From positions 52,462 through 116,461 of the forward strand of contig CAZAVY010000001.1 in assembly GCA_964488685.1 (NCBI GenBank): a stretch of DNA of 64,000 nt, written 5' to 3'. Within the stretch, counting starts at the first letter, position 1, and each line of letters opens with the position of its first letter. The DNA is from an uncultured Gammaproteobacteria bacterium. Lineage in GTDB: Bacteria > Pseudomonadota > Gammaproteobacteria > GCA-001735895. The position numbers were made by a program, and so were the translations under genes. The notes beneath the pieces were generated by a model that ran no database searches, had not been told where the DNA came from, and saw only the letters and a list, made by a program, of their open reading frames with translations. Shown in pieces: positions 1 to 64,000 of the stretch.

Positions 1-3000
1 GCATCGCTCCATACGATTGCGTTTTTGCCATAAATCGTCATCGGTTGGGTCAAGCTGATATCGTCTTTCTGGCCATCACGCAAAAAACTCAATTTAACCT
101 CGACCTGCACTCCGGTATCTTCGTCAACCTCAAGAATTTTGTTGTTGAAGGTTGCCTTGATCGGGATTTCCAGGGTCTCGCCGCCCTTGATCATTGCAAT
201 GTCTACCGACGACGGAAAGTCCATGAATTCCTTGATCTGAAACGAGAGTTTCAGGTTACCGTATTCGATGGCGCTGACATTCTCCAGTTTAACGCTGCCA
301 ATCGGAGAGTTTTGATATCTTTTATAGGCTGCGGAGAAAACGGTTTGCAGGTTCAAATCTGAAAGCAGTAATTGCGGTGCATTGTTAACAAATTCAAGCG
401 ACTTTTTACGTTCGGCGAAGGCGACGTTCAAAATTGCCCGATTCTGATCTGAAGGGTCGAGTTCCACTGCCTTTTCAAAAGCAACGATCGCATCGTCAAA
501 CAAACGGCGCTTGGTATAGAGGTTACCGAGCGCGACCTGAGGCTGTGCCCAGTTTGGGCGTATTCCAGAGGCTCGTTCCAGGTGTTCGCGTGAAGCGTCG
601 AATAAATTTGCATCCTGGTATACTCTGCCGATCCGGTATTGTAATTCCGGAGACGCCGAATCAATACTGATTGCGGTTTTTAGAAATTCGATTGCCGAAC
701 CGGTTTTGCCCTGTTGGTTATCGATATCCGCCTGTAATACCAGCACTTCGATATCATCGGGTGAAATTCGCGCCGCGACTTCCGCGTTGATGGCAGCGCT
801 GCGATAGTTGCGGGTTGCGAACAGACTGCGTGCATAGAGTTTACGTGCCTGCAAAGCCTGCGGATTCAAGGTGACCGCAGTCTCGAGATAGGCGTTAGCT
901 TCCAGGTATTGCTGTTGTTCGAGTTCAATTTCACCCGCCAGAACGTATAATTCGTAAACTTCAGAATTGTTCTTGATTCCCCGTGCCAGGGCTTTTACCG
1001 CTTTCGGTTGCTGGTTAATTTCGCTATATGAGTGAGCCAGCGAAACCCAGATGTCGGCAACTGCCGGGTTGACCTTGCCCGCCCGGGTCAAACGAAGCAC
1101 AGCCTCTTTGTGTTGGCCTTGCTTGGCTGCAATTTTACCCAGCAAATAGTATCCATCACCCTTGGTTTCCTTATCTCCGGACAATTTGACAGCGATTGAC
1201 TTGGCCTCCGCGTCACGATCCAGATTGAGCAGGGTCCGTGCCTTGCCCACCGCGGCGATTCCCGATTCCGGCTGCGCCGCTAGCACTGCTTCGAAATGCT
1301 CCAGGGCGTCTTCATAGCTACCCATTTGGTAGACGTCCTGCGCAATTTTGAGTCGAATCTGATGATTGTCAGGATTGCTTTCGACAATTTCCTGGTATGC
1401 CAGCAATCCATCTTCGGCAAGCCCGGCTTCGATGTAGGCGCTCCCCAGGAGATAGCGTAACTCGATATTGTCTTTATGTTTGTCCAAGCCGTCTTCCGCG
1501 CAGCTTACCGCACCGATTGCATCGGCAAGTTCCAGACTCAAACGGGTGCAAATCAAATACGGCTCCACGTCGGCCGGATCCTGTTCCAGTACCTCGTCGA
1601 TAAGCGCACGAGCATCGAGAAACAGCCCGAGTTCGAAAAAGGCCTGTACCTGGTAGCGCATAGCCTTGTTACGATAGCGCTCAAGCTGAGCCAGTTGCCG
1701 GTACTCACTGATTGCGCGCGTATAGTCCTTTTGCCGGTACAAACTCATGCCGAGTAAATCTCGCGCGTCGGCATTATCAGGCGCAATCTTGAGCAGCCGA
1801 TCAGCCAGCCTGGCGGCTTCGCCATACTGGCCTGCCTGGAAAAGCACGTTGACACTTTGAAAAAGATTTTCCCTGGGTGCCGACGGGTCTGCCCGAAAAC
1901 CGTGCCCACTTACCGACACCACCCTGAACCAGGTAAAGCCCCCCGTGGCCTCAACCGACAGGGTCAGGTCTAATTCAAAACTGGTCGAAATTGTTTCATA
2001 GGGACCGTTTTCATGTTTGGCCGCCTGGATTTCGTATTTTTCGATCAACGGCGATTTACTACTGCTCCAGGCCAGATTTACGGCTTCCTGGTCAGCCGCA
2101 ATTTTTAAACCGAAGGCGGCATCCGGGAATTCGAGCAGGTCAAAACGAAAACTTTTCTGCTGCCCGCTATCGTAAACATAGACGCTGTTTTTGGCCGAGG
2201 ACAAAACCGACAGCGAAGTTGCTTTATCGAAGTAAACCTGGGTTCCATTGTTACCCTCCGCGCCAAAAGCCTTGTAGGGCTTCGAGTCTTTATAAATCTT
2301 GACCCAGTAGTCGTTATAATCGGAACTGGCCAGTACATAGAGCCGATCCTGCTTGTCGATGTCGAGGCTGTGAAAGCGAGTCACTTTATGTTGCGACTCA
2401 TAATCAATACCGATAGCGCCTATGTTCTTGCGATCTTTACTGATGATCTGAATCAAGCCTTTGTCACTCCCATCGGCGACATAGAGGTTCTGTTGGCTGT
2501 CGAGCGCGATCGGTCCCACTTCATAAAACAGTTGCTCGCCATCCTGCTTTTCGCGGATTTCCTCGAGGAACTGCCCATCGTCGGAAAAAATCTGGATTCG
2601 GTTATTACCCTTGTCCGAAACATAGTATTTCCCCTCGTGAATAAAGACGTCACCGGGGTTTTTGAATCCACCTGCCGAGCTGCCGTAACGGCCGATAGTG
2701 AATACATTTTCTCCGGCGTGGGTTAAGGCGTGGAGATTGTTTTTGTCGAGAACCGCAACCGTTTTAGCGCCGACATAAATTGCGCTGGGTTTTTCCGCGA
2801 ATTCTGCAAATTTACCCTGTTCGCCGCCATCGGCATTCAGAATGACAACACCCTGATTTTTAGGCTTGATACACAGGGTTTGATCATCGATAAAGGCATA
2901 CAGAGATTCACAGGTGGCCCCGATCTCCGCTGCAAATTCGAGTAAATCTGTTGCTACCGGAATTGCAAAACTGGTTTGGTCCAGTTGAAATACCTCGACC

Positions 3001-3905
3001 TTTTTGTTCTTGTTATCCAGAATCGCAATTTGCCCGCGGGCATTGACCGAAAGCTGGGTAATATCTCGATACTGTGCCCGGGATTGTCCCAGAATTCCGA
3101 ACTGTGCCAACACTTTTCGATTGCGCCAGTCAAATATCGTGATCCGATTGCTGGCATCATCGCCAAGATACATATTGCCGTTCAAATCCGTGGTCATCGC
3201 GCTTAGTTCAGGTCTGCCACCAAAATATTCCTTCAACTGACTTGAGGTAAAACGCTCGATCAATTCACCATGCAAATTATAAATTGAGAGGCGTGTGGAT
3301 CCTTCCAGCACGTAAATATTTTCCTCTGAATCGATACTGACATGGGTAGGACTCAGTAAACTTTTACCATCTGAATCTCCTTTGCCGAAACTGAACAGAT
3401 ACAATCCCTGATGGTTAAACACGGTAATCTGCTTGTTTTTGACATCGCCGACATAAATATTATTATTGATTGAAACCGCTACCGGGCCCGGTTTTTTCAA
3501 TTCCCCGGCCGAACTACCGGACTGAGAAAACAGATGGCTAAGCTTGAGATCCGGCCCCAGCACGCCTACCTTACCCGAACCCTGATTGACGACAACGAGG
3601 CTGCCGTCCGCTAGAATATCGACCCCGCCCAGATCCGGATTTTTGAAAACCGATGGCGACAGGCTGGTCGCTTCGATTTTTCCGTCTGTTATTGTCAGCA
3701 AGGTTCCTTTTTCTTCACTGGTAACATATACCACACCGTCATCGGTGATTTTTATCCCGTTAGCATCTTTCATTACCCGGGCCTGATCCTTGGCTTCGAT
3801 AAAATGCAAAATTTCGAGGGCTGAGGCCGGGCCGACAAAAGCGTTTAGCAACACAGTGGATACGAATGCGAAAATCCTTGCGAAATACCTGGGTTGTAGC
3901 TTCAT
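1..3905 (-). CDS. Large signal-peptide-bearing (predicted exported) NHL-repeat / FN3-like / TPR-repeat protein. The 5' end is complete and the 3' end lies beyond the window edge (more than 1300 codons).
   Basis: The ORF is absent from the supplied track, consistent with having no stop codon inside the window. No listed minus-strand ORF uses this frame between 1 and 3905. ATG is the complement of 3903-3905, with GAGGAG 7 nt upstream. Hand translation gives MKLQPRYFARIFAFVSTVLLNAFVGPASA, a signal-like N-terminus. It then shows many NHL-type blades, e.g. PGPVAVSINNNIYVGDVKNKQITVF and PGDVFIHEGKYYVSDKGNNRIQIF. An FN3-like segment follows (LKIAADQEAVNLAWSSS...FRVVSVSGHG), then about 500 aa of TPR-like repeats (roughly nt 400-1900), then a beta-rich terminal segment that remains open at nt 1. 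Confidence 0.75.
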   Translation of the reverse strand, partial: MKLQPRYFARIFAFVSTVLLNAFVGPASALEILHFIEAKDQARVMKDANGIKITDDGVVYVTSEEKGTLLTITDGKIEATSLSPSVFKNPDLGGVDILADGSLVVVNQGSGKVGVLGPDLKLSHLFSQSGSSAGELKKPGPVAVSINNNIYVGDVKNKQITVFNHQGLYLFSFGKGDSDGKSLLSPTHVSIDSEENIYVLEGSTRLSIYNLHGELIERFTSSQLKEYFGGRPELSAMTTDLNGNMYLGDDASNRITIFDWRNRKVLAQFGILGQSRAQYRDITQLSVNARGQIAILDNKNKKVEVFQLDQTSFAIPVATDLLEFAAEIGATCESLYAFIDDQTLCIKPKNQGVVILNADGGEQGKFAEFAEKPSAIYVGAKTVAVLDKNNLHALTHAGENVFTIGRYGSSAGGFKNPGDVFIHEGKYYVSDKGNNRIQIFSDDGQFLEEIREKQDGEQLFYEVGPIALDSQQNLYVADGSDKGLIQIISKDRKNIGAIGIDYESQHKVTRFHSLDIDKQDRLYVLASSDYNDYWVKIYKDSKPYKAFGAEGNNGTQVYFDKATSLSVLSSAKNSVYVYDSGQQKSFRFDLLEFPDAAFGLKIAADQEAVNLAWSSSKSPLIEKYEIQAAKHENGPYETISTSFELDLTLSVEATGGFTWFRVVSVSGHGFRADPSAPRENLFQSVNVLFQAGQYGEAARLADRLLKIAPDNADARDLLGMSLYRQKDYTRAISEYRQLAQLERYRNKAMRYQVQAFFELGLFLDARALIDEVLEQDPADVEPYLICTRLSLELADAIGAVSCAEDGLDKHKDNIELRYLLGSAYIEAGLAEDGLLAYQEIVESNPDNHQIRLKIAQDVYQMGSYEDALEHFEAVLAAQPESGIAAVGKARTLLNLDRDAEAKSIAVKLSGDKETKGDGYYLLGKIAAKQGQHKEAVLRLTRAGKVNPAVADIWVSLAHSYSEINQQPKAVKALARGIKNNSEVYELYVLAGEIELEQQQYLEANAYLETAVTLNPQALQARKLYARSLFATRNYRSAAINAEVAARISPDDIEVLVLQADIDNQQGKTGSAIEFLKTAISIDSASPELQYRIGRVYQDANLFDASREHLERASGIRPNWAQPQVALGNLYTKRRLFDDAIVAFEKAVELDPSDQNRAILNVAFAERKKSLEFVNNAPQLLLSDLNLQTVFSAAYKRYQNSPIGSVKLENVSAIEYGNLKLSFQIKEFMDFPSSVDIAMIKGGETLEIPIKATFNNKILEVDEDTGVQVEVKLSFLRDGQKDDISLTQPMTIYGKNAIVWSD

Positions 3906-3971
3906 GATAGTGCTCCTCGATTTATTGCAAGGCAAGGCGTAGTCTCAGCGACTATTGACCCGGAGACCTTG

Positions 3972-4742
3972 CTAACTGGCAATCCCTCTTTTACTGTTTT
4001 TGACGAAACTGACGAATTCCTCGACTTCGGGATATTTATCACACAAAGGTTTCAGATGTTCGAATGCGTCCTGCTCCGATCCTCTGGACTTTAATAGCTT
4101 ACGAAACGACTTATGTAAAGCTTGTATCATATCCGGGGCGAATCCGTTGCGTTTGAGGCCCTCTTTATTGATACCGATCACCCTGGCTCGATTTCCGGCA
4201 GCGATGGAAAATGGTGGAATATCCCGGGTAACGACCGAGCCGAGACCACAAAAAGCCCTGGCACCAATTTGAGTAAACTGATGTACCGAGGTAAAACCGC
4301 CCAGAGTTGCGTAGTCACCAACCTCAACATGTCCCGATAATGAGGCGGCATTTGCAAATACACACTGATCACCCACAACACAGTCATGCGCGACATGACT
4401 ATAGGCCATAAAAAGGTTATCGTTACCGATCACAGTTTTCCCATTGCCATAATCGGTTCCCCGATTCAAGGTTACGTACTCCCGGATGACGTTCCGATCC
4501 CCGATCTCCAGGCTGGTCGGTTCACCCTGGTATTTTTTATCCTGTGGCGCTTCGCCAATCGAAGCAAACTGATAGATTCGATTGTCGCGACCAATTTTAC
4601 AAGGGCCCATAATTACAATGTGAGGACCTATCACGGTTCCCGACCCAACCTCCACACCGGCCCCTATTACGGTGTACGGACCGATCTCGACATCATCCGC
4701 TATGTGTGCACCGACATCGACTATAACCGTCTTATGTATCAT
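3972..4742 (-). CDS. lpxA: Acyl-ACP--UDP-N-acetylglucosamine O-acyltransferase
   Basis: Hexapeptide-repeat protein collinear with E. coli LpxA ([22 protein letters not shown]...). I chose the start MIHKT at 4742 because it forms an ATGA overlap with the fabZ stop. The ORF-track start at 4766 adds 8 unsupported residues. Confidence 0.9.
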
Positions 4743-5182
4743 TGACGACGATCCTGGGACGAACACATCATTTCAGCTTCGGCAACCACTTCGTCGTCTA
4801 CCAGGGCTTCGCACTTATACATGCCGATACCGCGCATACTGCGTTTTAGAGCAATTTTGAGAATTAACTGGTCGCCTGGAACAACCTGTCCTCTGAATCG
4901 GACTTTATCGATACCGACCAGCATATAGAGCTGGGACTTGTGCGCTTCACCCATTGCAGTAAATGCCAGTAGCCCGGTGGCCTGCGCCATCGCCTCCAGG
5001 ATCAATACACCGGGCATGACCGGATGGCTGGAGAAATGGCCCTGGAAAAAAGGTTCGTTAATGGTGACGTTTTTAAGCGCCGTAAGGCTTTCCCCCGGCA
5101 TGTGCGCTACTACGCGATCAACGAGCAGAAAAGGGTAGCGATGAGGCAACAGTTCCATCACCTTGTTAATGTCAAATTCCAA
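4739..5182 (-). CDS. fabZ: 3-hydroxyacyl-ACP dehydratase
   Basis: 147 aa with a hot-dog fold signature ([19 protein letters not shown]...PVMPGVL). It sits between lpxD and lpxA as in the canonical cluster. Confidence 0.92.
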
Positions 5183-5217
5183 ATCAAAACCCCGGTCAGA
5201 TTAATTAAAGTGTTAAA

Positions 5218-6288
5218 TCAACGCTTAATGCCCGAATTATCGAGCCTGGCTATCGTCTGCGTGAGCTTGGCCAGCGATCTATCTTGCTTCGCTACCTTCT
5301 GCGCAAGTTTGTCCAGCGATTTATAGCGCGCGTTATTGCGATGCCAGAGTCTGTTTTCCAGTATCGGCGTACCGGATGAATAAACACCGGCCTGTCGAAT
5401 GTCTTTTGTTACCAGAGTCATGGCGGTTATGGTTACCTTGTCCGCCACCTTCAAATGACCCAGCACTACCGCCGCTCCGGAAATTTTACAGTAGCATCCA
5501 ATATTCGCGCTGCCGGCAATTCCAACACAGGCGGCAATCGCTGTGTGGGCGCCAATGCGCACATTGTGAGCAACCTGTATCTGATTATCGAGCTTACAAC
5601 CACGCTCGATCAGGGTGTTGTCAAGAGCCCCTCTGTCGACAGTCGTATTGGCACCAATTTCGACATCATCTTCGATTACGACACTGCCCAACTGAGGAAT
5701 TTTGTGCCATTGCTGCTGATGCAGTGCAAGCCCGAAACCATCGGCTCCGATGACCACGCCAGAGTGTAAAATGCAGCGATCTCCAACACTCACTGCATGC
5801 TCCAATACAACCCGACTGTGTAAATAACACTGTCGGCCGACAGTCGATGACCTGCCAATCACTGTACCTGCATCAATAGTGGTGTCGTCGCCGATCTCCA
5901 CATCGTCATCAATGACCACCAGCGCACCAATTCTTACGCCGTTGCCAATGCGGGCGCTATGCGCTATTTGCGCCGAAGAATGAATGATACTTTCAGCCTG
6001 CGGACTCGACTCCAGCCCAAGCGCCCTGATTGCGCCTGCAAAACTGTATTGCGGATTATCCGATAACAACAGTGCCTTATCACCTACCTCTGCGGCAATC
6101 TCCGCCGGCAGGATAACCGCGCTACATTGACTGGATGAGATCTCGACCAGGTACTTTCGGTCTTGAACAAAACTCAGATCGCCGGCAAGCGCCGACTTTA
6201 ACGATGCAACACCGTTGATATCCGTCTCGGAATCACCCCGGTACTGCAGTTGCAAGATCTCGGCCAGTTGCTTTAGTTTTAGGCTCAT
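5218..6288 (-). CDS. lpxD: UDP-3-O-(3-hydroxyacyl)glucosamine N-acyltransferase
   Basis: 356 aa with an N-terminal LpxD domain followed by long left-handed beta-helix hexapeptide repeats. Position is the conserved skp-lpxD-fabZ-lpxA order. Confidence 0.9.
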   Translation of the reverse strand: MSLKLKQLAEILQLQYRGDSETDINGVASLKSALAGDLSFVQDRKYLVEISSSQCSAVILPAEIAAEVGDKALLLSDNPQYSFAGAIRALGLESSPQAESIIHSSAQIAHSARIGNGVRIGALVVIDDDVEIGDDTTIDAGTVIGRSSTVGRQCYLHSRVVLEHAVSVGDRCILHSGVVIGADGFGLALHQQQWHKIPQLGSVVIEDDVEIGANTTVDRGALDNTLIERGCKLDNQIQVAHNVRIGAHTAIAACVGIAGSANIGCYCKISGAAVVLGHLKVADKVTITAMTLVTKDIRQAGVYSSGTPILENRLWHRNNARYKSLDKLAQKVAKQDRSLAKLTQTIARLDNSGIKR

Positions 6289-6340
6289 GATCTGTTACTG
6301 TCTTGTAAGTTAATGTATCGCTGGCAAGTGAGGGCGCTGG

Positions 6341-6874
6341 TTACTGTGCTTCTTCGCCCGAGTCCGACTGTCGTTTCAGCATTTCGATTGTCTCCGCGGT
6401 AATATCGATACGATCAGAGACATAACTGACCCCTTCGGTCAGAATCAGGTCAAACTCACCGTCATCGCCCTGCTTTTTCACAACGTTGGAAATCACATGC
6501 TGTAATTCTCGAATCTCTTCATTGCGACGCAAATTCTGATCTTCGCGAAATTCCTGCTCGAGAAATTTTAACTGACTAACCTTTAGTCGGATTTCCCGTT
6601 CCAGTTTTCGGCGCAGGTTCAAATCCGACTTGCTATCCGAATTTAGCTGCTCCTCCAGCATGAGGATTTCCTGTCGCTTTGCTCTAAGCTGTGCTTCACG
6701 AGGTTCAAACTCGGCCTTGAGGCGCTCTTCTACCTTGCGTGCCTGCGGCGCTTCTTTCAACACTCGCGCGGTATTGACAAAGCCAATCTTGTAATCCGAC
6801 TGCTGCGCCGATGCATTTTGAAATACCAACGCCAATAGCAGTATTAGAAATGAGCACTTAAATCTGTTCAACAT
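6341..6874 (-). CDS. skp: Periplasmic chaperone Skp (OmpH family)
   Basis: 177 aa with a signal peptide (LLALVFQNASA), then a coiled-coil rich in K/E/R/Q. It lies directly downstream of bamA. Confidence 0.85.
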   Translation of the reverse strand: MLNRFKCSFLILLLALVFQNASAQQSDYKIGFVNTARVLKEAPQARKVEERLKAEFEPREAQLRAKRQEILMLEEQLNSDSKSDLNLRRKLEREIRLKVSQLKFLEQEFREDQNLRRNEEIRELQHVISNVVKKQGDDGEFDLILTEGVSYVSDRIDITAETIEMLKRQSDSGEEAQ

Positions 6875-6879
6875 AATCT

Positions 6880-9189
6880 CTAAAAGCTCGCGCCTAGCGC
6901 GAATTGAAATTCCTGGGTTTCATCGCCGGATTCATCGTTAAGTGGAAACGCATAGCTAAACTCGATGGGACCGATAAATGAAAACCACTTGGCGGACAGC
7001 CCGACCGATTGCCGCAATTCATCTGTCTCGTAAGAGTCGACATCAGCGAACACACTTCCGAAGTCAAAGTATACCCCAACCCTGAATGTTTCTGAACTGC
7101 CCAGAGATTCGATCGGAAATATAACCTCTGCAGTTCCGATTACTTGAAGATTGCCACCGAAATTGTCGCCATTACTATCTACCGGGCCCAGGCTGTTAAA
7201 CTCGTAGCCCCTGACGGAACGTACTCCGCCCGCGGTAAACTTCTCGAAAATCGGTAAATCAACCGAATCGCCGTAACTATCGCCGTAACCGACCCTGCCT
7301 TTAAAATTTAAGGTGAAGGTTTTATTCAGGGCAAAAGCGGTTTGATGCCGATACCTGACTTTATAAAAATCGAGATCACCCGCTTGAAACTCGAACCTGA
7401 TGCTATTGAGAGATCCGGAATCCGCAAAAATTCTGCGATTACGGGTGTCCTTGGCGAGACCGATCGCAGCAAATACAGTGTCATACCTGCTACCATCAAT
7501 TTCGGATTGCGGGGTCGTTTCATCAAACTCATCGCTGTTGTTGATGATGAAATCGAAAACCTCATCTGACGATGAACCGGTTGTTTCAAGATCATTACGC
7601 AATACACCAAGCTCCAGTCTGAGCGTATTGAACTCCGATAAGGGAATACCGTAGTCGACCGACACGCTAATGCGATCAATTAAAAAGTTACTGGTGTTGT
7701 TTTCCGACGAATCGGTTTCAGTGAAAACGAAGTTAAAACCACGGCTGACACCGTCCGGCGTGTAGTAGGGATTCTTATACTTAAACGCAAAACGTTGTGA
7801 AGCCGCGGAATTATCGAAAGTAAACTCGACGGCGTTACCGGTACCAAAAATATTGTCATGTGCAAAGCCAAGGTTCAGAAGCGCTCCCTGTACCTGGGAA
7901 AAACCAAGGCCAACCTGAAGATTTCCAGAAAACCTTTCGCTCACTTCGATATTGATATCCACCTGGTCATCGGTATCGGCTACCTTTTGTAAATTGAATT
8001 TTACTGAACCAAGATAATTCAATCGTTGCAGCCGCACCTTCGAACGGTCAACCTTTGAACGCCGATACATTTCTCCTTCAAACTGTCGCATCTCCCGGCG
8101 CAGGACTAAATCCTTGGTTTTTTCATTCCCGCTAAAGTTAATATATCGAACCCGAACTTTTTTGCCTGGAACGACAAGAAACTGTAATGCCACGGTGTTA
8201 TTTTCTACATCGAGGTCGGTTTTTATCCTGATGTCGGCAAACGCATATCCATCCTCCCCGAGGCGTTTTTGCATTGCGCTGATGACGCTGTTTATTTTTT
8301 TACGGGAAAAAACTTCTCCCTCGCGAAAATTGATCAGGGCCCGCATCTCCACCGCATCGACTACCATTTCACCCGCCATCTTGATTTGATTGACGGTAAA
8401 TTGACTACCCTCGCGAATATTAACGGTGATACTGATGTCTTTTCGATCCGGGCTTATGGTTACTTGCTGCGAACTCACCTCGAACTGAATATAACCCCGA
8501 TCGAGATAGAACGACTTTAACGCTTCCAGGTCGGCCGTAAGTTTAGAGCTGGAGTATCCGTCATCGGCAAACCAGCCGGCACTGCTTGGTTCAAGCTCGA
8601 ACAAATCAAGTAAATCCTCGTCGTCGAAACCTTGATTACCGGTGATATTGATGGATTTTATGGTCGCCGATATACCTTCAGAAATAGTAATGTCGATTGC
8701 AATTCGGTTTTCATCCAATCTACGCCAATCGGCATCGATACGGGCTGCATACTTCCCCTGCGAGTAATAGACCTGCTGCAACTCCAGCTCAAGTTTTTTC
8801 AGTTTGTTTTCATCGAATATCCGGCCTTTAGACATATTGACCTGATCCAGTGCCTGCTCCAGGGATTCATCTTCGATATCTTTGTTACCTTCAAAGTTTA
8901 CTTCAGCAATCGAGGGCCGCTCCACCACTTTGATGATTAGCACATTTCCTCTCCGCAGCAATTCGATGTCGTCAAAAAAGCCGGTGGAGTAAAGCTCGCG
9001 AATAAGCTCAGGTGTACGTTCGGTATCGAGCGATTCGCCGACGTTAATGGGGAGGTAACTGAATACGGTACCGATGGTTATCTTCTTGATACCGACAACT
9101 TCGATATTTTCTACGATAAAGCTATCGGCATTCACCCCACAGGGCATCGACAACAGTACCAGGGCACTGATCCAGGCAGAAATTCGCAA
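6880..9189 (-). CDS. bamA: Outer membrane protein assembly factor BamA
   Basis: 769 aa with a signal peptide and repeated POTRA-like modules (IEVVGIKKITIGTV..., INITGNQGF..., INFSGNEKT...). The C-terminal beta-barrel ends in FALGASF. Confidence 0.93.
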   Translation of the reverse strand: MRISAWISALVLLSMPCGVNADSFIVENIEVVGIKKITIGTVFSYLPINVGESLDTERTPELIRELYSTGFFDDIELLRRGNVLIIKVVERPSIAEVNFEGNKDIEDESLEQALDQVNMSKGRIFDENKLKKLELELQQVYYSQGKYAARIDADWRRLDENRIAIDITISEGISATIKSINITGNQGFDDEDLLDLFELEPSSAGWFADDGYSSSKLTADLEALKSFYLDRGYIQFEVSSQQVTISPDRKDISITVNIREGSQFTVNQIKMAGEMVVDAVEMRALINFREGEVFSRKKINSVISAMQKRLGEDGYAFADIRIKTDLDVENNTVALQFLVVPGKKVRVRYINFSGNEKTKDLVLRREMRQFEGEMYRRSKVDRSKVRLQRLNYLGSVKFNLQKVADTDDQVDINIEVSERFSGNLQVGLGFSQVQGALLNLGFAHDNIFGTGNAVEFTFDNSAASQRFAFKYKNPYYTPDGVSRGFNFVFTETDSSENNTSNFLIDRISVSVDYGIPLSEFNTLRLELGVLRNDLETTGSSSDEVFDFIINNSDEFDETTPQSEIDGSRYDTVFAAIGLAKDTRNRRIFADSGSLNSIRFEFQAGDLDFYKVRYRHQTAFALNKTFTLNFKGRVGYGDSYGDSVDLPIFEKFTAGGVRSVRGYEFNSLGPVDSNGDNFGGNLQVIGTAEVIFPIESLGSSETFRVGVYFDFGSVFADVDSYETDELRQSVGLSAKWFSFIGPIEFSYAFPLNDESGDETQEFQFALGASF

Positions 9190-9191
9190 AC

Positions 9192-10571
9192 TTATTCTAC
9201 CAGGCGCAATAAATCATTATAAATGGCGATCGACATCAGGCAAAACAGCAACAGGATGCCAATTTTCTGCCCAATAATTTCGGTTGCTTCCGATACCGGG
9301 CTGCCCTTGAATATTTCAACCAAATAGTAAAACAGATGTCCGCCATCCAGCATCGGTACCGGGAGCAGGTTTAAAACACCAAGACTAATACTGATAATAG
9401 CGAGGAATCCAAGAAATTGCTCCAAGCCGATGCGGGCGGAAATCCCTGCGTAGTGGGCAATCGTAATCGGACCACTTAAATTTTTGACGCTGGCCTCACC
9501 CGTGACCAGCTTACCCAATACCCGCAGTGTGATCCAGGTCATGCGCCAGGTTTTATCCAGGGCTTGCACCATTCCATCGAGTGGTCCGTAACGTTCTACT
9601 ACCATCATTTCACGCCGGATAGATTCGGGAATTTCGATTCGATTTCGGACCCCGATGTAGCCGAAAGTTTCGCCTGCCTCGGTGCGACTGCGCGGAATCA
9701 ATGTCAGGTCAACCGCATCTCCATCACGCAAAACTCTTAATTCCATCACCGTCTCAGGGTTACCGCGAATACGACTCACCCATTGCCGTGCACTGACAAT
9801 ATCAATTCCACCCAGTGATAATATATTGTCTCCAGCCAGTAAACCCGCCTGCTGAGCTGCACCGCCAGGTAAAACTTCGGCGATGATTGGCGGTAACTCA
9901 GGCCTCCATGCGGATAAGCCAAGGTCTCGCATCAAATCAATTTGATCTTTTTTTAACAATGCCAGTTCCCGTATATCGATAGCCCTGTCGTGAATTTGAA
10001 AATCCGGACCTTGCACCTGCAAAATGATTTGATCGGCACTAACCGATTCTTCCAGCATGGCGAATCGGGCCCGTTCCCAGCTCACGGTTTCCACCCCGTT
10101 CACCGCAAGTATAAGGTCGCCTCGCTTAACCCCGGCTGTATAGGCCGGGCCGGGATTGGCGATTTCCCCGATTACAGGTTTGACACCGTTTATCCCGGCA
10201 ATAAAAATCAGGTAATAGGCCAGTATCGCAAACAGAAAGTTGAATGCCGGTCCCGCCGCCACGATAGCAATACGACGCCATACCGATTTTCTGTTAAAAG
10301 CGCGATCCAGTTCATGGGTATCAACCTCGCCTTCACGTTCGTCGAGCATTTTGACGTATCCGCCGAAGGGAATTGCGGCAATCACGTATTCGGTCTGATC
10401 CGGGCCCGATTGCCTGGTCCACAAAGGTTTGCCAAAACCAACCGAAAATCGCAACACCTTGACTCCGAGCTTACGGGCAACCCAGAAATGACCGAATTCA
10501 TGCACCGTGACCAGAACACCGATAGCGACAATGAAGGCGAGAATACTGTAAACAATACCCAGAAAGTCCAT
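9192..10571 (-). CDS. rseP: Regulated intramembrane zinc metalloprotease RseP
   Basis: 459 aa with the HEFGHF zinc motif in TM1, central PDZ-like segments and a C-terminal LDGGH motif. Position is the conserved dxr-rseP-bamA order. Confidence 0.92.
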   Translation of the reverse strand: MDFLGIVYSILAFIVAIGVLVTVHEFGHFWVARKLGVKVLRFSVGFGKPLWTRQSGPDQTEYVIAAIPFGGYVKMLDEREGEVDTHELDRAFNRKSVWRRIAIVAAGPAFNFLFAILAYYLIFIAGINGVKPVIGEIANPGPAYTAGVKRGDLILAVNGVETVSWERARFAMLEESVSADQIILQVQGPDFQIHDRAIDIRELALLKKDQIDLMRDLGLSAWRPELPPIIAEVLPGGAAQQAGLLAGDNILSLGGIDIVSARQWVSRIRGNPETVMELRVLRDGDAVDLTLIPRSRTEAGETFGYIGVRNRIEIPESIRREMMVVERYGPLDGMVQALDKTWRMTWITLRVLGKLVTGEASVKNLSGPITIAHYAGISARIGLEQFLGFLAIISISLGVLNLLPVPMLDGGHLFYYLVEIFKGSPVSEATEIIGQKIGILLLFCLMSIAIYNDLLRLVE

Positions 10572-10576
10572 CGTAT

Positions 10577-11752
10577 TCAGACCTTTTCCTGAACCAGTTG
10601 GTACGCTAAATGACGCGCGTTGGAATCCGCCTGCAGGATAGCTTCCAGTTCATCGGCAGGGCCCGGACTTGTTTTTTCCATTACTTTGACAATCAATTTG
10701 GGAATCTCGGTAAATTTAATTTGTTTTTGTAAAAACTTCTCAACTGCAATTTCGTTGGCCGCATTCAATACTGCCATACTGTTTCCACCCTGTTGCCAGG
10801 CCTCGCGCGCCAATGCCAGGCAGGGATAGCGTGTTTCGTCTGCCAGTGTGAAGTCTAATTGACCAACCTGCAACAAATTCAATGCTTCTACGCCACTTTC
10901 GATTCGACTCGGCCAGGCCAGGGCATTGGCAATCGGTATGCGCATATCAGGATTCCCCATTTGCGCGATCACTGACCCATCGATATATGAAACCATGGAA
11001 TGCACGATACTTTGCCGATGCAGCAAAATCTCAACATCGGCGTGATCAACCGCAAACAACCAGCAGGCTTCGATCATTTCCAGCCCCTTGTTCATCATGG
11101 TCGCGGAGTCGACTGAAATTTTTGGCCCCATATCCCAGTTAGGGTGGTCGCAGGCCTGTTGCGGGGTTACGTCATCAAGGGATCCAGCATCAAAATCCCG
11201 AAACGGACCGCCAGAACCGGTCAGAATTACCTTGCTTATGCCTCTGCCAGCAACACCCTGGTGAATGGTTCCCACGGGAAGGCATTGAAAGATTGCGTTG
11301 TGTTCGCTGTCAACCGGTAACAGTTCGGCGCCATGCCGTTTAACTTCTTTCATGAACAAGGCACCGGCCATAACCAGTGATTCCTTGTTGGCCAGCAGAA
11401 TGCGCTTACCCGCACCAACTGCGGCCAGGCATGGGAGCAACCCAACCGCACCAACGATGGCGGCAACCACCACATCGACTTCATCGGCTGCAGCGACTTC
11501 GACCAACCCAGACTCGCCTGCCAGAACCTCGGTTGGTAAATCGACAATCGCATCTTGCAGCAACTGCGCAGCATCCTCATCACGCATTACCACGAAACGA
11601 GGCTCGAACCGTCGGCATAACTGTTGCATTTTCTGATGGTTGTTATTCGCGGTTAACGCATACAACGAGTATCGATCAGTATGTCGCGCAACGATGTCAA
11701 GGGTGGATTGGCCAATCGACCCTGTTGCACCGAGGATGGTTATCCGTTTCAA
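10577..11752 (-). CDS. dxr: 1-deoxy-D-xylulose 5-phosphate reductoisomerase
   Basis: 391 aa with the N-terminal ILGATGSIGQST NADPH-binding motif and the conserved LPVDSEHNAIFQC and NKGLE motifs. Confidence 0.93.
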   Translation of the reverse strand: MKRITILGATGSIGQSTLDIVARHTDRYSLYALTANNNHQKMQQLCRRFEPRFVVMRDEDAAQLLQDAIVDLPTEVLAGESGLVEVAAADEVDVVVAAIVGAVGLLPCLAAVGAGKRILLANKESLVMAGALFMKEVKRHGAELLPVDSEHNAIFQCLPVGTIHQGVAGRGISKVILTGSGGPFRDFDAGSLDDVTPQQACDHPNWDMGPKISVDSATMMNKGLEMIEACWLFAVDHADVEILLHRQSIVHSMVSYIDGSVIAQMGNPDMRIPIANALAWPSRIESGVEALNLLQVGQLDFTLADETRYPCLALAREAWQQGGNSMAVLNAANEIAVEKFLQKQIKFTEIPKLIVKVMEKTSPGPADELEAILQADSNARHLAYQLVQEKV

Positions 11753-12567
11753 ATCGAACCTGCCAACAGGATTCCAGCGACAAACACCGGCGATGCCGCG
11801 ATTATGCTATCAATACGATCCAGTATTCCACCATGTCCCGGGAGTAAGTTGCCACTGTCTTTAACGCCGGCTTCCCGTTTCAGGATGCTTTCAAACAAAT
11901 CTCCAACCACTGACATAAGTGAGGTGACGATGCCGATCAACAGAAACTGCAGCCATCCCAGGCCCCAGCCAGAACTGACCTGGTAGATTAGTAAGATCCA
12001 GACGAAGCTGGCAACCAGACCACCACCCAACCCTTCCCAGGTTTTACCCGGGCTGATTGCCGGCGCGAGCGTGTGCTTTCCGAATTTACGCCCGCTGAAA
12101 TAGGCTCCTATGTCGGCCACCCACACCAGGCTAAACAGGTATAGCAACATTTCCGCCCCATAAACCTGGTGCAGATAAACCAGCCCATGTACGCAAATCC
12201 ACAACAAATCCAGTCCCAATCCAAGCACTAGAACCCGGGCCAGTAACGACCAATTACCGCTATGACGGTAACCGAATAAAGCACATGCGATCAGCATCCA
12301 TAGCACCAACCCTGCCAGGGATTGCCAGAAAATGAGGATCGGCTCGGCGACTGAAAGTGACCACCAGAACAGTAGCGCGAACAAGGCCGAGGCGATGACG
12401 GTGGGCAGGCCCGCCGAATTCAGGGTTAGGGTCAATAATTCCCGTGTCGAAGCAAACAGAACCCCGGCAAACAAAATTCGAGTCCAGAGCGGGTCAGGCA
12501 TCAGGATGGTACCTACCAGCACAACTGCCAGAACAATCGCAGTAATGACACGCTGCTTCAGCATCAC
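11749..12567 (-). CDS. cdsA: Phosphatidate cytidylyltransferase
   Basis: 272 aa polytopic membrane protein with the CDS signature GDLFESILKREAGVKDSGNLLPGHGGILDRIDS. It has 4-nt overlaps with both uppS and dxr. Confidence 0.9.
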   Translation of the reverse strand: MMLKQRVITAIVLAVVLVGTILMPDPLWTRILFAGVLFASTRELLTLTLNSAGLPTVIASALFALLFWWSLSVAEPILIFWQSLAGLVLWMLIACALFGYRHSGNWSLLARVLVLGLGLDLLWICVHGLVYLHQVYGAEMLLYLFSLVWVADIGAYFSGRKFGKHTLAPAISPGKTWEGLGGGLVASFVWILLIYQVSSGWGLGWLQFLLIGIVTSLMSVVGDLFESILKREAGVKDSGNLLPGHGGILDRIDSIIAASPVFVAGILLAGSI

Positions 12568-13310
12568 TGGCCTATTATCTCCTCGACCTGTTCGCCCGTC
12601 TTGCCATAGCGACGTTGCCGCCGAGAATACTCGTCCAGGGCCCCCTGCATATCATCCTGGGAGAATTCAGGCCATAATTTGTCGCAAAAATAAATCTCGG
12701 CGTAGGCCAACTGCCAAAGTAAAAAATTACTTATGCGCTGTTCACCGCCAGTGCGAATAAACAAATCCGGGTCAGCGCCGTCCCCAAGCGACAATTCGTG
12801 TCGGAAAACGGTTTCATCGATAGCGGTCGGAGACAGTTCTCCACCCTGTACCTGCCGAGCCAGGGCCCTAGCCGCATTGACAATATCCCACTGACCCCCG
12901 TAATTCGCGGCAACATTTAACATCATAATACTGTTGCCACGAGTCCTGGTTTCAGCTTCGTTGATCTGCTGCTGCAGACTTTCAGAAAATGAATTTCGGT
13001 TGCCGATAAATCGAATGCGAATACCTTTGTCATGCAATTCGCTGGTGTACTTTTTTAACGATTGCAAAAACAACTCCATCAGGCTGCTCACCTCTTCGTC
13101 GGGCCGATTCCAGTTTTCACTGCTGAATGCAAACAGGGTAAGCTGTTTGATTCCAGCACTTGCAAAAAACTCGACCGCCCGCCGGGTCGTTTCAACGCCT
13201 TTACGATGGCCGTAGCTGCGCGGCATCACCCTTTTTTTTGCCCAGCGCCCGTTGCCATCCATAATGATACAAACGTGGCCGGGAATCGACGCATGAGATT
13301 TCGAAGTCAT
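12564..13310 (-). CDS. uppS: Ditrans,polycis-undecaprenyl-diphosphate synthase
   Basis: 248 aa with the IIMDGNGRWA and FSSENWNRP motifs typical of cis-prenyltransferases. Confidence 0.92.
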   Translation of the reverse strand: MTSKSHASIPGHVCIIMDGNGRWAKKRVMPRSYGHRKGVETTRRAVEFFASAGIKQLTLFAFSSENWNRPDEEVSSLMELFLQSLKKYTSELHDKGIRIRFIGNRNSFSESLQQQINEAETRTRGNSIMMLNVAANYGGQWDIVNAARALARQVQGGELSPTAIDETVFRHELSLGDGADPDLFIRTGGEQRISNFLLWQLAYAEIYFCDKLWPEFSQDDMQGALDEYSRRQRRYGKTGEQVEEIIGQ

Positions 13311-13331
13311 GTTCCCGTATCGATACCGAAG

Positions 13332-13889
13332 TCAAATCTCCATCAAATCCTTTTCTTTGGTTTGCAACAGGGCTTCGATCTCGTCAGTAGACTGATTGGT
13401 CACCTGCTGCACCAGATCCTGCCCGCGATGTTCCTCGTCCTCGGATAGCTCCTTTTCCCGGGTCAGTGCTTTTAAATCGTTGTTGCCATCACGACGGATG
13501 TTTCTAACGGCTACACGCGCATTCTCGGCCAGCTCCCGCACTACTTTGACCAGTTCCTTGCGCCGCTCTTCGGTTAGTGGCGGCATCGCAACCCGAATTA
13601 CGGTGCCTGCGGTAGACGGGTTTAAGCCAAGATCCGAAGACATGATCGCCTTTTCAATAATTTGGACCATGCTCTTATCCCAGGGAGCTACCGCCAGGGT
13701 GCGCGCATCTTCGACGGTAATGTTCGCCGCCTGGCCTATGGGAACTTCGCTGCCATAGAAATCGACCACAATATGATTGAGCAAACTCGGATGCGCCCGC
13801 CCGGTTCTTATCTTGCTGAGTTCGGCCTTGAAGGCTTCGATACTCTTACTCATTCGATTGCGTAAATCTCGCTTGATATCTTCTATCAT
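13332..13889 (-). CDS. frr: Ribosome recycling factor
   Basis: 185 aa collinear with Frr ([11 protein letters not shown]...VAPWD...[14 protein letters not shown]). Position follows pyrH-frr order. Confidence 0.93.
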
Positions 13890-14617
13890 GGTTTAGCCTC
13901 TTTGCGGGTAACCCGGGTTCCCACCGATATTCCCATTGCCAGGTCAAGTAATGCGCCAGCTTGATTTATGTCGCAAACGACCAGATCCAACCCATTATCA
14001 TTACATAAATTCATTGCCGCAACATCCATCACTTCGAGTCGCCGATCGATTGCTTCGTCATAGTCCAGACCTGTGTAGCGCACCGCATCACTGTGTTTGA
14101 CCGGATCCTTGTCGTAAATACCGTCAACCCTGGTTGCCTTGATCAATAGATCGGCCCCAATCTCGATAGCGCGCAAACTTGCACCGGTGTCGGTGGTAAA
14201 AAAAGGACTTCCTGTTCCTGCCGCAAAAATAATAATTTCTCCGGCTGCAATACGACGGCGTGCATCCCGTTGGGTGTAAGCATCACAGACCTGCGGCATA
14301 GCAAGACCCGACATAACCGCTGATGCCACACCCCGTCGTTGCAATCCATCCTGTAGCGCCAGTGCATTCATAACGGTCGCCAACATCCCCATATGGTCAC
14401 CAGTAACGCGATCCAGTCCGGCCGCTGCCAGCGCGGAACCACGAAAAATATTCCCGCCACCGACTACGCAACCGATTTCGACACCTGCATCGCGCAACAC
14501 GATTAACTCATGGGTGAGTTTATCAATCATCAACGGGTCGATTCCCGAGCCCTGCTTGCCTAGCAATGCTTCACCGCTGAGTTTTACCAGAATACGTTTA
14601 TGTTTGATTTTCGCCAT
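13886..14617 (-). CDS. pyrH: UMP kinase
   Basis: 243 aa with the [12 protein letters not shown] and [10 protein letters not shown] motifs. Confidence 0.93.
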
Positions 14618-14761
14618 ACGATTGTGATCTGATTATGGGCAACCGGGTTTAAAATTGCAGCCCCGGCAAAATAGACTGATTACAAAAAACGAAGTTCCTT
14701 GTTAAGCAACCGGCAATTTATGCTTATTTTAACTAAACGACTCCGGTGTTACCCCCGACCC

Positions 14762-14786
14762 AAAAAAAAGCCGCGAATATCGCGAC
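14762..14786 (-). terminator. Rho-independent terminator downstream of tsf
   Basis: On the minus strand the sequence GUCGCGA-UAU-UCGCGGC forms a 7-bp stem (one G-U pair) with a 3-nt loop. A run of eight U follows directly, 11 nt after the tsf stop. Confidence 0.7.
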
Positions 14787-14796
14787 CTTGCCGGTT

Positions 14797-15675
14797 TCAG
14801 GAGTTTAGCTGCGATGCCACGTCAGCCGCAAAGTCTTCAACCTTTTTGTCGATACCTTCACCCACCTCATAGCGGATAAAACGAGTCACCGAAGCGCCGG
14901 CACTGGTGAGCAATTCGTTTACCTTCTGATCCGGATCTTTGACAAATGGCTGTCCCAACAGTGTAATTTCAGCCAGGAATTTATTGAGACGGCCCTGAAT
15001 CATCTTTTCGATAATCTCTGCTGGCTTCCCACTCGATTCTGCTTGGGTAACCAGAATCGACTTTTCTTTTTCTACAAAATCTGCTGGCACGGAATCCTGA
15101 TCGACAAATTGGGGATTGAACGCGGCCACATGCATGGCAATATCGCGTGCCAGGCTGACTTCGGCACTAGAGTCTACCAGGACGCCTATACGTGCGCCAT
15201 GCAGATAGGATGAAATCGAGCTGTCGGTTTCAACAACTTCGAAACGGCGCACCTGGATATTCTCACCAACCTTGGCTATCAAAGCCTGGCGAGCTTCTTC
15301 CACAGTCTGTCCGTTAGCCATCGTCATAGTTGACAATGCGTCGACAGAAGCAGGTTTCTGCCGGGCTACCTTTGCAAGTACGCCATCCGCGAAGGCCTGA
15401 AAATTGTCGTCTTTGGCGACAAAATCAGTTTCGGAGTTGATTTCAAGAATGACGGCAGTTTTGCCGTCATCGCTTACAGTTACCTTGATCGCACCGTCCG
15501 CTGCAACGCGTCCGGCTTTCTTGTCCGCCGTGGCGGCACCGGATTTTCGCATCACTTCCACCGCGGCTTCGATATCACCATCAGATTCGACCAGGGCTTT
15601 CTTACATTCCATCATGCCCGAGCCGGTCCGGTCGCGTAGTTCTTTTACCAAAGATGCTGTTATAGCCACTTCCAT
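14797..15675 (-). CDS. tsf: Translation elongation factor Ts
   Basis: 292 aa with the N-terminal UBA-like LVKELRDRTGSGMMECKKAL motif. It lies downstream of rpsB. Confidence 0.94.
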   Translation of the reverse strand: MEVAITASLVKELRDRTGSGMMECKKALVESDGDIEAAVEVMRKSGAATADKKAGRVAADGAIKVTVSDDGKTAVILEINSETDFVAKDDNFQAFADGVLAKVARQKPASVDALSTMTMANGQTVEEARQALIAKVGENIQVRRFEVVETDSSISSYLHGARIGVLVDSSAEVSLARDIAMHVAAFNPQFVDQDSVPADFVEKEKSILVTQAESSGKPAEIIEKMIQGRLNKFLAEITLLGQPFVKDPDQKVNELLTSAGASVTRFIRYEVGEGIDKKVEDFAADVASQLNS

Positions 15676-15714
15676 ACCTCAGTTAGGGTTCTGTTTATCT
15701 AAGCAGACGCTCGA

Positions 15715-16890
15715 TTAATCCTTATCGACGGCCGTTTTTAACGCCGCTTTTTTAGTCACTGCTTTCTGGGTGGCTGCCTTATTAGTCGCTGCTTTCTTGG
15801 TGGCCGCCTTTTTAATAGTGGATTTCCTGGCTGCGGCTTTCTTCACCGCGGTTTTCGTGGGCGCCGCTTTCTTTACCGCGGTTTTGCTGGTTGCGGATTT
15901 TTTCGGTGCCGCTTTGTCGGCATCGTCATCGGCCACGGGTGCCTGCTCTGCTTTCGCAGTAACCGCTTCGCCTACCTCAGCAACCGATTCTTGCTTTGCT
16001 TCAGATTGCTTTCCCGCGGCCTCGGCACCGGTATCGGCAGTCTCGTTAACCGATGCCGCTAATTCACTTTCCCGGCTTTCGTGGGTCGCAACTTGCGGTA
16101 CTGACTTTCTGGAGGTGACCTTGACCCCGGGTTTCGTGGATACGGCGGCGGATTCGCTGTCGGCCTCAATCTCGATGAGCTCATTGCTGCCGTCATCGGC
16201 ACTAACAATGCTGCGTTTGCCGTCGAGAACGGCATCCGCCGCCAGCCTGGTATAAAGCTTGATGGCGCGCATCGAATCGTCGTTACCGGGAACGATATAT
16301 TCAATGTTGTCGGGTGAATTGTTGGTATCGACGATGCCGACCACCGGAATTCCGAGCTTGGTCGCTTCCTGTACGGCAATCTTTTCGAAACCGACGTCGA
16401 TGACGAACAGTACATCGGGAAGGCCACCCATCTGCTTGATTCCACCCAGGGTTTTTTCGAGTTTGTCCTGTTCCCGGGACAGTTGCAAAATTTCCTTTTT
16501 GTTGATTTTTTCGTAGTTGTTACTGATCGACAAATCCTCAAGTTCCTTCAGGCGTTTGATCGATGCGCGTACCGTACGAAAATTGGTCAGCATGCCACCT
16601 AGCCAGCGGTGATTGACGAACGGCATACCGCAACGCAGGGCTTCCTGTTTTATCGTATCACTGGCGGCACGCTTGGTGCCGACAAACATGATCTTGCCCT
16701 TTCTGGATGCGATCTTTCCGAGATAATTAACCGCATCCTTGCACATAGGCATGGTTTGTTCGAGGTTAATGATATGAATCTTGTTGCGCTCGCCAAATAT
16801 AAAGGGAGCCATTTTGGGGTTCCAGAACCGGGTTTGGTGACCGAAATGCACGCCCGCTTCCAACATTTCACGCATGGTGACGTTAGACAT
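15715..16890 (-). CDS. rpsB: 30S ribosomal protein S2 with a C-terminal extension of about 146 aa (acidic/Ala-rich, then Lys/Ala-rich)
   Basis: The first ~245 aa are collinear with E. coli S2 ([15 protein letters not shown]...). An extra tail follows and ends in [56 protein letters not shown]. Confidence 0.92.
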
Positions 16891-17113
16891 AAGTTTCTCC
16901 AGATGTCTGCTAAATAGCCTTTACGCGACTATTCCGGGTTAAGCCTCCACATACCCGACGTCTACGACCTGCTCTCTGGTAAAATGCAGGCACCCATAGG
17001 CGCGTTACGGCATGTGTGTGTCGTTAAAACATCAACTCTCGATGTTTTGATTAATTTAGCCTGGCGGTTGCCGAAGGCGCGCGCTTTATACCATAATCCC
17101 GTATTCCCAACAA
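16891..17113 (-). promoter_or_regulatory. Candidate rpsB promoter plus long structured 5' leader
   Basis: On the minus strand I read TTGTTG (17113-17108), a 17-nt spacer, then TGgTATAAA (extended -10, TATAAA at 17090-17085). This would give a leader of about 190 nt containing an 8-bp hairpin AAAACATC/GATGTTTT (17026-17048). In E. coli S2 autoregulates rpsB-tsf through a long conserved 5' UTR. I have not verified homology of this leader. Confidence 0.45.
17068..17097 (+). promoter_or_regulatory. Candidate sigma-70 promoter for map (divergent from, and overlapping, the rpsB promoter)
   Basis: TTGCCG (17068-17073), an 18-nt spacer, then CATAAT (17092-17097), 34 nt upstream of the map ATG. Confidence 0.3.
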
Positions 17114-17130
17114 CCTGTTAGTCTTATTAT

Positions 17131-17898
17131 ATGGGTATCATGATCAAATCCAGCGAAGAAATTGAAAAAATGCGGGTTGCAGGGAGACTCGCTGCCGAAG
17201 TGCTGTACATGATCGAACCCCATGTCGAACCCGGCGTGACGACTCAGCAACTGAATGATGTTTGCCATGATTTTATGGTAAACCAGCAACAAGTGGTGCC
17301 GGCACCCCTAAATTATCGGGGTTTTCCGCGTTCGATTTGCACCTCGGTCAACCACGTTGTTTGCCACGGCATTCCGGCGCATAAGAAACTCAAGAACGGC
17401 GATATTATCAATATCGACATCACCGTCATCAAAGATGACTACCACGGCGACACCAGTCGTATGTTCATGGTTGGCAAACCCACTGTGCAGGGGCAGCGAA
17501 TCTCAAGAATCGCCTATGAGTGTATGAAAATCGGTATAGAAATGATCAGACCAGGGGTGCGTTTGGGGGATATCGGTTATGCCATTCAACAACATGCCGA
17601 AAAACAAAATTGCAGTGTAGTGCGCGAGTATTGCGGTCATGGAATCGGCAAGATTTTTCACGAAGACCCCCAGGTTTTACATTACGGTAAACCGGATACC
17701 GGTCTTATGCTCGAAGCGGGAATGACGTTTACCGTCGAACCGATGATCAACCTGGGTAAGCGCATGGTAAAACTGCTGCCCGACGACTGGACCGTGGTTA
17801 CCAAGGACCATAGCCTGTCGGCGCAGTGGGAGCACACTAACCTCGTCACTGAATCTGGTTTTGAAGTGTTGACGCTGCATCCCGAATTCGGATTCTGA
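17131..17898 (+). CDS. map: Type I methionine aminopeptidase
   Basis: 255 aa collinear with E. coli Map (EEIEKMRVAGRLAAEVL, VCHGIP, DITVIKDDYHGDTS, REYCGHGIG, EPMIN, QWEHT). Confidence 0.94.
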   Translation: MGIMIKSSEEIEKMRVAGRLAAEVLYMIEPHVEPGVTTQQLNDVCHDFMVNQQQVVPAPLNYRGFPRSICTSVNHVVCHGIPAHKKLKNGDIINIDITVIKDDYHGDTSRMFMVGKPTVQGQRISRIAYECMKIGIEMIRPGVRLGDIGYAIQQHAEKQNCSVVREYCGHGIGKIFHEDPQVLHYGKPDTGLMLEAGMTFTVEPMINLGKRMVKLLPDDWTVVTKDHSLSAQWEHTNLVTESGFEVLTLHPEFGF

Positions 17899-17900
17899 GT

Positions 17901-20549
17901 GTGGCTGATGTCATCGGGCAATTCCTGGAACAGGCGCGAGAAGGTGAAACGCTGCATACCGCATCGATAGCGGCCGGCCTCGACGCCGCACGGGAACAGA
18001 TCTACCGTGATTTCGACCAGGGTATCGCCATTGAGAAATTGATACATGACGCCTCGGATCTGGTCGATCGAGTGCTCGAATTCTGTTTCCTGCATTTCAT
18101 CGGTGACAATCGGCAATGCGATTGCAGCCTGTTAGCAGTGGGTGGTTACGGCAGATCGGAACTTTTACCCGGCTCGGACATCGATTTAATGATCCTGCTG
18201 GGTAAGAAGACGAACCGCAGGCAGCAACAGCAACTCTCGGCATTTCTTACTTTCTTATGGGATATCGGGCTCGAGGTCGGGCATAGCGTACGTACCATCA
18301 AAGACTGCGTTCGTGAAGGTAAGGCCGATGTCACGGTGATGACCAACATGATTGAATCACGCCTGATCTATGGCAATGAAAAACTATACGACAAGTATCA
18401 ATTGGCGATAGCGCCCAAAAAGATGTGGTCCTCGCGCAAGTTTTTCGAAGCCAAGCTGGAAGAGCAGCGGGGCCGCCACCTGCGCTTCAATGACACCGCT
18501 TACAATCTCGAGCCCAATATCAAGGAAGGCCCCGGTGGCTTACGCGATATTCAGATTATAGGCTGGGTCGCAAAGCGCCATTTCGATGCCGGATCGTTTA
18601 AAGAATTGGTCGAACACGGGTTTCTGACCGAGGCGGAGTTTGAATTGCTGGACGCGGGTCAGCAGCACCTGTGGCGGGTACGATTCGCACTGCATCGACT
18701 GGCGGGTCGACGGGAAGATCGTTTGCTATTCGACTACCAGAAAAAAATGGCCGAAATGTTTGGTTTCGAAACCGGCGAACACAACCTGGCGATCGAGCAA
18801 TTCATGCAACAATATTATCGCACTATCATGGAGCTTGAGCGATTGAGCGAGATGCTGCTGCAGATATTCAAGGAAGAAATATTACTGACTGCGTCACAGC
18901 GAAAGCTGAAACCTATCAACGATCGTTTTAACTTACGTAATAATTTCATCGAAGTAGCCGGCCCCAACGTGTTCAGGCAGCACCCACCGGCACTGGTTGA
19001 ACTTTTTTTATTGATATCGCTCAACCAGCAATGTGCGGGTGTAACCGCATCGACAATTCGCCTGCTGCGTGAACATCTCTATCTGATCGATGAAAATTAT
19101 CGCAACGATGAGACTGTCAATCACTTATTCATGCAACTGATGAGTGCGCCCAAAGGCATGACCCACCAGATGCGACGCATGAATTCCTACGGTTTTCTGG
19201 CTGCCTATATCCCGGCCTTTGGCTTGATTACCGGGCGTATGCAATACGACCTCTTTCACGCCTATACCGTCGATCAGCATACCATCTTCGTGATACGAAA
19301 TTTACGTCGCTTTGCGCTTGAAAAACATGAAGACGAGTTTCCGTTCTGTAACCTGGTTTACAGTAAACTGGAAAATCCCCGCCTGTTGTACCTGGCAGCA
19401 TTGTTTCATGATATTGCCAAGGGCCGCGGCGGCGACCATTCGATTCTCGGGGCCGAGGAGGCAACCCGGTTTTGCGTACAGCACAAGTTGAATCGCAAGG
19501 AAACCCGGGTTGTATCGCAACTGGTTCGGGATCATCTGCTGATGTCGGTAACTGCGCAACGCAAGGACATCAGCGACCCGGATGTGGTCCGCGATTTCGC
19601 GCAGCAGATTGGCAGCATGAACATGCTGAACTACCTCTATCTGCTTACCGTCGCCGACATCCGCAGCACCAACCCGAAATTGTGGAACAACTGGAAGGAT
19701 GCGCTGCTAAAACAATTGTATCGGGCCACCAAGACCGTCATCAGACGAGGTATCGATCACGCTCCGGATATCGATGAAATTATTCGGGAAAACCGTGATG
19801 CCGCATTCGAGGAAATGTCCGATCTGCCATTTTCCGAAGCACAGATCAATTCGGTATGTGACCGGGTTCCCGGTGATTATTTTTTACGTCACCATCCGCT
19901 TGAAATCAAATGGCATGTCGATTCGATACTAAGCCACCCGGAACAATCCAGGCTGGTCAGTATCCGACAATCCACCTATTCCAAAAACACCAAGGTTTTT
20001 ATTTACGGCAACGAAGCAACCCACAGCTTCTCGCAGGTAACCGGCACGCTTGGATCACTGGGGTTGAGTATTTTGAACGCCGAAATTTTTACCACGCGGG
20101 ATAACAAGATCATGGATACTTTTATCATCCAGGATGGCAACAACCAGGCAGTAACCGATCCCGTATTTATCGAGGAAATCCAAAACCGGTTACTCAGGGC
20201 ACTGGAATCAGATTCGATTTATAAAGGTCGGTACGATACCCGTAAACCGAGACAACTGAAGGCATTTGATCATCCCACCGAGGTTCTGTTCGAGCAGGAT
20301 TATCTAAATAGCCGCACCATGATGGAGATCAGCGCAATCGATATGCCGGGCCTGTTGTCGGTTATTGCCAATGTCATTGCACAAAAGGAAATCAACATTA
20401 CCCATGCCAAGATTTCGACCCTGGGTGAAAAAATCGATGACATCTTCTATCTCACCACTCCCGATGGCAATGCCATCACCGATCAAACCATGCTGGATCT
20501 GCTCGAAAAAGATCTAGTGCAGGCACTCGAAGCCAAAAAAGCGGCCTGA
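17901..20549 (+). CDS. glnD: Bifunctional PII uridylyltransferase / uridylyl-removing enzyme
   Basis: 882 aa starting at a GTG 2 nt after the map stop. It has an NTase motif (GGYGRSELLPGSDIDLMIL), an HD domain (LFHDIAKGRGGDH) and two C-terminal ACT-like segments. Confidence 0.9.
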   Translation: MADVIGQFLEQAREGETLHTASIAAGLDAAREQIYRDFDQGIAIEKLIHDASDLVDRVLEFCFLHFIGDNRQCDCSLLAVGGYGRSELLPGSDIDLMILLGKKTNRRQQQQLSAFLTFLWDIGLEVGHSVRTIKDCVREGKADVTVMTNMIESRLIYGNEKLYDKYQLAIAPKKMWSSRKFFEAKLEEQRGRHLRFNDTAYNLEPNIKEGPGGLRDIQIIGWVAKRHFDAGSFKELVEHGFLTEAEFELLDAGQQHLWRVRFALHRLAGRREDRLLFDYQKKMAEMFGFETGEHNLAIEQFMQQYYRTIMELERLSEMLLQIFKEEILLTASQRKLKPINDRFNLRNNFIEVAGPNVFRQHPPALVELFLLISLNQQCAGVTASTIRLLREHLYLIDENYRNDETVNHLFMQLMSAPKGMTHQMRRMNSYGFLAAYIPAFGLITGRMQYDLFHAYTVDQHTIFVIRNLRRFALEKHEDEFPFCNLVYSKLENPRLLYLAALFHDIAKGRGGDHSILGAEEATRFCVQHKLNRKETRVVSQLVRDHLLMSVTAQRKDISDPDVVRDFAQQIGSMNMLNYLYLLTVADIRSTNPKLWNNWKDALLKQLYRATKTVIRRGIDHAPDIDEIIRENRDAAFEEMSDLPFSEAQINSVCDRVPGDYFLRHHPLEIKWHVDSILSHPEQSRLVSIRQSTYSKNTKVFIYGNEATHSFSQVTGTLGSLGLSILNAEIFTTRDNKIMDTFIIQDGNNQAVTDPVFIEEIQNRLLRALESDSIYKGRYDTRKPRQLKAFDHPTEVLFEQDYLNSRTMMEISAIDMPGLLSVIANVIAQKEINITHAKISTLGEKIDDIFYLTTPDGNAITDQTMLDLLEKDLVQALEAKKAA

Positions 20550-20564
20550 AGCGATTTCGACATT

Positions 20565-22142
20565 ATGCAAAAGGCATTTGGGAAACCGATTGAACATGTG
20601 GTGGATGGCGAAAACAACGCGGTCGAATTTGACGTCGCTTATCCGATCATCGGTGATCCGCAGGTAGCAATTGAACAACTTAAAATTCGACATGGTAACA
20701 ATATCTACCTGCTGCCCATGTCGGGCACCTCGGCTGGTGGAGGCGTTTTCCAGGTCGATACCAAACCACCCGGTCCCATAGTAGGCTTGAAGTTCGATCC
20801 ACCGGCTAACCCGCGAGTTAGTATTTCCGCCCAACCTGAGCTTGCAAAGATCAGCCTCGATGAAATTGTCATTGATCCTGATCATCAGCAGGTAATCGCC
20901 GGCGGATCAATCACCCTGGATCAGATGAACCAGGCGCTTGCCCGGGAACTTGGCCATAGCTTCAAGGTACCCGGGGCTGATTTAACCAGCTATAGGTACG
21001 CAGCGGTCGGGGCCACTTTCATGACCGGGGGTATGGGGCCGCAGCGCAGGTATTTCAGTGATAGCGTAATCGAGATCTCACTCTATAACGGTACCGAAAC
21101 AGTTTCTATCGAAGGTGACAATTTAGGCGGATACGCCGGCACCTATGGCTGGACCGGGATAGTTTGCGCGCTGCGCTGTAACTACTATCGATTTCCTCAA
21201 AACGAAGTGGCGTTTGCACTGCCGGTTCCAGGGACTGGTAAACATATCGCGATGCTACTCGAGCATTTGTCAGCCTATTGTTATTTGAACCTGGAAACAG
21301 TTAAAGTCACTTCGCGATTCGGAACTCACGACCTGATTCTGGGAATCGAACATGTCAGTCGGGGGGCGATGCAACCATTGCTGAAAAGCACCGTCGACAA
21401 CCCGGCTCAAAAGCGAGCCGCGTCGTTATATCAGAAATGCCTGGCTTCAGCCGCGGACGGTCTGGTTTTTATAAACGGGTACAGCGATCAATCCGATGAC
21501 GAATTTTTGTTGAATCTCGCGGATGATCAGCAGGCAGAGGAATTGACAATCGCCGGGATAGGCCTCGAGTTTGCCGAGATTTTCAACGATGCGGAAGAAA
21601 TGCGCGCGGTACGTGAAGCTATCCCTTACGCCGCGCGCACCCAGGTTGCCGGCGGCAGATTAGTCTACCGGAATCACTCAGATGCCAATATCAGGATTAC
21701 GACGGTTGAAATCGCAGGAACGGTTGAGCAATTGTGGCAAATCAATCGTGATTACGTTGCCAGTGTCGAGCAATTTTTTGTCAATACTGCGGAGATTGAT
21801 GGCGAGATTCTGGTTTATGGTCACCTCAATCCCTACGGTGTCGATCCACATAATCGAGTGACGATGAGCAGTGATCATCAGCATGCGTTTGAGTACGGGT
21901 GTGACTTCTTGATCGAGCAGCGCGCGCGATACTATCGCTCCGTGGCCAAAATGTGCAACTCCGGCAAAGCGACATTCATCGGCGGTGAAAAAACTGCCGA
22001 TTCCGAGATTGCCATTTACCGCGCACTGGGAGGACCCGAACGTTCTCCGGCTGCTCTGTTCAAGCGTTTCAAACAACAGCGATCGACAATACGCGCAGCC
22101 GCAACAATGTTCAACTGGCGGGCACCGGAACCCTATATCTAA
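20565..22142 (+). CDS. Divergent FAD-binding (PCMH/VAO-type, GlcD-like) oxidoreductase family protein
   Basis: 525 aa starting 15 nt after glnD. The segment LPMSGTSAGGG...IDPDHQQVIAGGSITLDQMNQALARELGHSF...AAVGATFMTGGMGPQRRYFSDSVIEISLYNG matches the FAD_binding_4 pattern. The C-terminal GHLNPYGVDPHN sits where GHxGDGNxH is normally found. The assignment is from motif memory only. Confidence 0.5.
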   Translation: MQKAFGKPIEHVVDGENNAVEFDVAYPIIGDPQVAIEQLKIRHGNNIYLLPMSGTSAGGGVFQVDTKPPGPIVGLKFDPPANPRVSISAQPELAKISLDEIVIDPDHQQVIAGGSITLDQMNQALARELGHSFKVPGADLTSYRYAAVGATFMTGGMGPQRRYFSDSVIEISLYNGTETVSIEGDNLGGYAGTYGWTGIVCALRCNYYRFPQNEVAFALPVPGTGKHIAMLLEHLSAYCYLNLETVKVTSRFGTHDLILGIEHVSRGAMQPLLKSTVDNPAQKRAASLYQKCLASAADGLVFINGYSDQSDDEFLLNLADDQQAEELTIAGIGLEFAEIFNDAEEMRAVREAIPYAARTQVAGGRLVYRNHSDANIRITTVEIAGTVEQLWQINRDYVASVEQFFVNTAEIDGEILVYGHLNPYGVDPHNRVTMSSDHQHAFEYGCDFLIEQRARYYRSVAKMCNSGKATFIGGEKTADSEIAIYRALGGPERSPAALFKRFKQQRSTIRAAATMFNWRAPEPYI

Positions 22143-22302
22143 CCCGAACATTTCATGAACTGCCGCGATGATTACGCAGGACTTTGTTTTCTCGGGAGAT
22201 TTTCCGAAGAAGTGTCGGACCAATGGATCCGGCCGACTGAGGAAGGTTCCTGAGGAAACAAAGGTCAAGCAAGGGCGCGAGCAGGTTTATGAAATGTTCG
22301 GG
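22143..22302. repeat. 14-bp perfect inverted repeat bracketing the entire convergent intergenic region
   Basis: CCCGAACATTTCAT (22143-22156) and ATGAAATGTTCGGG (22289-22302). Each arm starts at the first base after a stop codon (22140-22142 on plus, 22303-22305 on minus). The flanks extend the pairing imperfectly to about 20 bp. Confidence 0.6.
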
Positions 22303-22536
22303 CTAAGATTTCTCTTCGAAGGTAAAGAACTGGGACAGGTTACCGATGGTGGTGCACCCGATACGCAGCGCCTGTTGTTTATATTCCAGTTCGGATTGAA
22401 TATCAAACTTCCGCAGAAACGCGGAACGACCAATTGTGACCTGTTGAGCCAGATCCTTTGCCTGTCGCCGCAGTTGATTAAAGTCGGGTAAGCTCACCGT
22501 AGCTGAGCGTCGCACCTGGTCGAGCGCTTTCTGCAC
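22303..22536 (-). CDS. Hypothetical small protein (77 aa, GTG start)
   Basis: The ORF has plausible coding composition (MQKALDQVRRSATVSLPDFNQLRRQAKDLAQQV...). I recognise no family. The RBS is weak. Confidence 0.3.
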   Translation of the reverse strand: MQKALDQVRRSATVSLPDFNQLRRQAKDLAQQVTIGRSAFLRKFDIQSELEYKQQALRIGCTTIGNLSQFFTFEEKS

Positions 22537-22677
22537 TATAACTTACCCATGCTGCTACGGGTTTGCAGCGATTCAATAGTTTTCATACCGGGTCACGGTT
22601 TCCGGTTTTATCCGGCCCGCAGTATCGTAGTATATCGTGACTCCATTCGGCAAGCCGGGTTTGCCGACATCAATGCA

Positions 22678-22704
22678 TGGTAGAATCAGCGGCTATATTA
22701 TAAT
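22678..22704 (+). promoter_or_regulatory. Candidate promoter region for the cystathionine lyase / CBS operon
   Basis: TGgTAGAAT (extended -10, 22678-22686) and a perfect TATAAT (22699-22704) lie 20-45 nt upstream of the ATG at 22724. This argues against the longer ORF-track start at 22637. Confidence 0.3.
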
Positions 22705-22723
22705 CCAACAATCGGGCCCCCGA

Positions 22724-23893
22724 ATGAGCGACAACGACAAGCGAGATTTTAAAACCCGCGAGGTACACGCAGGGATCAGACCGGACCCGGTCACTGGTGC
22801 GATCCTGACCCCGATCTACCAGACCACTACCTATGTTCAGGAATCGGTCGATCAGTACCTGGCAAAGGGTTACTCCTACAGTCGCTCCGGTAACCCGACG
22901 GTAACCGCACTCGAAGAAAAGATTACCGCGCTCGAAGGCGGTGCCGGAAGTCTTTGTTTTGCAACCGGTATGGCTGCTACCAGCTGTACCATCATGGCAC
23001 TGGTCGGTAGTGGCGATCACGTAATTCTGTCAGATGTTGTCTATGGTGGAACGCATCGAGTATCGACCAGGGTATTGAATCGCTGGGGACTGGAATGCAG
23101 TTTCGTCGATACCTCGACCCCGGAAAATGTCAAAAATGCGATTCGCGAAAACACCCGCTTGATTTTTACCGAGTCGCCGGCGAATCCGACGCTGAAACTG
23201 ACCGATATCGCGGCGGTTTCCGAAGTCGCGCAAGCAGCGGGCCTCCCGCACGTGGTCGATAACACCTTCCTGACACCCTACTTACAGCGACCGCTTGAGC
23301 TCGGTGCGGATATTACCCTGCACAGCACCACCAAGTTCATGGAAGGCCATAACGTCAGTGTAGGTGGCTCTATCACCGCCGCCGGCAAGGAGCATCTCGA
23401 GCAGATCATGTTCGTTCGTAACTGCATGGGCAGCAATATGACGCCAATGGTCGCGTTTTACACACTACAGGGTATCAAGACCATGAGTACGCGCCTCGAA
23501 GTCCAGTCGGTCAATGCACTGAAGGTAGCTCGCTTTCTCGAAACTCAACCGAGTGTCGAACGCGTCTGCTATCCGGGACTGGAATCATTTCCGCAGAAAG
23601 AACTGGCCGAGCGCCAGGCAAGCGGCCATGGCTCAATGCTCTGGTTCGAAGTCCGCGGGGGCGTCGAATCGGGTAAAAAATTGATAGATAGGCTGCAACT
23701 CTGGAGTCTCGCGGAAAACCTGGGTTCGGTCGAATCGCTGGTCACCCACTCGGTAACCATGACGCACGCCGATATGCCCCGCGAGGAACGTCTCGCGGCG
23801 GGAATAACCGATGGCCTGGTGCGTTTATCGGCAGGCCTGGAATCGGCAGAGGATTTGGTCGCAGACCTTAAGCAGGCCCTGGACGGGCTCTAG
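22724..23893 (+). CDS. PLP-dependent cystathionine gamma-lyase / gamma-synthase family enzyme (Cys/Met metabolism)
   Basis: The protein starts MSDNDKRDFKTREVHAG and carries the family pattern YSRSGNPT...DNTF...HSTTKFMEGHNVSVGG (PLP lysine in TTKF). Pairing with the downstream CBS suggests reverse transsulfuration. Confidence 0.85.
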   Translation: MSDNDKRDFKTREVHAGIRPDPVTGAILTPIYQTTTYVQESVDQYLAKGYSYSRSGNPTVTALEEKITALEGGAGSLCFATGMAATSCTIMALVGSGDHVILSDVVYGGTHRVSTRVLNRWGLECSFVDTSTPENVKNAIRENTRLIFTESPANPTLKLTDIAAVSEVAQAAGLPHVVDNTFLTPYLQRPLELGADITLHSTTKFMEGHNVSVGGSITAAGKEHLEQIMFVRNCMGSNMTPMVAFYTLQGIKTMSTRLEVQSVNALKVARFLETQPSVERVCYPGLESFPQKELAERQASGHGSMLWFEVRGGVESGKKLIDRLQLWSLAENLGSVESLVTHSVTMTHADMPREERLAAGITDGLVRLSAGLESAEDLVADLKQALDGL

Positions 23894-23965
23894 GAGTCTG
23901 CATTCGGCGTGATGGTTAGCAGCATCGAAACCTTCGCTTTTTAACCCTGATCACGGAGATTGATT

Positions 23966-25333
23966 ATGACAATCGTCAATTCTGTACTCGAACTGATCGG
24001 CAATACACCCATTTTAAAGCTGAGTAAATTTGATTCCGGCCCCTGCGAGCTGTTTATCAAAATGGAATCCGATAATCCGGGAGGCTCGATCAAGGATAGG
24101 ATTGCCGTAGGCATGATTGACGCCGCCGAGATGGAAGGCAAGATCGTGCCCGGTGGCACCATAATCGAGGCGACCGCGGGAAATACCGGGCTTGGCCTGG
24201 GGCTGGTTGCCGCACAAAAGGGGTACCATTTGATCCTGGTGATCCCGGATAAGATGAGCCCCGATAAAATACGCCACATCCGCGCAATGGGCGTCGATGT
24301 CCGCCTGACCCGCTCCGATGTACAAAAAGGCCACCCGGAGTATTACCAGGATTACGCCAGGCGCCTCGCCACTGAAACACCGAATTCTTTTTTCATCGAT
24401 CAGTTTTCAAATCCGAACAATCCCAGGACTCACATGATCGATACCGGACCCGAAATTTTAAGGCAAATGGATGGCCGGCTGGATGCGATGGTGGTCGGAG
24501 TCGGTTCCAGCGGAACCGTGACCGGCCTGGGACAGTATTTTCAGAAAGCCGCACCCGGCTGCGAAATGATCGTCGCCGATCCTGAAGGTTCGATTCTGGC
24601 CGATACTATCAACACGGGCCACACGCCAAAGGCAGGATCATGGCTGGTTGAAGGCATAGGCGAAGATTTTCTACCGCCCATATGCGATATCAGCCTGGTC
24701 ACTAAAGCCTATGCGATTAGTGATCGGGAAGCATTTAGCACCCAACGCGCATTGTTAAAAAAGGAAGGCATAATTACCGGATCGTCAACCGGCACCCTGC
24801 TTGCCGCAGCACTACGCTATTGCCGCGAACAACACCAACCCAAACGGGTATTAACACTGGCCGTGGACACCGGCAACAAGTACCTGAATAAATCCTTTAA
24901 CGACTCCTGGCTTGCCGATCAGGGATTACTCGAACGTGAATCTCACGGCGATTTACGCGATCTGATTGCCCGACCTATGAGCAGCGGGGACATGGTTACC
25001 GTAACCTCCGAAGATAACCTGATTACGACTTACAAGCGGATGCGTATGTTCGATGTATCGCAGTTGCCCGTTGTCGACAACGGGCAGATCGCCGGGTTGA
25101 TTGACGAATCCGATATATTACTCGGTATCTATGAAGACAAGGACAACTTCCAGATGAAAGTCTCATCGGTAATGGTAACCGGCCTGGAGACAGTTGCGCC
25201 GGGCGCGAGTATCGATAGCATCGTCGCGTTATTCAAAGAGGATAAGATCGCAATTATTGCCGATGGCGATACTTTTTATGGCTTGATCACCCGGATCGAC
25301 CTGATAAACCATTTGCGCCAGACAACGATTTAG
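23966..25333 (+). CDS. Cystathionine beta-synthase (PALP domain plus tandem CBS domains)
   Basis: The sequence LIGNTPILKL...SDNPGGSIKDR...EATAGNTGLGL is the tryptophan-synthase-beta-like fold. The C-terminal ~120 aa contain two CBS motifs (VSQLPVVDNGQIAGLIDESDIL and IAIIADGDTFYGLITRIDLINHL). The ATG at 23966 has GGAG 7 nt upstream. The ORF track starts at a TTG at 23960. Confidence 0.88.
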   Translation: MTIVNSVLELIGNTPILKLSKFDSGPCELFIKMESDNPGGSIKDRIAVGMIDAAEMEGKIVPGGTIIEATAGNTGLGLGLVAAQKGYHLILVIPDKMSPDKIRHIRAMGVDVRLTRSDVQKGHPEYYQDYARRLATETPNSFFIDQFSNPNNPRTHMIDTGPEILRQMDGRLDAMVVGVGSSGTVTGLGQYFQKAAPGCEMIVADPEGSILADTINTGHTPKAGSWLVEGIGEDFLPPICDISLVTKAYAISDREAFSTQRALLKKEGIITGSSTGTLLAAALRYCREQHQPKRVLTLAVDTGNKYLNKSFNDSWLADQGLLERESHGDLRDLIARPMSSGDMVTVTSEDNLITTYKRMRMFDVSQLPVVDNGQIAGLIDESDILLGIYEDKDNFQMKVSSVMVTGLETVAPGASIDSIVALFKEDKIAIIADGDTFYGLITRIDLINHLRQTTI

Positions 25334-25493
25334 ATTGGCTTCGCCAACCACTACCGCATGATGTTAGCGCATTTCTCACCACCGTTGGTAGCGAGACGGC
25401 GAAAGGTCGTGCCCTGCCTGTATTTCACGACCGAAGCGTGCGCAGACATAAGTTGACACTAGGTTAAGCGCTCCGACCGAGAAAAATGCAGGC

Positions 25494-25517
25494 AGGGTGC
25501 GGCCGTACCCTCATTTT
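25494..25517 (+). terminator. Candidate intrinsic terminator of the CGL-CBS unit
   Basis: AGGGTGC-GGCC-GTACCCT forms a 7-bp stem (one G-U pair) with a 4-nt loop. It is followed by CATTTTG, a short U-tract, so confidence is moderate. Confidence 0.4.
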
Positions 25518-25544
25518 GACTTCCCCGGCAAAACATTATTAAAT
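25516..25544 (+). promoter_or_regulatory. Candidate sigma-70 promoter of the MotA/ExbB-like operon
   Basis: TTGACT (25516-25521), a 17-nt spacer, then TTAAAT (25539-25544), 54 nt upstream of the ATG at 25598. Confidence 0.4.
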
Positions 25545-25597
25545 GCCCCGGCACAGCCAGGTTTTGTAATAGCCTAATTTAACCAGAGATTCCCGCC

Positions 25598-26539
25598 ATG
25601 GAAATTCAGCGTCTACTCACCGGCCTAAGCCTCAAGATAATCATTCAGTTCTGGGCTGTGATCGTAGCCGTAGCGGTGTTGATCGGATTCAATTATGAGC
25701 TGATCTATCCCTTTTATTTTGAAAACCAGCTTACCAACACGGGAATCATTATCAACAGCGCCATTCTCGTCATACTGCTGGTGGGGCTTGGTAACATCTT
25801 TTATCACCTGCTGCGCTATCGGAAGGAGGAGACCGCCATTGCCCGGCTTGTTAAAAACGCCGAGGCATTACAGTCGGATTTGATGATAGGACTACCGGTC
25901 AATTCGATTGTCGCCAGGCGACATGAAACCATGCGCTCGATTGAGAACGCCAGGGGAGAAATCAATCACAGCGCGCTTGCAGCGATGCTGAACGCCGATG
26001 AGTCCACCCACTTCGGACTGATACGGTTTATTAACAATATCCTGATCCTGACCGGTGTTTTCGGAACCATTGTATCGCTATCAATTGCCCTGCTCGGCGC
26101 CTCCGACCTGATCGACTCGGCCGATGCCAGCATCGGTGGTATGGGCCTGGTTATTCATGGGATGTCGACAGCGCTGTCGACCACTATTACCGCGATCATG
26201 GCCTATGGCATTTTCGGATACTTTTACACGCGTCTGAACGATGTGCAAACTCAATTCCTGAGCAGCGTCGAACAACTGACTTCGGTGTATCTACTGCCTC
26301 GATATGTCAAAACAGGTGACGAAATCGTGCATCAGATGAGCGACCTGATTAAATCGGTGATCCTTGCCACCCACAAGCTTAAGCAGACTCAGGACACCTA
26401 TCACGATGCGGCAACGACACTGCAACAGACGATCACCGCAAGTCGGCAGCAAACCGATCAGCTGGCTGATGAAATGCACGGTATCAAGCGGATACTACGC
26501 GAGGGTTTTCGTCTGCCTCCAACCGATAAAGAGCAGTAG
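25598..26539 (+). CDS. MotA/TolQ/ExbB-family proton-channel protein (4 TM in 2+2 arrangement) with a C-terminal helical tail of about 95 aa
   Basis: 313 aa. Two N-terminal TM helices are followed by a soluble loop of about 100 aa. The MotA_ExbB core then reads FINNILILTGVFGTIVSLSIALLGA ... GMSTALSTTITAIMAYGIFGYFYTRLN (compare the family pattern LGLLGTV ... AL.TT..GL..AIP). A Q/L/T-rich helical tail runs to the stop. Confidence 0.8.
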   Translation: MEIQRLLTGLSLKIIIQFWAVIVAVAVLIGFNYELIYPFYFENQLTNTGIIINSAILVILLVGLGNIFYHLLRYRKEETAIARLVKNAEALQSDLMIGLPVNSIVARRHETMRSIENARGEINHSALAAMLNADESTHFGLIRFINNILILTGVFGTIVSLSIALLGASDLIDSADASIGGMGLVIHGMSTALSTTITAIMAYGIFGYFYTRLNDVQTQFLSSVEQLTSVYLLPRYVKTGDEIVHQMSDLIKSVILATHKLKQTQDTYHDAATTLQQTITASRQQTDQLADEMHGIKRILREGFRLPPTDKEQ

Positions 26540-26545
26540 GCGAAC

Positions 26546-27544
26546 GTGGACACCAGTTTCCCATCGATCGGCGGCAGCCATGCCGGACTCGGAGGCGAAA
26601 ACAGTTTCTGGCCGTCATTTACCGATATCATGATGGTGGTGACAATGATCTTCCTGATGGCGACCAGTATTCTGGTGGTACGCAACTGGCAACTGGTTGC
26701 CGAGCTTCGGGAAAGCGTCGCTGCCGAACAGATCGCGAGTAAAATGATCGAGTCCACCTCGCTCGAAAACGCGACACTGGAAGAGCGACTTGCCAACGCC
26801 GAGCAAAGTAATTCGATCCTGCGTCTGCGCCTGTTAAAGAAGGAAGAAGAAATAATCCTTGCGCAGGCTGCGATTCGAGAACAGGAAACCAGCATAGCCT
26901 CGATGGAACTGCGAAACAGCGATTTGCAACTGTCACTGGAGCAAACCCGGTCGCTACTGTCCGTAGCCAACCTTGAAATCGATGCCGTGAACGCGCAATT
27001 TGAGGAAATGTCCCGGCAAGTTTCGGCTTTGAGTCAACAGCTCGCACGACAACAACTGGTTGGCGATCAAGTCCTGGGAGAGCTTGATATCGCCCTCGAC
27101 AAGATTGCCAGCCTGTCGAAATCAAGCGCCTTACAACAGCAAAGCATCAACCAGCTGACCCGGGAGAAGACCTTGCTGGACCAGGAAATCGAGTCCTACA
27201 ATCAGCAGCTACTGACGTTAAAAGGCGACTATGAAACGGTCAGGTCAAAGTATCAAGAGCTGATCAAACCGGCGCGTAGCGCCAAGGGCAAGTTCATCGC
27301 CGAAGTCTATTATGTCAAGGGCGTATCCGGAAACCTGATTCGCTACCGGCAAGCGGGTGATCAGCAATTCAGCAGGCTCAGCCTGGCTGAAGTAGAACAG
27401 CGCCTGACGCAGTTGAAGCGCGAACACGGTAAGGATCTATACGTCAAGATAATCATTCCCGAGGACAGCGGGCTAACCTATAGCGAAGCCTGGGAATTCA
27501 TGCGCAGCCTGCTGGTCAAATTTGATTACTATTACCAGGAGTAA
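26546..27544 (+). CDS. MotB/ExbD/TolR-like single-pass partner protein with a long coiled-coil stalk and a small C-terminal alpha/beta domain (no OmpA-like domain seen)
   Basis: 332 aa starting at a GTG 6 nt after the upstream stop, with AGG 5 nt upstream. No in-frame ATG lies upstream of the TM helix. The N-terminus FWPSFTDIMMVVTMIFLMATSILVV has an Asp (codon 26624-26626) at the position of the protonatable Asp of MotB/ExbD/TolR. About 190 aa of heptad-like Q/L/E/S-rich sequence follow (about 26684-27250). The C-terminus reads FIAEVYYVKG...LYVKIIIPEDSGLTYSEAWEFMRSLL. Confidence 0.7.
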   Translation: MDTSFPSIGGSHAGLGGENSFWPSFTDIMMVVTMIFLMATSILVVRNWQLVAELRESVAAEQIASKMIESTSLENATLEERLANAEQSNSILRLRLLKKEEEIILAQAAIREQETSIASMELRNSDLQLSLEQTRSLLSVANLEIDAVNAQFEEMSRQVSALSQQLARQQLVGDQVLGELDIALDKIASLSKSSALQQQSINQLTREKTLLDQEIESYNQQLLTLKGDYETVRSKYQELIKPARSAKGKFIAEVYYVKGVSGNLIRYRQAGDQQFSRLSLAEVEQRLTQLKREHGKDLYVKIIIPEDSGLTYSEAWEFMRSLLVKFDYYYQE

Positions 27545-27588
27545 ACGGTATTTTCAATCGTTTGACCCGGCAAACTAAGAATTTACCC

Positions 27589-27618
27589 TTAACAGTTGTT
27601 TTTCCCGACTGTTACAAT
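27589..27618 (+). promoter_or_regulatory. Candidate promoter for tRNA-Arg
   Basis: TTAACA (27589-27594), an 18-nt spacer, then TACAAT (27613-27618), 10 nt upstream of the mature tRNA 5' end. Confidence 0.45.
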
Positions 27619-27628
27619 TCCACCTTAT

Positions 27629-27705
27629 GTCCCCGTGGCACAACTGGATAGCGCGACGCCCTCCTAAGGCGTAGGTTGCCCGTTCGAATCGGGCCGGGGA
27701 CACCA
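27629..27705 (+). tRNA. tRNA-Arg (anticodon CCU)
   Basis: A 77-nt cloverleaf folded by hand. The acceptor stem is GTCCCCG/CGGGGAC. The anticodon stem is ACGCC/GGCGT with loop CTCCTAA (anticodon CCT). The T arm is GCCCG-TTCGAAT-CGGGC. The discriminator is A and CCA is encoded. The ends resemble E. coli argW. Confidence 0.9.
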
Positions 27706-27789
27706 TTTAACCTTTTTAAATCAACAGCTTACTTATAATGTGACTTGTCAATTTAACCTCATGTCCTGCCATGCCAATGCGAAATGTAC

Positions 27790-28104
27790 TCAGCCATATA
27801 TAACATGCATCTGATCGAGCTCTTCAGCCATATCCTGCGCAGTATGAAACAAGTCATACTTCTGCTGCATTCCAACCCAGACATTAGGGCCATTACCAAG
27901 AACTTTGCCCAAACGTAGGGCCATAGCAGTGGTAATAGGCCGCGCCTCATTTAAGATATCGTAAAGCATCGGGCGCGATATATTGACGCTTCGAGCAAAC
28001 TCAGCTTTGGATACACCCAGCGCTGGAAGTACATCTTCGCGCAAGATCGCACCAGGATGAGTCGGGGCCCTGGTTACCGCCCCCCTTTCGTATATTTTAG
28101 TCAT
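27790..28104 (-). CDS. higA: HigA-type antitoxin (XRE-family HTH)
   Basis: 104 aa. HPGAILREDVLPALGVSKAEFARSVNISRPMLYDILNEARPITTAMALRLGKVLG is the HigA/VapI HTH pattern. The start shares 1 nt with the higB stop (TAATG). Confidence 0.85.
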   Translation of the reverse strand: MTKIYERGAVTRAPTHPGAILREDVLPALGVSKAEFARSVNISRPMLYDILNEARPITTAMALRLGKVLGNGPNVWVGMQQKYDLFHTAQDMAEELDQMHVIYG

Positions 28105-28379
28105 TAGTGATAATCCTCTAAGTTAATGTGAATGGCGTCTTCAGCTTTCCATGCAAATGTTATGCGCCAATTACCGTTAACGCTCACACTGTAGCGCTTT
28201 GGCTTGCCTTTAAGCGGATGGAAATCCCACCCGGGTATATTCATGTCTTCAGGTTCCAAAGCAGCTTCAAGAGCATCCAACAAACGAAGGCATTTATCCT
28301 TTTGCTGAGCTTTTACCTTTGCGCTGTTGCCCTTTTCGAATAATTGCTTTAAGCCTTTGTGCTTGAAGCTTTTGATCAT
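28104..28379 (-). CDS. higB: HigB-type toxin (RelE/ParE superfamily, plasmid maintenance system killer)
   Basis: 91 aa. MIKSFKHKGLKQLFEKG...LDALEAA...DMNIPGWDFHPLKGKPKRYSVSVNGNWRITF is the classic HigB signature. The toxin-first gene order is typical of higBA. Confidence 0.88.
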   Translation of the reverse strand: MIKSFKHKGLKQLFEKGNSAKVKAQQKDKCLRLLDALEAALEPEDMNIPGWDFHPLKGKPKRYSVSVNGNWRITFAWKAEDAIHINLEDYH

Positions 28380-28387
28380 GCTGGAGA

Positions 28388-28429
28388 GTGTAGTGCATTA
28401 CTTTACACATGTAAAGCAATGCACTACAC
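28388..28429. promoter_or_regulatory. 42-bp near-perfect palindrome upstream of higB (candidate HigA/HigBA operator)
   Basis: GTGTAGTGCATTACTTTACAC|ATGTAAAGCAATGCACTACAC. 19 of 21 positions are self-complementary. It ends 9 nt upstream of the higB ATG. Confidence 0.6.
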
Positions 28430-28540
28430 TAATTGTTAAGTCAAGGTAAGGAACCCGCCGTGGGTTAGTCAGCTATCTCAGAGGTCAGCGAGGCAAGCGG
28501 CGGTTGAATATGCGAGGAAAAAGGGTTTAACATTCCTGGA

Positions 28541-28794
28541 TTAAACATTACGCGCTTCAAACTGCCTTACAGCCCGGCTGACGATCATGTAATGCACCTT
28601 AAAAACTCGGCTATTTCTCGCATTGTAAAGGCACCGGAATAATATGCCTGCGCCATTGCATCGTTTCGGGAAGTATACCGACGCTGGTACTCGTCTAGTG
28701 ACTTCGCCAATAAACGCCGGTATTGGCCATCCGTGTAGGCCAACGGGATTTGTAGGAATCGCCCTACAAGATCGCGAGCAATTATCGATTGCAA
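28541..28794 (-). pseudogene. C-terminal HTH fragment of a Y1 (IS200/RayT-like) transposase-family gene, frameshifted
   Basis: Frame a reads ...RNDAMAQAYYSGAFTMREIAEFL and then stops. Frame b continues KVHYMIVSRAVRQFEARNV. Joined, they give the DnaA-like HTH tail (AY.sG.yTm.EIa..f.vHy..VSR) that I associate with REP-associated/IS200-like transposases. The shift lies at a T5 run near 28600. No catalytic N-terminal domain is present. Confidence 0.45.
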
Positions 28795-28880
28795 CGGTAA
28801 TATCAGCCTCCCATACTGAGATAATAAAAATTAGGCTATCCCAAAGAGGCCAATCAAATGACGGTAATTTCAGGATCGTA

Positions 28881-29829
<949 letters not shown>

Positions 29830-31158
29830 CTATTTACGCTCAAAAACCGCCATCGACTCGATATGCGCGGTCTGGGGAAACATATCCATAACACCCAGAT
29901 GTGTCATACGGTATCCCTGGGCGCAAATAATATCAGCATCCCGCACCAGGCTGGAAGGCCGGCAGGATAGGTACACCATTCGACTGGCGTTGAATCGCCC
30001 TGCCAATCGCGCCATTTCTATTGCGCCGGAGCGCGGAGGATCGAGCAGGATCTTGTCGTATTGCAGTCGCATCCACGGAGATTCCGGATCGGGCCGGGTC
30101 AAATCAGCGCTATAGTATTGGGTATTGTCGATGCCATTTTCCAGCGCGGATTCGCGCGCGCGACCAAGCATAGCGGAATCCACTTCGACGCCGGTAACCC
30201 GGGCGCATCGACGCGCCATCGGCAGGGTGAAATTACCCAGGCCACAAAATAGGTCGAGCAAGCAGTCATGCGGCTGCAAGTTTAACAAAGCGAGTGCCTG
30301 CACCACCATTTTCTGGTTGATTTCACTGTTGACCTGCACAAAATCGAGCGCATTGAATGCAATCCTCAATTGCCCATCGCCCATCGGGTCCAGATGCAGT
30401 GCCTGTGTTTCGGGATACAGATTGTGCACTGTATCGGGTCCTCCGGGTTGTAGCTGGATTTGAATATTCTGCTGCCTGGAAAATTCTATCAGTTGCTCAC
30501 GATCGCTTTCAGACAGGGGTTGTAAGTGACGAAAAACGAGCTGGACCCGTTCGGTGTCGGCGGCAACTTCGATCTGAGGTATCTGTGAACAGGCATCGAG
30601 ACCGCCAATCAATTCGGAAAGCAGATCAAGTTTGTGCCCTACTTCGGGTAACAGGACTTCACATCGATGCATATCGGCGATGAAAGTAGTATTTCGTTCA
30701 CGAAATCCAACCAGCACCCGGCCCTTTTTTTTGACATACTTGACGCCAAGGCGGGCTTTTTTCCGGTAACCCCAGGCGGCCCCACGCAACGGCGGCAATA
30801 TTTCTCCAACTCCAATACCGGCATGGGTCATCATATCCAGTAACGACTGCTGTTTGAGCGATACCTGGTCGTCACTGTTGAGATACTGCAGGCTACAACC
30901 ACCACAGACCTCGAATGATTCGCAATGAGGGGAAATGCGCTGAGGCGAGGCTTCGATGACATCGAGCGTCCTTGCCTGATCGAAATTCCGGGTACTCCTG
31001 ACACCCTGGATACGGACTTTTTCACCGGTCAAGGCACCAGACACAAATACCGTTTTCCCATTCACATGAGCAATCCCGCGTCCTTCGTGTGACATCGATT
31101 CGATGGTAACTTCCCTCGGTTCGGGTAGTTTTTTGCGTCGACCGCGCCTAGTTCGCAT
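29830..31158 (-). CDS. rlmD: 23S rRNA (uracil1939-C5)-methyltransferase
   Basis: 442 aa with an N-terminal TRAM domain and a 4-Cys cluster (CESFEVCGGCSLQY). The SAM-MTase motifs are LDLFCGLGNFTLP and ILLDPPRSG, and the sequence ends YLSCRPSSLVRD. Confidence 0.88.
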   Translation of the reverse strand: MRTRRGRRKKLPEPREVTIESMSHEGRGIAHVNGKTVFVSGALTGEKVRIQGVRSTRNFDQARTLDVIEASPQRISPHCESFEVCGGCSLQYLNSDDQVSLKQQSLLDMMTHAGIGVGEILPPLRGAAWGYRKKARLGVKYVKKKGRVLVGFRERNTTFIADMHRCEVLLPEVGHKLDLLSELIGGLDACSQIPQIEVAADTERVQLVFRHLQPLSESDREQLIEFSRQQNIQIQLQPGGPDTVHNLYPETQALHLDPMGDGQLRIAFNALDFVQVNSEINQKMVVQALALLNLQPHDCLLDLFCGLGNFTLPMARRCARVTGVEVDSAMLGRARESALENGIDNTQYYSADLTRPDPESPWMRLQYDKILLDPPRSGAIEMARLAGRFNASRMVYLSCRPSSLVRDADIICAQGYRMTHLGVMDMFPQTAHIESMAVFERK

Positions 31159-31172
31159 TTCTCATCAACGAG

Positions 31173-31946
31173 TTAAACATCGAGCCAGGCAGATTCGAAA
31201 TCGAGTAAATGCTGCATGCCAGAATTTTTTAATTCCTCGCGTACGAGCTGGCATTCGGCCCGGTACCGGGTAGGATCGAAATGGCCACGACTGCGTTCAA
31301 AATTGAGAAACACCAGGTAGGTATTGAGCGCATCCGTTTCACAATAGTTACGAATCTCATTGATTTCGCCTTTTTGATACGCATCCCACACCTTTGATCC
31401 ACTCATTCCCATTTTCCCGGGAAATCCACACAGGCCCGCTATTTCGTCTAGCGGTGCATTTGCGCGCGGCTGATAGGCCGCGAGCACATCCATCAGGTCG
31501 GTGTGCCGGTCATGGTATCGACTGATATAGTTGTTATATCGAAAGCTGGTATCGTTCTGACCGGTTTCCCAGTAGTGCGCCGCGTTAATCGGGTATAACA
31601 GGCTACGGTAGTGGATCACCGGCAGGTCAAAACCGCTACCATTCCAGGACACCAGTCGCGGTGTATACCGCTCTATACCGCTATAGAAGCGTTGTAACAG
31701 ATCCTGTTCATCCGAGTCCTTGTCTCCAAGCGACCATACCTTGAACTGATCCCGGGTACGAAGCACAGCCGAAATGGCAATCACTCGATGTAGATAATGG
31801 CGCAAAAATTCATTACCCGACTGCTGTCGACGCAGTTGGAAAGCCGCCCGGGCGACATCATCATCGGACAAACCGTGCAAATCGTATATCTTTCGACAGC
31901 CATCGATATCTGGAATAGTTTCAATATCAAAAACTAAAACATTCAT
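31173..31946 (-). CDS. Predicted 3'-5' exonuclease related to the PolB exonuclease domain (RNase H-like fold)
   Basis: The start is taken at MNVLVFDIETIPD. The DEDD-type motifs are FDIET, SWNGSGFDLPV and YCETDALNTY. The ORF-track start at 32009 would overlap cysM by 50 nt. Confidence 0.7.
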   Translation of the reverse strand: MNVLVFDIETIPDIDGCRKIYDLHGLSDDDVARAAFQLRRQQSGNEFLRHYLHRVIAISAVLRTRDQFKVWSLGDKDSDEQDLLQRFYSGIERYTPRLVSWNGSGFDLPVIHYRSLLYPINAAHYWETGQNDTSFRYNNYISRYHDRHTDLMDVLAAYQPRANAPLDEIAGLCGFPGKMGMSGSKVWDAYQKGEINEIRNYCETDALNTYLVFLNFERSRGHFDPTRYRAECQLVREELKNSGMQHLLDFESAWLDV

Positions 31947-31959
31947 AAACAGACCCGTA

Positions 31960-32844
31960 TCAGGGATTTTCAAAAACCCCGGTAGTGAGGTAACGATCAC
32001 CCCGGTCACAGATTATTGTCACGATATGCGCATTTGATAACTCCTGTGCCAGCCGCAGACTGGCGCAAACTGCGCCGCCCGAAGATATACCGCAAAAAAT
32101 TCCTTCCCTGGCGGCAAGTTCGCGCGTGAATTCCTCGGCTTGTTGGCGCGACACATCGATGATTCGATCGACCGCTTCAGCCCGGTATATACGCGGAATA
32201 TATTCAACCGGCCATCGCCGGATTCCCGGGATCGAAGAACCATCTGCGGGTTGTACACCGATAATTTCGATCCCGGGATTTACTTCTTTAAAGAATCTAG
32301 CACAACCCATAATAGTGCCGGTGGTTCCCATGGCGCTAACAAAGTGGGTTAGCTCGTGATTTGTCTGGCGCCAGATTTCAGGCGCCGTTGTTTCGTAATG
32401 CGCGCGCGGGTTATCTTCATTGGCAAACTGATCGAGCATCTTTGCCTTTCCCTGCGCATTCATTTGTTCGGCAATATCCCGCGCTTTAACCATGCCTTCT
32501 TCTTTACTGACGAGAATAATTTCGGCACCTAAGGCGCGCATCGTCGTGAGTCGTTCGTGGCTCATATTGTCGGGCATGATCAACTTCATGTGGTAGCCAC
32601 GCGTCGCCGCCACCATCGCCAACGCAATTCCGGTATTTCCGCTGGTTGCTTCGACCAGGACATCACCGGGTTTGATTTCGCCACGCGCTTCGGCATGCTT
32701 GATCATACTGTAGGCAGGTCGATCCTTGACCGAACCCGCGGGATTATTGCCTTCGAGCTTTACCGAAATCCGGTTGCCTGCACCCGCCTCAAGGCGTTGC
32801 AATGTCACCAGCGGGGTATTTCCGATATAATCTTGTACATGCAT
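31960..32844 (-). CDS. cysM: Cysteine synthase B (O-acetylserine sulfhydrylase)
   Basis: 294 aa with IGNTPLV...NPAGSVKDRPA...EATSGNTGIALA motifs. It is compact like CysM. The B versus A isoform call comes from length and synteny only. Confidence 0.8.
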   Translation of the reverse strand: MHVQDYIGNTPLVTLQRLEAGAGNRISVKLEGNNPAGSVKDRPAYSMIKHAEARGEIKPGDVLVEATSGNTGIALAMVAATRGYHMKLIMPDNMSHERLTTMRALGAEIILVSKEEGMVKARDIAEQMNAQGKAKMLDQFANEDNPRAHYETTAPEIWRQTNHELTHFVSAMGTTGTIMGCARFFKEVNPGIEIIGVQPADGSSIPGIRRWPVEYIPRIYRAEAVDRIIDVSRQQAEEFTRELAAREGIFCGISSGGAVCASLRLAQELSNAHIVTIICDRGDRYLTTGVFENP

Positions 32845-32941
32845 AGTAAAAATGACTAAACCAGGACGGGGATTGGAACCAGCTATTTTACTTTAATGCG
32901 GAATCGCAGATAAGCGATTTCTTAAAGCCAAGGAGAGATTT

Positions 32942-34921
32942 TTGCTATCGATTCAACGCCTTTTATTATTGTTTCTGCTGTCGACCCAGGTAACGGCGTA
33001 TGCACAAACTAACGAGGCCACCGCCGAGGATTTCTTTGAAGACTCGCCCTTGATTCTGACCGCATCGCGGATGTCAAAACCACTGCTGGAATCCCCGGCC
33101 AGCGTTAGCGTAATCAGCCGCCAGATGATCGAGTCTTCGGGCATTCGTGAAATTGCCGAACTGTTTCGACTGGTACCTGGATTCGTGGTGGGGTTTCACA
33201 GTGGCCATGCGCCTGCCGTCACTTACCAGGGCCTGGGACTGGAATTTGGTCGCCAGATACAGGTATTGATCGATGGCAGATCGGTATTTATTCCGTCTTT
33301 CGGTGGCGTACCCTGGTCTAACCTGCCGCTGTTGATCGAAGATATCGAGCGAATTGAAGTCATTAGAGGACCCAATGCCGTTACTTACGGGGCCAATGCG
33401 TTTCTGGCAACCATCAATATCATTACCCGTCACGCTGCCGAAGACCTCGGCGCCCAATATTCGGTCACCGTGGGCGACAATACCAACCCCGATATCGAAG
33501 ATGCCTATTTCCGCATCGGGAGTCACCACCAGATACTCGATTGGCGTCTGAGCATCGGCGCCATAAACGATGAAGGGTTTAGCGACATCAATGATTCCAA
33601 GCGCATCGCAAAGATCAATTTTCGAATGGATCTGGAATCGAGCAGCAATCAATTCTGGACTTTGCAGCTCGGTTCCAGTGATAGCGTTGCGGGGCGTGGA
33701 TTCCCACCCTCCCCCGACACTACGACCGATATCGAACGCGATGAAGAAGCGACCAACCAATATTTCAGCTTGCAATGGGAAGGTGTCTGGGGCTCGAGAA
33801 CCTCAATTGCCCGTTTGACACACACTCGTCAAGAAGTAATCGACCACTATGATCCAGGCCCGTTTACACTGCAACTGGACGCGGGCGCTTTTCCCGGAGT
33901 AACCACCTTGATCGATTTTGACCGCAATTCCGAACGTACCGAACTTGAGTTCACCCAAACCGATGACATCAATGACAACCTACGTCTTGTCTACGGCGGC
34001 AGCCTGCGACAGGACAGGGTTAAATCTATCTTTTTGCTGAATAGACGAAATTTTCAGGATGTCGAAAGTAATCGACTGTTCGGGGGCATCGAGTGGCGAT
34101 TTGGTAGAAACTGGTTACTCGATATCGGCGTTATGCTGGAGGATTCAACCCTGACTGAACGCGAGAATTCGCCCCGTATATCGCTGATTCGAAAATTCGG
34201 CAAAACCCATGCATTGCGCCTTGTGGCATCAACCGCTAAACGTAACCCGATTCTTTGGGAGTTCGATGGAGAAACCGAGTTTACGGTAAATATTCCGTTG
34301 TTCGGCACCGTCGTCGTCCCCACATGGTTCGGCAACGACGGCATTGAACCGGAAAGCATTGAATCTTACGAAATAGGTTTGCGCAGTCATTTCGGGGCCG
34401 GGTGGGCAAGTGATATCAAGATTTTCAGATATGATATTGACGATCACATTGTAAACACAACAAGCCCGATCGACACGGGTCCACTGCTAGGCGTTATACC
34501 GGTTGGCACCCCGGTCAACGGCGAATCCACGAAGGTGACAGGGATAGAGGTAGCGCTCGATTACGCAGTTGACAATCAACTGGAACTGCACACCGGGTTC
34601 AGTTTCGTCGACACCGACTCGAGCCTGCGAGACCTGCAGGAGTCATTTCCCGAGTACACCGCTTTTATCAGCGCGCGATACCGGGTAAATTCCAAACATG
34701 AAGTATTTGCGGCTTACTATTATCTGGACGAAATTAGCTGGCTCGATAGCAGTTCGACCACGCCGAGCGCAAATCGACTGGATTTACGCTATGCCTATAA
34801 ACTGACCGGTGCCTTTCAACTGGAAATTATCGGCCAGAATCTGATCGAGGACATCGAAGACTACGAAGATGAAAATATTCACGACCAGGTGATGTACCTG
34901 AGGTTGTCTGGCGGATTTTAA
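32942..34921 (+). CDS. TonB-dependent outer-membrane receptor (small, 659 aa)
   Basis: A TTG start has AGGAG 6 nt upstream. A signal peptide is followed by the TonB-box-like PLILTASR and the plug domain (ESPASVSVISRQMIESSGIREIAELFRLVPG...IERIEVIRGPNAVTYGANA). The beta-barrel ends in YLRLSGGF. Confidence 0.85.
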   Translation: MLSIQRLLLLFLLSTQVTAYAQTNEATAEDFFEDSPLILTASRMSKPLLESPASVSVISRQMIESSGIREIAELFRLVPGFVVGFHSGHAPAVTYQGLGLEFGRQIQVLIDGRSVFIPSFGGVPWSNLPLLIEDIERIEVIRGPNAVTYGANAFLATINIITRHAAEDLGAQYSVTVGDNTNPDIEDAYFRIGSHHQILDWRLSIGAINDEGFSDINDSKRIAKINFRMDLESSSNQFWTLQLGSSDSVAGRGFPPSPDTTTDIERDEEATNQYFSLQWEGVWGSRTSIARLTHTRQEVIDHYDPGPFTLQLDAGAFPGVTTLIDFDRNSERTELEFTQTDDINDNLRLVYGGSLRQDRVKSIFLLNRRNFQDVESNRLFGGIEWRFGRNWLLDIGVMLEDSTLTERENSPRISLIRKFGKTHALRLVASTAKRNPILWEFDGETEFTVNIPLFGTVVVPTWFGNDGIEPESIESYEIGLRSHFGAGWASDIKIFRYDIDDHIVNTTSPIDTGPLLGVIPVGTPVNGESTKVTGIEVALDYAVDNQLELHTGFSFVDTDSSLRDLQESFPEYTAFISARYRVNSKHEVFAAYYYLDEISWLDSSSTTPSANRLDLRYAYKLTGAFQLEIIGQNLIEDIEDYEDENIHDQVMYLRLSGGF

Positions 34922-34928
34922 CAGGCCA

Positions 34929-35855
34929 ATGAAAAAAGGAATTGTAGCTATGAGCTGGCTTAAGGGACTAATTCTAAGCTTTTTACTGTTTTCACCCATG
35001 TGCCTGTGGGCCGCACCGCAAGGCGTGAATCAACTAGTTATCGTGAAAAGCAGTAACAATACCTATTTTGACCAGACCGCAACCACCCTGATTAAACATA
35101 TTGATCCGGGTATCCAGTTCAAGATTGTGTTGGCGCAGGATTTATCCCGTTTTTCAGGCCAGCAATCCGAGCAAATCCTTTTTGTCGCCCTTGGTAAAGC
35201 GGCGGTTGTTGCACTCAACAAACTCGATTTCGAGCCGAATTCAATCAACGCATACCTCACACATGAACAATACAGACTTTTAAAACTCGAAAAACAGACC
35301 ACGGTACTACTGAACCAGCCATTGTATCGCTACCTCGCGTTTTGCAAGTTCATGCTTGGATCCGAGTCAATCGGGATTATCACCGATAAAGGCGCCGAAC
35401 CGTTTCAAGAGCAGGTTAGAACGCTAAAAGGAATCCAACTGAGACTAAACACCTACCAGATAGATCCGGATAACAAACTACTCCCCGTGCTGCGCGATCT
35501 ACTCAGGCAGAACGATGTCCTGTTAATGCTTCCACGTCAATCAGTTTACAACCGGGACACGCTCAAAGGCGTTTTACTCACCAGTTATCGAAGCCGCAAA
35601 CCGGTCATAAGCTACTCACCAGCCCATGTTAAATCAGGAGCACTGGCCTCAATTTACTCATCCCCGGTGGATATCGGTAGACATCTGGCGCTCCTGGTTC
35701 ACCAGAAATTGCGTCATCAAACTACTACCGGCCCAGTGTTTGAGTTTGCACGGTTTTATTCGATTACGAAAAACCGGAGGGTAGCACGCGCACTCGGAAT
35801 AAACTTACCTGAAGAACGGGATATACGCTCAAAACTGGACAGGTTAGGACAATGA
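34929..35855 (+). CDS. Periplasmic ABC_sub_bind (PF04392-like) binding-protein-fold protein, not linked to any transporter here
   Basis: 308 aa with a signal peptide (LLFSPMCLWA). The overall pattern resembles type-I periplasmic binding proteins of the PF04392 family (from memory). It starts 7 nt after the receptor and has an ATGA overlap with the kinase gene. Confidence 0.5.
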   Translation: MKKGIVAMSWLKGLILSFLLFSPMCLWAAPQGVNQLVIVKSSNNTYFDQTATTLIKHIDPGIQFKIVLAQDLSRFSGQQSEQILFVALGKAAVVALNKLDFEPNSINAYLTHEQYRLLKLEKQTTVLLNQPLYRYLAFCKFMLGSESIGIITDKGAEPFQEQVRTLKGIQLRLNTYQIDPDNKLLPVLRDLLRQNDVLLMLPRQSVYNRDTLKGVLLTSYRSRKPVISYSPAHVKSGALASIYSSPVDIGRHLALLVHQKLRHQTTTGPVFEFARFYSITKNRRVARALGINLPEERDIRSKLDRLGQ

Positions 35856-38578
35856 AGCGCCTTGGTATCAAATTTCAGATTTTGTTGATCACGCTGATTC
35901 CGGTGTTTATGATTGATCTGTTTTTTACCTATAAGCATATCAACGGCAGTATCGAGCAAGCCAATGAACTTCTTCGGAGCAAAGGCCAGATCATCGCCCG
36001 GCAGATTGCCGGCGCCTCGGAATTCAACCTGTTTACCGGCAACGATAACCAGATCCAGTACCAGCTTAGCCAGTCGGTAGATACCAACGACATTGTACTG
36101 GCGTCGGTTTACGACTGGCAGGGAAAAATGATAGCTGAATCGGTCTCGCCTTTATTTAAACAAGCGCAAGCGACCGAGTATCATTACTTTCGCCAGGCCA
36201 TCATGTCCCAAAGCATTGAACATTCAGACGTCTTTACACCCGAATTTGAAGGCGTTCGTCAATCCAGAATCCTGGGCTGGGTACATCTCTATATCTCTCG
36301 CCAGCAGCTGCAACGAACAACTCGGCAAATTATTGTCGATTCCATCGTATTTTTTGTCACAATTCTGATCATAGCGATAATCCTGACTGTTGTTATCAGC
36401 CGTCGAATCACACAGCCGATTTTCCGGTTAATGGAACATTTGAAGCTCGTCGAGACTGGGCAACTCGGAAAAACAATCGCCCCTACGGAAGCCAATGAAA
36501 TCGGTGCGGTACAAAAAGGCTTCAACCGTATGACCCATGCACTGCTCGCCAATCGTCGACATCTGAACCTTCGAATCCAGCAGGCAACCCAGCAGCTCAA
36601 TGAAGCAATTACCGACCTGGAAACCAAAAATCGCGAACTGGGATTTGCTCGAGACGAAGCACAGAACGCGAACCGGACCAAGTCTGAATTTCTCGCCAAT
36701 ATGAGTCACGAAATACGCACCCCAATAAATGGTATCAAGGGTTTTATCAGTTTACTGAGCCAATCGGAACTGGATCAATCACAACAACGCTACGTCGATA
36801 TAGTTCTGAAGTCGACCAGCGACCTGATCAGTATCGTTAACGAAATCCTGGATTTTTCGAAAATGGAATCGGGTAAATTACATATCGTCGACGAGGAGTT
36901 TGACCTTTACGAAGTCATAGAACAGACCCGCGACATACTTTTTATCAATGTGCTGACAAAAAACATTGATTTAAATCTAATCATATACAGCGACACTCCA
37001 CGCCGGGTGGTTGGAGACAAACTGAGGCTGAAGCAGATTTTGTTAAATCTGATCGGCAATGCGATCAAGTTCACCGACCAGGGTCAGGTCGTTATTAAGG
37101 TCAGTCTTAAAGACAGTAATTCCGACCAGTTCGTCGTCGAAATTTCTGTCGAGGATACTGGAATAGGCATTTCAGAACAGGATCAGCGAACCCTTTTCCA
37201 GGCTTTCAGCCAGGTTGAAAGTTCCGCTACGCGACGTTTTACCGGAACAGGATTGGGTCTGGTGATCAGTAGCAACCTCGCTAGCCTGATGTGCGGTGAT
37301 ATCAGCATGCATTCGACACCTGGAGAAGGATCGAGGTTTACGCTACAGCTACCCTTCAAGTATGGCAGCAAACACGAAATGGCGGATTCCTGCGAGGCAG
37401 AAATGCCGAATGCACTGATATTTGCCGCCACCAATAATTGCCTTATGGAAACCCGCAGCCTGTACGACAGATCCGGGGTGAACACCGAGTGCCACCTGAT
37501 CGACAATCTAAAGGGAAGCGATCCTGTCACGCAATGCATTCGGCGCAACCTCGCCTATATCGATATACTGGTATTTGATTTACGCCATATAAATATTGAT
37601 CTGGAGAAAGTGCTTGATCAGGAAATTGCCGACGCTGTGCGCATCATTTTCATGGATTATGACCAGGTTTCCGAACTACCGGTTACCCTACGCCGGGTAG
37701 AATTTGCTTCAATTATCAATACCACGGAATCGATCGAAAAACTTGTCAGCAGGAATAGCGAACCCGACCCTGAAATATCTCCCATTGACCCGCAGCCTCG
37801 ATCTCCAAGCAAAAGAGTACTGCTGGTGGATGACAACCAGGTAAATCTGCAGCTCGCAAGCGAATTAATTCGACTGTGGGGGCACGATGTCATCGCGCTA
37901 GATCATGGGAGCAAATTACTGGAAACCTATGAGCATCGGGAATTCGACCTGATCATTCTCGATATCCAGATGCCCGATATTGACGGCATCAGCCTGCTGC
38001 ACATGATGCGGGAACTTAAACCCGCAGACCAGACTCCAGTTGTCGCATTAACCGCTAATGTATTGAACGACGAAGCCGGGCGACTGATCGAACTGGGATT
38101 TGACTATTTCGTCGGCAAGCCAATCGATGAAGATAAATTTCGTTCGTTATTGGACGGGAGCCCACAACGCCAGCAATCGACAGAAAATAAACCGCATGAA
38201 CCCGAACATAACCCTGATTGTTCGGTTGACTATGCAAAATCATTGGCCCTTTCTGCGGAAAACGAATCACTGTTGAAGCAAATTTTCGAGATAATCCAGC
38301 GTGATATTCCAGATCAACAACTGCAACTTAGCAATGCACTAGCCCAGCTAGACCAGGATAAGCTTGCCGCAATTGTACATAAACTTCATGGCGTTACCTG
38401 TTATGCAAGCCTGCCTCGCTTGCGTCGCAGGGTACTGGGATTTCAGCAACGCCTGGCCCATGACAGTAGCGCCCCGCTGGATAAGTCGGTGCAAAAATTG
38501 AACGAGGAGCTGGGGTTGGTAAAACTGGAGGTAGGACGCTTGCTGGAACAAATGGATGCCGAAGGGATATCCAGCTAG
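35852..38578 (+). CDS. gacS: BarA/GacS-type tripartite hybrid sensor histidine kinase (TM-periplasmic-TM-HAMP-HisKA-HATPase-linker-REC-Hpt)
   Basis: 908 aa and collinear with E. coli BarA as I remember it, including the N-terminal sensor region and HAMP. The H-box is [18 protein letters not shown], and the N/G boxes are [13 protein letters not shown] and GTGLGL. The REC domain reads [11 protein letters not shown]...DIQMPDIDG...KP, and the Hpt reads [17 protein letters not shown]. The cysM and rlmD neighbours match barA/gacS synteny in E. coli and P. aeruginosa. Confidence 0.7.
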
Positions 38579-38808
38579 GAGTTTGTCGTTTCCGTGATAT
38601 CGACACCGTTTCCGAATTTCATCGCCCCGGGCGTCGGCGTAATGCCCGGTATGAATTTCGATACAGGGCGCACCACATTCAATAGCGGCATCGATTTGCT
38701 CACGGCTGACATCGATAAATGGCGATACCCGAGTCCCGACATCGGCCAGGCGTACGCAACTATCCCGAACCTGATCGATTTGACCCCCAGGGTAATCGGG
38801 TTCTTCAT
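38579..38808 (-). pseudogene. pdxJ: pdxJ (pyridoxine 5'-phosphate synthase) remnant: start codon plus ~9 N-terminal codons, an internal out-of-frame deletion, a mid-gene segment, and a 3' truncation
   Basis: The ATG at 38808 overlaps the recO stop (ATGA) and reads MKNPITLGV (PdxJ N-termini read ..LLGVNIDH). From 38788 a different frame reads [53 protein letters not shown]. This is collinear with PdxJ residues about 110-165. Homology ends near 38618, about 40 nt from the convergent kinase stop. Confidence 0.7.
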
Positions 38809-39503
38809 TTCCGCCTCGTCATTTCAAGGTAAACATCGCGCGAGTTTAACGTTTTTCCATGCAAGTTAAAGTCGATCGTGCTGCGCAACACCGATTTAGC
38901 CAAATGTAATACCGAATGGTTTTGATAATTTTCTGCTGCCCATTCGACTATAATTCGACCACTCACAGAATCCCTCGCAGTTTCTTGACAAACCGTAAAT
39001 CCACTATTGATGACAAACTGGTAATATGCATTTGAACGTATCACGTTTCCAGTTACCGCTTCCCGGGATAAGTCCGCCAGGTAACCCAGTCGTTGCATCA
39101 ATTCGAGTTCGAATCTACGTAAGTCAGCTTCGTCGATCTCCTCCACGGCCTGCAGCAGTAATCCAACATAACTCGCGAAGATTTCAGGATTCGATTCACC
39201 CGGTGGTAACAGCGCGCCAATGAGTTCATTCACATACAACAATACCAGGTAGTTCTGTTCAATAACGGGTAGCGCCTGGCCCTCGATACCGGTTAGAGTT
39301 TTCAATTCCTGTTTTCCGCTCCAACCGATACTCAACATCATGAACGGTTGGTATGGCGCCTTTTCCGGATTGCGTCGCGCACCCCTGGCCAGGGCGCGAA
39401 CACAGCCGTAATCCCGGGTAAAGAAGTCCAGCAACAGGCTTGTATTTCGCCAGTCACGCCGGCGTAGAATGAACGACGCCTGGTCAGTGACCCTGGCTTC
39501 CAT
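38805..39503 (-). CDS. recO: DNA repair protein RecO
   Basis: The start is taken at [33 protein letters not shown], a typical RecO OB-fold N-terminus. The longer ORF-track start (39593) would overlap era by 110 nt. Position follows era-recO order. Confidence 0.85.
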
Positions 39504-40386
39504 CGGAATAGCCAAATGCCGCCAGGGATTGCTCATCGTCGGCCCAGTCGGTACGCACCTTGACCCAAAGCTGGAGGTAAACCCGGGAACCAATGAGTCT
39601 CTCTATATCACCGCGCGCGAGTGATCCGACCTTCTTCAACAAATTTCCTTTGTTGCCGATGACAATCGCTTTTTGTGATTTTCGTTCCACCCAGATAGTT
39701 GCAGATATACGCGTAATATCAGTTTCTTCGAGATAATGATCGATATTTACTGTAATCGAGTAGGGTAATTCCTGTTTCAGCACACGAAATAGTTTCTCGC
39801 GCACACACTCCGCACTGATAAATCGCATTGACTTATCGCTAAGCTGATCGTCGGGAAATTGTGGCACAGCCACTGGCAGATACGAAACTATCAATTGTTC
39901 AAGGTGATCGAGATTTTCCCCGGTGAGTGCCGATACCGGCACCGATTCAAATTCGGGAACCTGTTGCGATACCTGTTGCATCACCGGCAAACAGGCATTG
40001 CGACTTTTTTGATCAATCTTGTTTAGCACTACTAAAACCCGGTTATAGCCACTGACTCGACGCAGAATTTTTTCGTCGTCGCAATTGAAATGAGAAACAT
40101 CCAGCAGCACGCAGATAAGGTCGGCATCGTCCAGCATGCTGGTAGCGGCACGGTTCATGTACCGATGGATGGCTTTTTGATGGTTATCGTGAATGCCCGG
40201 CGTATCAACAAATATACACTGGTATTTCTCGGTTGTTTTAATTCCGAGAATTTGATGCCGGGTGGTCTGAGGCCGATGCGCGGTAATACTGAGCTTTTCG
40301 CCTACAAGCGAGTTCATTAGAGTTGATTTACCGGTATTGGGTTTCCCGATCAGGGCGACATACCCACAACGAAACCCGGTGCTCAT
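39484..40386 (-). CDS. era: GTPase Era
   Basis: 300 aa with G1 GKPNTGKST, G3 DTPG and G4 NKID. The C-terminal KH domain reads VERKSQKAIVIGNKG. Confidence 0.93.
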   Translation of the reverse strand: MSTGFRCGYVALIGKPNTGKSTLMNSLVGEKLSITAHRPQTTRHQILGIKTTEKYQCIFVDTPGIHDNHQKAIHRYMNRAATSMLDDADLICVLLDVSHFNCDDEKILRRVSGYNRVLVVLNKIDQKSRNACLPVMQQVSQQVPEFESVPVSALTGENLDHLEQLIVSYLPVAVPQFPDDQLSDKSMRFISAECVREKLFRVLKQELPYSITVNIDHYLEETDITRISATIWVERKSQKAIVIGNKGNLLKKVGSLARGDIERLIGSRVYLQLWVKVRTDWADDEQSLAAFGYSDGSQGH

Positions 40387-41054
40387 TGAAACATCTGATC
40401 CAGCATGATCTGCGCAGCCTGTTGCTCCGCTTTCTTACGACTGGACCCGTTGCCGCTGGATTCCATACCGGGATCAATAATCCTGCAGCTAACGGTAAAC
40501 ACCTGGTTGTGCGATTTACCGGTGGTTTTTACGACCTGATAACTGGGTAGATCCCTCTTTTGCTCCTGTAAATACTCCTGTAATTGAGTTTTTGGATCTT
40601 TCAGATTCGAATTTTCTTCGGCTTCCTGTAGCAAATCCTGGTAAAGGCAAATGACCGCAGCTTCGGTTTGGCTATAGTCACTATCCAGATATATCGCGGC
40701 GATCAACGCTTCGAGCGCATCGGAAAGAATAGATGCCCGTCGAAAACCCCCGCTTTTCAATTCACCGCCGCCAAGGTGGATATATTGCCCGAGATCAATT
40801 TTCCGGGCGATCCGGGCCAGGCTTTCCTGTTTTACCAGGAATGCCCGGATCCGGCTTAAATCGCCTTCGTCAGCATCGATGAAACGGCGATAAATATGAT
40901 TTGAAATGACCAGATTCAGGATGCTGTCGCCAAGAAACTCCAGTCGTTCGTTATTGGTGCTGCGCGAATAGCTACGATGGGTCAGAGCCTGTTCCAGTAA
41001 TTCCTGCTGCCTGAATTGGTATCCTGTATTTGCGTAAATTATGTCTGGATTCAC
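40383..41054 (-). CDS. rnc: Ribonuclease III
   Basis: 223 aa with the signature ERLEFLGDS and a C-terminal dsRBD (DPKTQLQEYLQ...). Confidence 0.93.
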   Translation of the reverse strand: MNPDIIYANTGYQFRQQELLEQALTHRSYSRSTNNERLEFLGDSILNLVISNHIYRRFIDADEGDLSRIRAFLVKQESLARIARKIDLGQYIHLGGGELKSGGFRRASILSDALEALIAAIYLDSDYSQTEAAVICLYQDLLQEAEENSNLKDPKTQLQEYLQEQKRDLPSYQVVKTTGKSHNQVFTVSCRIIDPGMESSGNGSSRKKAEQQAAQIMLDQMFQ

Positions 41055-41440
41055 CGATCGATCACTATGCTTTCAACAAACCGTCCACCGATGAAAAGGT
41101 TGCCAACATATGAATCCTTGATTTCGTAGGTGACCGTCACAGTGGTTGTCCCGTCCTTGCGTTCCATCTTTACATCTTCTCGCATAATCGATCGAATTTC
41201 ATTGATATACATGCGTTTTTGCAGGCTGCTCCAGATAGCACGCTTGGATTTCGGATCAATTTCCTGATCTTGTTGCAATGACTCCAGCACGGATTTTAAT
41301 TTGTAGTTCTCATAATACATTGGAAAAACTTTGAAAAACGTTATCACCAGAAACCCGAAAATACCCGCCACTACAATCCAGCCAAAACTTGATATCCCGC
41401 TTTGTCGATGTCTCGAATTTGTCGTTCTGTTCATAACCAT
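41051..41440 (-). CDS. DUF4845-like small membrane-anchored protein
   Basis: 129 aa with one N-terminal TM helix. Its position between lepB and rnc is where this family occurs in Pseudomonas-like genomes (from memory). Confidence 0.6.
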   Translation of the reverse strand: MVMNRTTNSRHRQSGISSFGWIVVAGIFGFLVITFFKVFPMYYENYKLKSVLESLQQDQEIDPKSKRAIWSSLQKRMYINEIRSIMREDVKMERKDGTTTVTVTYEIKDSYVGNLFIGGRFVESIVIDR

Positions 41441-41444
41441 TTCC

Positions 41445-42275
41445 TCAGTTAGAAATCTTGCGGCCTAAGCGGGTCAAGTCGAGTCCAGTGCCATTTTCCC
41501 GCCAGTCCCAGTGCATCCATATCATAACAGCCTTTCCGACCAGATTATCCTCGGGTACAAAGCCCCACATTCTGCTGTCATTACTGTGATCTCGGTTGTC
41601 GCCCATGACGAAATAGTGACCCTCAGGTACAAACAACTCGCCATTGATACCAAAAGTAGTGCGGGGATTAGTCATCACTGTGTGTTTCTTGCCGTCGATA
41701 TTCTCGAAGTAAACCTGACATTCGGCACCCCCACGATCACAACCATTCGCGCCTTGCATCTTATTGAGATCACCCAGGCCCTCATACATGCGATCGGCTT
41801 CAATTTCTACAGGCTTGTTATTGATCGTTAAACGCCGATTATAGTAGCCAACGTGATCTCCGGGCAATCCAATGACACGCTTGATATAATCCTGCGATTC
41901 ATCCTGGGGATAACGAAATACGATGACATCGCCACGTTTTGGCTTATCACCTTTGGTTATTCGGTTTTGCCATACCGGAAACCTCAAGCCATAACTGAAT
42001 TTATTGACCAGAATAAAGTCACCCACCAGCAGCGTCGGCATCATCGAACCGGAAGGTATCCGAAAAGGCTCGAATAGAAATGCGCGCAACACCAGTACCG
42101 CGATCAGAACCGGGAAAAAAGCGCGCGAGTATTCAACCAACAACGGCTCCTTCCGGACTCTTCTGTGGCCAGCAGAGTTTCGCAGGCGTGCAAATAAGAG
42201 CACGTCCGCAAGCCATAGCAAACCGGTCACCCCAGTCAGGACCAACAACAATAGTTCAAAATCAAAATGGATCAT
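41445..42275 (-). CDS. lepB: Signal peptidase I
   Basis: 276 aa with the Ser box IPSGSMMPTL, the Lys box YIKRVIGLPGD and the motif GDNRDHSNDSR. Confidence 0.92.
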   Translation of the reverse strand: MIHFDFELLLLVLTGVTGLLWLADVLLFARLRNSAGHRRVRKEPLLVEYSRAFFPVLIAVLVLRAFLFEPFRIPSGSMMPTLLVGDFILVNKFSYGLRFPVWQNRITKGDKPKRGDVIVFRYPQDESQDYIKRVIGLPGDHVGYYNRRLTINNKPVEIEADRMYEGLGDLNKMQGANGCDRGGAECQVYFENIDGKKHTVMTNPRTTFGINGELFVPEGHYFVMGDNRDHSNDSRMWGFVPEDNLVGKAVMIWMHWDWRENGTGLDLTRLGRKISN

Positions 42276-42346
42276 TCAATATATCTCTACTTCATGCATC
42301 TACCTGTAACCAGCACTCCTTCAATGGATATCTCATTGAAGGAGTG

Positions 42347-44143
42347 CTAGCTATCAACCCTTAACACCGCTAGAAACGCGTCCTGCGGAATTTCCACTCT
42401 ACCGATTTGTTTCATACGTTTTTTACCGGCTTTTTGCTTTTCTAGCAATTTTCGTTTCCGCGTAATATCACCGCCATAGCATTTCGCAGTAACATTCTTG
42501 CGCAACGCCTTGACGTTGGTACGCGCAATAACATTTGAACCAATCGCAGCCTGGATCGCAACATCGAACATTTGACGTGGGATCAATTCCTTCATTTTGG
42601 CAGCCAGTTCCCGAGCTCGATAATCGGCATTGCTACGATGTACAATGAGTGACAGTGCGTCTACTTTTTCAGCGTTGATCAATATATCGAGTTTAACCAG
42701 CTTCGATGCCTCAAAGCGCAAGAACTCATAATCAAAGGACGCGTAACCCCGACTGACTGATTTTAGCCGATCAAAAAAATCCAGCACCACTTCGCTAAGG
42801 GGAATTTCGAATACCAGGGATACCTGGCTACCCAGAAACCGCATATCCTTCTGTACACCCCGTTTTTCAATGCACAGGGTAATGACGGCTCCAATATATT
42901 CTTCCGGCAGCAGTATATTGGCCTGAATAATCGGTTCGCGAATATTTTCAATCTTGTTGATTGCAGGCAAGTCTACCGGATTGTGAATTTCCACCAGTTC
43001 CCCTGCAGTCGTCTCAACCTGGTAGACGACAGTAGGCGCAGTTGTAATCAGGTCGAGATCATACTCGCGTTCAAGCCTCTGCTGCACTATTTCCATATGC
43101 AGCATACCCAGAAAACCACAGCGAAATCCAAATCCGAGTGCTTGCGAAGTTTCAGGTTCGAAATGAAGCGCAGCATCGTTCAACTTCAACTTTTTAAGCG
43201 CTTCACGGCAATCTTCGTAGTCGTCCGCGCTAACGGGAAACAGACCTGCAAATACGCGTGGCTGTATCTGTTTGAAATCGGCAAGCGCTTGATCGGCAGG
43301 TTGTTTGGCGGTAGTAATCGTATCGCCAACACCAGCGGATTCGATATCCTTGACTCCGGCGATGATATAACCGACACCACCCGCCTGAAGGTGGTCGGTA
43401 TTTTTTCGCTTGGGCGTAAAAATACCGACTTTTTCGACCATGAATTCACTGCCGGTCGACATCATCCTGATTTTCTCTCTGGGCTTAACCTCGCCTTCCA
43501 TCACACGCACCAGGGTTATAACGCCGACGTAACTATCGAACCAGGAATCGATCACCAGTGCCTGGGTCCTATTGTCTGCAGAACCTTTGGGTGGCGGAAT
43601 TTTGTCGATGATCTGCTCCAGCAAGTCTTCAATCCCAACCCCGGTTTTGGCACTGATCTCAATCGCCTCAGAAGCATCGATTCCAATAATCTCTTCGATT
43701 TCAAGTTTTACGCGCTCGGGATCGGCCGCAGGCAGGTCGATCTTGTTAAGGACTGGAATAACTTCGAGATTAAGATCGATCGCGGTGTAGCAATTGGCGA
43801 CGCTCTGCGCCTCGACCCCTTGTGACGCGTCAACAATCAGTAACGCACCCTCACAGGCAGCTAGCGAACGTGAAACTTCATATGAAAAGTCCACATGACC
43901 CGGTGTATCGATGAAGTTCAGGGTATAGGTATTACCATCACGAGCTCGATATTGGAGCGAGACGCTCTGGGCCTTGATAGTGATACCGCGTTCGCGTTCA
44001 AGATCCATGGAATCGAGCACCTGAGCTTCCATTTCACGCTCGCTCAAGCCACCACAAAGCTGGATAAATCGGTCTGACAACGTGGATTTGCCGTGATCTA
44101 TGTGGGCGATAATCGAAAAATTGCGAATCAACTCCATGCGCAT
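42347..44143 (-). CDS. lepA: Elongation factor 4 (LepA)
   Basis: The start is taken at [22 protein letters not shown]-domain motifs and the LepA C-terminal domain are present. The 19 extra N-terminal residues in the ORF track are unsupported. Confidence 0.92.
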
Positions 44144-44242
44144 AAATGGTTTCCGTCCTGCCCGACCTCGTGGATTGTTTAAAAAAGGAATTACCAGCAC
44201 TCATAAAGAGCTGGCCTAAGATCTATAAAAAACCTGCGAAGT

Positions 44243-44482
44243 TTACGCTAAAGCGAGCGCAGCTACCAATGCAGATTCGTCGAAAAAGTAGTAGCAAACC
44301 TGGATATTTCCGTAATTCAGTACCGGTACCAACGCATCATACTTGCGGATTAGTTCGGTATCACGGTCGATATCGACCTCGTGCCAGCTGACCTGAGGGT
44401 GGTTACGGGCAAATGCCACCAATGCTTTGCGCATCGCATCGCAAAGGTGGCACTGTTCGCGGTAATACAGAGTTAACTGCAA
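44243..44482 (-). CDS. Glutaredoxin-like (DUF836-type) thioredoxin-fold protein
   Basis: 79 aa. LTLYYREQCHLCDAMRKAL contains a CxxC motif, and VPVL appears later, consistent with a thioredoxin fold. Confidence 0.65.
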   Translation of the reverse strand: MQLTLYYREQCHLCDAMRKALVAFARNHPQVSWHEVDIDRDTELIRKYDALVPVLNYGNIQVCYYFFDESALVAALALA

Positions 44483-44485
44483 ATA

Positions 44486-45901
44486 CTAGGAGTCTTCGGG
44501 ACGAATAGCTAAAAACACGGGGCCCGCACGCCGATGCACCAGCAGCGCAACCGACTTGCCGGTAGTCAACTGGTCGGTAATTACTTCAAAATCGTCCAGC
44601 GAATCGACGTTACGATTATCGATCATGGTGATAACATCACCTTTTAAAATTCCTGCATCGCCAGCAGGTCCAAACTCATCCACGTCGACTACTCGAACCC
44701 CGTTTTCAATTTTCAATCGTTCGGCGGCCTCACTACTCAATTCCTCGACCTTCATTCCAAGTGCGGTATCTTCATTCGCTTTATCATCACTCGGCGTATA
44801 GGCCGCCTGGGTAGTCGCGGGAGGCAGTTGGGCGATTTGCACGCCTATGCTGCGCTGCTGTTTATTGCGGATTACCGTTACCCTGGCCTGTTCACCGACC
44901 TTTGCGCGACCTACCAGAGGAGGTAATCCGCTTGAACGCATAACTTTTTTACCATTGAATTCGACAATCACATCCCCTACTTCGAGCCCGGCCGCTTCGG
45001 CTGGGCTGTTATCAAGCACTTTAGCAACCAGCGCGCCATGTGGATTTTCCATGCCGAACGACTCGGCCAGTTCACGCGTGACTTCCTGTATCAACACGCC
45101 CAGCCATCCACGCGAAACGGAACCTGTCTCCTTGATTTGACTGGCGACATCAACCGCCAGTTCGATAGGAATCGCGAATGACAATCCCATAAATCCACCG
45201 GTACGGCTGTATATCTGCGAATTGATTCCAATGACTTCACCTTTCAGATTAAAAAGCGGGCCGCCGGAATTTCCGGGGTTAATCGCAACGTCAGTCTGAA
45301 TGAAAGGCACGTAGTTGTCACTGGGTAAACTGCGCCCTTTGGCACTTACGATTCCAGCTGTGACGGTATGGTCAAAGCCAAAAGGCGATCCTATCGCCAA
45401 CACCCATTCGCCAACCTTGAGGTCGTCTGAATCCCCAAATTTAAGAACAGGCAGATCATCAGCGTCAACCTTCAGTACCGCGACATCGGATGCTTCGTCG
45501 GAACCAATTATTTTTGCAATGTATTCCTTGCGGTTCGACATGCGCACTATGACTTCGTCGGCGCTGGCAACTACGTGGTGATTGGTCAGAATATAACCAT
45601 CGTCTGAAATAATAAACCCGGAGCCGAGCGATTGCGAATCACGGCGTCTGCGATCTATTCCATCCCGATCGAAAAACTTTTCGAACAGTTCTCCAAACGG
45701 AGAACCTTCGGGTAACTCAGGGATCTTATATCGCTTTGAAGAAGCGGGTTTAGCACGGGTCTTGGTACTGATATTGACCACCGAGTCCTTGGCCTGATCG
45801 ACAATTACGGTAAAATCGGGTAATGCCGCCTGGGCCGCCAACGGCATGCTCATAGCGACGATAAAGAAAATTCGATAAAACTGTTTATTTGGAAATTCCA
45901 T
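44486..45901 (-). CDS. Periplasmic serine endoprotease DegP/MucD family (two PDZ domains)
   Basis: 471 aa with a signal peptide. The catalytic triad context is TNHHVV, DVAVLKV and GNSGGPL. Two PDZ-like segments are present. Its position after rseC corresponds to mucD in the algU-mucABCD arrangement. Confidence 0.88.
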   Translation of the reverse strand: MEFPNKQFYRIFFIVAMSMPLAAQAALPDFTVIVDQAKDSVVNISTKTRAKPASSKRYKIPELPEGSPFGELFEKFFDRDGIDRRRRDSQSLGSGFIISDDGYILTNHHVVASADEVIVRMSNRKEYIAKIIGSDEASDVAVLKVDADDLPVLKFGDSDDLKVGEWVLAIGSPFGFDHTVTAGIVSAKGRSLPSDNYVPFIQTDVAINPGNSGGPLFNLKGEVIGINSQIYSRTGGFMGLSFAIPIELAVDVASQIKETGSVSRGWLGVLIQEVTRELAESFGMENPHGALVAKVLDNSPAEAAGLEVGDVIVEFNGKKVMRSSGLPPLVGRAKVGEQARVTVIRNKQQRSIGVQIAQLPPATTQAAYTPSDDKANEDTALGMKVEELSSEAAERLKIENGVRVVDVDEFGPAGDAGILKGDVITMIDNRNVDSLDDFEVITDQLTTGKSVALLVHRRAGPVFLAIRPEDS

Positions 45902-45914
45902 GACTAATTCCTGA

Positions 45915-46385
45915 TTAATTCAAATGTGGTTTTTTTGACTCTGAACCTGGTCCGAGGTTCACATCAATATCTACTATATAAGGTGCCGGCAGATCATCTG
46001 CAAGCACCTTTGCGAGAAAAGTTGCAAACTTGAAACCGCCGATAAAACCGACAACCGATATCGACGCCACCAGAATTTCCGACGCGCCGAGGACAGCAGT
46101 GAACAGGCCCCCGAGAAGCATCCCCAGCAAGGGCAGGCCATAAACGATAAGGCTTGTTTTCACCAGCGCGGATTCTGACATTCCCAGCAATAATCTGTCG
46201 CCTGGATTGACCTCACAATTGGATTCTATAACGATCGGTTTCGAGCGCTGTCCCAGCAATCGACCCAGGGCGCCAGTGCCACAGCCCTGATTTAATTTAC
46301 AGCGAGCGCAAGCCGACCCTCTTTGAAGTTCCAGCTCAATCTGGTTTCCGTTGCAGCGGGTGACGATCGCCGATTCAGTAATCAT
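45915..46385 (-). CDS. rseC: RseC/MucC family protein
   Basis: 156 aa with an N-terminal Cys-rich segment (ACARCKLNQGCG) and two C-terminal TM helices, typical of RseC/MucC. Confidence 0.75.
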   Translation of the reverse strand: MITESAIVTRCNGNQIELELQRGSACARCKLNQGCGTGALGRLLGQRSKPIVIESNCEVNPGDRLLLGMSESALVKTSLIVYGLPLLGMLLGGLFTAVLGASEILVASISVVGFIGGFKFATFLAKVLADDLPAPYIVDIDVNLGPGSESKKPHLN

Positions 46386-46515
46386 CCCGCAAATGTCGGC
46401 TCAATTGGCATACGGCAGTTTGATACCAAACCGGGATGATGGCAAGTGGCGACTGCATACCTAATATTCCTTCAATAAGACGCCTTATGGTGGGAGTACT
46501 CGCGGCTAACAGCTG

Positions 46516-47502
46516 TTACCTTTGCTGGTAAGATACCGATTCAGCCATCTGTTTTACAGTGACAGCGGGCACCTCTCCAATCACAGTCACCGAGTGATTA
46601 TTCAGAATACGGATAAAGGCATTGACCGCACCCATCGACGAACCACCACCCCGGGTCTCACCAGTTTGGCGTTCGATGAATATTGATAACGAGGCCAAAC
46701 CATCGGTATATATCATTTGCTGCACGAATTCATCGGATCCCGGAATTTGGCGTTTCAGCACCGATTCCCGCCAAAATCCCTCCGGCGTGCTACCCAGGCG
46801 CCAGGAACTGTCCGCAGCAAAGGTTGTTGAACTTTCGCCACTGTGAAATCTCAACAGGGTGTAGTCCTCATCAATTTGCGGCGTTGTATCGACAACCAGT
46901 TTTTCATCACCGTCGAACAATTTTATATGGGTAAACATCACCTGCTCGACCACCTGTTCAAATTCGTTGATTAGACTGGATTTCATCATCAATCCATTTT
47001 CTTTGTTGATCCAGAATTTCATTCCGTAGCGGAAATTATCTTTAGGCTTGAGGTGCACGACCACGACATGCATGTTCGCAATTCGACCATTACCCAGCAG
47101 TTTCATTTCATAAAATTTTTCCAGGCGGGCGATGTCCTCCGGAATGAATATTGGTGAAAAGCTATTTTTGTTTGAGAAATCTACAACGACTTTTTGACTG
47201 GAAGGCCAGATACAGGTCAGATTCTGGTTGTCACGAATGATTACACGCGCCTCGCCGTTGAGTGAAAGCAAACGCTCTTTGACACCAAACGAATCCCGAA
47301 AATGCGAAATTTCCATGCTTTCAAGCTGATCTCCGTGAGCGTAGACGAAATTCCCCTGATAATTCAGGTTACGCATCGCATCCGACATCTTTTGCACCCA
47401 GTCCATCGCCGGATCGGCTAATACGGGCACACTGATCAAAAATGCTATGAGGATCGGAACCAGATTTTTAATCGGTAAAATCAAATATAAAGACCTGATC
47501 AC
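46516..47502 (-). CDS. rseB: Sigma-E regulatory protein RseB/MucB
   Basis: 328 aa with a signal peptide and an N-terminal WVQKMSDAMRNLNYQGNFVY motif typical of MucB/RseB. It has a 4-nt overlap with rseA. Confidence 0.85.
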   Translation of the reverse strand: MIRSLYLILPIKNLVPILIAFLISVPVLADPAMDWVQKMSDAMRNLNYQGNFVYAHGDQLESMEISHFRDSFGVKERLLSLNGEARVIIRDNQNLTCIWPSSQKVVVDFSNKNSFSPIFIPEDIARLEKFYEMKLLGNGRIANMHVVVVHLKPKDNFRYGMKFWINKENGLMMKSSLINEFEQVVEQVMFTHIKLFDGDEKLVVDTTPQIDEDYTLLRFHSGESSTTFAADSSWRLGSTPEGFWRESVLKRQIPGSDEFVQQMIYTDGLASLSIFIERQTGETRGGGSSMGAVNAFIRILNNHSVTVIGEVPAVTVKQMAESVSYQQR

Positions 47503-48185
47503 TGCGACGAATCAAAACCGGCCACCCGGGCCTGGGGAATTAATCCTTGCATCGAGTTTGAGTACTCGGTGTGATTTACCAGGTATCCGTTCAGTTTTTG
47601 TTGCATCCCGGGGGATTCGCTCTCTATTTTCCAGCGCATGCCTGAAACCTGTACCCTGGTTGAAACCGGAACTGCAGTTACCTGAAGCTGTTGGCTTGCA
47701 AGCTGCTGAATCATTTGCTGATCAATCGTGGCGAGACCATCATCAATCTGCTCGACCTCTTGACCGAGCGGCTGCCACAGTGCCACCGTTACAATGGCGA
47801 CACCTGCAGCAAGGGCAAGACCAGCAAAGGGTTTCAACGTCACCCAGCTCGTAACCGGGGCAGTTACCGCCGGTGTTCTGAATGCTGTTGATTCCAGACT
47901 TTGGGATTTTATCTGATCGCGGATTCTAGCCATGACAGTGCTATGAAAACCGGTATCGATGGCTTGCGGTAATTCATGACGCATTGCGTCACCAATCATC
48001 CGGTAGCGTCGCATGCGATACTGCAAATTAACATCCCCAATCACTTCATCGATAGCGGCATCGGTGTTGCCGCCGGGACAATCGTCCAGCAGGAATGATA
48101 ACTTTTCGTCTATATCTTTCATTTCAAAGTCTCGGTTCAAGCCAGTGTAAGACTTGTTATTACTAAAATCATCTACCTTAGTCAC
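47499..48185 (-). CDS. rseA: Anti-sigma-E factor RseA/MucA
   Basis: The N-terminal region EKLSFLLDD...RRYRMIGDAMRHE matches the RseA_N pattern. A central TM helix is present. The GTG at 48185 overlaps the rpoE stop. An alternative ATG start lies at 48122. Confidence 0.8.
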   Translation of the reverse strand: MTKVDDFSNNKSYTGLNRDFEMKDIDEKLSFLLDDCPGGNTDAAIDEVIGDVNLQYRMRRYRMIGDAMRHELPQAIDTGFHSTVMARIRDQIKSQSLESTAFRTPAVTAPVTSWVTLKPFAGLALAAGVAIVTVALWQPLGQEVEQIDDGLATIDQQMIQQLASQQLQVTAVPVSTRVQVSGMRWKIESESPGMQQKLNGYLVNHTEYSNSMQGLIPQARVAGFDSSQ

Positions 48186-48757
48186 TCTAACAGGGGTCTA
48201 AGTTCCTTATCGATCACATCTCTTGCACGAAATATTCGGGATCGGACCGTGCCAATGGGACAATCCATCACATCGGCTATCTCCTCATAGCTCAATCCAT
48301 CGATTTCGCGCAAGGTAATTGCTGACTTCAGATCTTCCGGCAATTTTTCGATTGCGCTGAAAATCGCGGCCTTGATTTCTTCGGTCAGTAGCAAGTTTTC
48401 AGGATTTGCGTATTCCTTAAGGCCGGACTCCCCCTCGAAATGTTCGGCGTCGTCAACATCGATTGCGTAGCCCGGCGACTTGCGTGCCCTCGATGCGAGA
48501 TAATTCTTTGCCGTATTGGCGGAAATGCGGTAAAGCCAGGTGTAGAACTGACTGTCACCCCTGAAGCTTCCTATGGCTCTAAACGCTTTGATAAACGAGT
48601 CTTGAGCGATATCCTGACACTCCGCATGATCGGATACAAACCGCCCGACCAGATTGATCACTTTGTGTTGATACTTTTGTACCAGGAGATCAAAAGCGCC
48701 CACTTCACCAGCCTGTACCCGTTTTACCAACTCTGCATCAGGCAGATCAGTCCCCAT
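48182..48757 (-). CDS. rpoE: RNA polymerase sigma-E factor (AlgU/RpoE)
   Basis: The protein is collinear with E. coli RpoE (LVKRVQAGEVGAFDLLVQKYQHKV...FYTWLYRI..NTAKNYL...LREIDGLSYEEIA..MDCPIGTVRSRIFRAR). The ATG at 48757 has AAGGG upstream. The ORF track begins at a TTG at 48763. Confidence 0.93.
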   Translation of the reverse strand: MGTDLPDAELVKRVQAGEVGAFDLLVQKYQHKVINLVGRFVSDHAECQDIAQDSFIKAFRAIGSFRGDSQFYTWLYRISANTAKNYLASRARKSPGYAIDVDDAEHFEGESGLKEYANPENLLLTEEIKAAIFSAIEKLPEDLKSAITLREIDGLSYEEIADVMDCPIGTVRSRIFRARDVIDKELRPLLE

Positions 48758-48819
48758 TTGCAACCCTTTTTGATTATAATTATCGGAGATAATTAATTCT
48801 TATCTTCCGCAATCCGAGA

Positions 48820-48847
48820 TAAAGACTGATTATACAGCAAAAGGTTC
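48820..48847 (-). promoter_or_regulatory. Candidate sigma-E-type autoregulated promoter of rpoE (overlapping a TATAAT box)
   Basis: On the minus strand I read GAACCT (48847-48842), a 16-nt spacer, then TCTTTA (48825-48820). Compare the GAACTT-N16/17-TCTGA consensus known for RpoE/AlgU promoters. A perfect TATAAT (48834-48829) lies inside the spacer. Confidence 0.35.
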
Positions 48848-48918
48848 GGCCTACCGGGAGCTTTTGAGATGTGAAAGAATTCACTATACTGGATCGAATT
48901 TAGCAGTGATCAATCAGC

Positions 48919-50535
48919 ATGAGCCATCAATACATGTTTGACGTAGTCATCGTCGGCTCAGGTGCCGCGGGCCTGTCTGCAGCCCTGCACCTGCCGACCT
49001 CGCTCAAGGTCGCGATTCTAGCCAAAACCCGCAATGAGGGGCATTCCAGCTACTGGGCACAGGGTGGAATTTCAGCCGTACTGGAACCAGACGATAGTGT
49101 CGAACAGCACAGCATCGATACCATCGACGCAGGTGCAGGCCTGTGTGACGAAGCCAGTGTCAGATTTTGTGCGGCTGGCGGCAGACAGTGCATCGACTGG
49201 CTGGCCGGCCTCGGAATGCCATTTTCACGCGATCGCCAGGAGGTCAGTAGCAGCGGATTTCATTTAACACGTGAAGGAGGACATAGCCGGCGCAGAGTCG
49301 TTCATGCCGCCGATTCGACGGGTAAGGCGCTCCAGCAAACCCTGCAGGCCCATGTACATGAGCACAACAATATCCGCATCTTCAAACAGCATATCGCCAT
49401 CGATTTAATCCACCGGCAGCAACACTGCTATGGTCTTTATTCACTCAATCGCCAGAATCAGCATGTCGAAGTTTTCAAAGCGCGCAAGGTCATTCTGGCT
49501 ACCGGTGGTGCCAGCAAAGTATACCTGTACACAAGCAATCCAGATGGTTCGACCGGCGACGGTATCGCCATGGCATGGCGCGCCGGATGTCGCGTGGCCA
49601 ACATGGAATTCATTCAGTTCCATCCGACCTGCCTTTTTCATCCCGAGGCAAAATCGTTGCTAATTACTGAAGCCATACGCGGCGAAGGGGGTAAATTATT
49701 GCTGCCCGGAGGCGAACGATTTATGCCGCGATTCGACAAGCGCGAGGAGCTAGCACCGCGTGATGTAGTGGCACGTGCGATCGATCATGAAATGAAGCGC
49801 ATCGGCATTGACTGTGTGTATCTCGATATCAGTCATAAAAGCAGGGCTTTTATCAAGTCACACTTCCCCACTATTTATCAGCGCTGCCTGAAATTTGACA
49901 TCGATATAACCCGCGAACCCATCCCGGTAGTGCCCGCGGCCCATTACACCTGTGGTGGCGTGATGGTCGACCTCGACGGACGTACCGATCTCGAAAATCT
50001 ATATGCCGTCGGTGAAGTCGCGTATTCCGGTTTACATGGCGCCAACCGGATGGCCAGTAACTCATTGCTCGAATGCCTGGTGTTTTCACGGGCCGCCGCC
50101 TGCGAGATCGCCGGGGAAATTGATACCAGGGGCAACCTGCCGGCCCTCGAGCGCTGGGATGAATCCCAGGTAACCGACTCCGATGAAGATGTCGTGGTGG
50201 CGCACAATTGGGACGAATTAAGGCGTTTTATGTGGGATTACGTCGGTATCGTACGCACCAACAAACGCCTGGAGCGCGCCCTGCATCGGGCTGAACTTCT
50301 CAAGAGCGAGATCAATGAATACTATGGCAACTACAAGGTTTCTCCCGATCTCCTCGAGTTGCGTAACCTGGTCGTCGTTGCCGATCTGATTATCCGGTCT
50401 GCGTTGGCCCGCAAGGAAAGCCGTGGTCTGCACTTCACCCTCGACTACCCCCAAACCAGCGACGAGTTCCTGTCGCCGACCATCCTCGATCCAAAACAGA
50501 CAAAACAAAGCCCGGCCAAGCTCGCATCTATATAA
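48919..50535 (+). CDS. nadB: L-aspartate oxidase
   Basis: 538 aa with the FAD motif DVVIVGSGAAGLSAA and conserved WAQGGI, HPT and RGEGG motifs. It is divergent from rpoE, as in many gammaproteobacteria. Confidence 0.92.
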   Translation: MSHQYMFDVVIVGSGAAGLSAALHLPTSLKVAILAKTRNEGHSSYWAQGGISAVLEPDDSVEQHSIDTIDAGAGLCDEASVRFCAAGGRQCIDWLAGLGMPFSRDRQEVSSSGFHLTREGGHSRRRVVHAADSTGKALQQTLQAHVHEHNNIRIFKQHIAIDLIHRQQHCYGLYSLNRQNQHVEVFKARKVILATGGASKVYLYTSNPDGSTGDGIAMAWRAGCRVANMEFIQFHPTCLFHPEAKSLLITEAIRGEGGKLLLPGGERFMPRFDKREELAPRDVVARAIDHEMKRIGIDCVYLDISHKSRAFIKSHFPTIYQRCLKFDIDITREPIPVVPAAHYTCGGVMVDLDGRTDLENLYAVGEVAYSGLHGANRMASNSLLECLVFSRAAACEIAGEIDTRGNLPALERWDESQVTDSDEDVVVAHNWDELRRFMWDYVGIVRTNKRLERALHRAELLKSEINEYYGNYKVSPDLLELRNLVVVADLIIRSALARKESRGLHFTLDYPQTSDEFLSPTILDPKQTKQSPAKLASI

Positions 50536-50657
50536 ATTTACCGAAGTTCCCTTGAATGATATAAGCTGTACGGTGCTTTCAGAAGCCCGAATTGATGCCT
50601 GATTTGGATCGATGACTTGACACTGTACTGGGGATGGTGGGGTGTTAGAATTATCGG

Positions 50658-51074
50658 ATGATGGAGCAGCATAGAATTTCGGTGCAGACCCGGGGGCGCG
50701 AGACTATCGACATTTCGCGCGAGGTGGAACAGCTGTTGCGGGCGTCGCAAATTGAGCAAGGCTTATGCCACGTGTTTGTGCACCACACCAGTGCTTCGCT
50801 GATCATTACCGAGAATGCGGATAGCAATGTCCGTCGCGACCTCGAAAATTTCATCGCAAAACTGGTGCTCGATGGCGACCCGGACTACCGGCATGACCAG
50901 GAAGGACCCGACGATATGGCCGCCCACATCCGTTCGGTGCTGACACAATCCGAAATTACCATTCCGATCCAGGCCGGGAGGCTCGGCCTCGGGTCCTGGC
51001 AAGGTCTATTCCTGTGGGAACATCGCTACCAGGCTCACAGACGCAACATCACGATCACACTAAACGGCGTCTAA
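50658..51074 (+). CDS. yjbQ: YjbQ/UPF0047 family protein (secondary thiamine-phosphate synthase-like)
   Basis: 138 aa. GLCHVFVHHTSASLIITENADSNVRRDLE...DDMAAHIRSVL...GSWQGLFLWEHR is the UPF0047 pattern. Confidence 0.8.
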   Translation: MMEQHRISVQTRGRETIDISREVEQLLRASQIEQGLCHVFVHHTSASLIITENADSNVRRDLENFIAKLVLDGDPDYRHDQEGPDDMAAHIRSVLTQSEITIPIQAGRLGLGSWQGLFLWEHRYQAHRRNITITLNGV

Positions 51075-51246
51075 CTGACGTTAGCACAAGAATCGGGAGG
51101 GGTGCGGACATGGGATTCTCTTTGCGGGACCTGGCCTTGGCTTCGGGGAATTTCGGTTTAGGGGTAATCCGCAGTATTTATATTGCGATCGCCGCATAAA
51201 ACCGGAGAATGAAGCGCTAACTATCAGAACAAACCGAGGAATCATC

Positions 51247-51885
51247 ATGAAAATCATCCTGTTAGGAGCACCTGGAGCGGGTAAAGGCACGATCGCTAAA
51301 GCTCTGATGAAGTATGATGGTTCAGTGCAGATTTCTACCGGGGATATTTTGCGTGGCGCCGTCGCCGCCGGCACCGAACTGGGTCAACAGGCGGAGACTG
51401 CGATGAAGGCCGGGGACCTGGTCACCGATGAATTGATCATGGGTATCATGGAACAACGCCTGCAACAGGAAGACTGTCAGAAAGGATACCTGCTCGACGG
51501 GTTTCCGCGCACCATACCCCAGGCCGAGGCTCTGAAAACATTACTTGCCAAACTGGGAGAGAAGCTCGATTGCGCGCTGGAGTTGGATATACCACGTGAT
51601 GTAATAATCGACCGACTGACTACCCGGCGCACCTGCAGCAACTGTGGCGAGATCTACAATGTTAAATCGAAACCGCCCAGGGTAGAAGGCCTGTGTGATG
51701 TTTGTGGCAGCAAAATTGTGCAACGCGACGATGAAACCGAACAGGCAATTGAAAATCGGTTGCAGGTTTACAACCAACAGACCGCACCCCTGGTCGAGTT
51801 TTATCGCAATGAAGATTTACTGGTACGCGTTTCGAGCTCCGACAAAGACGTGGTTATGGAAGCCCTGAAAAGCCGCATAAATTAA
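51247..51885 (+). CDS. adk: Adenylate kinase
   Basis: 212 aa with the P-loop GAPGAGKGT and a zinc-type lid (CSNCG...CDVCG). Confidence 0.93.
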   Translation: MKIILLGAPGAGKGTIAKALMKYDGSVQISTGDILRGAVAAGTELGQQAETAMKAGDLVTDELIMGIMEQRLQQEDCQKGYLLDGFPRTIPQAEALKTLLAKLGEKLDCALELDIPRDVIIDRLTTRRTCSNCGEIYNVKSKPPRVEGLCDVCGSKIVQRDDETEQAIENRLQVYNQQTAPLVEFYRNEDLLVRVSSSDKDVVMEALKSRIN

Positions 51886-51900
51886 TCCGGTAGAGTCGGT

Positions 51901-52263
51901 TTACCTGGCTTCAATTTCGATACGCTCGATCTCGGCCACAAACACCTGCAGTCCATTGATCGTGGTAAATCCTTCGCTGTCGATTTCATTTTTCATCACC
52001 CGGTAGGACCGGGTTTCGCCCGATTGCGTGTTGACAACATTCACCGTAACAACGGCAGCGCGTTGATCGACTTCGAGATAAATCATGATGCCGGCGGCGA
52101 CCGCCATGACCAGCATGAACCCAAGCGCTGCATATCGCAGTTGCTTTTTTTTGCGTTCCACGGCCGGGTTCGGGATTACCTGGAGTTCAGGTGTGGCGCG
52201 GGCCGACAACATCCACATGCATGCCATTATTACCGCGAGAGTTAATAGTATTTTACTAATCAT
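51901..52263 (-). CDS. Hypothetical membrane protein (two TM helices plus a beta-rich C-terminal domain)
   Basis: 120 aa with two hydrophobic helices (ILLTLAVIMACMWML and AALGFMLVMAVAAGIMIYL). I recognise no family. Confidence 0.5.
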   Translation of the reverse strand: MISKILLTLAVIMACMWMLSARATPELQVIPNPAVERKKKQLRYAALGFMLVMAVAAGIMIYLEVDQRAAVVTVNVVNTQSGETRSYRVMKNEIDSEGFTTINGLQVFVAEIERIEIEAR

Positions 52264-52276
52264 TTAAATTCGAAGC

Positions 52277-52446
52277 GCTAGGAGTCTGTCGGGCTTAGGG
52301 TGTCGTAGCGAGGGAAAGGCATTTTGAGTCAGATTTTTCTATCGAATGAGGCGAATAGTCACTCATATTCAACGAATTGGATAGGAATATCTGGCCAAAA
52401 TGCCTTTTCCGCAGTAGATTTATCCTAAGTCCGACAGACTCCTAGC
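52277..52446. repeat. 170-bp long imperfect palindrome (MITE-like element or structured RNA)
   Basis: The terminal arms GCTAGGAGTCTGTCGGGCTTAGG (52277-52299) and CCTAAGTCCGACAGACTCCTAGC (52424-52446) have 1 mismatch in 23. An inner perfect 12-bp pair is AAAGGCATTTTG / CAAAATGCCTTT. Further partial pairing runs toward a central loop near 52360. Confidence 0.65.
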
Positions 52447-52687
52447 CTGCCGATTGCACGAAGCGAATGAATGCCGGCGAAAATGTGACAACCCAGGCTG
52501 AACCCTCGCCCGCCGATGCATAGCCGTGGGCGCGCATCACGGGGGATGGTCCAGGATTGGCAGTCAGAATATTGATGTACACCGTCCATGGCGCACACCC
52601 CTGTGGGGTCGCCGCGCGGTCCAAATCTGCTCCCGGCAGATTTGTCCTAGTCTGGTTCAGGCGCATACTGTAAAAACTATCATTCAT
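52442..52687 (-). CDS. Questionable hypothetical ORF (81 aa)
   Basis: Open frame downstream of the ABC ATPase gene. I recognise no motif. Its stop lies inside the palindromic element. An overlapping plus-strand ORF of similar length exists. Confidence 0.2.
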   Translation of the reverse strand: MNDSFYSMRLNQTRTNLPGADLDRAATPQGCAPWTVYINILTANPGPSPVMRAHGYASAGEGSAWVVTFSPAFIRFVQSAG

Positions 52688-52760
52688 GTAAATAATTGTT
52701 ACTTCACTTCAAATCATATTCCCAGGCCACTCGCAGCGCCGACCTCGTGCAATATGAAGG

Positions 52761-53807
52761 CTAGTTACGGGAAAACGTGACCAGGTGGTCAACATTGAGC
52801 CGAATCCCGATGCGTTCGTTAATTTTATGGTTATGGTGACTGGGTGCAAGACACAATACCTCGATTCCACTGTCCATTCTCAAAAAATACAGGAAATCGG
52901 CGCCTCTAAAGGCTTTGTCAATGACTATTGCCGACTCTTCAGACTCATCATCATGAATCACGTCGTCGGGTCGGATAAGGACATCTACCATAGAGCCCGG
53001 TTCACTATCGATGCTGTTTTCGCCGCGGATCAGACCCAGACCTGTGTTGACACTATAGGGGCTTTCCACCGTGGCGGAAATTATAACGCCCTGTCCGACA
53101 AAATCTGCGACAAATCGATTTGCCGGTCGATGATACAGATCATAACCACTACCCTGCTGCTGGATACTCCCCTCATGCATGACACAAATCTTGTCGGCCA
53201 TCGCAAATGCTTCATTTTGATCATGGGTAACCAGGATGGCCGTGTTATTTTCCTGCTTGAGGATACTTCTGACTTCACGTGCCAATTGTTCCCGCAAATC
53301 CACTTCCATATTCGAAAACGGCTCGTCGAGTAAAAGAATTCCGGGACCCGGAGCCAGCGCCCGGGCCAGTGCGACACGTTGCTGCTGTCCGCCCGATAGT
53401 TGATGCGGGTAGGCTTTGGCAAAGGCCGGCATACCAACGATCGCTAGCATTTCCTGAACTCGAACCAGCTGCTGGTGTTGCGCCATTGTCTTCAACCCAA
53501 AGCTGACGTTATCCTCGACCCTGAGGTGCGGAAACAGCGCAAAGTCCTGAAACACCATCCCGATATTGCGTTTTTCAGGCGGCAAGGTGCAATTTCGTGA
53601 ACTGACTTCGACACCAGCAAAATATATTCGCCCACTCCAGACGGGTTCAAATCCAGCAATTGCGCGCAGCACTGTGGTTTTACCACAACCACTGGGGCCC
53701 AGAATACATCCGATCTCACCGGCATCGAGAGAAAAGCTGACCTGGTTTAACACCTGGTGATCTTCATAGCCGGCATCCAGGTTTTCAACCTTCAGTTGCG
53801 AAGTCAT
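52761..53807 (-). CDS. ABC importer ATP-binding protein (FbpC/PotA-like, with C-terminal TOBE-like domain)
   Basis: 348 aa with Walker A GPSGCGKTT, the signature LSGGQQQRVALARAL and Walker B ILLLDEPFS. A regulatory-type C-terminal extension is present. Confidence 0.85.
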   Translation of the reverse strand: MTSQLKVENLDAGYEDHQVLNQVSFSLDAGEIGCILGPSGCGKTTVLRAIAGFEPVWSGRIYFAGVEVSSRNCTLPPEKRNIGMVFQDFALFPHLRVEDNVSFGLKTMAQHQQLVRVQEMLAIVGMPAFAKAYPHQLSGGQQQRVALARALAPGPGILLLDEPFSNMEVDLREQLAREVRSILKQENNTAILVTHDQNEAFAMADKICVMHEGSIQQQGSGYDLYHRPANRFVADFVGQGVIISATVESPYSVNTGLGLIRGENSIDSEPGSMVDVLIRPDDVIHDDESEESAIVIDKAFRGADFLYFLRMDSGIEVLCLAPSHHNHKINERIGIRLNVDHLVTFSRN

Positions 53808-55474
53808 GAACCCGCTCTCGAACTGGAAATACTGTGGCTCAACAGGATAACCGGTAGCAAGCCTACCGCTACTATCATCAACGCCGCGGTAGAAGAATCG
53901 GCGAGGCGTTCATCGGCCGCCAATTCATAAGCTCGAACGGCCAGGGTATTGAAATTGAAAGGGCGCAGTATCAAGGTGGCAGGCAATTCTTTCATAACAT
54001 CGACAAACACGATCAGGAAGGCCGTCATTACCGTCCCCTTCATCAATGGCAGATGTACGCGCATCAAAATCTGGATTGGGGTATAGGACAGGGAACGTGC
54101 CGCGTCATCCATAGAAAGCTTTATCTTTACCAACCCCGATTCGACCGATTGTATCGAGATCGCAAGAAAGCGAACCATGTAGGCAAACATTACCGCAAAC
54201 AGACTACCGCTTAGCAGCAGTCCACTGGAAAATCCGTAATGCTCGCGCATCAAGCTATCGAGACTATTGTCGATCCAGGCGAAGGGGATGATAACTCCCA
54301 CTGCGACCACGGTGCCTGGTATCGCGTAACCGGTCGCAACCACGCGGATCGATGCCGCTACCATCCTGCTTTTGAAAATTCGTTTTCCGTAAACCAGGAA
54401 AAGCGCTAATAACACTGCAAGAGCCGCCGCGCTTAAGGCCAGAGTAACGGAGTGTAGCGTAAGCTTGATAAAGGTAACATCGACCATTTCCGTGTAGGTT
54501 TCGCTGGCCCATAGAACAAGCTGGAAAGCCGGTAGCATGAAACCCAGAAACAGAGGCAGAATACAGGCACCGAGTGCGAATGCTCGTTGCCAGCCACAGA
54601 GATGATATTGCGGCAAGGAACTATAACGATTGGAGGTATGATGGTACTGCGCACGTTTTCGCGAACCGCGTTCGATCACGACCAGCACAAACACGAACAT
54701 CAGCAGAATAGCGGCGAGTTTTGCTGCGGCAGCACCGTCTCCAAGACCAAACCAGGTGCGAAAAATACCGGTTGTAAACACACCGAGGCCGAAATAAGAA
54801 ACCATGCCATAGTCGGCCAGCGTTTCCATCAAAGCCAGCGACAGGCCCGCCACGATTGCGGGTCGCGCCAGTGGCAAGGCGACCCGGTAAAAACTCGACC
54901 ATACCGAACACCCCAGAGTCCGACTCACTTCGAGAACGCAAACCGATTGCTGCAGAAATGCAGCGCGTGACAACAGGTAAACATAGGGATAAAGCACCAA
55001 CGAAAACATCGTAACCGCACCACCGAGGGAACGAATCTGTGGAAAATAATAATCGCGGTAGCCCCAGCCGGTTAATTCCCGAATCCAGGATTGCACCGGA
55101 CCCGCATAATCGAACATCCCGGTGTAGGTATAGGCGATTATGTAACCCGGAAACGCGAGCGGCAATAACAGAGCCCAGGCAAAAAAACGCTTTCCAGGAA
55201 ATACGCAGACACTGGTTAACCAGGCGCATCCCACACCGATAATCAGGGTGCCTGCACCGACGCCTAACATCAGTAGCGCAGAATTAAAGAGATATTCAAC
55301 CAGGACCGTATCGAGTAAATGCTGCCAGATTTCATTACTGGGATGACCAATAAAACTCGCGATCGTAAAAATCGGAAGGCTGAACAGGATCGCAACCAGT
55401 AATATTCCGGGTTTCCAGAAGCGTTGCAGGTAGGGATAACTTGCAGAAAAAGTATTCAAGTATTTACTGCTCAA
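53804..55474 (-). CDS. Two-domain ABC importer permease (FbpB/ThiP-like, ~12 TM)
   Basis: 556 aa polytopic protein with a duplicated BPD-transporter-type membrane domain. It has a 4-nt overlap with the ATPase gene and a TTG start. Confidence 0.8.
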   Translation of the reverse strand: MSSKYLNTFSASYPYLQRFWKPGILLVAILFSLPIFTIASFIGHPSNEIWQHLLDTVLVEYLFNSALLMLGVGAGTLIIGVGCAWLTSVCVFPGKRFFAWALLLPLAFPGYIIAYTYTGMFDYAGPVQSWIRELTGWGYRDYYFPQIRSLGGAVTMFSLVLYPYVYLLSRAAFLQQSVCVLEVSRTLGCSVWSSFYRVALPLARPAIVAGLSLALMETLADYGMVSYFGLGVFTTGIFRTWFGLGDGAAAAKLAAILLMFVFVLVVIERGSRKRAQYHHTSNRYSSLPQYHLCGWQRAFALGACILPLFLGFMLPAFQLVLWASETYTEMVDVTFIKLTLHSVTLALSAAALAVLLALFLVYGKRIFKSRMVAASIRVVATGYAIPGTVVAVGVIIPFAWIDNSLDSLMREHYGFSSGLLLSGSLFAVMFAYMVRFLAISIQSVESGLVKIKLSMDDAARSLSYTPIQILMRVHLPLMKGTVMTAFLIVFVDVMKELPATLILRPFNFNTLAVRAYELAADERLADSSTAALMIVAVGLLPVILLSHSISSSRAGS

Positions 55475-55676
55475 AAATGTCAGGGAAACCGGTAAAGATC
55501 AAACCGATTATGATTATTTCCTGCAATCCAGTTAAATAAATTGGTTTGCGACTCGGTTTCAGCGCTAAACTTGTCATGCATGGAATTGATAGGAGCTCGT
55601 AATCGCAGCGCAAATTTTAATGAATAATAGGTCTAATGCAAATAATAACAGTTCTCATTTACATTAGACATCCTAT

Positions 55677-58511
55677 ATGAACTCTCTTTTCGACAATCGA
55701 GGCCTGCTAAAAGAAAATCGATTTCAATGGCAGGATGTCTCCGACAAGCTTGAATCGAATCAGGTGCAGGCCGACGCGGTGAAAAAAATCGAGCGTCTGG
55801 CAGTGGCTAGTCCCTATGCCCTGCATCAATTACAACGTAACCCCGAAATGATCGATTCGTTACTCAAACTTGAAAAATTCGCCCTGGCCGCAAAAATTAT
55901 CGATCTTGCATCCGATCAAAAAGTTGACCTCGATCAAGCCAAACAACAACTTCGACTATATCGTCATCAAAAACTGGTGGAGATAATTTTTCTTGACGTG
56001 GTGCTGGCCAATCCGCTCAAACTAACGCTACGACACCTCAGCGATCTCGCAGATCAACTCGTGCAAAGCGCTCTGAATTCCTGCCAACAACATCTTTCCA
56101 GGAAACATGGTCAACCCTTCGAAGCCAATGGCGATGCCATGGAGTTGAATGTAATCGCCATGGGTAAGCTCGGTGGACGTGAGCTTAATTTTTCATCCGA
56201 TATCGACCTTATCTGCTGCTATGACAGCGATGGAGAACTCAGCGGATACGGACAGCTGAGCTACCAGGACTATTTTAGCCGCCTGGTACGTTTGCTGAAC
56301 CAGGTGCTAAGCGACACCACCGCCGAAGGGTTTGTCTATAGAGTCGACCTGCGACTACGTCCCTGGGGGGAATCAGGACCGGTCGTTCTGAGCCACGCTG
56401 CACTTGAGCACTACTACCAGTTACACGGTCGCGAATGGGAGCAGTACGCGATGGTGAAGGCACGCGTAATCACGGGTAGTGACACCAGTCGCAGCTATCT
56501 TGGATCGATGTTAAAGCCTTTCATATATCGCAGGTATCATGACTACCGCGTGTTCGAAGGCCTCGCCAGGCTAAAACAGAAAATAGATTCGCAGGCAAAA
56601 TCGAAAGCAATGCGAATCAATATAAAAGTCGGTCAGGGCGGCATTCGTGAGATCGAGTTTTTCGTGCAGGCATTCCAGATTCTGAAAGGAGGTCGTAACC
56701 GTCAATTACAGAATACCGAAATATTCGAATGCTTCGACGTCCTCGAGCAACACAACATCGTGGATGTCGAAACCATAAAAAACCTGCGCGCCGCTTACTG
56801 CTTTTTGCGCCAGCTCGAAAATCGTATCCAGATGTACCAGGACCAGCAAACCCATGATTTACCCGAAAACTCAGGGCAGCAGGCCCGCCTCGCTGCAACC
56901 ATGGATTTTGCAGACTGGAATGCGCTCATCGAAACCCTGGAGCAACATCGCCAGCGGGTTAACGCATGTTTTATCGAGCTTTTCAAACACCAGGCCGAAA
57001 CCGAACCCGGATTCGTTATCGACGACAGCTTTGCGGATGAATCCGATGACAGCAGGCAGTGGGAATTCATCTCCAGCTCGGGTATCGACGATGCCGGGCA
57101 GATAAACCAGCTGTTGAACCGATTCATACAATCCAAAGCCTGGGTTTACATGTCTACCAGGGCCAGGCATCGCTTCACGACCTTGCTGCCCCGATTACTC
57201 GAAGCGATTCATTCCTGTCATCCACCAGGACTGATTTTTGATCGTTTCATGCGACTGTTCTCGTCGATAGCGGGTCGCAGTGTTTATTTTGAGCTACTTT
57301 TTCAAAACCCGGCACTACTGGGAAAACTGGCCTCCCTGTTCGAAAAAAGCGCATGGATCGCAGCCGAAGTGTCCGCTTACCCGATGCTACTCGAGAACCT
57401 GATTCAATCCGGCGATGCAGACCGCTTCGACAAGATCGTTTTATTCGAAGGTTTACAACAGCAACTTGCCAATGTCGAGGGAGATACCGAACTTGAGCTG
57501 GACAGTCTGCGATTGTTCAAACGCGAGCAAACCCTGGTGATTGCCAGTGCAGAACTGGCCCGGGAAATCGACGCCGCCAGGGTCAGTCGTTACTTATGTG
57601 AACTCGCAGAGGTTGTACTCGAGTCGGTTTACCGCCTCGCCGACAAGGCCCTGGAACGCCAATATGGTATGCCTGAATGTGTCGAGCAAGGGAACCGACG
57701 CAAAGCCAATTTCGCGATCATCGGCTATGGCAAACTCGGTGGGTTTGAAATGCATTACCAGTCCGACCTCGATCTCATTTTCCTGCACGATTCAAACGGC
57801 GAACAGCAACAAACCAACGGTGCCAAATGTATCGAGAACTCGGTTTACTTCGCGCGCCTGGCTCAGAAGATAATCTCAATGACCAGCGTATTGACAGCCT
57901 CGGGCAAACTCTACGAGATCGACTCGAGACTTCGACCGGAAGGGTCGTCCGGGTTGTTGGTATCGACGACCCATGCCTTCCTGGGTTACCAACTGGAAAA
58001 AGCCTGGACCTGGGAACACCAGGCGCTGGTCAGGGCACGCCTGGTCGCTGGCTGTAACTTACTCGGACCTGAATTTGATCGAATTCGCGAACGGGTGCTC
58101 AGGCTGCCTCGTGACGATCGGCAGTTGCAACAGGACATCGTCAAAATGCGCGAGCGAATTTACCAGGCCAAACGACCGCAGGAAGGCGAACGCCGCGATT
58201 TAAAACAATCGCATGGCGGCATGGTCGATATCGAGTTCCTGGTGCAATACTGGGTTCTTGCGCAGGCAAATAATATTGCCTCCGATTGTTTATATTCTGA
58301 TAATATCAGTTTGCTCAACCTGTTATTCCGGTTAAATCTGATCACCGCTTCGCAATCGCAGCTGGTTGAAATTTACCAGGTATATCACCGGTTGTCGCAC
58401 CAATCCATGCTGCAAAATCAGTCAACCGAGATTGATGCCGAACGGGTCGCCGAGCATCTAAATTATGTGGTAAATTGCTGGAACGAATGTTTCAGCCTGC
58501 TGGAGAAATAA
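55677..58511 (+). CDS. glnE: Bifunctional glutamine synthetase adenylyltransferase / adenylyl-removing enzyme
   Basis: 944 aa with two nucleotidyltransferase modules (GKLGGRELNFSSDIDLICCYD and GKLGGFEMHYQSDLDLIFLHD). Confidence 0.92.
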   Translation: MNSLFDNRGLLKENRFQWQDVSDKLESNQVQADAVKKIERLAVASPYALHQLQRNPEMIDSLLKLEKFALAAKIIDLASDQKVDLDQAKQQLRLYRHQKLVEIIFLDVVLANPLKLTLRHLSDLADQLVQSALNSCQQHLSRKHGQPFEANGDAMELNVIAMGKLGGRELNFSSDIDLICCYDSDGELSGYGQLSYQDYFSRLVRLLNQVLSDTTAEGFVYRVDLRLRPWGESGPVVLSHAALEHYYQLHGREWEQYAMVKARVITGSDTSRSYLGSMLKPFIYRRYHDYRVFEGLARLKQKIDSQAKSKAMRINIKVGQGGIREIEFFVQAFQILKGGRNRQLQNTEIFECFDVLEQHNIVDVETIKNLRAAYCFLRQLENRIQMYQDQQTHDLPENSGQQARLAATMDFADWNALIETLEQHRQRVNACFIELFKHQAETEPGFVIDDSFADESDDSRQWEFISSSGIDDAGQINQLLNRFIQSKAWVYMSTRARHRFTTLLPRLLEAIHSCHPPGLIFDRFMRLFSSIAGRSVYFELLFQNPALLGKLASLFEKSAWIAAEVSAYPMLLENLIQSGDADRFDKIVLFEGLQQQLANVEGDTELELDSLRLFKREQTLVIASAELAREIDAARVSRYLCELAEVVLESVYRLADKALERQYGMPECVEQGNRRKANFAIIGYGKLGGFEMHYQSDLDLIFLHDSNGEQQQTNGAKCIENSVYFARLAQKIISMTSVLTASGKLYEIDSRLRPEGSSGLLVSTTHAFLGYQLEKAWTWEHQALVRARLVAGCNLLGPEFDRIRERVLRLPRDDRQLQQDIVKMRERIYQAKRPQEGERRDLKQSHGGMVDIEFLVQYWVLAQANNIASDCLYSDNISLLNLLFRLNLITASQSQLVEIYQVYHRLSHQSMLQNQSTEIDAERVAEHLNYVVNCWNECFSLLEK

Positions 58512-58514
58512 TCG

Positions 58515-59438
58515 ATGTCGATGGACGATCGTGATGGTCTTATCTGGTTCGATGGTGAGATGGTTGCCTGGCGCGACGCCACAATTCATGTTTTAACCCA
58601 TACGCTACACTATGGGATGGGCTGCTTCGAAGGCGTACGTGCTTACCATGCCGAACAGGGCACCGCAATCTTTGCTCTCGAAGCCCATACCATCCGCTTG
58701 CTGGATTCCTGCAAGGTGCTGGACATGGCGATCCCTTATGACAAGCAACAATTGATGGATGCCCAGATCGCTGCGGTGCGGGACAACCAACTGGACAGTG
58801 CTTATATACGTCCTATGGTTTTTTATGGCTCTGAAGGCATGGGCCTTCGCGCCGACAACCTGAGTGTACGATGCATCGTTGCCGCCTGGGAATGGGGATC
58901 CTACCTCGGGCAGGATGGACTGGAAAAAGGCATTCGTATCAAGACGTCTTCCTATACGCGTCATCATCCCAATATCGCGGTAACCAAGGCCAAGGCAAAC
59001 GGACAATACATCAATTCGATGATGGCGCTCGGGGAAGCGTTAAAAGACGGCTACGACGAAGCCCTGTTGCTCGACCCCGAGGGTTACGTGGCAGAAGGTT
59101 CCGGTGAGAATATCTTTGTCGTCAGGGATGACGTAATCTATACGCCCGAAGCGACTTCAGCATTGAACGGTATAACCCGCAAGACAATTTTCAGGCTCGC
59201 GGCGGACAACGACCTGAAGATCATCGAAAAACGGATCACGCGCGACGAAATTTATATCGCCGATGAAGCTTTCTTTACCGGTACCGCGGCCGAGGTGACA
59301 CCGATCGCCGAACTCGATAATCGTGCGATTGGTAGTGGCACCCGCGGCCCGATAACCGAACTATTGCAATCAGGTTATTTTGACCTGGTGCATGGACGCA
59401 ACGAAAAATATCTAGACCTGTTAACTTTTGTGAAATAG
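58515..59438 (+). CDS. ilvE: Branched-chain amino acid aminotransferase
   Basis: 307 aa, fold-type IV PLP enzyme (IWFDGEMVAWRDATIHVLTHTLHYGMGCFEGVRAY...). It lies directly after glnE, as in Pseudomonas. Confidence 0.9.
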   Translation: MSMDDRDGLIWFDGEMVAWRDATIHVLTHTLHYGMGCFEGVRAYHAEQGTAIFALEAHTIRLLDSCKVLDMAIPYDKQQLMDAQIAAVRDNQLDSAYIRPMVFYGSEGMGLRADNLSVRCIVAAWEWGSYLGQDGLEKGIRIKTSSYTRHHPNIAVTKAKANGQYINSMMALGEALKDGYDEALLLDPEGYVAEGSGENIFVVRDDVIYTPEATSALNGITRKTIFRLAADNDLKIIEKRITRDEIYIADEAFFTGTAAEVTPIAELDNRAIGSGTRGPITELLQSGYFDLVHGRNEKYLDLLTFVK

Positions 59439-59445
59439 AAAAATC

Positions 59446-59658
59446 ATGGTAAATCCGGATACAGCCTCTGATCAGCACGCGTTCTCAACGCCAAATGCGA
59501 AAACAGCGATCGAAGTCAAAGCTGAAAGCTTGCCGATCCATTGCCCTGTTGAAGGGGCCAGCCTGTGGGATTCTCACCCCCAGGTCTACATACCGGTAGA
59601 AGAAAATGGTGGCGAAGCCAGGTGCCCTTATTGTGGAACGATGTTCAAACTACTGTAA
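59446..59658 (+). CDS. Small zinc-finger (zf-CHCC-like) protein
   Basis: 70 aa. The sequence IHCPVEG...HPQVYIPVEENGGEARCPYCGTMFKL matches the CHCC zinc-finger pattern. Confidence 0.6.
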   Translation: MVNPDTASDQHAFSTPNAKTAIEVKAESLPIHCPVEGASLWDSHPQVYIPVEENGGEARCPYCGTMFKLL

Positions 59659-59671
59659 CCAATCCTTCAAG

Positions 59672-60562
59672 CTAATTTGCTTTCCAGACCCAGGCGTCAC
59701 TTACGCCCAGTTGCGCCTTTACCTGGTTGCGAGCGTTCAACGCGGCTTCGATTGAAATGAAACCCGGCAATAACAAACGGTGCAGGGTTCGTCCCTGACG
59801 CACCACCGATTTAATTTGAACCGCGAAACCTTTTTCGTGAAAGCTTCGCTTCACTTGTTCGGCCTTTCCCTGATGGGTCAAGGAAATTAATACCAGCTGC
59901 CATACGCCATCGGTGCTCGCGATCCCCAGTGCCGCATCCACTTCGGTTTCCGCCGCCCAGATTTGCAGCTGTTGCATATCGACCTGATCCACCGGCAAGG
60001 CAGTCTGCCCTTTCGGTTTTACGTAAAAACTCAAAGCCTGATCCATGGTGGTAGTCGCCGCTCCCTCGGTGTCGACTGAAATCGCACCTTCAATCAGGCA
60101 AACCAGATCCTGTGCCTGGTTGCTGCGGCCCCAGATATCGGTACCTCGAATTCCAGCGGTAATCGCACCGATCCTGACTTTCACGCGGTGCCCCACGGTC
60201 GTGGATTTGAAAAATGCCGAGGTAAACCGAAACGCCCCGCGCAATACCTGGAACGCAGAATCGAGCACGGAACTTCCCTGGGATTCAGCAAGCGCCGCGG
60301 AATCTATGATGAAACGCGCAGATTCACCCAGCTTCAGCGCGCTGCCGTCGGATAAGCGCAACAGCACACGGCCGCCTTTACCGGTACGAATCAAATCATC
60401 AGCCTGCAGTATCGAACCGGGCAACAGGGGCAGGGTCTTGTAATTTCTGACTACCCAGGCCGGATAGTTCATAGAATCAACCTCGATCAGAGCCTGGCCG
60501 CTGACTGATAGCGAGCAGAGCGTCAAAAGCGCGCCAAACACTGCTTTTGTCAAGTTTGTCAT
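59672..60562 (-). CDS. Signal-peptide-bearing FecR-domain / SPOR-domain protein
   Basis: 296 aa with a signal peptide (LTLCSLSVSGQA). A FecR-like beta-sandwich segment (GGRVLLRLSDGSALKLGESARFII) is followed by a C-terminal SPOR-like repeat (WQLVLISLTHQGKAEQVKRSFHEKGFAVQIKSVVRQGRTLHRLLLPGF). Confidence 0.6.
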   Translation of the reverse strand: MTNLTKAVFGALLTLCSLSVSGQALIEVDSMNYPAWVVRNYKTLPLLPGSILQADDLIRTGKGGRVLLRLSDGSALKLGESARFIIDSAALAESQGSSVLDSAFQVLRGAFRFTSAFFKSTTVGHRVKVRIGAITAGIRGTDIWGRSNQAQDLVCLIEGAISVDTEGAATTTMDQALSFYVKPKGQTALPVDQVDMQQLQIWAAETEVDAALGIASTDGVWQLVLISLTHQGKAEQVKRSFHEKGFAVQIKSVVRQGRTLHRLLLPGFISIEAALNARNQVKAQLGVSDAWVWKAN

Positions 60563-60595
60563 ATGCGTCCTCCTTCCTTACTAACCCGGCGACAT

Positions 60596-60624
60596 AAAAA
60601 AGGGGACGCTCGGTTCCCCTTTTG
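60596..60624 (-). terminator. Rho-independent (potentially bidirectional) terminator downstream of pnp
   Basis: AAAAAGGGGA-CGCTCGGT-TCCCCTTTT. The G/C core stem has A/T-run flanks on both sides. It lies 24 nt after the pnp stop. Confidence 0.65.
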
Positions 60625-60647
60625 ATTCATTTAGACCACAAGATGAA

Positions 60648-62750
60648 TTAGACTGCAGCAGCCTCATCTTCAGTCACCGCCTTCATGCTCAGGCGAATTC
60701 GACCCTGGCGGTCCACTTCAAGTACCTTGACCTTGACGACGTCGCCTTCCGAAAGTTTGTCACTGACATTTTCGACACGTTCGTCGGAAATTTGCGAAAT
60801 ATGCACCAGACCATCCTTGCCGGGCAGGATGTTGACAAAGGCGCCAAAATCCATGATCTTGGCAACTTTACCCTCGTAAATCACTCCGACTTCGACATCG
60901 GCGGTAACCTGTTCAACACGGCGCCTGGCTTCTTCGCCTGCAGCCTTCTCGACCGAGGCAATTTTCACCATACCATCATCATCAACCTCGATAGTCGCAC
61001 CCGTATCTTCGGTAATCGAACGAATGGTTGCACCACCTTTACCGATAACATCACGAATTTTCTCCGGGTTGATTTTAAAAGTAATCAATCGCGGCGCATA
61101 TTCGGACATTTCCTCACGACTTTCGGACAGTACCTTGGCCATTTCACCGAGGATAAACAAACGCCCATCCCTTGCCTGGTCTAATGCCTTTTGCATAATC
61201 TCGGTCGTGATACCGTCGATCTTGATATCCATTTGCAATGCGGTAATACCCTCGGTGGTACCAGCCACCTTGAAATCCATATCGCCAAGATGATCTTCGT
61301 CACCGAGAATATCGGACAATACCGCGAAATCGTCGCCTTCTTTGATCAGACCCATCGCGATACCCGCGACCGGCGCTTTAATCGGAACACCCGCGTCCAT
61401 CAACGATAGACTGGCACCACAGACGCTGGCCATCGAAGAAGAACCGTTTGATTCGGTAATCTCCGATACTACCCGTAGCACGTAAGGGAAATTATCGACC
61501 TGTGGCATTACCGCCTGAACGCCCCGCTTGGCGAGACGGCCATGTCCGATTTCACGACGCTTGGGAGTCCCGACACGTCCTGTTTCGCCGACACTGGAGG
61601 GCGGAAAATTGTAATGCATCATGAAGTTTTCCTTGCGGGTGCCCTCGATTGCATCGATCAGCTGTGCATCGCGCCCGGTGCCCAGGGTAGTCACCACCAG
61701 GGCCTGGGTCTCGCCCCGGGTAAACAGGGCCGAACCGTGGGTGCGCGGTAACACGCCGGTACGAATTGTGATCGGACGTACGGTCGCGGTATCGCGACCA
61801 TCGATGCGTTTTTCGCCCGCGATGATGCGACCACGAACAATCGATTTTTCGAGCTTACCGATCGCGCCACGTACATCAGCTTCAGCGGGAGAATCTTCCG
61901 CATCGCTGACCAGGGTCGCGGCAATTTCGTCGCGAACTTCACCCAGTTTATTCTGGCGTTCGAGTTTATTGGCGATGCAATAGGCCTGCGTAATCGCCGA
62001 CTCACCTTCGGCGTTTACTTTTTGCGCCAGAGCTTCGTCAGTTTCGGGAGCTTGCCACTCCCAGGGTTCGACGTTAACTTCAGCAGCCAGCTCTTCGATC
62101 GCCCGAATTGCGCTCTGCAATTGTTCGTGGCCGAAAACAACCGAACCCAGCATGATTTCTTCCAACAGGCAATTGGCTTCCGATTCAACCATGAGTACTG
62201 CATTTTTAGTCCCGGCGACAACCAGGTCCAGATCTGATTCGGCAACCTGGCTATTGCCGGGATTCAGTATATATTCACCATCGATGTAACCGACACGAGC
62301 CGCGCCAATCGGGCCGCTGAAGGGAATTCCGGAAATGGCCAAGGCAGCCGAGGTGCCCAGCAATGCGAGAATATCTGCATCGACTTCAGGATTGCTCGAA
62401 ACCACGTTTACGACTACCTGCACTTCATTCATAAATCCCTTTGGAAACAGCGGGCGAATCGGCCGATCGATAAGGCGACAGGTTAAGGTTTCCTTTTCAT
62501 TGGGACGACCTTCACGCTTGAAAAATCCTCCGGGAATCCTGCCGGCGGCGTAGGTTTTTTCCTGGTAGTCGACGGTCAGCGGGAAAAAGCCGCGACCGGG
62601 GTCGGCAGTCTTCGATCCAACCACGGTAACCATTACCACGGTATCCGCCATGGTTACAAATACTGCACCGCTGGCCTGGCGCGCTATTTCTCCAGTTTCG
62701 AGCGTAACTTCATGTGCGCCGTATTGAAATATTTTTTTAATTGGGTTCAC
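60648..62750 (-). CDS. pnp: Polyribonucleotide nucleotidyltransferase (PNPase)
   Basis: 700 aa with two RNase PH-like domains, a KH domain ([11 protein letters not shown]) and an S1 domain ([28 protein letters not shown]). Confidence 0.94.
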
Positions 62751-62764
62751 TTTATTCTCACTTG

Positions 62765-63034
62765 TTAACGACGCAATCCGAGTCTTGCAATCAAATCTTT
62801 GTAACGCTGCTGATTTTTGGATTTCAGGTAATCCAGTAAATTGCGACGTTGGTTGACCATCCTCAACAAACCTCGACGCGAGTGATGATCGTGAATGTGT
62901 TGTTTGAAATGCTCGGTCAAATGAGTTATCTGCTGCGATAACAGTGCTACCTGCACTTCGGGTGACCCGGTGTCACCGCTAGCTTGCTGATAATCGGCGA
63001 TAATTGCAGCTTTCTGTTCGGCTGACATTGCCAT
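62765..63034 (-). CDS. rpsO: 30S ribosomal protein S15
   Basis: 89 aa. [51 protein letters not shown] is the S15 signature. Confidence 0.94.
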
Positions 63035-63147
63035 GAATAAACCTCGTGGACCCGAAAAAGGCTGGTATTCTACCTATCTGGGCAGGTGGTAACAAGGACT
63101 TTCACGGGAATAATCAGGGTAATTGCCAGACGCCAGCGCAAACAGGG

Positions 63148-64000
63148 TTATCTTGCTGTATTCATTAACCTTTTTGCCGCCAATTTACCATGCGGGCCGA
63201 CCTCGCCCAGGCCGATAAATCCATGCTCACTGGATACCAGTTGGCACAGACCGATGATTCCGGATTGATCCACCGAAATCTGCTTCCCAAGGCGTATATC
63301 GACGCTGTCGGATGCATTCAGCCTGAGTTCCGGGAACTGTCTCAAGGCGCTGGTCACCGGTAGTAGCAGTGCATCGATCCGTCTCTGCCCCCGAAGTGCC
63401 AGTTCCTGTAGTTGCGGCATCGTAACCGCGCCCAGTTCCACAAACGAATCGACCGCCACACGATGCAGGGCAGTTAAATGCGCACCGCAGCCCAGGGCGG
63501 CACCGATGTCTTCCGCCAGCGTCCTGATATAGGTACCCTTGGAACAGCTCACCTGGAACGACAGGTTTTCACCGCAAAAGGACAGCAAGGTTAATTGTTG
63601 AATCTCGATGCGGCGTGGTTTGCGCTCCAGCTGTATACCTTCACGCGCCAACTGGTAAAGTCGCTTGCCCTGGTGCTTGAGCGCAGAGTACATCGGTGGA
63701 ATCTGCTCGCTTTCACCGGTAAATTCGTCGAGAACCTGCTTTATCCGGACGGCATCGACATCGACGGTAGCGGTGGCGGTCACTTCTCCTTCGGCATCCC
63801 CCGTAACCGTGGTCTTGCCGAGACAACAGGTGGCGCGATAGGTTTTGTTGGCGCTAAGCAGATAGCTCGAAAAGCGGGTGGCCTGACCCAGGCAAATGGG
63901 CAAAACACCAGTGGCCATGGGATCCAGGCTGCCGCAATGGCCCGCCTTGCGAGCGCAGTAAAGTTTGCGCACCTGCTGCAAGGCCTGGTTCGAACTGCAA
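63148..64000 (-). CDS. truB: tRNA pseudouridine(55) synthase, 5' end beyond the window edge
   Basis: The frame stays open past the ORF-track TTG at 63981 to the window end (...CSSNQALQQVRKLY...). The catalytic-Asp motif reads KAGHCGSLDPMATGVLPICLG. The sequence is collinear with E. coli TruB. Confidence 0.9.
   Translation of the reverse strand, partial: CSSNQALQQVRKLYCARKAGHCGSLDPMATGVLPICLGQATRFSSYLLSANKTYRATCCLGKTTVTGDAEGEVTATATVDVDAVRIKQVLDEFTGESEQIPPMYSALKHQGKRLYQLAREGIQLERKPRRIEIQQLTLLSFCGENLSFQVSCSKGTYIRTLAEDIGAALGCGAHLTALHRVAVDSFVELGAVTMPQLQELALRGQRRIDALLLPVTSALRQFPELRLNASDSVDIRLGKQISVDQSGIIGLCQLVSSEHGFIGLGEVGPHGKLAAKRLMNTAR

Follow-up and report, generated by a model that had tools for sequence, protein, structure and literature searches.

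The two adjacent genes A and B form a two-gene unit with its own promoter on the core chromosome of an uncultured marine gammaproteobacterium. Their products are homologues of the two subunit types, A and B, in the superfamily of 5:2 ion-driven rotary motors (MotAB, ExbBD, TolQR, and ZorAB). Among known systems, the one closest to the pair in sequence is ZorAB, the 5:2 motor core of the type I-III Zorya anti-phage systems, ahead of MotB, ExbD, and TolR. We consider it about an even chance that the pair is a stand-alone motor of the 5:2 type that works through the periplasmic stalk of B and has a housekeeping role in the envelope. No model in Pfam, NCBIfam, or PADLOC reaches its threshold for A or B, and no description of the A-B family was found in the literature searched. 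The initial annotation, which recognized no described system here, was right on this point. The features of the locus are given in coordinates of the window, the whole 64,000-nucleotide stretch of DNA that was analysed:

25494-25511, forward strand: hairpin of 7 bp (4 G-C) followed by TTTT, a weak candidate terminator
25514-25545, forward strand: conserved promoter block, with TTGACT at 25516-25521, a 17-nt spacer, and TTAAAT at 25539-25544
25598-26539, forward strand: gene A, 313 aa, ATG start; channel subunit of the MotA/ExbB/TolQ/ZorA type with four transmembrane (TM) helices (residues about 12-31, 48-70, 144-166, and 181-208)
26027-26221, forward strand: A residues 144-208, the TM3-loop-TM4 channel core NNILILTGVFGTIVSLSIALLGASDL ... 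GMSTALSTTITAI, with T157 and T195/T196
26222-26536, forward strand: A residues 209-313, cytoplasmic helical extension of about 105 aa
26546-27544, forward strand: gene B, 332 aa, GTG start; axle-type subunit
26609-26680, forward strand: B residues 22-45, single TM helix with the motif FWPSFTDIM
26681-27265, forward strand: B residues 46-240, continuous helix, a putative parallel dimeric coiled coil
27266-27541, forward strand: B residues 241-332, conserved C-terminal alpha/beta domain
just 5' of the tRNA-Arg gene: promoter-like site TTAACA-18-TACAAT
27629-27705: tRNA-Arg(CCT), next to B on its 3' side
32942-34921: TonB-dependent receptor gene, about 5.4 kb downstream of the pair

The list of open reading frames (ORFs) places A and B 6 nt apart. 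Identical proteins of 313 and 332 aa are on record at NCBI, and database sources label both of them "hypothetical". That the two genes form their own transcription unit, as had been proposed, is supported, and they share a conserved promoter. The promoter lies inside two blocks, TTTTGACTTC and AAAACATTATTAAATG, and it is well supported as a real signal because both blocks are invariant in eight species in which the remaining intergenic DNA has diverged, although the site does not satisfy the -10 rule of the promoter scanner. The hairpin ahead of the promoter had been read as a terminator. The hairpin is present, but its role as a terminator is weak: three terminator-like sites were found versus 2.7 ± 1.9 in shuffled sequences, which is no enrichment, and relatives do not share the hairpin sequence. 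The gene on the 5' side of the hairpin is cystathionine-beta-synthase-like. On the other side of the pair, where a promoter had been postulated for the tRNA-Arg gene, a promoter-like site was located directly in front of it.

The surroundings of the pair are those of a core chromosome, with genes for BamA, RseP, LpxD, Map, GlnD, LepA, DegP, NadB, GlnE, and PNPase in the window. At least 478 GTDB species carry the pair, and almost all of them are marine or sediment Gammaproteobacteria. Synteny was followed in a sample of 76 GTDB loci carrying A. B adjoins A in 75 of these loci, with gaps ranging from -46 to +33 nt, and the distant A-B pairs are adjacent as well. The co-occurrence that the initial annotation wanted to see checked is found, but the third conserved gene it asked about is not: the 76 loci hold no universal third gene, and their neighbours are housekeeping genes that vary by clade. 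The pair has diverged to an extent that matches these housekeeping neighbours (72-79% identity versus 72-91%), and it was not found in 72,556 plasmids, 50,697 phage records, or IMG/VR. In other words, the pair belongs to the core genome, is vertically inherited, and is not mobile. The tRNA-Arg gene beside B is likewise ancestral synteny, and the order A-B-tRNA-Arg is kept in related species without the HigBA insertion. HigBA is the sole island-like material in the window; it lies beyond the tRNA, inserted on the 3' side of tRNA-Arg, with the pair on the 5' side. An association of the pair with a tRNA-Arg island, a toxin-antitoxin system, and mobile-element debris had been suggested, along with a possible function in defence. 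Both suggestions are unsupported because the pair is widely distributed, is syntenic with housekeeping genes, and is absent from the plasmid and phage collections. Some neighbours hint at an envelope role instead. A gene of the MlaC family shares an apparent operon with the pair, or is found no more than 3 kb away, at 13 of the 76 loci, representing three clades, and a gene with an OmpA domain lies 190 nt 3' of B in loci L093 and L094.

Protein A has the MotA_ExbB fold that had been assigned to it. Its AlphaFold2 (AF2) model is confident (pLDDT 89.4, pTM 0.71), and the 48 best Foldseek matches in the PDB are all ExbB, TolQ, PomA, MotA, or ZorA, with probabilities up to 1.00 and TM-scores of 0.3-0.6. 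The best structural match is ExbB (9ddo_B, E = 4.8e-4), and TolQ is also matched. The A sequence of the window scores 17.5 bits against PF01618 (MotA_ExbB), under the cut-off of 22.9, with E = 0.0036 over profile positions 19-125 of 127. The same profile matches 48 of 59 A relatives at E ≤ 0.01 (best 3.5e-7), and ZorA models match 20 of the 59. Hydropathy, loop charge, and the AF2 helices agree on a 2+2 TM topology, as expected from the initial annotation and as in MotA and PomA. There are no lysines or arginines in the periplasmic loops (33-47 and 167-180) and nine in the cytoplasmic loop (70-142). L151, G153, G156, T157, L161, L165, A192, and T195 in the channel core are invariant in the 59 relatives, and T196 is nearly so. 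By hhalign, T157 and T196 fall on T145 and T178 of E. coli TolQ and on T148 and T181 of ExbB; the motifs GxFGT and ALxxT align with those of ExbB/TolQ.

The cytoplasmic helical tail of A, also foreseen in the initial annotation, was measured here as residues 209-313. In the AF2 model, the TM4 helix extends to residue 236, a turn follows at 237-239, and a single helix runs from 240 to 304. This helix ends in a conserved L-x-x-G-F-R-L tip, where L300, G303, F304, and R305 show little or no variation. ALSTT and GFRL are 111 residues apart in 42 representatives; the others commonly differ by +7n. A few distant relatives have much longer, repeat-built tails (P0296, 669 aa; P0389, 451 aa), and a Fic-domain gene follows one of this long-tailed group.

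Protein B consists of a disordered segment (1-24), one helix (25-239), and a beta/alpha domain (250-330) in an AF2 model with a pTM of 0.32, for which the underlying alignment was shallow (66-100% identity). The single TM helix with its aspartate was correctly noted before. Asp27 is encoded by GAT at 26624-26626. No substitution of W22, P23, or D27 occurs in 26 diverse relatives, and across 36 relatives every position of the motif is fixed or almost fixed. As in MotB, the aspartate stands at the N-terminal end of the single TM helix after W-x-x-[FY]-x-D, and Asp27 aligns with Asp32 of E. coli MotB (pairwise E = 0.016). Searched against the PDB, the N-terminal family profile finds ZorB in three structures (8vvn_B, E = 2.2e-7; 8vvi_A, 2.1e-5; 8qyd_F, 1.7e-3). 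In these matches, Asp27 aligns with the ZorB aspartate at the same end of the helix. Beyond the three ZorB structures, the significant matches of this profile in the PDB are designed helices only, and ExbD comes at E = 0.29. Furthermore, ZorB1 models of PADLOC match 32 of 36 B relatives. The kinship proposed in the initial annotation thus holds as far as a divergent couple of the MotA/ExbB and MotB/ZorB type with helical extensions is concerned, but ZorB and ZorA are closer to the pair in sequence than are MotB, ExbD, or TolR.

The long helix of B is predicted with pLDDT > 90 for residues 90-220. Both ends of B are conserved; within the helix, the first ~50 residues are kept and the middle is variable, and a conserved segment RNWxLVxxLR... 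follows the membrane. The spacer varies in steps of 7 around a median of 195 residues and stays between 160 and 216 residues in 71 of 75 relatives. Helices of 260-300 residues occur in L037, L038, and L090; if straight, they would be too long for a normal periplasm. The C-terminal domain carries the motifs PAR..GK ... LYVKIIIPxDSGLxYxEAWxF ... YDYYYQ, with P242, R244, G248, Y256, L298, Y299, P305, S308, G309, L310, E314, A315, F318, and D327-Y329 invariant. It matches no Pfam family, has no significant sequence match in the PDB, and does not match the OmpA-like fold. Its predicted order, beta-beta-beta-alpha-beta-alpha(-beta), is a strand-helix order shared with TolR and ExbD. TolR (5by4) gave the best target-normalised TM-score (0.55; rmsd 4.3 Å over 102 columns) in Foldseek, a match that ranks 14th with E = 0.25 among uS11 and RNase-H-like folds. 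Alignments of the domain with TolR and ExbD by hhalign were not significant.

How might the pair work? By homology, five A subunits would encircle two B helices, H+ or Na+ would move past the TM3/TM4 threonines of A (T157, T195/T196) onto Asp27 of B, and each ion passage would rotate A5 relative to B2. By analogy with the known motors, we infer this 5:2 stoichiometry, rotation, and ion use, as well as an N-in/C-out orientation of B. The anatomy of B suggests that B itself carries the output. After the RNWxLVxxLR... segment, two B chains would pair as a heptad coiled coil of ~195 residues. Such a stalk would be ~29 nm long if straight and could span most or all of the periplasm. The terminal alpha/beta domain would then bind a target at the level of the peptidoglycan or the outer membrane, although no outer partner is conserved beside the pair. 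In this way, the inner-membrane ion-motive force would be coupled to the outer envelope across the periplasm, as in TolQR-TolA, ExbBD-TonB, and GldLM, in a role of envelope housekeeping rather than defence. Unlike ExbBD-TonB and TolQR-TolA, the pair is a two-gene unit with no separate TonB or TolA transducer and with a long helical spacer within B, so axle and transducer would be fused in one protein. A TolR-TolA-like fusion, an idea raised in the initial annotation, is a reasonable functional analogy for B. On the cytoplasmic side, the short tails of the five A subunits, each with the invariant GFRL tip, may form a handle. The pair also resembles GldLM/PorLM, in architecture only: a B-type dimer would serve as a far-reaching periplasmic output shaft, and the A-type subunit has a cytoplasmic helical extension. 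Neither GldL nor GldM appeared as a match, by sequence or by fold, in the Foldseek searches with A and with the B terminal domain. GldL has two TM helices, the GldM helix carries an arginine rather than an aspartate, and the periplasmic part of GldM is made of globular domains rather than a coiled coil.

The kinship with ZorAB raises the alternative of a minimal Zorya-like sensor of infection or envelope damage, in which B would sense, the motor would turn, and the short A tail would recruit cytoplasmic effectors encoded elsewhere. The N-terminal module of B (the TM aspartate and the next helix) matches ZorB, ZorA is among the fold matches of A, and the helical tail at the cytoplasmic C-terminus of A has an invariant tip. 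The far longer tails of some relatives, one of them followed by the Fic-domain gene, would also suit such a sensor. However, the pair fails every Zorya-defining feature beyond the motor core. Long ZorA tails (~70 nm) are found in all Zorya subtypes, and the peptidoglycan-binding domain of ZorB is integral to the system (PMC11946911). The A tail, in contrast, is only ~105 aa long, and one helix of 65 residues follows its turn. In B, a coiled coil of 195 residues with another kind of terminal domain takes the place of an OmpA-like domain (no match to PF00691 in 36 B relatives). ZorC/D/E/F/G genes are absent, no effector gene is conserved beside the pair in the 76 loci, and a PADLOC search returned only weak ZorA/ZorB matches and coiled-coil noise. 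The core-genome position of the pair, its synteny and vertical descent in at least 478 species, and its place outside defence islands and mobile elements also differ from Zorya, and the only island-like material in the window, HigBA, lies past the tRNA. A Zorya-like sensor is thus unlikely. An ordinary paralogue of MotAB, TolQR, or ExbBD that powers a known machine (flagellum, Tol-Pal, TonB, gliding, or secretion), with the other parts encoded elsewhere, is improbable to a similar degree. The superfamily and the fold are the same, the inspection covered 64 kb of the genome, and a TonB-dependent receptor is encoded 5.4 kb away. However, this receptor gene is not syntenic in relatives. Among the window ORFs identified by a Pfam scan (20 ORFs) or through annotated relatives, no flagellar, Tol/Pal, TonB-protein, or Zor effector gene was found, which upholds the earlier remark that no output partner is recognizable nearby; flagellar genes were also missing from the flanks of the relatives' loci. 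MotB_plug (PF13677) and OmpA domains are absent from all 36 B relatives (E ≤ 0.01), ExbD/TolR (PF02472) has no Pfam match in them or in B of the window, and in the PDB the family profile retrieves ZorB, whereas MotB, PomB, and TolR are missing from its matches. A has four TM helices, whereas ExbB and TolQ have three. Furthermore, a canonical MotA_ExbB gene with a MotB_plug/OmpA partner lies 2 kb from the A-B pair in L097 and L098, and because both coexist there, the A-B pair does not replace a MotAB-type pair. With its stalk of 195 residues and its terminal domain, B has no obvious need for a third subunit of the TonB/TolA type.

Two further alternatives concern how the proteins act rather than what they serve. 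The pair could lack a working motor, having kept the fold but lost ion-driven rotation. It would then be a degenerate channel, or else a static envelope strut or spacer that serves, for example, as a periplasmic ruler or ties the inner membrane to the peptidoglycan or outer membrane. The narrow range of stalk lengths is ruler-like, and the Pfam score of A in the window is under threshold. However, a passive strut is unexpected because the motor residues are the most conserved ones in both proteins (Asp27 within WPSFTD in B; T157, T195/T196, and GxxGT in A), and we regard this explanation as unlikely. Least probable is an inverted topology of B, in which the long helix and the terminal domain would lie in the cytoplasm, bundled with the A tails, and the output would stay wholly inside the cell; we give it very little credence. 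The positive-inside rule does not favour an N-in orientation of B because there is no lysine or arginine before the TM helix and there are two arginines after it (R46 and R55). Furthermore, the clades whose A tails are longer are also those with the longest B helices (Spearman 0.56, 76 GTDB loci), and in L090 both are greatly lengthened. However, the N-terminal module of B is homologous to that of ZorB, which is N-in, with the aspartate at the same helix end, and the cytoplasmic N-terminus of E. coli ExbD is similarly acidic. In additional pairs, the two lengths are not coupled (A 155, B 199; A 146, B 181).

Returning to the stand-alone motor that works through the stalk of B, one may tentatively go further. 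Possibly, though with less than even likelihood, the pair represents an unrecognised class of 5:2 motor whose axle would itself be the trans-envelope transducer, combining a ZorB-like Asp helix, a ~29 nm heptad coiled coil as drive shaft or tension rod, and a new target-binding domain. Such a motor would serve a core function of the envelope in a large clade of Gammaproteobacteria that are marine and often sulfur-oxidising or symbiotic, with a possible tie to periplasmic lipid traffic suggested by the MlaC neighbour. It might also be a non-defence lineage from which, or beside which, the Zorya motor evolved.

To our knowledge, the outputs of 5:2 motors are a handful: the flagellum, TonB, TolA, gliding and the type 9 secretion system, SiiE secretion, and Zorya. 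A conserved family, still unannotated, in which the stalk is fused into the B subunit would extend this list by one type of output. With only two proteins, the system could reveal how rotation of a B dimer becomes work across the periplasm. Because its nearest relatives are ZorAB, the pair may also provide a housekeeping comparator for the Zorya sensor-motor and a clue to the origin of the defence motor. Finally, more than 3,000 database proteins that are currently labelled "hypothetical", "chromosome segregation ATPase", or "myosin heavy subunit" could gain a sensible family assignment.

Sequence homology places the A-B gene pair in the superfamily of 5:2 ion-driven motors as a divergent member, with A as a MotA/ExbB-type channel subunit and B as a ZorB-like axle-type subunit. 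At the sequence level, ZorAB is its nearest known relative. One 121-kb contig at NCBI carries proteins identical to A and to B, both unnamed.

Features of the A-B locus and its tRNA-Arg side (window coordinates)
25598-26539, + strand: gene A, ORF of 313 aa
26546-27544, + strand: gene B, ORF of 332 aa with a GTG start, on the same strand as A after a 6-nt gap
27629-27705: tRNA-Arg(CCT), 3' of B, with its own promoter-like site
27790-28104, - strand: HigA-like gene, inserted 3' of the tRNA-Arg
28104-28379, - strand: HigB gene (PF05015), inserted 3' of the tRNA-Arg
28644-29567: fragment of a FAD_binding_4 gene, which in relatives comes after the tRNA
29653-29817, - strand: 54-aa fragment of P-II

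The initial annotation placed a hairpin plus U-tract and a TTGACT-N17-TTAAAT element ahead of A. The hairpin (25494-25511) exists, but its reading as a terminator was rejected because shuffled sequence yields hairpins at equal frequency and the sequence is not conserved in relatives. The reading of TTGACT-N17-TTAAAT (25516-25544) as a promoter is well supported. It lies within two blocks that are invariant in the eight species compared, and outside these blocks the 180-260-nt intergenic region upstream of A has diverged. The pair thus has a conserved promoter of its own. Its leader matched no Rfam family and no known RNA element. On the other side of the pair, the tRNA-Arg directly 3' of B is kept across the window's clade, and in the window the HigB/HigA genes were inserted beyond the tRNA. 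In other words, island-like material adjoins the A-B pair but does not include it, and the proposed link of the pair to a tRNA island is not supported. The region from 27790 to 29817 has undergone insertion and gene decay: genes normally found 3' of the tRNA are truncated or lost, and a cyclopropane-fatty-acid-synthase-like gene is absent.

Elsewhere the window looks like unremarkable core chromosome. A match to the Rfam t44 sRNA (16938-17038, - strand; 56.4 bits, gathering score 44) sits between an ORF on the - strand (15715-16890) and a methionine aminopeptidase gene (17131-17898). A 525-aa ORF (20565-22142, + strand) has no Pfam match and is conserved in several related loci. The window also encodes a TonB-dependent receptor (32942-34921), followed by a 308-aa ABC_sub_bind-like protein with a weak, sub-threshold match, and a hybrid histidine kinase (35852-38578) whose domains are sCache, HAMP, and receiver. 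The genes between 32942 and 38578 are not syntenic with the A-B pair in relatives.

What identifies A as a channel subunit? The window protein alone gave a sub-threshold match to Pfam MotA_ExbB (PF01618; E 0.0036, 17.5 bits, cut-off 22.9), a marginal match to the PADLOC ZorA2 model, and no match in NCBIfam. Searches against PDB sequences, with the single sequence and with a profile, returned only coiled-coil noise from the tail, so a fold search was needed. At the family level, PF01618 matched 48 of 59 diverse relatives of A (best 3.5e-7), and ZorA models matched 20 of the 59. The AF2 model of A, built from a 59-sequence alignment, is a confident prediction (pLDDT 89.4, pTM 0.71), and its best 48 Foldseek matches in the PDB were all ExbB, TolQ, PomA, MotA, or ZorA. 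The family-level signal and the fold matches together confirm the MotA_ExbB core claimed earlier for A. Hydropathy, loop charges, and the AF2 model also concur with the claimed topology, in which A crosses the membrane four times and has cytoplasmic N and C termini. The stretch from TM3 through the loop to TM4 is the most conserved part of A. T157 and T195 never vary and T196 hardly does; in hhalign, T157 and T196 align with the channel threonines in TolQ and ExbB of E. coli. The helical extension proposed for A was recovered in the AF2 model, where the TM4 helix extends to residue 236 and is followed by a turn and one 65-residue helix. This helix ends in an almost invariant L-x-x-G-F-R-L tip. 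In most representatives of A, ALSTT and GFRL are 111 residues apart; the other values are often 118, 125, 132, or 146. Two relatives are ZorA-like in tail length: P0389, of 451 aa, and P0296, of 669 aa, whose tail is built of ~45-aa repeats. The partner of the latter (locus L090, 8001-12785) is a B of 439 aa in which WPSFTD and YDYYYQ are retained; next come a gene with a Fic domain and an unknown gene of 246 aa.

The N-terminal module of B is ZorB-like. Residues 1-24 are predicted to be disordered, with a nearly invariant Phe5, and residues 21-29 (FWPSFTDIM, including Asp27) are invariant or almost so. The GAT codon for the key Asp was read where it had been reported, at 26624-26626. Searched as a profile, the first 95 residues of B matched three ZorB structures in the PDB with the Asp aligned (8vvn_B, E 2.2e-7 over 75 residues; 8vvi_A, 2.1e-5; 8qyd_F, 1.7e-3), and ExbD reached only E 0.29. 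Further evidence comes from the PADLOC ZorB1 models, which matched 32 of 36 relatives of B. The AF2 model of B, with a pTM of 0.32 from a shallow alignment of the close clade, predicts an unbroken helix over residues 25-239 and then a beta-beta-beta-alpha-beta-alpha(-beta) domain. A third homology search, with a profile, returned the same close clade.

From the membrane to the PAR motif, the helix of B spans 160-216 residues in 71 of 75 relatives. The median of 195 residues corresponds to about 29 nm if straight. Both ends of the helix are conserved and the middle is variable, with spacers of 160, 167, 174, 188, 195, 202, 209, or 216 residues (L001-L084). The A tail and the B stalk both vary in length by whole heptads, and such steps of seven are the signature of a canonical coiled coil in B. 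Some stalks reach 260-300 residues, which would exceed a normal periplasm. The charge bias around the TM helix of B does not favour an N-in orientation. A coupling between A-tail and B-helix lengths, which would have pointed to a shared compartment, was seen in 76 loci but was not upheld in five further pairs. The C-terminal 90 residues of B are strongly conserved, and a profile of this domain found nothing meaningful in the PDB or Pfam. In Foldseek, the TolR periplasmic domain gave the best target-normalised TM-score (0.55), but with E 0.25, and uS11 and RNase-H-like folds scored about as well. In hhalign against E. coli TolR and ExbD, the match was not significant, although a strand-Asp-helix segment aligned with ExbD. 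Since the retrieved loci contained no ExbD/TolR genes for a proper profile either, the domain is left unassigned and is not called TolR-like.

Relatives of A are numerous: 3,062 matches in a set of 5.8 billion proteins, and 359 clusters at the 50%-identity level. A search with a 12-sequence alignment found them in at least 478 GTDB species representatives. Nearly all of the best 80 are uncultured Gammaproteobacteria from marine or sediment settings; among the 80 are the Olavius algarvensis Gamma 3 symbiont, a Solemya gill symbiont, Sedimenticola, Chromatiaceae, Thiohalomonadaceae, and Thiotrichaceae. Two contigs labelled as Bacteroidota MAGs, Urechidicola sp. (L028) and Polaribacter sp. (L030), carry the pair at 64-65% identity and are probably mis-binned, because their flanking genes (clusters 23 and 24) are shared with the gammaproteobacterial window. 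Of 85 sources (the window plus 84 loci), 76 had a called A, and in 75 of them B came next; more distant pairs retain the arrangement and motifs. No third gene is universal beside the pair in the 76 loci. The neighbours are clade-specific housekeeping genes, namely cystathionine enzymes in the window's clade and queA/tgt, thiC, or hemN elsewhere. A and B have diverged about as much as these neighbours. The pair had no match in plasmids, phages, or IMG/VR. On distribution and context, the defence or mobile-element role suggested initially was rejected as unlikely.

The catalytic hallmarks are the best-conserved residues of the pair, and by homology A and B would assemble as A5B2 and rotate by ion flow. 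An ordinary stator paralogue is unlikely, because MotB_plug, OmpA, and ExbD/TolR Pfam domains are missing from the 36 B relatives and, in one relative, a canonical MotA_ExbB + MotB_plug/OmpA pair lies 2 kb upstream of A-B (549-2053 in L097 and L098). Signalling of the Zorya kind has a low probability; long, repeat-built A tails like those of ZorA do occur in some distant relatives, but outside the motor core the pair shows none of the traits that define Zorya. Because it behaves as part of the core genome, the pair more probably has a housekeeping role in the envelope. Judging from its anatomy, B would carry the output of such a motor as both axle and transducer. Its conserved post-membrane segment would lead into a dimeric coiled coil spanning most or all of the periplasm, which would present the conserved terminal domain to a target in the outer membrane or the wall. 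In principle this is the way of working of Tol, Ton, and GldLM, except that in the A-B pair the parts are fused in B.

Weak backing for the envelope role comes from an orphan MlaC-family gene (PF05494, E 6e-26) that is found near the pair in 13 of the 76 loci, spread over three clades. In eight loci (L039, L040, L042, L044, L045, L046, L048, L051) it precedes A by 9-49 nt in the same orientation; in four (L064, L073, L076, L081) it comes 840-885 nt past B, with one small, secreted-looking gene in between; and in L056 it is 2.7 kb from the pair. The 64-kb window has none. An OmpA-domain gene 190 nt downstream of B in one lineage (L093 and L094, 6246-7079) points in the same direction.

Databases label A as "hypothetical" and B as "hypothetical", "chromosome segregation ATPase", or "myosin heavy subunit". 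The literature that could be searched on 5:2 motors, Zorya, the evolution of MotAB, and periplasmic force transducers gave no description of the family; according to one of these papers, more motor-driven trans-envelope systems are still to be found. What is familiar in the pair is its fold and likely mechanism; what is unfamiliar is the architecture of the B subunit, its place in the core genome, and its kinship to Zorya.

Follow-up and report, generated by a model that had tools for sequence, protein, structure and literature searches.

Two adjacent genes in a 64,000-nucleotide stretch of DNA from an uncultured Gammaproteobacteria bacterium (hereafter the window, i.e., the whole stretch that was analysed) probably encode a motor driven by protons that belongs to the MotAB/ExbBD/TolQR "5:2" class, with TolQR/ExbBD as its nearest branch, and in which the second protein (B) also supplies the periplasm-spanning element. 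B consists of four parts, i.e., a short N-terminus, a pore-type transmembrane (TM) helix, a heptad rod and an alpha/beta head of about 85 aa, and is encoded next to a divergent channel protein (A). The family to which B belongs is undescribed but widespread, and may carry membrane energy across the envelope by one protein instead of two. The genes, and the parts of B, are located as follows:

25598..26539, + strand: A subunit gene (313 aa, divergent MotA/ExbB/TolQ-type channel protein)
26546..27544, + strand: B subunit gene (332 aa plus stop, GTG start; close homologues have 69–80% identity and 331–332 aa)
26546..26605, + strand: B N-terminal segment, residues 1–20, kept in close homologues and putatively on the cytoplasmic side
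26606..26683, + strand: pore (transmembrane) helix, residues 21–46, with the FWPSFTD motif (Asp27 codon at 26624–26626)
26684..27268, + strand: coiled-coil rod, residues 47–241 (195 residues; unbroken heptads; helix in the AlphaFold2 model)
27269..27292, + strand: neck, residues 242–249 (PARSAKGK), with invariant Pro242 and Arg244, non-helical in the AlphaFold2 model
27293..27541, + strand: C-terminal head, residues 250–332 (roughly 85 aa, AlphaFold2 pLDDT about 90)

The start codon of B is supported by the conservation of its N-terminus in homologues, in the alignment of which F5, I8, G9, A13, G14, G17 and E18 are invariant; in the AlphaFold2 model, this segment has a pLDDT <50. By homology with ExbD, TolR and MotB, residues 1–20 would lie on the cytoplasmic side. 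An earlier, sequence-only reading of this DNA had interpreted B as a plug/stator subunit with a coiled-coil stalk and an ExbD/TolR-like end domain in place of an OmpA-type anchor. The peptides quoted in it were retrieved from the B translation (residues 73–133 and 250–323), the nucleotides it assigned to the stalk (26684–27250) indeed encode residues 47–235, and its interpretation of B as a whole is partly supported by the results below.

The A subunit and its pairing with B

Sequence comparison points to A being a divergent MotA/ExbB/TolQ channel protein, by a signal that is consistent although all of the matches lie under curated thresholds. The Pfam MotA_ExbB profile (PF01618) matched residues 115–224 over profile positions 19–125 of 127 (E = 0.0036; 17.5 bits, under the gathering cutoff of 22.9), and 35 of the 38 A homologues gave a sub-threshold match to the same profile (best E = 1.4e-4). 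The A gene of one distant family member carries a precomputed "MotA_ExbB (weak)" label, and PADLOC returned a weak ZorA2 match on A (E = 0.0016). When aligned by hhalign, GVFGT157 and ALSTT196 of A fell on GLFGT145 and ALIAT178 of TolQ (weak two-sequence profile), and T157 and T196, the equivalents of TolQ Thr145 and Thr178, are conserved. A has four hydrophobic segments and a helical C-terminal tail of roughly 100 aa ending in a conserved LREGFRLP; this tail is conserved in homologues, with an invariant GFRL motif. As read from the sequence, the loops at 32–48 and 166–180 are devoid of K and R, and the loop at 73–138 and the tail are K/R-rich.

As in other 5:2 motors, the two genes are adjacent with B downstream. 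In the window, B directly follows A after a gap of 6 nt, and A is located directly upstream of B wherever the upstream region is present, i.e., in all 83 loci but one (L017), the contig of which starts within B and hence lacks A. More distant relatives have the pair as well, among them Thiohalomonas denitrificans and the scaly-snail endosymbiont. Furthermore, the identities of A and B drop in parallel across species, the GC content of the pair equals that of its flanks, and synteny with a cystathionine beta-synthase gene was observed in 37 loci. A conserved third gene near A–B was found neither in the 80 loci inspected nor in distant members. A and B are likely to form a stand-alone, vertically inherited two-gene operon.

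A MlaC-family gene with a Sec signal is situated 10–53 nt upstream of the pair in 12 loci and 1–2 kb downstream in 6 more, this linkage being seen in two subclades. In the window, A–B adjoins a tRNA gene and a HigBA module, and a low-GC island begins only after the tRNA. A defence-island reading of the pair was considered and set aside, as the conserved housekeeping synteny and the core-like GC content speak against it.

Pore helix, rod and head of the B subunit

Like the corresponding subunits of 5:2 motors, B crosses the membrane once, by a TM helix in which a conserved Asp lies close to the N-proximal end. W22, P23, S24 and D27 are invariant across 112 family representatives, and FWPSFTD is found in 111 of 146 representatives, the rest being mostly short fragments that typically lack the N-terminus. 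Within its hydrophobic stretch of 25 residues, D27 comes 7th, compared with 6th of 24 for D25 of ExbD. Matches of B with ExbD and ZorB, at E-values of roughly 1e-2 to 1e-5, cover the TM helix only and stay under curated thresholds. More specifically, ZorB1 gave weak matches on residues 17–77 (NCBIfam, E = 0.014) and 17–67 (PADLOC, E = 4.8e-4), which extend no further than the pore helix and a few residues beyond, while Pfam ExbD (PF02472) gave sub-threshold matches in 23 of the 112 members (best E = 3.5e-5), which begin at, and are driven by, the pore helix where checked (P0259; two-sequence ExbD/TolR profile). The B protein of the window itself had no PF02472 match at E ≤ 1 and stays below the curated threshold for ExbD/TolR, and phmmer, queried with ExbD and TolR of E. 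coli, returned zero matches among the complete ORF sets of the window and of 83 loci. With hhalign, the pore helix of B was placed on the ExbD/TolR TM helix with Asp27 opposite ExbD Asp25 (20% probability). The hhalign comparisons are weak because the profile consists of two sequences, no local ExbD/TolR sequences having been found with which to deepen it.

The sequence-only reading was right that an OmpA-type domain is absent from B (no OmpA or MotB_plug match among the Pfam profiles PF00691 and PF13677 at E ≤ 1). Its wording that a plug/stator subunit had replaced its OmpA anchor implies a MotB origin, which is not borne out: of the stator families, only ExbD and ZorB gave a signal on the pore helix, in both cases sub-threshold, and the plug is absent.

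The following 195 residues of B (47–241) contain zero Pro and three Gly (173, 178 and 227), none of which is kept in close homologues (G173 and G178 being conserved in <20% of these). A single best heptad register runs from about residue 65 to about residue 255, and the hydrophobicity of the rod has a Fourier peak at period 3.5 (z = 4.8 vs. 1000 shuffles). AlphaFold2 (monomer, 112-sequence alignment) modelled one continuous helix over residues 28–239, with pLDDT >90 over residues 80–230. Family-wide, 51–56% of the a/d positions are LIVMF vs. 9–17% at the other heptad positions (position a: L 0.40, Y 0.09, I 0.08; position d: L 0.42, A 0.14, T 0.10). With its 3.5 periodicity, continuous a/d register and lack of helix breakers, the rod has the hallmarks of a canonical left-handed heptad coiled coil, and both the register and the modelled helix bear out the proposal that the stalk is a true uninterrupted coiled coil of about 190 residues. 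The 25–30 nm estimated for it holds as well, with 195 residues at 0.1485 nm per residue corresponding to about 29 nm if extended.

Throughout the family, the rod measures 104–402 residues (median about 28 nm) and falls between 25 and 30 nm in 48 of 110 members. Rods of 35–60 nm, exceeding the typical width of the periplasm, are present in about a third of the family, and "just spans the periplasm" therefore fails as a rule for all members. The spacing between the TM Asp and the head Pro equals 5 mod 7 in 80 of 110 representatives, and in 24 of the 50 distinct lengths (binomial p = 1.4e-8), from which it follows that rod length mostly changes by whole heptads. Correspondingly, rod lengths step by single heptads (159, 166, ... 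264), and in a minimum spanning tree based on TM and head similarity 58 of the 98 length changes are multiples of 7, with 26 more being +/-3 or 4. These whole-heptad changes favour an extended in-register rod over a hairpin or a low-complexity expansion. Pro is absent from the rod in 108 of 110 representatives, and since self-BLAST revealed no internal repeats in the longest members, long rods are not recent tandem duplications. As to whether homologues keep the stalk, it proved to be conserved and always present, with a length varying in whole heptads. A lineage-specific low-complexity expansion, named beforehand as an outcome that would undermine the proposal, is thereby ruled out, because every full-length homologue retains the stalk.

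At the neck, the pLDDT of the AlphaFold2 model falls to about 70 and DSSP assigns coil. The head that follows has the fold order beta-beta-(beta)-alpha-beta-alpha, after which comes a conserved tail (YDYYYQ), and from the model it is probably TolR-like. A Foldseek search with the full-length B model put E. coli TolR (5by4) highest in the list (probability 0.85), with a TMt of 0.51, an rmsd of 3.4 A over 83 columns and 18% identity, but the E-value (0.28) was not significant. A model of the isolated head with lower confidence (shallow alignment, pLDDT 76), from which TolR was not among the Foldseek top 50 and which gave insignificant uS11 and RNase-H-like matches, was superseded by the 112-sequence full-length model. 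Pfam ExbD had zero matches on the head domain, PDB searches with the head (single sequence and profile) found no ExbD or TolR and returned chance matches (L18a, InvE and thioesterase I), and hhalign of the head against E. coli ExbD and TolR yielded 0.4% probability (weak two-sequence profile). The ExbD/TolR-like end domain proposed earlier thus drew no significant sequence evidence from these searches, and is weakly supported by the top Foldseek probability of TolR. The segment aligned by hhalign was alpha1-beta3-alpha2, exactly the one to which the sequence-only reading had pointed.

The B family and its relation to known motors

An exhaustive HMMER search with the head delineated a discrete family. 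It comprises 372 clusters at 50% identity, of which 343 have E <1e-10, and the head is at the extreme C-terminus in every member found. Matches occurred in 460 GTDB species genomes, and the 80 listed are mostly uncultured marine Gammaproteobacteria. All full-length members share the architecture of B, none carries a functional annotation, and the head domain has no Pfam or NCBIfam model. The family is common in uncultured marine-sediment and sulfur-oxidising symbiotic Gammaproteobacteria, and one homologue is listed under a cultured species, Thiohalomonas denitrificans. A word-indexed search with the head alone retrieved only 31 short fragments. Some relatives are named "chromosome segregation ATPase", "myosin heavy subunit" or "ATP synthase subunit B family protein" at source; such SMC, myosin and ATP synthase b names were rejected as artefacts of coiled-coil composition, an ATPase domain being absent. 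No description of the B architecture was found in the accessible literature, which does not prove its absence elsewhere.

The pair most resembles the TolQ-TolR-TolA and ExbB-ExbD-TonB systems, with an A-type channel gene followed by a B gene with one Asp-bearing pore helix, conservation in A of the Thr residues of TolQ TM2 and TM3, a beta-beta-alpha-beta-alpha head with TolR 5by4 as best structural match, and an element long enough to cross the periplasm. In contrast to these systems, the operon lacks a TolA- or TonB-like third gene and the spanning element is inside B, where it is a rigid heptad coiled coil rather than a Pro-rich or single-helix tether at the side of the motor. The linker from pore helix to head, short in ExbD/TolR systems (about 20–40 aa), is 195 aa long here, and a conserved third gene in the place of a separate TonB/TolA-type transducer was not found in 80 loci. 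Moreover, sequence similarity to ExbD/TolR lies under every curated threshold and covers the TM helix only, and A has four predicted TM segments, like MotA, and not three.

In the GldL-GldM motor, the GldM dimer is a fairly rigid body that reaches from its pore helices through the periplasm, and is thought to pass rotation to an outer-membrane-proximal machine (PMC8986121). However, the periplasmic part of GldM consists of four globular or helical domains and not of a coiled coil, GldL has two TM helices, and the pair is restricted to Bacteroidota, within large gld/por gene clusters; no sequence similarity of A–B to GldL-GldM was detected. TPH-vWA proteins pair with TolQ-like genes without a separate tolR/exbD gene, and have been proposed to transduce force by rotating inside the pentamer (PMC12204202). 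They differ in that their linker is disordered or Pro-rich, their head is a von Willebrand A domain and most of them occur in heterologous pairs, whereas here a single B combines a heptad rod with a small, probably TolR-like head.

ZorA-ZorB, likewise a motor of 5:2 type, also contains a coiled coil of great length, and provided the weak best PADLOC and NCBIfam matches for A and for the pore helix of B. In Zorya, however, the coil is formed by the tail of ZorA in the cytoplasm, a peptidoglycan-binding domain is present in ZorB, and ZorC/D or ZorE is encoded adjacently, whereas A–B has an A tail of about 100 aa and housekeeping neighbours, lacking the very long ZorA tail and an adjacent ZorC/D or ZorE. 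With MotA-MotB and PomA-PomB, the pair shares the four predicted TM segments of A with both termini inside, and a single-pass B with an Asp near the cytoplasmic helix end; it differs in that B lacks a plug helix, an OmpA-like peptidoglycan-binding domain and a flagellar gene context. The OmpA-like domain and plug of MotB, PomB and ZorB are thus both missing from B.

Proposed mechanism and alternative explanations

In the proposed mechanism, A and B would assemble into an A5B2 complex. With the N-terminus of B in the cytoplasm, two B chains would form a parallel two-stranded rod extending about 29 nm into the periplasm, which would reach across the peptidoglycan and place two TolR-like heads at the outer-membrane side. 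Proton flow past Asp27 would turn the A pentamer relative to the B dimer, and because the rod would be rigid and continuous with the pore helices, this relative rotation, or the reaction force, could be passed directly to whatever the heads hold. B alone would then replace the TolR and TolA, or ExbD and TonB, pairs; the earlier suggestion that one polypeptide combines TolR-like with TolA/TonB-like spanning roles fits both this architecture and the absence of a conserved third gene. Candidate targets of the heads are peptidoglycan, an outer-membrane protein and lipid-handling machinery, the latter being hinted at by the MlaC-like neighbour in some subclades. We infer the stoichiometry, the topology and the parallel dimeric pairing of B. 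The flanks of the B pore helix average 1.5 K+R on the N side and 2.0 on the C side, which makes the positive-inside rule uninformative for B, so that its periplasmic placement rests on homology and on the topology of A. A bolder version, which casts the B dimer as a rigid drive shaft that rotates, or as a fixed axle, and has it carry proton-motive torque about 29 nm from the inner membrane to an outer-membrane-side partner, with a length heptad-tuned to the envelope of each lineage, is put forward tentatively and may well prove incorrect.

Several points weigh against the motor reading, among them the sub-threshold family matches, the non-significant TolR match, the rods that exceed a typical periplasm and the lack of a conserved partner gene. 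In addition, the A tail is longer (111, 122 or 140 aa vs. 97) only in loci with a long B rod, and such covariation in length is unexpected if both are on opposite sides of the membrane. This same covariation would suit a Zorya-like sensor or signalling device, in which the rod and head of B are a fixed post or envelope probe and the output is rotation of the A tail acting on a cytoplasmic partner, without force on the outer membrane. The helical and conserved A tail with its invariant GFRL, the weak ZorA2 and ZorB1 matches (PADLOC, NCBIfam) and the tRNA gene and HigBA module next to the pair in the window point the same way. We nevertheless consider this device unlikely: the PADLOC E-values are only about 1e-3, neither ZorC, ZorD, ZorE nor another conserved effector gene was found nearby, the pair shows housekeeping synteny and core-genome GC with the low-GC island only past the tRNA, and the cytoplasmic coiled coil on A and the peptidoglycan binding by ZorB that typify Zorya are here reversed or absent. 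The covariation would also be accommodated if B were inverted, with stalk and head in the cytoplasm, as a membrane-anchored cytoskeletal or "SMC-like" coiled-coil protein or a peripheral stalk resembling that of F-type ATPase b. The positive-inside rule slightly favours such a C-terminus-in orientation, but the charge rule is not diagnostic for the family because the N flank of E. coli ExbD is itself devoid of K and R. The SMC-, myosin- and ATP synthase-type source names given above and the weak SMC and LmuB matches that support it stem from coiled-coil composition only, with no ATPase domain, and adjacent ATP synthase genes are absent. Moreover, the first quarter of the TM helix, counted from its N-terminal side, contains the Asp, just as it does in ExbD, TolR and MotB; Asp aligns on Asp with ExbD and the conserved Thr residues of A align on TolQ, and inverting B alone would move the Asp away from that Thr ring. 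The best fold match of the head is a periplasmic domain. Inverted topology is accordingly rated as very improbable.

An alternative that leaves B in the periplasm is an ordinary TolR/ExbD-like stator with a stalk that doubles back into an antiparallel hairpin or runs along the membrane, so that the head stays near the inner membrane, and with the coil serving as an oligomerisation or spacing module. The 35–60 nm rods of about a third of the members, which cannot stand upright in a typical periplasm, would be explained, the monomer AlphaFold2 model is unable to show pairing, and the rod core is moderately hydrophobic (51–56% LIVMF at a/d, with many Ala, Thr and Ser at d). A hairpin would, however, need paired changes in both arms, whereas rod lengths step by single heptads with a fixed phase from pore helix to head; a conserved Gly- or Pro-containing turn is absent (108 of 110 rods lack Pro), and AlphaFold2 predicts one unbroken helix with pLDDT above 90, leaving the folded stalk distinctly unlikely.

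How 5:2 motors transfer energy across the periplasm is debated, i.e., whether B rotates, or A rotates and pulls a tether. A motor as proposed here, with a B subunit that is a stiff continuous coiled coil and with neither a flexible linker nor a third protein, would be a minimal system to answer this question, since rotation of the B rod could be followed directly and heptad insertions or deletions offer a built-in ruler. Despite its size (372 clusters at 50% identity, matches in 460 GTDB species genomes), the family is entirely without annotation, and defining its head domain, which lacks a Pfam or NCBIfam model, would annotate relatives now called "hypothetical" or wrongly named "chromosome segregation ATPase". 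If B does act as a drive shaft or axle, it would represent a third, so far unrecognised trans-envelope energy design, in addition to GldM and the TonB/TolA tethers. From the fixed heptad phase it would then follow that function depends on the angle at which the heads stand relative to the pore helices, and the outer-membrane-side partner might, given the MlaC-like neighbour, be involved in phospholipid or outer-membrane homeostasis.

A two-gene module and its genomic setting

The ORF that the sequence-only reading had placed at 26546-27544 is real, with both quoted peptide stretches found and the coordinates right, and its start codon is backed by the conserved first 20 residues in the homologue alignment. 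Its product, the single-pass and Asp-bearing B, runs from a pore helix through a heptad rod and a neck to a small head, and is always encoded together with the ExbB/TolQ-like A, since an A homologue lies directly upstream of B in every locus with the upstream region present.

Features of the A-B region
Upstream flank: cystathionine gamma-lyase-like and cystathionine beta-synthase genes
25598-26539, + strand: A gene, 313 aa, four hydrophobic segments, ending six bases upstream of B
26546-27544, + strand: B gene, GTG start, 332 aa
27629-27705: tRNA-Arg(CCT), downstream flank
27790-28379, minus strand: HigB/HigA toxin-antitoxin pair, in a low-GC island
32942-34921: TonB-dependent receptor (Plug and beta-barrel domains), 5 kb downstream

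Pfam MotA_ExbB matches A across almost the entire profile at a sub-threshold score (E = 0.0036), as it does in 35 of the 38 A homologues, and the most conserved A stretches (i.e., GVFGT157 and ALSTT196) align with GLFGT145 and ALIAT178 of TolQ. Since the short loops 32-48 and 166-180 hold no Lys or Arg and both residues abound in the 73-138 loop and the ~100-aa C-terminal tail, the predicted topology of A is MotA-like, with both termini inside. Moreover, the TonB-dependent receptor encoded in the window implies that the organism presumably has a canonical Ton system, to which the A-B pair would be an additional motor.

The pair has the same GC content as its flanks, and the low-GC stretch with the HigBA module starts only past the tRNA. 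This small island (GC 0.46; tRNA and island together 27629-29681) also holds a remnant (29139-29681) of a 445-aa protein, of which only residues 130-310 are left; relatives have this protein intact downstream of B. Contigs of close relatives (L001, L003, L008 and other metagenome contigs) often stop a few hundred bases past B, as would be expected if the tRNA-Arg site held a variable or repeated region that disrupts assembly. On the other side of the pair, a 525-aa ORF (20565-22142) without Pfam match at E<=1e-5 is conserved beside glnD in relatives, and is the truncated first gene of the L001 and L002 loci.

A word-indexed search for B relatives yielded 1819 matches, the best 120 of which are 69-80% identical and 331-332 aa long, apart from a few slightly longer ones (up to 359 aa) and one partial. 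When one genome per GTDB species was scanned, relatives turned up in 460 stretches, and the 80 listed among these stem almost all from uncultured marine or sediment Gammaproteobacteria, including the Olavius algarvensis Gamma 3 symbiont, Cellvibrionaceae, Pseudohongiellaceae, Sedimenticola and Thiotrichales. With the head profile, an exhaustive HMMER search retrieved 372 clusters at 50% identity (343 with E < 1e-10), with the head at the extreme C-terminus in every case, and these head-bearing proteins form a discrete family without a tail of weak ExbD-like matches. Among the best 150 head matches are 111 full-length proteins (258-540 aa), in which the motif (F/V/L/W)WPS(F/L)(T/A)D precedes a TM helix at residues ~20-47; W22, P23, S24 and D27 of B are invariant in the family representatives. 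Named members, from sources including Thiohalomonas denitrificans and the scaly-snail endosymbiont, are labelled 'hypothetical protein' or misnamed owing to their coiled-coil composition. Two MAGs each hold two different A-B pairs, i.e., Cca_20 (L017 and L047; B 77% and 59% identical to the window protein) and MO_103.B26 (L060 and L066; both 53%), reflecting either paralogous motors or mixed bins.

Most of the conserved neighbours mirror synteny among close relatives, an MlaC-family gene in some subclades (below) being the one exception. Because neighbours vary and only A and B persist in distant members, the pair is a stand-alone two-gene module.

The coiled-coil rod

Residues 47-241 of B contain no Pro and three Gly (none conserved), and follow one heptad register all along, with a hydrophobicity Fourier peak at period 3.5 that lies 4.8 SD above shuffles. 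AlphaFold2, given a 112-sequence alignment, modelled residues 28-239 as a single uninterrupted helix (pLDDT > 90 at 80-230). The long uninterrupted stalk proposed from the sequence is thereby borne out.

Across the family, the spacing between the pore-helix Asp and the invariant neck Pro ranges from 124 to 422 residues. In 80 of 110 representatives it equals 5 mod 7, making a consecutive series of 159, 166, 173, ... 264; with distinct lengths counted once, 24 of 50 are still 5 mod 7 (binomial p = 1.4e-8). In a minimum spanning tree built from only the conserved TM and head parts, 98 edges involve a length change; it is a multiple of 7 in 58 of them and +/-3 or 4 in 26 more, the latter being the classical stutter/stammer. 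When heptad positions were counted back from the Pro over the entire rods of the 80 in-phase members, two positions (3 and 4 apart) were 51-56% LIVMF (Leu 40-42%), versus 9-17% for the remaining five. Pro is absent from 108 of 110 rods, and self-BLAST of the longest members showed no internal sequence repeats. We infer a continuous coiled coil that stays in register along the rod, and the single-heptad steps together with the lack of a conserved turn favour an extended rod over an antiparallel hairpin.

The stalk could also have been a lineage-specific expansion that homologues lack, as the sequence-only reading had itself considered, and this fails because the stalk is never absent in relatives. 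Within the window's own clade, the Asp-Pro spacing is constant (215 residues in 32 loci). With a mean identity of 0.69, against 0.81 in the head and 0.94 in the TM helix, the rod is under purifying selection.

Rod lengths, computed at 0.1485 nm per residue
This protein: 195 residues, ~29 nm
Family median: 191.5 residues, 28.4 nm
Family range: 104-402 residues, 15-60 nm

Rods of 25-30 nm occur in 48 of 110 members, and about a third of the family has rods of 35-60 nm, exceeding the typical width of the periplasm.

The head domain and the topology of B

The absence of an OmpA-type domain was upheld, as neither OmpA nor MotB_plug matched B at E<=1 in Pfam, NCBIfam and PADLOC; neither did ExbD. 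These collections returned just coiled-coil noise and weak ZorB1 matches covering the pore helix and adjoining residues (17-77 in NCBIfam, 17-67 in PADLOC). Pfam ExbD is found sub-threshold in 23 of 112 family members, and in one of these (P0259; residues 24-106 vs. profile 12-91) the match begins at, and is driven by, the pore helix; our own ExbD/TolR profile also matches the pore helix of B.

The head itself is covered by no Pfam or NCBIfam model, and no match was found among PDB sequences with either the single sequence or a 43-sequence profile. Comparing its profile with E. coli ExbD and TolR by hhalign (sequences checked against PDB chains, with all but one ExbD residue confirmed) gave a non-significant 0.4% probability; this same non-significant run pairs alpha1-beta-alpha2 of the head exactly with ExbD (LSLAEVEQRL...LYVKIIIPEDSGLTYSEAW vs. 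DETMITAL...TTIFFRxDKTVDYETL). In the AlphaFold2 model the neck (240-250) is of low confidence and the head is modelled confidently (pLDDT ~90), in the order beta-beta-(beta)-alpha-beta-alpha. Foldseek with the high-confidence model gave no match at E<=0.001. Its highest-probability match (0.85) was the E. coli TolR periplasmic domain (5by4), with the best target-normalised TM-score (0.51), 18% identity and by far the lowest rmsd (3.4 A over 83 columns); the remaining matches were uS11 and RNase-H-like folds (rmsd mostly higher, ~4.6-8 A; TM<=0.43). A TolR/ExbD-like fold of the head is likely. The earlier interpretation, a TolR-like head on a TolA-like spanning rod, is partly supported: the rod anatomy stands and the head is probable rather than established.

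The positive-inside rule is indecisive for B (mean K+R of 1.5 before the helix vs. 2.0 in the 15 residues after), and is not diagnostic in this family since the N flank of E. coli ExbD is without K/R. Nevertheless, several features point to an inside N-terminus with a periplasmic rod and head: the Asp is found within the N-proximal quarter of the helix, a position shared with ExbD, TolR and MotB, and Asp is matched to Asp in the alignment; the topology of A is clear and its Thr positions are conserved; the best fold match of the head is a periplasmic domain; and the operon of one subclade encodes a Sec-signal protein.

In loci with a B spacing of 180-243, the cytoplasmic tail of A (FGYFY to GFRL) always measures 97 aa; tails of 111, 122 or 140 aa (43-aa insertion) occur only where this spacing is 236-324. 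Either a lineage effect or genuine coupling across the membrane could explain this link.

The A tail
Longer-tail homologues: L039, L051, L073, L076, L083 (columns ~292-334 of A6, the alignment of A homologues)
Window equivalent: 26228-26539

A possible motor and its functional leads

We propose that the complex would be A5B2, with the rod standing in the periplasm as a parallel B2 coiled coil. Proton flow would rotate A5 relative to B2, and the rod would convey torque or a reaction force over ~29 nm to the heads because it is continuous with the pore helices, with no plug and no flexible linker. The heads would bind a putative partner at or beyond the peptidoglycan; the C-termini of B (the invariant DYYYQ) and of A (LREGFRLP) look like binding motifs for putative partners. 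By analogy, the rod would either turn (like GldM) or act as a fixed axle (like MotB).

MlaC carries phospholipid across the periplasm. In 12 loci, a signal-peptide protein of the MlaC family (PF05494) has its gene 10-53 nt upstream of A, in the same orientation, and 6 loci belonging to a second, diverged subclade have an MlaC-family gene 1-2 kb downstream (PF05494 matches of E = 6.5e-27 and 1.7e-22). Identity between the two MlaC-like groups is 22-31%, and the B proteins of the two subclades are each 39-55% identical to window B. Within 8 kb of the pair, no MlaC-family gene was found in the window's own clade.

MlaC-family loci
L058-L070 and L072 (e.g., L062:6405-7031)
L075:10332-10997
L078-L082

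The abstract of a recent report (10.1101/2024.11.27.625625) gives Tol-Pal a primary role in outer-membrane lipid homeostasis. Together with the MlaC-family neighbours, this hints at an envelope-lipid role of the A-B motor without amounting to evidence for one. In one distant member (L086:7882-12461), an ABC transporter is encoded after the pair in the same orientation, and includes an ABC_transp_aux (GldG-like) protein and a DUF4340 protein.

Among the closest known systems are TolQRA and ExbBD-TonB, which share the motor class and probably the TolR-like head, and GldLM, in which the B-type subunit itself spans the periplasm. Also close are the recently proposed TPH-vWA proteins (PMC12204202), in which a TolR-like pore helix is joined to a periplasmic adhesin domain. 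Surveys covering MotAB homologues (PMC12505986) and periplasmic force transducers mention no coiled-coil B subunit, and further full-text searching of the accessible literature found no description of this architecture. The anatomy of B is striking and well supported comparatively; its function, topology and assembly we infer. As read from sequence, A-B would be a 5:2 motor, of the MotAB/ExbBD/TolQR class, in which the B architecture is previously undescribed and the head domain lacks annotation.
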